From assembly GCF_041146345.1 (NCBI RefSeq), contig NW_027191409.1:1859597-1879596 (forward strand): a stretch of DNA of 20,000 nucleotides, read 5' to 3'. This document shows positions 1 to 20,000 of this stretch, in pieces; position 1 is the stretch's first letter, and the number at the start of each line of letters is the position of its first letter. The DNA comes from Neodothiora populina (lineage: Eukaryota). Made by a program: the position numbers and the translations under genes. The notes under the pieces were generated by a model. It did no database searches and had not been told where the DNA came from. It saw only the letters and a program-made list of their open reading frames with translations.

Positions 1-48
1 AATCATGTCGTAGTAGTATTCGGCCGTAAACGAAAGTCCCCAGCGCCA

Positions 49-1251
49 TCATGACCTCCCAACAGTCGGTCTCTGCTGCTGCTGCTACTGCAACGTCTTG
101 ATCTCCGACTTGAGATCTCCAAACATGACATCAATCTGCGCCAACAAGCTCCCACGGCCATCATTGGTAATGGAATGATCATTCATCTTACGCCTCATCG
201 CTTCCACCGCCCTCTCGATCTCCTGCGCGATGGCCACGCGAAGCATGCTCAGTGCTGTGGTCCGATTCCGCCCAGTGACATCAAAGTTAGCAACGCGAAC
301 ACAGGCAGCGGCGGCGGCGGAGTTGGAGTCCGGTGTCAGAGAGCGCAGCTGGCCAAGCACGCATTGTACGGTCAGGAAGGCAAGGAGGAAGAGGTTCTCG
401 ACCTGTTGTTCTTCACCCAGAGTGGAGCAGCAGTAGTGGCAGGTCTCGAGTGCTGTCCGTTGTTCGAGGGCTCGGGTCGCATTAGAAAAGATAGTATCGA
501 TGGGTTAGGGTTGTCGCTCGGACACTTCTGGCGTAGGTAATTCTAGCCGGGCGGATGAGGTGCTTCGACTGAGACTGACCAGCAGAGTTCGTAGACGCTG
601 CGCACATCCGCAGGTCAGGAGTCGAGTTTATTGCATGGTGTTCTTGTCGTTGCTATCGAGGCCGCCATTGTCATCTAGACCACCTTCCTGGTGGTCACTT
701 CCAGGAGGTGAGGAGCTTGTTGCCAATCGATGGGCCAAGAGTCCACGTGCTGATTATCAGAGTTGGATGGATGTACAGTGCCAGCAATCAAGTCGACACT
801 TGGTCCCGATAAACAAGTCAGCAAGTCCTCGTCCAAGAAACAGTTCCAGGCTGAGTCACCCGACGACAAATCATCCGTGGGCTCTGGTGGCAACGACACA
901 GACGTAATCTGTTGAATGTCGGGCGCCACAATTTCATGCTGCATCAGAGTCGTCCCCGAGTGGGTGGATGGGTTTTGCTGATTTCCTGGACCCGCGAGGT
1001 CGTCCAAGACGATTTGTCGGTCTGTAGAAACATGAATCGCCGGCGTCGGAGAGGGTACATTTCTCGCATGGCATCTCCCCGGAACGTTTTCTCTTGAGCT
1101 GGTGGCATAGGTCGCAAGCGTTGCGGAGGCCGATTTGTTCCTCGTAGCGTGATGTGGGTGGGGTATTTTTCCGACGCCGCTGCAGGTCAACCAAGGACTT
1201 CCTGGTGTTGGCAGTAGATGTTGTTTGACGATTTCTCAAGTGCGACGCCAT
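49..1251 (-). pseudogene. Zn2Cys6 (GAL4-type) cluster-specific transcription factor, AflR-like, disrupted
   Basis: ATG at 1251. The binuclear cluster reads ACDLCHQLKRKRSGEMPCEKCTLSDAGDSCFY followed by RLGRPRGS, with the third Cys replaced by Arg (CGT, 1084-1086). A frameshift at ~985-960 enters the 675..1190 frame (acidic/Pro linker), and another at ~690 returns. The C-terminal part (TCGCAQRL...PIDTIFSNATRALEQ...CHYCC...LFLLAFLTVQCVL...VRVANFDVTG) resembles AflR-type C-terminal regions. In-frame TAA codons lie at 628-630 and 505-507. A TAG at 85-87 sits inside a CAG run, and the next stop is at 49-51. Confidence 0.85.
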
Positions 1252-2875
1252 TCTGTTACATACGACGAGACAGTTGGGGCCAGTTGATGGCCCTCTTCGT
1301 TAACGCGAATGCAGACTCAACGGGCACGACTTTCGCATATAAATAGACGGCTATCAATGCTTGTGGCCCAACTATTTGCGTACTTCATCATTTTGGTCGA
1401 AGGAAGCGAGTGTCTTTCGACAAGCGTCACAAAGGGGAATTGAAGGATGGGTGGATTGACTGATTGATGGAGGGGTGGATTGATTGATTGACTGATGGAC
1501 GGATAGATGGATGAAATTATTGAATGGACTCAGTGGGTCTACCAACACAAGTGGCTTGCCTTGGGAAAGGAAGATCTACAGTATCTGGCAACTCCGTCCG
1601 AGAAATCGCGCAAAGCTGGGTGAGAAGGTTGTATGCCTGATGGGAGCTGTGATTCGAGCCGTGGCCAGTTGATGCAGGTGTCGTATGACCCTCAATCTAT
1701 CATGTACTCGCTTCTCGCATGATCTCGAGCAGTCTACACAAACTTCGTGTATTCGGAATTCAAGGTACTTCGTGACATCAAGGTGCTAGCATACGTTACC
1801 CAAGTACAAATGCATGAAGTCTGATAAGCATAACAAGAGCGAGACAAGGCAACAGACTGCACGATAGCAGCGATGCCTTGATATAACACGTGATAGCAAG
1901 AGTGTCTAATAGTGAAGATGGACTTTGATGGGCTACTGTAGGTCACGCAACACGTGACTTGACTATAACCGTCGAAATGACTCAGGTAGGTGCCATTTGC
2001 CCCAGACGTCGCTGTCAGAAAAGCTCGGTTGACATGATTAGTGGCTAGCTAGCAAAGCCAAGTGCTCGGCTCACGGTCCGGGTGAATCGGAAGACTCGCA
2101 ATACTGGGGGATGGAATCAATAAGGTTCGCGGCTGCGGCGCGGCTCACCCCCAAGTTCAATTCATGATATAGCACTACACGGTTGGCGTCCTCGATCGTT
2201 GCAGCTACCTTACTGTGTATGTGACAATAACAGGCGACGGATCTCCCGACGCTGCCACACCTCCCATCGAGTATAGATGAAGTAACGCTCTCTCGCTGCG
2301 GATCACTCTGTCATGCACTGCCTGTTCATTACAAGAGTGAGGACAGAGCACAGACTCCAAAACAGCGAGGTACTGTTACCTGAGCCTTAGTGGTCCCAAT
2401 TCGTAAGGTAAGATGGATGATACAAGCAATCATTCTCGCAACAAAAGTCGGTTGGCATCTCATGATCTGAGTCCCCTCGGAGATGCAACACAGCGAGTCG
2501 CTTGGTGCCACACTTTAGGCAGATCTTGGGGGGTCAAATCCGGAGGCATTTATGTGTAAAAAATTGCGAAATCCTCGATTCTATCATTGGCCATTTAAGT
2601 GAAGTAGTTGGATGTCGTGCCTCATATACCGACTTGACAGGTTGATGTAGCACAGGAGGGGACCGTAACTACCTTAAGGTATGCAAAGATGCCTTGGCCC
2701 CGGAAATGACATGTTTCAATCGGTTCCTTCCCTGTTTAGATACACTGCCTGCCTGTTCCTTCCTTCCTTGCTACAGCCTGCCTTATCTTTACGCGTAAGC
2801 CTCTGCGCTCTTGACACCCATAGATGAACTCTTCACTCCTGAACTTTTTCCCACCAATATTCTTCGATACTGGCC
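1252..2875. promoter_or_regulatory. Divergent intergenic/promoter region shared by the Zn2Cys6 TF and the PSST gene
   Basis: The two genes are head-to-head. An AT-rich TATA-like CATATAAATA lies at ~1337-1346, about 85 bp upstream of the TF ATG. A CT-rich tract at ~2745-2790 precedes the PSST ATG. I found no convincing ORF here. Confidence 0.5.
1445..1513 (+). repeat. Degenerate GATG/GATT tetranucleotide low-complexity tract
   Basis: ggatgggtggattgactgattgatggaggggtggattgattgattgactgatggacggatagatggatg, containing two copies of GGGTGGATTGA(C/T)TGATTGA. Confidence 0.7.
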
Positions 2876-3685
2876 ATGGCGACCGCACTATTCTCCCGGC
2901 GTAAGCATGCTTGTTGTTCTTTCAAAGAATCCATACCAGCTGACTGAAAATCTCAAGTCGGCGCTCGTCGTTTGCTGCCGTCTCTGGCCAGCAGGCCTCC
3001 TGCTTCATTGTCACAGTCTCTTTCCATCACACACGTGACCGACGCAAGACGTTATCAAAGTCAGCACGCGAAACCTGCGACTTTCACCCCGGCCTCTAAG
3101 AGTTCGAAGAGTCTCCTTCCCACGAGGACACCTCTACCCTCGCAGTCGCAGCCGGGCAGCGCAGCCGAATATGTTCTGTAAGACAATTAGAGACCTAATG
3201 TAAAGTCGACTTCAGGGGCTGACACGTGCTTAAGAACGACTTTAGATCAAGTCGTCAATTGGGCACGGCAAGGTTCAGCGTGGCCTCTCACTTTTGCTCT
3301 GGCTTGTTGTGGTATCGAGATGATGCATTGCTCCATGCCGCGATACGATCAAGACCGTCTGGGCATCATCTTTCGAGCCTCTCCGCGTCAGGCCGACATC
3401 ATCATCATTGCAGGCACCGTCACTAACAAAATGGCTCCTGCTGTCCGTCTGTGTTATGACCAGATGCCAGACCCCAAGTGGGTCATCAGTATGGGCAGCT
3501 GTGCCAACGGCGGTGGCTACTACCACTACAGTCACAGTGTTCTTCGTGCCGTCGACCGCATCCTGCCCGTCGACATTTACGTTCCCGGCTGCCCACCGAC
3601 CGCGGAGGCGCTGCTTTATGGCATCTTCCAAGTGCAGAAGAAGATGAGGCACGAAAAGGTCACTAGGATGTGGTATCGGAAGTGA
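2876..3685 (+). CDS. NDUFS7: Mitochondrial NADH:ubiquinone oxidoreductase (complex I) PSST / 20-kDa Fe-S subunit (NDUFS7/NuoB/NUKM family), divergent copy, intact, 231 aa
   Basis: Three exons: 2876-2900, 2958-3177 and 3235-3685. Introns are GTAAGC..GCTGAC..AAG and GTAAGA..GCTGAC..AAG. The spliced 696 nt is open. The N-terminus is Arg/Ser/Leu-rich, like a presequence ([21 protein letters not shown]). The core reads [31 protein letters not shown]...RASPRQAD...GTVTNKMAP...[12 protein letters not shown]...[12 protein letters not shown]...RMWYRK. All four N2-cluster cysteines (tandem CC, GSC, PGCPP) are present. Confidence 0.97.
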
Positions 3686-4056
3686 AGAAGAGCATCAGGT
3701 TCTAGAGATGAACTTTGGGTTTTCGACCGCCTCCTGGCACGGCGCCCATACCTTTGGGTAGTCTGAATCCGAGTCTCGGGTCTTGCTTGCTGTCTCTCAA
3801 GTGTAGTATCAAATCAAATACCACATTGTTTATCCTAACTCCAGGCCTTGGTTGCTGATTGAATACATGCGCGCATCACTCACACCGAAGGCTGACCCCA
3901 TATACCTCTCGCCTCTACTCGGCACTGCAGATTTGAATGCTCATCGTGTGACTTGGTCACGATCAAGGAATCTCGTCCAACATATACAGATAGATAATCT
4001 AGACGCTATAGACGACTCTTTTCGATGGGACACGCTCGAATCACTTCGTATTCCGA

Positions 4057-7000
4057 TCATGAAGATCTAGCAACTCCCTGCGCCAGCAATTTCGACCTAG
4101 TGGCGACACGCTCAGAAAAGACAGTCATAGGCACACCAGCCATGACATCGAAGACAGCAATGCGCGTCTGGCATTCTCGCAATGACTAGTTGGCCAGCTC
4201 GATGGCCGCCAAGGAATCGACTCCATAGCTATACAGGAAGCGATCAGTGTCGATCTCCTCTGACGATACTGCCAGCATCTTGGACATGCGCATTACGAGG
4301 GCTGATAGAATTGCGGAGGCCGCCTCGGACAGCTTCTGTGCCTTGGCTATGATGACGGACAGCGCTTCCCTCCCAGCACCATCCCTGCTCACGTTCGCTC
4401 CACTTTCGATCTTGTCAGCGCCCACGCGAGCCAAGATTCCGAAGCGGGCGTCCGTCTAGAAGTAATACGGGGGTTCTATGCCTGCCGCGATGGAGCCGGT
4501 CTTTTTCCCCAAACCTGTAGGTAGCTGGAACCTTGTTTGATCGGGCGTCATACAAAGTCTCATCAAACCGAGGAACTCGTGCTCACGGACGCCCCTTACC
4601 TTCTCCCATTCGGCCATGTCGCCCACAGCACCATCCTCAGCCAGACGCCCGACCTCCCGCATGAGACCAAGGTCGATGCTTACTGCATGCTTGCCGCGCG
4701 TGCGACGAGAATGAGCTAATGCGTCTTGGTATCCGCAGCCTGCGACGTAATTGGCCTGACCGCGATTGCCAAAAACACCGCAGAAAGAAGGGAGCATGAC
4801 GAGAAAGTCAGTAGTGTCGAGAAGGAGGTTATCCAAGTTCTTACTGCCCTGAACATTAGGACGTGTCGACTGGATCCAGTCAGTGTACGTCATGTTCTCG
4901 AATAAAACATCACGAAGAACCATGGCGCATTGGAAACAGCCACGGATGGGTCCGTTGAGTTTATGCTCCGCTCGAGCAATGGCATTCTTGAGAGAAGATG
5001 GCAGCGACACATCGGAAGGTATGGCCAGCGCTGCGACGCTCTTCTGACGCAGCTCGACGATGAGTTGCTGGGATTCCATTGACGAATCGCCGGAGCGATT
5101 AAGGAAACACAGCTTGCGTGTCCCGTCGGCAATGAGCATCTTGGCCAGGCAGCGTCCGAGCCCCCCAAACCTCCGACTAGGACGTAGACGCCTGTTTCGT
5201 CAAGCTTCATCGGTGGCGCAGGTCGACGCAGGATCGGCACGACATGCTCTGGTCTCCACTGGAACACGATCTTGCCGCTATGTCTGCTCGATTGCATGAG
5301 CCGCACAGCCTTTTCCATCTCCGGGATGGGATACGTGAGCAATGGAGTCGCTGGCTTGATGATACCTTGCGTGAGAAAAGGCTCGGTGCCTCGGACAATT
5401 TCCGCCATCAGACCCGATTTATCGTCCCAGATGGCTTTGAGATCGAAGAAAGAGAATGTAGCTCCCTGGCGAAACGGACGCATGTCAGACGGGTGTTGTC
5501 CATGATATCTCTCAGACCAAGTTCCACGAAATGACCACCTGCAGCGATGCATTCCCAGCCGCGTCGTATCGACTCCCCGGCGAGGGAATTGAGAATGATA
5601 TCCACGCCTCTTCCTTCCGTCATGCGCTTCACTCCCGGAGCGAAGTCCAGGTCCCGAGTGCTGAAGATATGGTCCTCAGCCACACCATAGATAACTTGTA
5701 CAAGCTTCCGCTTTACCGCGCTACCTACGGTAGTGAAGACCTCCAGTCCCAGATGTCTCGCGATCTGCAGAGCCACTTGTCCGACTCCGCCGGCACCGGC
5801 ATGAATCAGGAAACTTTGGCCTTTTTGAGCCCTAGCCATGTAGACGATACCGTACCAGGCTGTGTAGCTCGTCACTGGTATGCTGGCTCCTTCCTCAAAG
5901 GACATGGTGCATGGCAGCTCGAAGGCATAATTAGCGTTGCCTATGAATAGGATGCTGTGAGCGCCGTTCCCGAGCAGAGCTAGACGCTCTCCCCTTTGAA
6001 TGTGCTTAACGGCACTGCTGATGCGGGTCACGGTTCCTGCCGCTTTTAGACCCAGGGTTTTCGATGGTAGCAAGCCCATAATGGTCATAACTTCGCGAAA
6101 GTCGAGACCTGGAGCTGCAACTGCAATGTCGATCTCATCTGCACCTAGAGGTGCAGCTGCATGGGTCGTAGGTTCGAAGCGAAGTGAGTCGATAAAACCT
6201 GGCTTTCCAACAGCCAGTTCGATAGCCGTTGAAGCGGCGCTGATGGGCAGAAATTCAACGATCGTGGCTTCGTTCGGGTTGGTATTGAGTCGCAACGCTC
6301 CATTGAGGACATTGTCCTCAAGAGCACGACAAATATAGGGAACACCATTGCGAATTTGGAATTCATGATCTGGATGAGGAGTATCGGTCATACCTTCGGT
6401 ATGCTTGCCGCAGAAGATGTCGACGAAAATGGCTGCTGATCGCTCAGGCTGGCTGTCTTTGCTGGATTTATCAATTAGGATGGATAATGGTTGGAGAGCG
6501 AGAAGCTCGTTGTGCAGAGTGCGCAAAGCTCCGATCATCATAGTCGCCGTGGGAGTGCCACCAATCGCCATATCATCTGCTCCTGTCAGCCACGTCAAGT
6601 GAGAGGCTTGGAGCACAATCTGCTTGATTCGGAAAAAGTCTTCTTCGCTGAGCTCATCGAGGAGGGTGTTGTCAAACTCGATAAGAGATATGCAGTGCCT
6701 GTCTTGGATGGCATTGGCTGAGATTTGGCCCCATCCGAGCACATTTGCTGTACAACCTTGTGCATCCAGAGCTTGTACCAGAAAGAACAAAAATTGCTTC
6801 AATCTTAGGCCCTTGCTCTGTGGGCTCAGGACGACGACCTCAGAGGTACTGGAGCGTCTGTTGGTCTGAAATCTGTTCGCTCTCTGAACGTCGAAGATCT
6901 TGACAGCATATTGCCCGTCTTCGCATCGCAGTCTCTCAGTGAGGCGCGAGTTCGCCGAGCAAATTGAGTCAAGCTTGTTGGCAGTCTGTACGGGATCGAT

Positions 7001-10000
7001 GGGACAAACAAACCGAAGTGATTCTCCGTCCAGCGACTCAATCAGTCTGTCGAGCTCGCCCTTAGAATCCTCATCATGGGAAAGGTGAGCCGCCAACAGG
7101 AGGTTGGTTTCGGACTCCTTTACTATCAACAACTGCTCGATGTTGACAATCTCAAAATTCAGCTTCTGCTCACTGAGCTTGTCCAGTGTTTTCAGGACGA
7201 CTTCCTTATCGTTGTCGGAGCAGGCACATTGGTACATTGGTACTTGGTGGTTGCGAACACGCGAGGAGTAAGGTCCAGCTCAGGCAGCATGATACGGTCC
7301 GAGTTTGCCACTTCGCTGATCGTCATGCCTGGATACTCATGGTGCAACAGATCGATGAAATTGAACAATTTAGCCAGCGCAGATCCCGCAGTCTGATTCG
7401 TCTTGCCGGACTCTGCTTCAATTGCGGCCATCGTCTCTCGCGCGTCCAGCAGGCTCACGGCAGGCTTCCATTCAAGTTTCCCGCACACGCTCTTCGGACC
7501 CGCAGCTGAGGCACTATCTTCCACCTCACCAGCTACGCTCGTGTAGCACAGACCCGTGGACCTAATGACGGGGCTGCTTGTGCTTGGAGTCTGCATTACG
7601 ATGTCGGCTTTGAAGTTTTTACCACCATACTCCTGGGCATCGCAGAAGCCCGTGATTTGTTGACCGGCCCACCACGGCACGTCCATGCTGATGATTACGT
7701 CGTCAACGAACTTTGGGGTCCATGCTTTCTTTACGTCCATTGCTGCAAATGCCATGTCTATAACAGCATCGAGGAGGGCAGGATGTACGACGTGTGGTCT
7801 ACCATCGTCCACGGTGCATGAGGGATCATTGAGGCCTACGTCATGGATGTTGACTGAACAGCTACTCTGGCCACCTCCTGGTTGATCTCGTCTTGCGACA
7901 GCACTAATATTCGTATAGGATGGTCCGTAAGTGAGTCTAAGAGATGCGAGGTGGATGTGGAACTCGGTAGCATTGAGCTTGATAGCGCAGAGTCCTCGAG
8001 CTTCGCTGGCGCAGTGCTGCACTGCTACCTTATCGGCTGCAGTCTCTGCGCTTCTATGCTCGCTATCGTAGACGACGACGATAAGACCAAGACAGTTGCG
8101 CTCGAATCTCTGGCCGTCTGGTGAGCTGGAAACGACGAATTCAGTCCAAGTGCTGGTCGTCGCCAAGGTGCCTGTCTGGTGTGGCCTCAACACGATTGAG
8201 AACTCCACGTCCTCGTCATCCTCAATAATCATGGGCGAGACGAATTGAACATGGCGGAGGTGAAAGCCACTTACTTCTCGATCCCCACTATAGATCTGCA
8301 TGACCGCCTCAATGGCCATGGTAATGAATCCGGCAGCGTGGTATATAGTATTCCCTTGGATCTTATGGTCGCCCAACCAAGGCTCATCTCTCATACGCAT
8401 GTGTCCACACCAAGCGTGCTCGCTGGCCATAGGTGACGGAATAGGCGATCCCAACGGACTTAGGTGCGGGAATTGGCGCAGGCGTTGTTCCCTAGCCCAC
8501 CCGGTCTCGGCCCAATACCTTTGGCTGGTTCCATGGGTAGGACGGGAGACCAATCAGAACCCTAGGCTTACGAGATAACAATCGAACTTCCATGGCAATT
8601 GCGTTCACCTGCTCCGCCAAACAGGAGCAGACTGTGCACGCAGGTCTCCCGCCAAGTTAAGAGCAGTCTTGACGCCATCCTCGAAACGCAGGAGAGCGGA
8701 CTGATAGGGTACATCAGTAACACCAATTTCTTTCAAGCTCTGTATCGACGGGCCTTGGAGAGCTGAGTGCGGGCCCACTTCGACCAGGATATCAACTTCG
8801 TTTGAGTGTTCTCGCTCAGCTGCGTTGTCGCGGCTTGGTGGTCGAACGACATTTTGCACTGCGCCAGCGAATCTGACAGGCGAAACAAGATTGCGAACCC
8901 AATGCTCCGGGCCCAAATCGCTTGGCTGGACCTCTGTCCCTGTACAACTCGAATATATGACGCATCCGCTGCAGCTTGGCTGAGTCTGCACATCACTAAT
9001 AGCCTCTAGGTAGTCGGAAGCGACCTCCTTCATGTGGTGCGAATGGTAAGCTGTGTCAACCTGCAATTTCCTCGCGAAGATGCCTTCTTAGCTGATCGCT
9101 TGAGCGAGCTTGTCGATTCCAGTGATATCACCTGATAGAGTCACGCTTGAAGGCGAATTGATGCAAGGATTGTGACTTGCCCTGGAGCTATGAGTTTGAC
9201 GAAATCGTACGCCTTCTCCGGAGATGTTCCTATCACCATCATCGTGCCATGAGTGTTTGATGATAACTCTCTGAGACTGGTCGACAAGATGCCACGATAG
9301 AAAGCTATCTTCCAGGCATCCTTCTTCGTCAAGGCTCCGAGGCAATATGCGGCGGCGATCTCACCACTTGAATGACCCGTCACCGCGGCGGGCTCAATAC
9401 CCACTGTTTGAGGAGATCTACCAAGGCAACTTGCAAGACTGTACAGAGCGTCTGGCCGAACTCGGCGATTCCCAGCTTCGATTGGCCCTTAGGCTTCCGC
9501 AACTCCTCTTCAGCGGACCATTCGCAGCCCAATCCCGACACTAGGTATTCGTCGGCGGCACGTATGCTCGCAGCAAAGGTCGGATATACCATGAGCTCTA
9601 TACCCATACCTCCCCATTGAGCACCCTGACCAGTGAATACAAAGCCAACCCTTGGAGTGCGGGCCGCCGAGAGACATTGTGGCGAGGGTGTATCCTTGTT
9701 CTGCAGAGCCTGCACAAGGCTTGTCATGGATGATGCTATCACGAAGGTCCTCCATTGGTGCAATGACCGTCGTGCGTTCAAAGTGTATGCCAGGTCGACG
9801 ATGTACTCTGTTCCATCGAAGTGCTCACTGCTGATGGTCTTTTTCTGGATCCATTCGGCCAAGCTCTGCTTGACTCGGTCTATGCCATGTTCAACCTGAG
9901 CGGAGAGAGAGAACACCAGGGGCAACGTAGATCTACCATCAACAGCGACGATATCTGTCCCATCGCTTGAGCAGCCGTTTGTATGTGTGGCATTCTGCAA

Positions 10001-11575
10001 GCTCTGTTGCTGCCCATGGCGTGTACTATGGACTCCGTTCAGCTTGCGGGCCTCCAAATATGAAAGCGCATCATCCATCAGGACGTGGGCATTGGTCCCC
10101 GCAAAGCCGAAACCATTAACACTGATACGGCGGAAGCCTTTCTGTTCTGGGAATGGTACCAGTGTAGTGGGTATAGACAACTTCCACTCGTCTAGCGGGA
10201 TCTCTGGTGGAACATTCCTGGCCGTATTCGTACCGGGTATCAGACCGTGCTCTAGGACGAGAACAGCTTCGACCATTGCCGCAAGACCTGCACAAGCCTC
10301 AAGATGTCCGATCTAGAAAGACCCAAGTCAGCATGCTATTCTTTTATGTCGTCTGATGCTTTCGAGACAGAAGTTGGGCGCACATTTGACTTGACCGAAC
10401 CGATCAAGAGCTTTTCGGTCCCGAATTTGCTGGTTGCGATTGTGGTTGAAAGGGCTTTGGTTTCCTCTTGGTCACCTGCTTTAGTTCCGGTGCTTTGAAT
10501 GCAGAAGTCAACGTCAGCTTTGTACCACTGGGACGACGGAGACGGTGCCCACGTGAGCCTCGACATATCCGGTATGCTCAAAGCCTAAGCCGGCCTGATG
10601 ATAAGCATCGCGCACCAAGTCAGCTTGCGCTTTCCAATCTGGCAGAGTCAAACCTTTGGTATGTCCGTCTTGATTACTGGAAGTTCCTCTTATGACCGCT
10701 CTGATGGGGTCTCCGTCCCGGACTGCATCTTCTACTCGTTTGATGACTAATGCTCCAATGCCTTCTCCTCTTCCATACCCATCACCGGATACGTCAAAAG
10801 TTTTGCTTCTCCCGTCCGGTGATAGCAATGATGCATTACTCAGAACTTTGAACATGTCAGGCGAAAGCATTAGGTTGTACCGCCGACGATAGCCATGTCG
10901 CTTTCTCTTGCCCGAATGCTCTGACAGGCGGTGTGCAATGCTACAAGACTACTTGAGCAAGCTGTGTCGAGAGTCAAACAAGGTCCATGGAGGTCCCACA
11001 GCCAAGAAAGTCTACCTGCCATGGTGGCGGCGTGGTTGCCTGCCAATGTGTATGTTGGCATGTTATCAGCATCTTTACGCAGGATGTTGTAGTAGTCGTC
11101 GGTCAGAACACCGATGAAAACGCCCGTCCGCGAGCCTGCGACATGTTTCAAATGACGTCCTGTTTTAGGAAGAAAGCAGACTTAGCCTTGCTAGTGTTAC
11201 TGCGTTTATGTTCAGCAGGGCTCCAGAACGCGTCGGCGTTGAATCGATCTTTTGAAATTTCGCTCCATGCGCCTGAAACTCGTCGTTATTACCATATCTA
11301 CCATCTATATTGAAGCTAGCTGGCTGGACTCGTGGAGATACAACACGGATGGAATTGAAGGAGGGGATGACATACACTCGCCACTGGCTATTGAGTGCCA
11401 GAACTTGTCAATGTTACCGCCATTGCCAGGAAATCGACAGGACATGCCAATGATGGCAATATCACCCGTGTAGAAGTTGTCTTTCCCATTGGAACCATCG
11501 TTATGCCTACCAGTAAACGTTGAGTCTGCCGAAAGTCCGCTCTTGTCCGTTTTTGCTGGATGAGCTTCCGAGATG
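4057..11575 (-). pseudogene. Highly reducing iterative type I PKS (KS-AT-DH-pseudoMT-ER-KR-ACP), disrupted
   Basis: KS: DIAIIGMSCRFPG (~11460), intron 11375-11273, [123 protein letters not shown]. The terminal stop is at 4057-4059. Frame breaks occur at ~11152, ~10873, ~9395, ~9170, ~8610-8530, ~7220, ~5490 and ~5160. In-frame stops occur at 9088, 4456 and 4186. I could not identify the start codon, so the 5' boundary is approximate. Confidence 0.95.
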
Positions 11576-12201
11576 CTCGAATGTCGTTCAAAGATACGTG
11601 GGAGGAACTGAAAGCCTTGCTTGTACCAAGAGATAGTGATGCAAGATAGAATTCCGTAACTTGGTACTATACTTTGGTCCCACGAGCTCGCAGTCTTCCC
11701 GACTGTGCACTGCGCTCTTCGGGAACGAACAACGTTGACCTCGGGATATTGATCGCGGAACATTCTCAGATAAGTGGATCGCTACATCTGTTCCGACGAC
11801 CTGAGTAACCTGTCCCTTGTACACAAATAGGCCGACTCATTGACCTCACGCTTATGTACGTTGATCAGTCTCAAACAGGGAGAGGGTGTGACTCACGTCG
11901 AACGGGAAGAATTTGCAAAAGTGCCGCTGTATGGCTCTACACTTCGGAGGCAGACTTGCTAGCGGCAATTATCGCGCCCTTTTCTTATGGGTGATTACAG
12001 CCCTACCGTAGTATCATCATCCTTTCTCGTGTGTTTGCGTGTTGAGCGAGACCCATGCCAATCGCTGCTGCGGAAAACGATAGCGGCGGAGTAGTCTCAG
12101 CGCTATACTCATCTCGTACTTCTCAAGAGCAGCCACTTTGACTTCTCGAACCAACCGTCTCCGGCAAAGAACCAAGTCGCGTCGCAGCTTCACAATCTAA
12201 C
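11576..12201. promoter_or_regulatory. Short (~0.6 kb) divergent promoter region between the HR-PKS and the NR-PKS
   Basis: The two PKS genes are head-to-head, a layout typical of co-regulated collaborating PKS pairs. The region contains several CGG/CCG triplets but no site I can define. Confidence 0.5.
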
Positions 12202-13545
12202 ATGGCAAACGCCCAAACTCACTTGCTAGTCTTCGGCGACACAGCCACTGATAGATTGTTCATGATCCAGGCGCTGGTTTGCCATTTCAAGTCCTCGCCA
12301 GCCGCGCGTATATTTCTCGAGCAGGCTACAGATAGGTTGAATATTGAGTTCTCACGACTGAGACCGGATGAGCGAGACTGGACGTCCTCGCAATCGCTTT
12401 TAGCGCTGGCTGAGGAAGATGCCAACCCGAGCGTACCTACCAGTGCTTTCATCCCTACACTATGAGCCATAGTTGGTCGTCTTGGTGAGGTTGTTGTGTG
12501 AGTGACTCTTATTTGACTGACAGTGCAAATTTTTGAAAGAAAACTGATTACATAAACATTTTCACCGGCGCACTGAACAAGACCCATCAATTCTGGGATC
12601 CAGTGCAAACCCGACGCATATCCTGGCCTTTTGTTCGGGGCAATTAGCGATCGTCCCGCTTATGGGCGCTCAAGATACAGCGGAGATACTCCCGATCGCT
12701 CTAGAAACTCTGTCCATCTGCGTCCGATACATATCTTTGACGAAGCTGCTGCGTACGAACCTTCTAGCGCCTCATGATACTGGAGCATGTTTCGTTACAT
12801 ATCTTGGCATAAGACCAGAGCGTATGCAGGTCATCCTGGATGAATATCACAAATCGGAGAATGTGTTCCAGTTGCAGAAGATCTCAATTGGTGTTGTTTC
12901 TGAAGGTTGGGTCACTCTGGTAGGGACGCCATCATCTTTCTCTCGCCTTGTGGCATCGTCAACAGAGATCAATAATGCCCATATCCCTACCGACGTGGGT
13001 GGCCCATCGCATACCCAGTATATGCCGATTCCGGATGTTAAAGATATGGTTGGAAGCTCAGCCATTTTAGATCGGACGATCGATTGGTCTAAGTTTATCA
13101 TGTCGGAAGTGTTGCTACATGTCGATACACAACTCTGCGGGACCATTTAGCGAAGTCATACTCAACATCTTAGAGCGCCCTTTACGAATTGACAAAGCCA
13201 CCAAAACATGTATGGATAGTCTTCGGGACCTAACGTCCAAATCTGGAAAGATCTGCCACCTCAAGGTCCACGAGATGGGTAAAAGCCCCCATATGTCTTT
13301 CATTTAGAGAGCTTTGAGCGCTGGCCGCACCAAGTTTACCAAGTTTTGCCGACTCACCCACTTCTGCGATCCGTGCGTTATCGGACCTGGTGGCTGTAGT
13401 GGGTATGGGTGGTCGCTTCCCCGACAATGAGACTACAGATGGTTTCTGGGGAGATCTCATGGCAGGAACATGCCATATCAAAAAGATCCCCAAGTCTCGT
13501 TTCGATGTTGACAGATCTTATCTTAGTGGAGACTTCGATGCGCTC
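12202..13545 (+). pseudogene. Non-reducing PKS remnant: SAT domain plus the first ~45 aa of KS, truncated
   Basis: The SAT start is MANAQTHLLVFGD... The SAT active-site-like AFCSG (GxCxG) lies at 12626-12640. Also present are WVTLVGTPS and GGPSH, and the KS start LVAVVGMGGRFPDNETTDGFWGDLMAG...KIPKSRFDVD. Lesions: TGA at 12463-12465; an intron from GTGAGT at 12498 whose expected acceptor reads CG (12566-12567); frameshifts at ~13110 and ~13330-13370; TAG at 13305-13307. No AT, PT, ACP or TE follows. Confidence 0.9.
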
Positions 13546-13700
13546 CACAACGAGACCGGCCTGCAATTTGATACCGTGTTGCGCAGTAGGTAGGGATGAC
13601 GAAGTATAAGATTACTGAAGTTCTTACGGACGTAAGTCAGGTTTCCTATATTGGCTGCCCCTCTGCAGTCTTGTCAGTATCTCTGTTCCTCTTATAGCCG

Positions 13701-15220
13701 TAGCGCTGGATAGCTATCGATCTTACCTCTACCTTCATTGGTAATGGGCCTGGCTCCGACGAAATCCACCAGTTCCTTGCCGATGTTGTTCAGCTCGGTC
13801 TGGATTTCAAATCTCGGGACAAAATCAAGTCGCGGCATTCTGACGAACCCTCCAATGTCTCGTTTGACTACATGCCTCGTTTGGGTCTCGACACTACTCA
13901 GATGTTAAATGGATTCAGAGAGCTCGCACTTTCAAGCGCAAACTGGAGCTCCCCAAATTTTATGGGGTTCCCAGATGCTGGTAATGCAGCCCCTGCTGTC
14001 GCTGCCGCGCTCTTAATCCTTTTACTGAACCAGAACCTTGCCAATCAAGATATTCGTTCACCTCGCGCAACATTCGTGGAGATGGAAGTGGTACATTGGT
14101 TGCGGCATCAGATCGGATTTACAGTCCCGCCAACATATGCTTCATCAAACCAGATTGGCGGTATCCTTACACTTGGCGGCTGCTTGTCCAACACAATCGC
14201 GATCATGGCAGCTCGTGAACATGTATTTCCTGGCTCTTCACAGAAAAGACTCCCTGCCTTACCAGAGCGAATACGCATCCTTGTCCCTGATATAATCGAA
14301 CATTATTCCATCCGTTCGGCAATGGCATGGCTGAGTCTTGGAGAGCAGAATGTAGTGCGCGTTCCTGTCGACCGACCCTTCAAGATGCGATTATCTGAAT
14401 TGTCTTGCATCATTGATCGAGAAAGAGCCCACGGAAATACGATACTAGCTTGCGTCGGCTATGCTGGCGATTCTAGGTCCATGCGAATAGACGATCTTGA
14501 CGGCATAGCATCCTTGTTGGAGTCAAAAGATGTTTGGTTTCACGTGGATGCCTGCCACGGGAGTCAGCTCGTCTTCTCCCGAACACATCGAGAAAAGCTC
14601 AAGGGTATGGAGAGAGCCGACTCTGTCACGATTGACCCACATAAGGTCCTATGGATCCCTAACACCTGCTCATGTGCTTTGTTTAAACATTCACAATCAT
14701 TGTCCAACATCTTAACGAACTCGGATTTGATTCTCAAGATCAGATGGTCTCTAGGTCAGATCACCCCATTCATTGGATCTAAGGCATTTGATGCACTCAA
14801 GCTCTGGTCCACAATTTCGGCACAGAAAGAATCGAAAGGCTCATCGACAGTCGCTTGAGCCTAATTAGCGACATACAGCAAGCAATTACATGAAGACCAG
14901 ACCTTCTTCTTCTGAATAAAACAGACATCAGCTCCTGCATGTTCGTCTTCATACCAAGCGCATGCCAGAGGAAGAAAGGTGTTGCTGGGGTTGTATTTAC
15001 ATCCGCAGATTGCGAAAAATTCAACGAGGTGAATCAGGGGATCAAAAGTCGAATCCTTAGTGAGGGTGAGCATTACCTGCATGGCTTCGAGCTGAAGTAA
15101 TGCTCCAGTGACTTATTCAGTGACGGGCAGAGAGTCTATGTTCTTCAAGTAATGGACGGTAACCCGCTCACGTTAATCAAGCATGTGGATGCACTAATGA
15201 CAAGCTTGTTACTTATGGTC
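13701..15220 (+). pseudogene. PLP-dependent amino-acid decarboxylase domain (GAD/DDC/diaminobutyrate decarboxylase family)
   Basis: Motifs: SPNFMGFPDAGN, GGILTLGGCLSN, HYSIRSAMAWLSLG, WFHVDACHG (14535-14561), DSVTIDPHK (PLP-binding Lys at 14643-14645) and GSKAFDALKLW. There is a frameshift at ~14815, TGA at 14891-14893 and TAA at 15098-15100. Confidence 0.9.
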
Positions 15221-16632
15221 GGAAGAGTTTCGCGCTGCGGCAGTTCCAAATCCTTGGGCAGCCTGGTCGAGACTTTCACGACTTAGCCGTCTGCCGGAGT
15301 CTCCAACATTGCAGTGAAGATTTTCTCCGCGGATATGAATATGAGGCCATCATCTATGGCTCTAGCTCCTTTCCAGGCAATATGGTCATGTCGGATATGA
15401 ACCTCATGGTTTTTGTAACTGACGACTTCGGCCTGTGCTCCGAAAAGTCGCTCCGCTTTGCCCGATCATTCGAGGACAACATAGTCTCTCACCAAATAGT
15501 TGTCGAGAACGAGGTTCCGCTGGAAAAGAAACTGATCATCCCAATGGGAATGGCGATGAAAGCCTCGACGGGTGTCGGACTGAACCTCTCAAGTGGCAGA
15601 ATTGTCTCCATTTCTAAGACTACGGAGTTCTTGAGATCGAACACGATGCTGCACCGACTGATCTTCAACGCCTTGACAGTACCACACGTTCACTTTTGTG
15701 GAAAGTCCTCCATGGTAGGACGAATCAAGGAGCGAGCATCTCGTGTCCTCGTGATGTTGATTGAGGCGATCGGAACGAATGACAGTCCGATTGACCAATC
15801 ACGAAGATGTCCGATCCCTGGCTCCACAGTCAACTCTGTTTTACGGCAATTTAACCCTGAACTATTTGCACAATCGGCTATCAGTGATGGGTCGCGCACT
15901 GGGGAGGAATATTTAGGATACAAGGATAGACCCGAAGTCGTGCAATATCTGAAGGACATCTTGATTACAGCAAAGCAAAGTCTTGTTCAACAAGAAGTCA
16001 GCACTCTTGGATACCTCTGTAAGCCTAGTGATATAGCTCGGAGGCCTCTCGAATGCGTTGTACTTTTGAATGGATTTCCGGGAGTTGATAAATTATCAAT
16101 CGGCCGGGCTCTCCCTGACATCTTTGGTGCCGAGCATGCGCGTTTCCTCGACAATCATGCTCTTATCGACCCAGTACAGGCTATCTCCCCCGGGAGAGGC
16201 ACCAATCATAAAGATCTCCGTCGTATGTTCCGGGCAGTAGCTTTCAGTGCGTTGGAAGGTCTCGAAGACCCGGGCACAGCCATTATCCTGACTAGCTGTC
16301 TAAGTCCGGATCAAGAAGACTGTGACGTTTTTGATGAGCATGTGCAAATCGCCTATCGCCGCCGGATGCCGATGTACCTTGTCAACATTAGGTGCGATAA
16401 AGAAGAACATGAAAAACGCTTCCACTCGGTCGAGCGGTCTCAGGGTACTAATACCAAGCTTCAAAGTCAGGTTATTCTGGACACCATGCTTCAGCAGCAC
16501 CCTTTGATTCAGCCTACCGAGACCAATGCCACATCGATCTCGGATATCGATCTGTGCGTTATGGAATTCAACTCTACGGGAAGATCCGTTGCTAGTAGCG
16601 CTGCCGAGATCTACCAGATGATCGTGAAGTAA
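15200..16632 (+). CDS. Open frame encoding a nucleotidyltransferase-like domain and a C-terminal P-loop kinase-like domain (3' part of the disrupted fusion gene)
   Basis: IIYGSSSFPGNMVMSDMNLMVFV (15349-15417) matches the hG[GS]x9-13DhDh NTase signature, with N in place of the second Asp. VVLLNGFPGVDKLSIG (~16057-16104) matches Walker A GxxGxGK[ST] with G>D. This is followed by FLDNHALIDPV and IILTSCL...RMPMYLVNIRCD...KRF...R, which is typical of small-molecule kinase folds. Confidence 0.65.
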
Positions 16633-18502
16633 TATATTGTTGATCGTAGTGCTTGGGGCTTTGTACCACCATGACGGAAGTCTAGGTGACCGATGCACTG
16701 CATTATAGATCCAGGTCAAACGAGTCCTGCAGCTGTCTCATAGAAATAGAAGAAGCCTTTGAGGCTGATTTGCAAAGCTTGTTGATCCGCGCCTCTCGAT
16801 CATACGTGCTCTTTAAGTATCGGGGGACCTCATAAGCCACCGCGATGGCAATGATCTGAGCTCCAGGAGGCTCAACTTCGATCGAAGAACCGGTTTGTCC
16901 GGAGATATAATCCCCTTGCTGACCACTGTCGATGCTCTCTTATAGAGAAGGGACATCTTTGTCAGGCCTGAGTAGTCTCACTGCGGAGCGCAATGCTCGT
17001 AGGAAGTCCGAAACTGCTTGATGGAACATGTAAGCAAGAATGTAGAAGAGAATTATGAAATTTGTAGAGCGTTTTACCTGCATCACTGTATATTTCCCTA
17101 CATCAGGCTGCCGAGTCTCGGTGCATAAACCGTAGTGCCCTCAATGAGAAGGCCATTAAGGTTTCCCTTTGGTTTGCCCATGTGCTTGACCGCCCTGCCG
17201 ACATTCTCACCGCTTTCACTTCCAGCAAGAACCGCCTTCGTCTTATTGACCGGGTCCCTGGTGACTGGACCTATCCTTCATGTGGGTTCTCCAACTTTTA
17301 ACAATGTGTCACTTATCTCTAGTACTGTTTCCCAGCAATTCGGGCCCCTATAGACATACCTACTGCACCCGACGTATATGTGGCAGTCCTCCATAGAATT
17401 CAATGTTTCGACGGCTGTGTCTAAGAGGTCTACGCCGTTGCAAGCTTGTTCGCCGCAACTTGTTCGTGGAAGATGCCGTCTTTAGATGTGATAGCTGTCA
17501 CATCTCCTCCTATCTTTACCTTTTGTTGCGAACATACTATTACTTCTCTTTCCTTAACAGCTTCCCTACATATAACGCCATCTTTTCTTTTCGCTGGAGG
17601 CAGCTTCTCTGGTCATCCATGACAGCTCCCTCATCGCCCGTCGGTCATGAATTTACAACATCAATGCTATGATATAGATCGCCAACACCAGAGTCAACAC
17701 AACGCGTACTTCCCTCGCTCATGACGTCTTTCCTCGCTTCACGATAGTCTCGTGGCAAACACGCGACTACATGGTATTCAAATGATAGAGCAGTCGATTC
17801 ATTTGATCTACCAGAAGCTATGGGGGATTACCCTGACTATGTATCTCGCTCCCAACTACGGTGTAGTCCACCAAACCTGTCAGCCCCCTGATATGAACAG
17901 GGTCGCTCCCTCGATCTTCAACACATGGGTAGGGTCCCCTACCCATCGATTTTACGGACATCGGTCATAGAGTCAATTCCCAAAACTGACAAAGACAGCT
18001 AGGTCGGGGTTGACTCCTCTTTCAAGTGATCTACCTTGAAGTCTGCTCTACCAAGTGCTTAGTCGAGGTGGCTCCAACGGGAAGACTAGTGCTAGGGGGT
18101 GTATCGTTGTTGTTGAGTTGTTCAACTCACGATGACGGACTCTAAAGATGATCTGGTGGCTTTTGCATGACTTCTAGTTGGAAAAGCGAGACCAGAAAAA
18201 ACAAGCCCGTGGATTGTGCTAGCGTTGCAGTGTCCGATGAACCGTAGAAGAGAGTAGATTGTTGTCGATAGAGCAAGTCAAGTCCACGGCATATGCTGAT
18301 GCCGAGAGGCGCATACTTAGACATCTGTTTCAAGAATTACGCACAATGGTCAAGCGAGACGATACAGCTCATTTCGAGATGAATAGAAGAAAAGAGCTGT
18401 GCAGTACTCGTGATCTTGTACCTACAGACACAACGCTGCAAATAGGGGTTCCACGCTCTAGATCCGTCAAGACAACCACTAGTTGGTGCGTATGCTGATG
18501 GT

Positions 18503-19402
18503 CTACCAGGCAAGCTCATCACCCTGGTAATCAATCAGTCTTCCACCATGAGTTTCTTTTGTAGCCCCCTCGATCAATGGGACCATGTTGCCACATGATT
18601 CTTCGACCGTCACAGGAGCCTGCTCCATACCAAAAGCACGTGCACCAGTGTTTCCGAGATCAGTCTGGCACCAACCAGGGCTGATGACAAACGCAGTGAG
18701 CTTTTCTTCTTCGTGGTTCATCTTCTTAGTGAGCCAATGTACAGCGATCTTCGACGTCGCGTAAGCCGCGTTTGTGATGGGAAGTTGGTTCTATAGAGTT
18801 CCACGAGGTTAGCCGATGGCTGCTACTAACCGGGGATTAAATGATATCAGAGAAAAGCTTCGAAAGGACTCACCTGGATACACCCAGCGGTCGAGCCGAT
18901 AGTGATCCATTTCGGATCCGCTGATTTGAGCAGAAGAGGCAACGTAGCCTGGAACAGCCACACGGTGCCATAAACGTTAGGCGCCATGTGTCCCTCCAAA
19001 TCTTCAATCTTCAGCTCCGACACCTTTGGCCAAATATATGACACGCCTGCATTAGCGATCACGATATCAAGGTGTTTGATCTCTTCATTTGCGACAAGCT
19101 TATTGACGGCGTCCTGGGCAGAAGTCGCGACTGAAGCATCGGTTTTGACGATTATCAATTTACTACCGACACCTTTGGGCAGGTCGAAGAGAGCTTTCGA
19201 AGTAGGGTGCGTAGGGTCGCGGTTGGCAGCAATCACGGTATAGTTCGGCTTCGCAAGGTACAGCTCGATAAATCCCTTTCCTGTGATCCTAATGTTAGAT
19301 ACAAAACAAAGAAAGCGTGATATCGTGGGGAAGTCTGTCAAATGCCACGCACGTACCTAGACCTCTGTTTGCACCACTAACTAGAACGATCGTTGGAGCC
19401 AT
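18503..19402 (-). CDS. Short-chain dehydrogenase/reductase, norsolorinic acid ketoreductase (Nor-1/AflD)-like, intact, 246 aa
   Basis: Three exons: 19402-19357, 19280-18874 and 18790-18503. Introns are GTACGT..CTAAC..CAG and GTGAGT..CTAAC..TAG. The spliced 741 nt is open. Motifs: VLVSGANRGLGKG (Rossmann), VIANAG, catalytic YATSK, and ISPGWCQTDLG. Confidence 0.95.
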
Positions 19403-19913
19403 GATTGTTGACATTATCTGAATAGACTGATTCGATGGTATTTCTAGAGTCTATGTTCGTCTCTTAATACTATCTGGTACATATATAACTTTGCTGCATC
19501 GGAGTTGCGGACATGACAAATCACAATGCTTGATAATCGAAGTGGGTCGGGCGGCTATTAATCGTCGGATTGACCAAGGCCACTATATTGTCGGTAGTAT
19601 CACAAGTAATAGCCTTGCAGGAAGATTACGACCCTGTACATCCTCGCTAGTAATGCTTCGCATTAGCGTTCCACAGTAGGTAACATGCCAGATAAGGAAT
19701 GATCCACAAAATCACGCAATCTACACATTCTTCTATAGTTGAACGATCGCCACGACGCTGAAGCTTACACCTGCAATCATGGACTCATCTGTACCTAGCC
19801 GAAAATGAAAGGCATAGGATCAATTAAACACGGGTCATCGAAAAGTAGGGGAGGGATCAGCAGTGAACAAGTAACAGTAAGAAGTAATGCGTAAGCGCAA
19901 TAGGCGAACATCG

Positions 19914-20000
19914 GGGTTAGGGTTAGGGTTAGGGTTAGGGTTAGGGTTAGGGTTAGGGTTAGGGTTAGGGTTAGGGTTAGGGTTAGGGTTAGGGTTAGGT
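19914..20000 (+). repeat. Telomere, (TTAGGG)n, right chromosome end
   Basis: GGG, then 13 perfect TTAGGG units from 19917, then a final TTAGGT at the window end. The G-rich strand runs 5'->3' toward the end, as expected for a true terminus. Confidence 0.97.

Follow-up and report, generated by a model that had tools for sequence, protein, structure and literature searches.

Does a gene for a complex I subunit that lies beside two polyketide synthase (PKS) genes mark a producer guarding against its own product, or does it have another history? The question is raised by a 20,000-nt stretch of DNA (the window), in which the first-pass annotation described a PSST copy next to an HR-PKS/NR-PKS pair and read it as a self-resistance gene. 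Under that reading, the product of the ancestral cluster would have been a complex I quinone-site inhibitor, against which the PSST copy would have protected the producer, and the copy would have outlived the cluster as a relic. We consider this improbable. The reading that we favor over it, with a probability of roughly 40%, is that this gene (PSST2) is an old alternative quinone-site subunit, possibly an inhibitor-tolerant one.

The PSST2 gene and its subtelomeric neighbours

PSST2, a divergent second PSST/NDUFS7/NuoB copy, was located at 2876..3685 on the + strand by sequence reading, translation, and Pfam (PF01058). Its three exons (2876-2900, 2958-3177, and 3235-3685) encode a product of 231 aa and end with a TGA stop codon, and its two introns, each 57 nt long, have GTAAG donors, CTGAC branch sites, and AG acceptors. 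The Oxidored_q6 profile (PF01058) matched over positions 1-127 of 128 (4.9e-28; 97.9 bits vs. a cut-off of 27), in line with other PSST2 family members (92.8-98.2 bits). This agrees with the earlier description of an intact PSST/NDUFS7 gene. The product also aligned over its full length with canonical PSST (NDUFS7/NUKM) of Yarrowia (6gcs_K) and Chaetomium thermophilum (7zm7_K) with E values of 2.9e-86 to 5.7e-85, and shares Pfam family, length, and C-terminus with both.

On the opposite (-) strand, Pfam and ORF reading identified a Zn2Cys6 regulator at 86..1251; it is of the small cluster-specific (AflR/CcsR-like) type and is probably defective. Its ORF extends from an ATG at 1251 to about 86, and 1,624 bp separate this ATG from that of PSST2, so the divergent arrangement reported for the two genes is correct. 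The Zn_clus match is weak, however (20.6 bits, E 4.9e-4, under the cut-off of 21), and an Arg replaces the third Cys of the CX2CX6C motif. The ORF is also split into three frame pieces (934-1299, 675-1235, and 85-504), with stops in every frame at ~600-675. The nearest Atlas clusters of the C-terminal piece contain AflR and CcsR_C (score 0.87-0.90), which we take as a lead only.

The HR-PKS (KS-AT-DH-ER-KR-ACP; 4057..11763, - strand) was recognized from Pfam matches on 11 ORF pieces and from tblastn with homologs, and it is a pseudogene. Its stop codon (4057-4059) lies 371 nt from that of PSST2, as the ~370 bp given in the first-pass annotation implied. Lesions were scored by tblastn of six homologs against the window, of which three were inspected and the alignments of two were read. 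The frame is not open: over 7.7 kb, nine or more lesions are unambiguous. These include at least three nonsense codons within conserved blocks (9088-9090, 4456-4458, and 4186-4188) and six frameshifts that are too tight for introns (~10873-10876, 9389-9401, 9165-9168, 7216-7234, 5465-5483, and 5160-5169). The N-terminal region of the KS (11182-11307) has six stops plus deletions, and further lesions occur in the AT-DH linker. The best match of this HR-PKS reached 44% identity over a 623-aa piece, and no close relative was seen.

The NR-PKS is on the + strand and starts at 12202, with 438 bp between it and the ATG of the HR-PKS. The two are therefore head-to-head as previously described, with the difference that the NR-PKS is only a stub (12202..13593; Pfam) that retains a SAT domain and the first ~45 KS residues. 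SAT was matched at 12142-13150 (on 12142-12465 and 12548-13150), while the ketoacyl-synt match on 13318-13593 covers profile positions 4-48 only, and the rest of a SAT-KS-AT-PT-ACP(-TE) enzyme is absent. Of the PKS homologs used in tblastn, P0358 alone matched this area, through the N-terminus of its KS (13390-13506). The ORF that follows the stub (13704-14858) was identified as a PLP-dependent decarboxylase (Pfam).

The window ends in a telomere repeat, (TTAGGG)n, at 19914..20000 (+ strand; direct reading and Tandem Repeats Finder, which reported (GGGTTA)n at 19914-19999 with period 6, 14.3 copies, and 100% match). The PSST2 stop codon is 16,229 bp from these repeats, within the 17 kb originally stated. 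With both PKSs broken and the regulator probably so, the cluster is, on the evidence of its reading frames, dead. Because it can no longer make a product, the practical value of this locus is low. It is plausible, although we hold this tentatively, that the adjacency of PSST2 to the two PKSs reflects the decay of this subtelomeric region and is not the sign of a dedicated producer-resistance pair.

The PSST2 family and the canonical copy

In a FastTree phylogeny of 345 sequences, the window copy fell inside Group 2 (PSST2; 121 sequences, support 0.91). In an IQ-TREE analysis of 60 sequences, all 30 Group 2 members formed one clade (SH-aLRT 94), with all 21 canonical Pezizomycotina sequences as its sister. 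A search with a canonical query yielded 109 new proteins, none of which belonged to Group 2. PSST2 was found in at least 49 named genera of our sample, and 16 genera were represented in both groups. Both PSST types occurred in the same strains of Plenodomus tracheiphilus, Karstenula rhodostoma, and Arachnomyces sp., and Trypethelium eluteriae also has PSST2 and canonical PSST. Node-to-tip distances were 0.270 for Group 2 vs. 0.069 for the canonical sequences, indicating about 4-fold faster evolution, and the PSST of purified C. thermophilum complex I (7zm7_K) is of the canonical type. On the basis of these trees, PSST2 is an old and widespread paralog family in filamentous fungi that is not peculiar to this cluster. 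We place the duplication at about the base of Pezizomycotina, with many filamentous ascomycetes retaining PSST2 alongside the canonical gene. The literature searched made no mention of a second PSST version in filamentous fungi, and the family is apparently undescribed so far.

The closest sampled orthologs of the window copy (two Trypetheliaceae species, two Pleosporales genera, and three other sequences) are in one subclade with it, which is consistent with vertical descent. Identity to Viridothelium virens P0121 was 93% across a 149-aa core, and full-length identity was 85-86% to P0121 and T. eluteriae P0504.

A canonical-type copy was detected in the probable source of the window, run X1, which contains 100% of the words sampled from window positions 2500-12000. 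This run has a separate 21,201-nt contig with a match to the canonical locus L002 at 9997-10248 (40 differences over 252 nt). With the 30 listed differences applied, the stretch reads as the motif of canonical PSST, and its identity to the window copy is just 69%. A contig with the canonical-type PSST exon was also present in X2, from the same sample as X1. It is the run that ties this exon to the same organism, and in principle the contig might come from a different fungus in the sample. These data support the view that the window PSST is an extra, divergent copy, and they answer in the negative whether it is the only PSST in the genome. The window gene as an ortholog of the canonical housekeeping PSST was rejected, given that it groups with Group 2 and that a canonical-type copy is located elsewhere.

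A dedicated resistance gene could be expected to travel with its cluster, and the position of PSST2 here (with the 3' end of the HR-PKS 371 bp away and a regulator of cluster type at 1.6 kb), together with its status as a second copy, speaks for the self-resistance reading. The family, however, is much older and wider than this cluster. No PKS was seen beside PSST2 in the four other contexts available (L001, P0015, P0056, and P0049, three of them inferred from fused gene models). Linkage could be checked in two species, A. venezuelensis and Pyricularia grisea, and in both PSST2 was on a different contig from the nearest named HR-PKS relatives, which are ~40% identical and not clear orthologs. 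We also found no intact cluster homologous to the window HR-PKS/NR-PKS pair.

Residues around N2 and the state of the window copy

PSST holds the Fe-S cluster N2 of complex I and forms part of the lining of its quinone chamber; residue positions are given in Yarrowia numbering. The four N2 cysteines (C85, C86, C150, and C180, including the tandem CC), which canonical PSST shares, were present in the window copy and in 121/121 Group 2 sequences. The PSST residues that contact quinone and inhibitors (W77, M90, M91, I106, F107, and R108; review PMC9503403) are likewise those of canonical PSST, with all six unchanged in the window copy and nearly so in Group 2 (118, 121, 120, 119, 120, and 121 of 121, respectively). 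Canonical PSST differs in forming a separate clade, in a 16-residue stretch (ending (L/V)S(T/A) in the canonical proteins), and at ~20 further positions relative to the window copy. Diagnostic changes across the PSST2 family were M79L, T95M, S114A, L123V, V134C, R142K, C167V, and M188L, to which the window subclade adds G82A, A87G, L131V, and V171L. Changed positions 79, 82, 87, 88, 93, 95, and 114 are neighbours of contact residues. The changes in the window copy cluster in the N-terminal stretch with the tandem-Cys N2 ligands, which carries most of the PSST residues of the quinone chamber according to PMC4758237.

Because the listed contact residues are all unchanged, any effect of PSST2 on inhibitors would need to be indirect. 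This weighs against the self-resistance reading, although the changes adjoining N2 and quinone residues are what it would lead one to expect. Of the original claim, an extra divergent copy with changes near the N2 and quinone residues was upheld, whereas the link to the cluster was not, considering that the family is ancient (at least 49 genera), the contacts are unchanged, and the cluster is dead. Since PSST2 is old and widespread, its other contexts lack these PKSs, and the contact residues are conserved, what is left to the self-resistance idea is adjacency. The stability of the family-wide diagnostic residues, as far as alignments can tell, is as compatible with a fixed physiological role as with inhibitor tolerance.

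It is also possible, if unlikely, that the window gene is a functionless relic whose ORF is intact by chance among decayed subtelomeric neighbours. All three neighbouring cluster genes are broken, and by our own estimate from the HR-PKS lesion density, a neutral 0.7-kb coding sequence would escape a disabling lesion about 40% of the time; the intactness of PSST2 alone is therefore weak evidence of selection. The copy may be losing function, as suggested by four private changes (V119I, Y161H, G166A, and L194V) in columns of at least 97% invariance. This count is tied 6th of 345 sequences (median 0) and is the top value among fungal sequences. The columns of Y161H and G166A are invariant in Group 1, 2a, and 2b, and the V. 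virens sister copy is outside the 25 highest counts. Nonetheless, three of the four changes are conservative; start, stop, splice sites, N2 ligands, and contact residues are all intact; the Pfam score is on par with the family; and the terminal branch (0.063, IQ-TREE) is inside the range of other subclade members (0.019-0.104).

Target copies and alternative quinone-site subunits

Target copies in fungal clusters are the precedent that the first-pass annotation invoked for self-resistance, and such precedents exist. ATP synthase beta copies are reported in the aurovertin and citreoviridin clusters (PMC13515044), and the positive-control table of FunARTS lists succinate dehydrogenase as target for both atpenin B and harzianopyridone. 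The window likewise has an extra respiratory-chain target beside polyketide genes. It differs from these cases in that its biosynthetic genes are pseudogenes, its target family is ancient and not limited to a single cluster type, and the subunit is PSST; no published fungal cluster with a PSST resistance copy was found in the literature searched. Natural-resistance substitutions in NuoD/NuoB, described for piericidin-producing Streptomyces and for Myxococcales (PMC4758237), add to the case for self-resistance. They share the idea that producers or exposed organisms alter quinone-chamber residues, but these changes are in a single bacterial housekeeping operon, whereas PSST2 is a second nuclear paralog.

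A parallel to the alternative-subunit reading is ZtSDHC3 (alt-SDHC) of Zymoseptoria tritici. PMC6941823 describes a protein that assembles into the enzyme, confers resistance via one Qp-site residue, and shows presence/absence polymorphism, with natural inhibitors proposed as the selective force. Both alt-SDHC and PSST2 are paralogs of a quinone-site subunit that persist alongside the housekeeping gene without being part of a working cluster. They differ in that alt-SDHC belongs to complex II with assembly and resistance demonstrated, while PSST2 is a paralog of a complex I subunit for which assembly is predicted and resistance is a possibility.

Most likely, PSST2 would be imported into mitochondria via an N-terminal presequence, would bind N2 through its four conserved cysteines, and would stand in for canonical PSST in part of the complex I pool. 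In the resulting enzyme, the seven changed positions that neighbour contact residues would reshape the second shell of both N2 and the quinone head-group site, and inhibitor sensitivity may be altered. The most probable benefit would be tolerance of naturally met quinone-site inhibitors, as for the Zymoseptoria alternative SDHC. A more specific version, which we regard as doubtful, is that PSST2, which at least one branch pairs with a Zn2Cys6 regulator of its own, is an inducible replacement subunit that makes complex I tolerant of quinone-site inhibitors from nature and possibly from agriculture, and that the window gene was once recruited beside the dual-PKS cluster.

If PSST2 does enter complex I, filamentous fungi would have two versions of the quinone-reducing module. 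The interpretation of fungal complex I structures and inhibitor data would be affected, as would the assessment of standing-resistance risk for complex I fungicides, in the way that alt-SDHC did for SDHIs. For resistance-guided genome mining, a PSST gene beside a cluster is no marker of a complex I inhibitor pathway unless the paralog is checked.

Finally, PSST2 could be a condition-specific isoform that adjusts the potential of N2, quinone kinetics, or the output of ROS (e.g., in hypoxia, temperature, or development) with no link to inhibitors, which we think rather unlikely. The stable diagnostic residues and ancient, broad retention agree with such a role. Duplications of fungal OXPHOS subunits are common (76% of families; PMC2803194), and PMC6941823 discusses two roles for SDHC paralogs, one of them metabolic adaptation. 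No direct evidence speaks against this reading, but four-fold faster, lineage-variable evolution fits defence at least equally. The same ambiguity applies to the PSST2 neighbours elsewhere, which include a Zn2Cys6/Fungal_trans regulator at two loci and an MFS transporter at one. The regulators at these two distant loci (metagenome locus L001 and Diplodia corticola P0015) are homologous (E 8e-34), and this conserved neighbour is in line with condition-specific use, while regulator and MFS neighbours suit a role in defence no less well.

An intact PSST gene in a dead polyketide cluster

The window includes a fungal chromosome end, marked by (GGGTTA)n at 19914-19999 (14.3 perfect copies). At its other side, a Zn2Cys6-type ORF runs on the minus strand from an ATG at 1251 down to ~86, and is separated from the gene for the complex I subunit PSST (2876-3685, plus strand) by an interval with an imperfect tandem array at 1439-1512, which can be read as ~9 copies of the unit ATTGATGG or as ~3 copies of 24-nt units. 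These are followed by an HR-PKS (~4057-11763, minus strand) and the start of an NR-PKS (from 12202, plus strand). Further along lie a PLP-dependent decarboxylase ORF (13704-14858, plus strand; Pyridoxal_deC, 5.8e-39), a 489-aa open frame of unassigned family (15163-16632, plus strand; its only match, to the P-loop family AAA_18, is weak and below the cut-off, E 0.0018), and a short-chain dehydrogenase in two ORF pieces (18503-19356, minus strand), the upstream end of which is ~560 bp from the telomere repeat. The layout described in the first-pass annotation was borne out: the PSST stop lies 371 nt from that of the HR-PKS, the HR-PKS and NR-PKS starts are 438 bp apart, the regulator and PSST starts are separated by 1,624 bp, and the telomere repeat is 16,229 bp from the PSST stop.

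As had been proposed, the PSST gene is intact; its three exons (2876-2900, 2958-3177 and 3235-3685) encode 231 aa and end in a TGA stop. Each of the two introns is 57 nt long, with a GTAAG donor, a CTGAC branch site and an AG acceptor. The first 80 residues are basic, have a high content of Ser, Leu and Ala, and can be aligned to the presequence region in the nearest relatives. Pfam Oxidored_q6 scored 97.9 bits against the 149-aa core, and the protein aligns over its full length with PSST from solved complex I structures (e.g., 7zm7_K from Chaetomium thermophilum, 2.9e-86).

The PKS cluster around this gene is dead. The representative search supplied six HR-PKS relatives, which were compared with the window by tblastn; three were inspected, and for two of them the alignments around the stops were read. 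The best relative, P0350, was 44% identical over a 623-aa query piece. In-frame stops fall within conserved blocks of the HR-PKS at 9088-9090 (AT), 4456-4458 (after KR) and 4186-4188 (ACP, at a Trp position), and six frame changes occur with no gap in the homolog (~10873-10876, 9389-9401, 9165-9168, 7216-7234, 5465-5483 and 5160-5169). The frame changes at two more places (10497-10553 and 10312-10381), where the remaining 55 and 68 nt may represent introns. Six stops, as well as deletions, occur in the KS N-terminus (11182-11307), and two stops in the AT-DH linker (8554-8607). What is left of the NR-PKS is the SAT and KS profile positions 4-48, after which comes the decarboxylase gene. In the Zn2Cys6 regulator, the third zinc cysteine is replaced by Arg and the score is below the Pfam cut-off; its sequence is spread over three frames, and no join by ordinary introns was found. 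Its C-terminal piece resembles cluster regulators of the AflR/CcsR type, a lead that comes from Atlas features only. With regard to RIP as a cause of the decay, the GC content of the PKS region is 0.49-0.56 and most lesions are indels.

Public sequencing runs were searched for the content of window positions 2500-12000, using sampled 31-letter words. Run X1 (29 million letters of contigs) contained all of the sampled words and was flagged as a possible source of the window. This argues against consensus errors as the origin of the lesions if X1 is an independent assembly, although X1 may be the source itself. A run of another organism, X3, contained 7% of the words, and the runs listed with matching content included none from RNA.

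Two further observations concern the PKS genes. The decarboxylase ORF starts ~110 nt past the truncated KS; this is the breakpoint at which the remainder of the NR-PKS was lost. The HR-PKS had no close relative among 1.84 billion representatives, with one 321-aa fragment being 67% identical; it may belong to an otherwise unsampled or extinct PKS lineage.

A second PSST lineage in Pezizomycotina

The window gene had been regarded as an extra copy of PSST, and the probable source run does contain another. We compared X1 and X2, a run of the same sample, with a metagenome locus that carries a canonical fungal PSST (L002) at 80% likeness. A single contig in each run covered positions 9997-10248 of L002; the X1 contig has 21,201 nt and shows 40 differences over 252 nt. 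Introducing the 30 differences that were listed gives an X1 stretch that translates to the canonical form of PSST and shares 69% DNA identity with the window gene; the next letters of the contig carry on the PSST frame and are absent from the window. Because X1 has a separate contig with a canonical-type PSST, the window copy is not the only PSST in the genome, if X1 is indeed its source. The canonical contig could in principle derive from a second fungus in the same sample.

The window copy belongs to a divergent paralog family, for which we coined the name PSST2. Sequences were sampled as the best 120 matches in the length class of the window query, a "longer" class, and a third search with a canonical Dothideomycete query. 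The best 120 matches in the query's length class were 81-93% identical to the window core (e.g., Viridothelium virens, 93%; Exserohilum turcicum, 90%; Westerdykella ornata, 89%), and canonical proteins were confined to the bottom of this list and to the "longer" class. The canonical query returned 109 new proteins, none of which was PSST2. A FastTree phylogeny of 345 core sequences placed the window protein inside the PSST2 clade (n = 121, support 0.91); the remaining 179 ascomycete sequences had very short branches and were grouped roughly by class. We also ran an IQ-TREE fast search with SH-aLRT on 60 sequences that were hand-picked to cover taxa and same-strain pairs. Here PSST2 formed one clade (30/30, SH-aLRT 94) and canonical Pezizomycotina sequences another (21/21, 89.3), the two being sisters (69.6) after the yeasts branch off.

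Sixteen genera are common to the PSST2 and canonical groups. Both types occur in the same strains of Plenodomus tracheiphilus (IPT5), Karstenula rhodostoma (CBS 690.94) and Arachnomyces sp. (PD_36), and in the same species for Zasmidium cellare, Parastagonospora nodorum, Aspergillus heteromorphus, A. floccosus, Pyricularia oryzae and Aureobasidium pullulans. Trypethelium eluteriae likewise has a canonical protein and a PSST2 protein, the latter in the same 90% cluster as that of V. virens. The complex I purified from Chaetomium thermophilum contains canonical PSST, and related Chaetomiaceae also have PSST2 proteins. PSST2 arose near the base of Pezizomycotina, and members of four classes retain it alongside the canonical gene. 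Our literature search did not turn up any paper describing a second PSST or an NDUFS7 paralog in fungi. Many OXPHOS duplications are described in PMC2803194, where PSST is not named in the text consulted and could still be shown in the figures.

Sequence character and candidate function of PSST2

All four cysteines that bind Fe-S cluster N2 are kept in 121/121 PSST2 sequences. The quinone and inhibitor contacts listed in PMC9503403 (W77, M90, M91, I106, F107 and R108, in Yarrowia numbering) are kept in 118-121 of the 121, and all six are present in the window copy. Scored against canonical positions that were at least 90% uniform, the family-wide changes are M79L, T95M, S114A, L123V, V134C, R142K, C167V and M188L. 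The subclade of the window copy (41 sequences) adds G82A, A87G, L131V and V171L and has Ile at position 88 in 95% of its members. Positions 79-95 lie on either side of the tandem cysteines and of M90/M91. PSST2 has evolved ~4x faster than the canonical type (node-to-tip 0.270 vs 0.069), and mean pairwise identity is 86% in PSST2 compared with 95% in the canonical set.

The window copy itself has four private changes (V119I, Y161H, G166A and L194V) at alignment columns where the 345 sequences are at least 97% invariant. This count is tied for 6th highest of the 345 and is the top count among fungal sequences (median 0); the Pfam score and terminal branch length of the copy are ordinary for PSST2. 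These changes could reflect relaxed constraint or a lineage-specific shift.

The best-supported mechanism in our analysis is that PSST2 would serve as an alternative subunit at the N2 and quinone site. The closest worked example is the alt-SDHC of Zymoseptoria tritici, which, as reported in PMC6941823, enters complex II and, through one of its quinone-site residues, alters inhibitor sensitivity. Natural inhibitors are the selective force proposed there, with metabolic tuning discussed as well.

Self-resistance and the neighbourhoods of PSST2

The first-pass annotation had interpreted the window copy as a dedicated self-resistance gene of a cluster producing a complex I inhibitor. There is indeed an extra, divergent copy next to PKS genes, but this copy was not made for this cluster; it is a member of a widespread family that dates from near the base of Pezizomycotina. 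Dedicated self-resistance is a possible but improbable reading: PSST2 genes could be recruited into clusters, as copies of ATP synthase beta and succinate dehydrogenase have been, although in the window this reading depends on adjacency to pseudogenes. Consistent with what had been supposed, our literature search found no published PSST/NDUFS7 resistance copy in a fungal cluster, though supplements of genome-mining studies might list some. Neither PMC6517689 nor PMC12616698 mentions NADH, ubiquinone or complex I in its main text; the sole "complex I" match in the main text of PMC10320164 is "complex II" in a reference title, and PMC13515044 gives no complex I target. A passage of 10.1101/2024.12.16.628617 mentions such a gene without stating whether it is canonical PSST or PSST2.

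The neighbours of PSST2 elsewhere were visible in few contexts. A metagenome scan kept 80 of 586 relatives, and the eight matches judged closest were translated; only one, locus L001 (7.3 kb), was of the PSST2 type. It carries a PSST2 of the other subgroup, in divergent orientation to a Zn2Cys6/Fungal_trans regulator, and after it a 546-aa protein with no Pfam match; no PKS was found on these 7.3 kb. A fused model of Diplodia corticola (P0015) joins a regulator and PSST2 in the same orientation, and this regulator is homologous to that at L001:2-2391 (E 8e-34); in one branch of the family, this regulator and PSST2 may be a conserved pair of regulator and target. A search of the window for a regulator of this type gave no match at E 1e-3 and, at E 10, only chance-level ones (E 1.5 or worse). 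Matches of the fused models P0015, P0056, P0049, P0074, P0051 and P0028 to the window were limited to their PSST parts. In Aspergillus venezuelensis, an MFS transporter is joined to PSST2 in a fused model, and a model from Monosporascus is extended by 370 residues that match no family. No counterpart of any of these neighbours was found in the window.

The nearest named HR-PKS relatives are from A. venezuelensis and Pyricularia grisea, both of which also have PSST2. The PKS relative and PSST2 lie on different contigs in A. venezuelensis (291 kb vs 33 kb) and in P. grisea (8.69 Mb vs 4.35 Mb); this is weak evidence because, at ~40% identity, the PKSs are not clear orthologs.

A further divergent PSST was seen in Fusarium decemcellulare, where a 1021-aa fused model (P0074) combines it with an MFS transporter and a Fungal_trans_2 regulator. 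This PSST has a long branch and groups with the canonical set, not with PSST2; its contact position 106 is Phe (GTFF vs GIIF).

What the first reader, a model, noticed from the sequence alone, without database searches (positions are those of the whole stretch)
3272..3340. PSST substitutions cluster in the quinone/inhibitor-binding helix next to the N2 cysteines
Seen: the segment reads [23 protein letters not shown]. The usual ascomycete sequence, from memory, is close to (G/S)S(L/F)WP(M/V)TFGLACCAVEMMH(L/V)S(T/A)P. In Yarrowia numbering the changes are about G82A, A87G, V88I, 93C and 95M. All Fe-S ligands and [17 protein letters not shown] are kept. Established: V88 and M91 line the Q pocket in Yarrowia mutagenesis studies, and H92R confers METI-I acaricide resistance in spider mites. 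Further changes occur downstream ([22 protein letters not shown]). Inference: this is a reshaped, still functional pocket, as expected for a resistant target. Caveat: an 'ALACCGIE'-type second PSST paralog may be more widespread in filamentous fungi and could have another role.
Basis: partly seen in the sequence, partly recalled or inferred. Interest (0 to 1): 0.75.

Follow-up and report, generated by a model that had tools for sequence, protein, structure and literature searches.

The report
Second fungal complex I PSST isoform
The altered quinone-pocket residues are real, but they are the inherited signature of a second, apparently undescribed version of a core respiratory subunit found in many filamentous fungi, usually paired with its own transcription factor and here sitting beside a dead polyketide cluster, and it may let fungi tolerate respiratory poisons.

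Summary
The motif and Yarrowia numbering are correct (G82A, A87G, V88I, V93C, A95M; also F76A, V79L). The gene is an intact 231-aa second PSST; the genome's housekeeping copy keeps G82, A87 and V88. The changes are not specific to this locus. Of 119 similar paralogs from many filamentous ascomycetes, 118 have M95, 79 have I88, 65 have G87 and 40 have A82. A82 occurred only with G87 (41 of 41), which suggests a compensated pair. Inhibitor contacts named in structure papers (W77, T80, M90, M91, F107, R108) and the mite resistance site H92 are unchanged. Elsewhere the paralog sits next to one C2H2/Zn2Cys6 transcription factor family (18 of 20 informative metagenome loci; consecutive tags in 5 named genomes), not next to a PKS. 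The exceptions are this locus and Exserohilum turcicum, where it adjoins an orthologous HR-PKS. Here that PKS is a pseudogene, and the PSST has four private changes at near-invariant sites. Best reading: a regulated, probably inhibitor-tolerant PSST isoform recruited into a polyketide cluster. Resistance is untested. Two look-ups found no earlier scan note of this on other DNA.

The parts
2876..3685 (+). Intact second PSST/NDUFS7 gene ('SMP-type' paralog); exons 2876-2900, 2958-3177, 3235-3685; 231 aa with predicted mitochondrial presequence
   Evidence: intron 3178-3234 skipped in one contig of run X2
3272..3340 (+). N2-ligand loop and Q-pocket helix. Changed codons: 76 (3278), 79 (3287), 82 (3296), 87 (3311), 88 (3314), 93 (3329), 95 (3335). 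Unchanged: W77, T80, C85, C86, M90, M91, H92
3368..3376 (+). I106-F107-R108, Q-tunnel residues, unchanged
   Evidence: roles from PMC9503403 and PMC7567858
3401..3634 (+). Four private substitutions at near-invariant columns: 117 (3401), 161 (3533), 166 (3548), 194 (3632)
   Evidence: 0 of 127 other rows share them; 109 of 128 rows have no such change and only 2 of 128 have four
4060..11496 (-). HR-PKS pseudogene (KS-AT-DH-ER-KR-ACP, no C-methyltransferase domain found), tail-to-tail with the PSST gene; three in-frame stops and six frame changes without room for an intron
   Evidence: orthologue E. turcicum SETTUDRAFT_30113, 64-75% identical over the long blocks
12142..13593 (+). NR-PKS remnant (SAT and start of KS only), divergent from the HR-PKS
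   Evidence: relatives are SAT-KS-AT-PT-ACP(-TE) proteins
675..1299 (-). Short Zn2Cys6 gene or remnant, head-to-head with the PSST gene; not a member of the TF family that partners this paralog in other fungi
   Evidence: PF00172 E 5e-4, just under cut-off; no match to two TF-family profiles
19914..20000 (+). Telomeric TTAGGG array; the locus is subtelomeric

Best explanation
The segment is the Q-pocket of a second PSST isoform that many filamentous ascomycetes keep beside the housekeeping gene. Shown: family membership; pairing with one C2H2/Zn2Cys6 transcription factor family in most genomes examined; strict co-occurrence of A82 with G87; an intact, conserved gene; adjacency to an orthologous HR-PKS here and in E. 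turcicum. Inferred: the partner factor switches the isoform on when complex I is challenged. The isoform is then imported and replaces the standard PSST beside the single 49-kDa subunit. Its second-shell changes (A95M, V88I and, in some lineages, the compensated G82A/A87G pair) repack the wall around the conserved M90/M91/T80 contacts so that ubiquinone still turns over while Q-site inhibitors bind more weakly. One lineage of this isoform was captured by an HR-PKS/NR-PKS cluster, plausibly as ready-made self-protection. In this genome the cluster has died, the partner factor was not found, and the PSST copy shows early signs of relaxed constraint.
For: 113 of the best 120 homologues are paralog-type and come from several ascomycete classes. 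Housekeeping and paralog rows split at 100/99 support. M95 118/119, V123 112/119 and V167 116/119 are family traits. The TF family is adjacent in 18 of 20 metagenome loci with at least 1 kb upstream, 16 of them head-to-head. Tags are consecutive in Viridothelium virens, Trypethelium eluteriae, Monosporascus sp., Zasmidium cellare and Pyricularia grisea. E. turcicum PSST 30114 follows HR-PKS 30113. The window's subclade has 99/94 support, and grouping its Exserohilum and Westerdykella members with the usual Pleosporales paralog is rejected (p-AU 0.0003). Only one 49-kDa gene was found. Positions 87 and 88 lie at the redox site (PMC10130173, PMC8861642), and M91 variants next door resist rotenone and DQA (PMC7567858).
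Against: No inhibitor, expression or assembly data. All named direct contacts and H92 are unchanged. The A82/G87/I88 trio is also found in at least 120 bacterial NuoB genes, mostly Bacteroidota, so it need not mean resistance. The closest relatives (93%, Viridothelium and Trypethelium) sit beside the TF rather than a PKS, on short contigs (5.8 and 9.4 kb). In a third E. turcicum assembly the PKS and PSST accessions are 114 apart (KAL6159156, KAL6159270). PKS linkage therefore rests on two lineages. The homologue list is ranked by likeness to the window, which inflates shared-residue counts, and the housekeeping sample is small (8 rows plus 3 fungal PDB sequences). Many metagenome loci are near-redundant. 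The AU group was named after a first tree had been seen.
Confidence: 0.55

Rival explanations
1. The isoform is a physiological variant, tuned to another quinone, redox state or low-oxygen condition, and its own factor responds to that condition rather than to a poison.
For: A dedicated factor is conserved across classes with no biosynthetic genes nearby (0 of 35 loci match the window's PKS). The same A82/G87/I88 trio occurs in Bacteroidota NuoB, which use menaquinone (recalled). Direct inhibitor contacts are unchanged.
Against: It does not explain capture into a polyketide cluster shared by two distant fungi. The 49-kDa subunit, the other half of the pocket, is single-copy. The pocket positions vary widely within the family (27 residue combinations), as expected from diverse ligands.
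Confidence: 0.2
2. One reading: the pocket was reshaped at this cluster to resist the cluster's own polyketide.
For: All five named residues occur together in only 8 of 128 rows, all in the window's subclade, which includes the PKS-linked E. turcicum copy. That subclade is discordant with the usual Pleosporales paralog.
Against: The same five residues are in Viridothelium and Trypethelium copies that sit beside the TF. Four of the five (A82, G87, I88, M95) occur in 38 of 128 rows. The changes therefore predate, or are independent of, the PKS link.
Confidence: 0.12
3. The substitutions are functionally neutral, compensated drift in a redundant duplicate kept for dosage, and the PKS adjacency is incidental.
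For: A82 occurs only with G87 (41 of 41; 0 of 62 with A87 or S87), consistent with a volume-neutral swap. I88 occurs in 2 of 8 housekeeping rows. The window copy has four private changes at near-invariant sites.
Against: M95, V123 and V167 are nearly fixed across the family while absent from housekeeping rows. dN/dS is about 0.05-0.06 where measurable (2 of 10 pairs; the others are saturated). A conserved dedicated factor is hard to explain for a redundant copy.
Confidence: 0.13

Closest known systems
Mitochondrial complex I PSST/NDUFS7 (Yarrowia NUKM, 6gcs_K; PF01058)
   Same: N2 ligands, Q-contact residues W77, T80, M90, M91, I106, F107, R108 and the eukaryotic C-terminus
   Different: A second copy with G82A, A87G, V88I, V93C, A95M and further family changes; separate clade; own neighbouring regulator
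Target-duplication self-resistance genes in fungal clusters (fellutamide proteasome subunit and aspterric acid AstD, as described in PMC10320164 passages; atpenin SdhC and citreoviridin ATP synthase beta copy, recalled)
   Same: An extra, diverged copy of an essential target next to a PKS, with the housekeeping copy elsewhere
   Different: The diverged copy belongs to a family that mostly lives outside clusters. No product or resistance is shown, and the cluster here is a pseudogene. Term searches for NADH, ubiquinone and complex I found no complex I example in the main text of four resistance-mining papers.
Dispensable or inducible respiratory and sterol target paralogs that give fungi intrinsic fungicide tolerance (SdhC paralogs of Zymoseptoria and Fusarium, recalled; CYP51 paralogs, PMC8546618 seen as a search listing only)
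   Same: A patchily kept second copy of a drug-target subunit with changes around the binding pocket
   Different: This one concerns complex I and is physically coupled to its own C2H2/Zn2Cys6 factor; tolerance is untested
PSST H92R METI-I resistance in Tetranychus urticae (PMC12344295 passages) and Yarrowia M91 variants (PMC7567858 passages)
   Same: The same helix, within 1-4 residues of the changes
   Different: H92 and M91 are unchanged in the window copy (H92Q occurs in 12 of 119 paralogs)
HR-PKS/NR-PKS pairs for benzenediol lactones and isocoumarins (zearalenone or cladosporin type, recalled)
   Same: A divergent HR-PKS without C-methyltransferase domain plus a SAT-KS-AT-PT-ACP(-TE) partner
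   Different: Both genes are broken here; the product of the E. turcicum orthologue is unknown (monocerin is only a guess)

Membership tests
PSST/NDUFS7 | Four N2 cysteines including the tandem CC | tested here: met
   C85, C86, C150, C180
PSST/NDUFS7 | Full-length homology to solved PSST chains and an intact gene with presequence | tested here: met
   E 3e-85 to 6gcs_K; 231 aa, no internal stop
PSST/NDUFS7 | Assembles into active complex I | not testable with these tools
   Needs biochemistry; the single-sequence model was too poor to use (pLDDT 49)
Widespread SMP-type PSST paralog | M95, L79, V123, V167 and placement outside the housekeeping clade | tested here: met
Widespread SMP-type PSST paralog | Adjacent C2H2/Zn2Cys6 partner factor | tested here: not met
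   No profile match in the window; best genome matches only 28-29% over part of the protein; the genome search scores only its best candidates
Cluster self-resistance gene | Extra copy with the housekeeping gene elsewhere | tested here: met
Cluster self-resistance gene | Linkage to the same core enzyme in other genomes | tested here: inconclusive
   Met in E. turcicum (consecutive in 2 of 3 assemblies); not in the two closest relatives or in 35 metagenome loci
Cluster self-resistance gene | Changes at the ligand site | tested here: inconclusive
   87 and 88 are at the redox site; the main named contacts are unchanged; no coordinates were available to place 82, 93 and 95
Cluster self-resistance gene | Cluster makes an inhibitor of the target and the copy resists it | not testable with these tools
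   PKS genes are broken here; product of the intact orthologue unknown

The most novel reading that the evidence does not exclude
Filamentous ascomycetes carry an undescribed two-gene sensor-and-swap module: a ligand-sensing zinc-finger factor and an alternative catalytic PSST subunit that rebuilds the quinone pocket of complex I on demand against natural Q-site poisons. One lineage of that subunit was co-opted as the self-resistance gene of an HR/NR-PKS cluster, which would point to a fungal polyketide complex I inhibitor in Exserohilum turcicum.
Probability: 0.4. Interest if true: 0.82.

Novelty: new variant of a known kind. Interest (0 to 1): 0.6.

Why it matters
PSST is normally treated as a single-copy, nearly invariant core subunit. 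A regulated alternative across many filamentous fungi would mean that complex I can be rebuilt at its catalytic pocket. That could explain intrinsic tolerance to complex I inhibitors and gives a natural library of functional pocket variants (27 residue combinations seen) for studying quinone and inhibitor binding. It also warns resistance-gene mining: a diverged PSST near a cluster is often this family, so linkage must be shown case by case. The E. turcicum cluster is one case where it holds and is a concrete lead for a fungal complex I inhibitor.

Tried and rejected
1) A pocket private to this locus: rejected. 2) The window's Zn2Cys6 remnant as the family's partner factor: no match. 3) Cluster extending upstream: 40 kb upstream (L003-L006) showed no PKS-like long ORF by eye; not scanned with Pfam. 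4) Structure prediction without alignment gave pLDDT 49 and no coordinates; not used. No fold or complex job was sent. 5) The first careful tree and first AU test did not finish. One search gave the quick tree; the careful tree and AU test come from 36 of 128 rows under LG+G4 without mixture, rooted on housekeeping rows only, with no yeast or animal outgroup. 6) dN/dS was saturated in 8 of 10 pairs. 7) Sequencing runs: no RNA holder listed. X3 held 6% of words with scattered short pieces and is not used. Contig depth is not used to rank expression. X1 matches the broken PKS without differences but may be the source of the assembly. 8) One search used exon coordinates shifted by two bases; corrected. 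9) Monocerin as the E. turcicum product: PMC7099616 (2020, passages) says its cluster was not identified and PMC9999372 (passages) names none; left as a guess. 10) Paper searches found no description of a second fungal PSST or its partner factor; one search returned nothing, so the V88 mutagenesis claim stays recalled. The library lacks most subscription journals. Supplements of the resistance-mining papers (PMC6517689, PMC12616698, PMC10320164) were not read and could list this gene family. 11) Earlier scan notes: bacterial and phage NuoB notes not relevant; one title on this same window.

Full report
Observation. The window is the subtelomeric end of contig C7 of a 24-Mb fungal genome. Alignment to the Yarrowia chain 6gcs_K confirms G82A, A87G, V88I, V93C and A95M and adds F76A and V79L. 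The gene is intact: three exons (2876-2900, 2958-3177, 3235-3685), canonical introns, 231 aa, four N2 cysteines. One low-depth contig of run X2, whose type is not on record, skips the second intron exactly, a weak hint of transcription. The genome has exactly one other PSST match, a housekeeping type at C7:1032627-1033073 (81% identical, G82/A87/V88/L93/T95), and one 49-kDa subunit gene.

The residues belong to a family. Of the best 120 of 8000 scored homologues, 113 are of a second type and 7 are housekeeping type. Named sources include Aspergillus, Talaromyces, Colletotrichum, Pyricularia, Metarhizium, Xylariales, Pleosporales, Cladosporium, Aureobasidium and Lachnellula. With six cluster members added the set is 128 rows: the window, 8 housekeeping and 119 paralogs. 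Among the 119, M95 occurs in 118, L79 in 116, V167 in 116, V123 in 112, I88 in 79, G87 in 65, A82 in 40 and C93 in 18. Among the 8 housekeeping rows only I88 (2) and L79 (1) appear. The list is ranked by likeness to the window, so these shares are upper-biased. All five named residues together occur in 8 of 128 rows, and A82+G87+I88+M95 in 38. A careful tree of 36 of the 128 rows separates housekeeping from paralogs at 100/99 and places the window with Viridothelium, Westerdykella, Exserohilum and three unnamed proteins at 99/94. Forcing the Exserohilum and Westerdykella copies into the usual Pleosporales paralog group is rejected (p-AU 0.0003; group named after a first tree; no outside outgroup).

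What the changes are structurally. I had no coordinates, so this rests on papers. I read parts 1-3 of 5 of PMC9503403 and term-search passages of PMC7567858, PMC10130173 and PMC8861642. They name mouse NDUFS7 W56, T59, M70, F86 and R87, bovine and ovine M59/M60, and Yarrowia M91, I106 and R108 as Q or inhibitor contacts. These are Yarrowia 77, 80, 90, 91, 106, 107 and 108, and all are unchanged here. So is H92, the mite resistance site (PMC12344295, passages). Two changed positions are placed at the site: mouse Ala66 (87), listed among differences behind the low rotenone sensitivity of E. coli, and Val67 (88), facing the acetogenin head group. I found no statement for 82, 93 or 95. A82 occurs only together with G87 (41 of 41 rows; 0 of 62 rows with A87 or S87), with at least 7 state changes at 82 on the quick tree. 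That suggests a compensated swap rather than two independent resistance changes.

Usual neighbourhood. A pattern scan of metagenomes gave 35 paralog loci. All-against-all BLAST found one gene family next to the paralog in 18 of 35 loci. It has C2H2, Zn2Cys6 and Fungal_trans domains. Of the 20 loci with at least 1 kb upstream, 18 have it: 16 head-to-head, 1 upstream on the same strand and 1 downstream. L008 has a weak match and L029 a different factor (that profile was partly built from these loci, and several loci are near-redundant). Consecutive tags or accessions confirm the pair in Viridothelium virens, Trypethelium eluteriae, Monosporascus sp. CRB-9-2, Zasmidium cellare and Pyricularia grisea, and six more genomes show equal contig lengths for both genes. 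No PKS or NRPS domain was found in 124 of 295 flank ORFs scanned, and none of the 35 loci matched the window's PKS; only 14 loci reach 10 kb.

This locus. Here the paralog is tail-to-tail with an HR-PKS (4060-11496), followed by an NR-PKS remnant (12142-13593) and preceded by an unrelated short Zn2Cys6 gene. The partner factor was not found in the genome. The best named PKS relative is E. turcicum SETTUDRAFT_30113, and its neighbour 30114 is the 90%-identical PSST paralog. The accessions are consecutive in two assemblies and 114 apart in a third. PMC3554632 (passages) lists 30113 only as a species-specific PKS. The window's HR-PKS has three in-frame stops (near 9090, 4458, 4188) and six frame changes without intron room (near 10875, 9395, 9166, 7234, 5480, 5165), and the NR-PKS ends early in KS, so the cluster is dead. 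The PSST copy has been under purifying selection (dN 0.032, dS 0.69 against L038), but it carries four private changes at columns at least 95% conserved (117, 161, 166, 194). 109 of 128 rows have none and one other row has four.

Mechanism. Most likely (0.55): a regulated, inhibitor-tolerant PSST isoform, switched on by its adjacent factor and swapped into complex I, one lineage of which was captured by a polyketide cluster as ready-made protection. Family, pairing, linkage, compensation and decay are shown; induction, assembly and tolerance are inferred. Rivals: a physiological isoform for another quinone or redox state (0.2), neutral compensated drift (0.13), and cluster-specific tailoring as first proposed (0.12).

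Novelty. It works like target-duplication resistance (PMC10320164 passages; other examples recalled) but is not shown to be a self-resistance gene. Ten paper searches and term searches in PMC6517689, PMC13515044, PMC12616698, PMC10320164 and PMC12135012 found no account of a second fungal PSST or its factor. Subscription papers and supplements were not seen. The finding as first framed is overstated, but it leads to a widespread, testable two-gene module. Interest 0.6.

Noticed in passing
window 13704-15100 (+): A PLP-dependent decarboxylase (PF00282, E 6e-39) begins about 110 bases after the NR-PKS breaks off and is itself interrupted by a stop near 14856; it looks like a cassette that replaced the rest of the NR-PKS.
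   Followed up: no
window 15163-16632 (+): A 489-aa open frame with only a weak C-terminal AAA_18/P-loop match (E 0.002) and an unassigned N-terminal half.
   Followed up: no
window 18500-19356 (-): Short-chain dehydrogenase gene about 600 bases from the telomere.
   Followed up: no
P0125 (Colletotrichum truncatum), P0088/P0120/P0122 (Aspergillus section Flavi): Some genera hold more than one paralog type; a Colletotrichum record is named 'subunit, mitochondrial 3', and 12 of 119 paralogs have Q at the mite resistance position 92.
   Followed up: partly
L016:2-1172, L024:2267-3319, L031:378-1430: A pyridine nucleotide-disulphide oxidoreductase gene lies downstream of the paralog in three loci of one sequence type.
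   Followed up: no
L016:6046-7671, L040:1911-3707, L008:8396-9499, L029:2643-3440: A second, different zinc-cluster factor flanks the paralog in four loci, alone or together with the family factor.
   Followed up: no
P0384 (unnamed, 1908 aa): An intact NR-PKS 83% identical to part of the window's SAT remnant exists on a 23-kb contig, so an intact version of this cluster probably survives in a close relative.
   Followed up: partly
L003:7409-8755 (+): A secreted-looking protein with about five tandem cysteine-containing repeats of about 30 aa, just upstream of the window.
   Followed up: no
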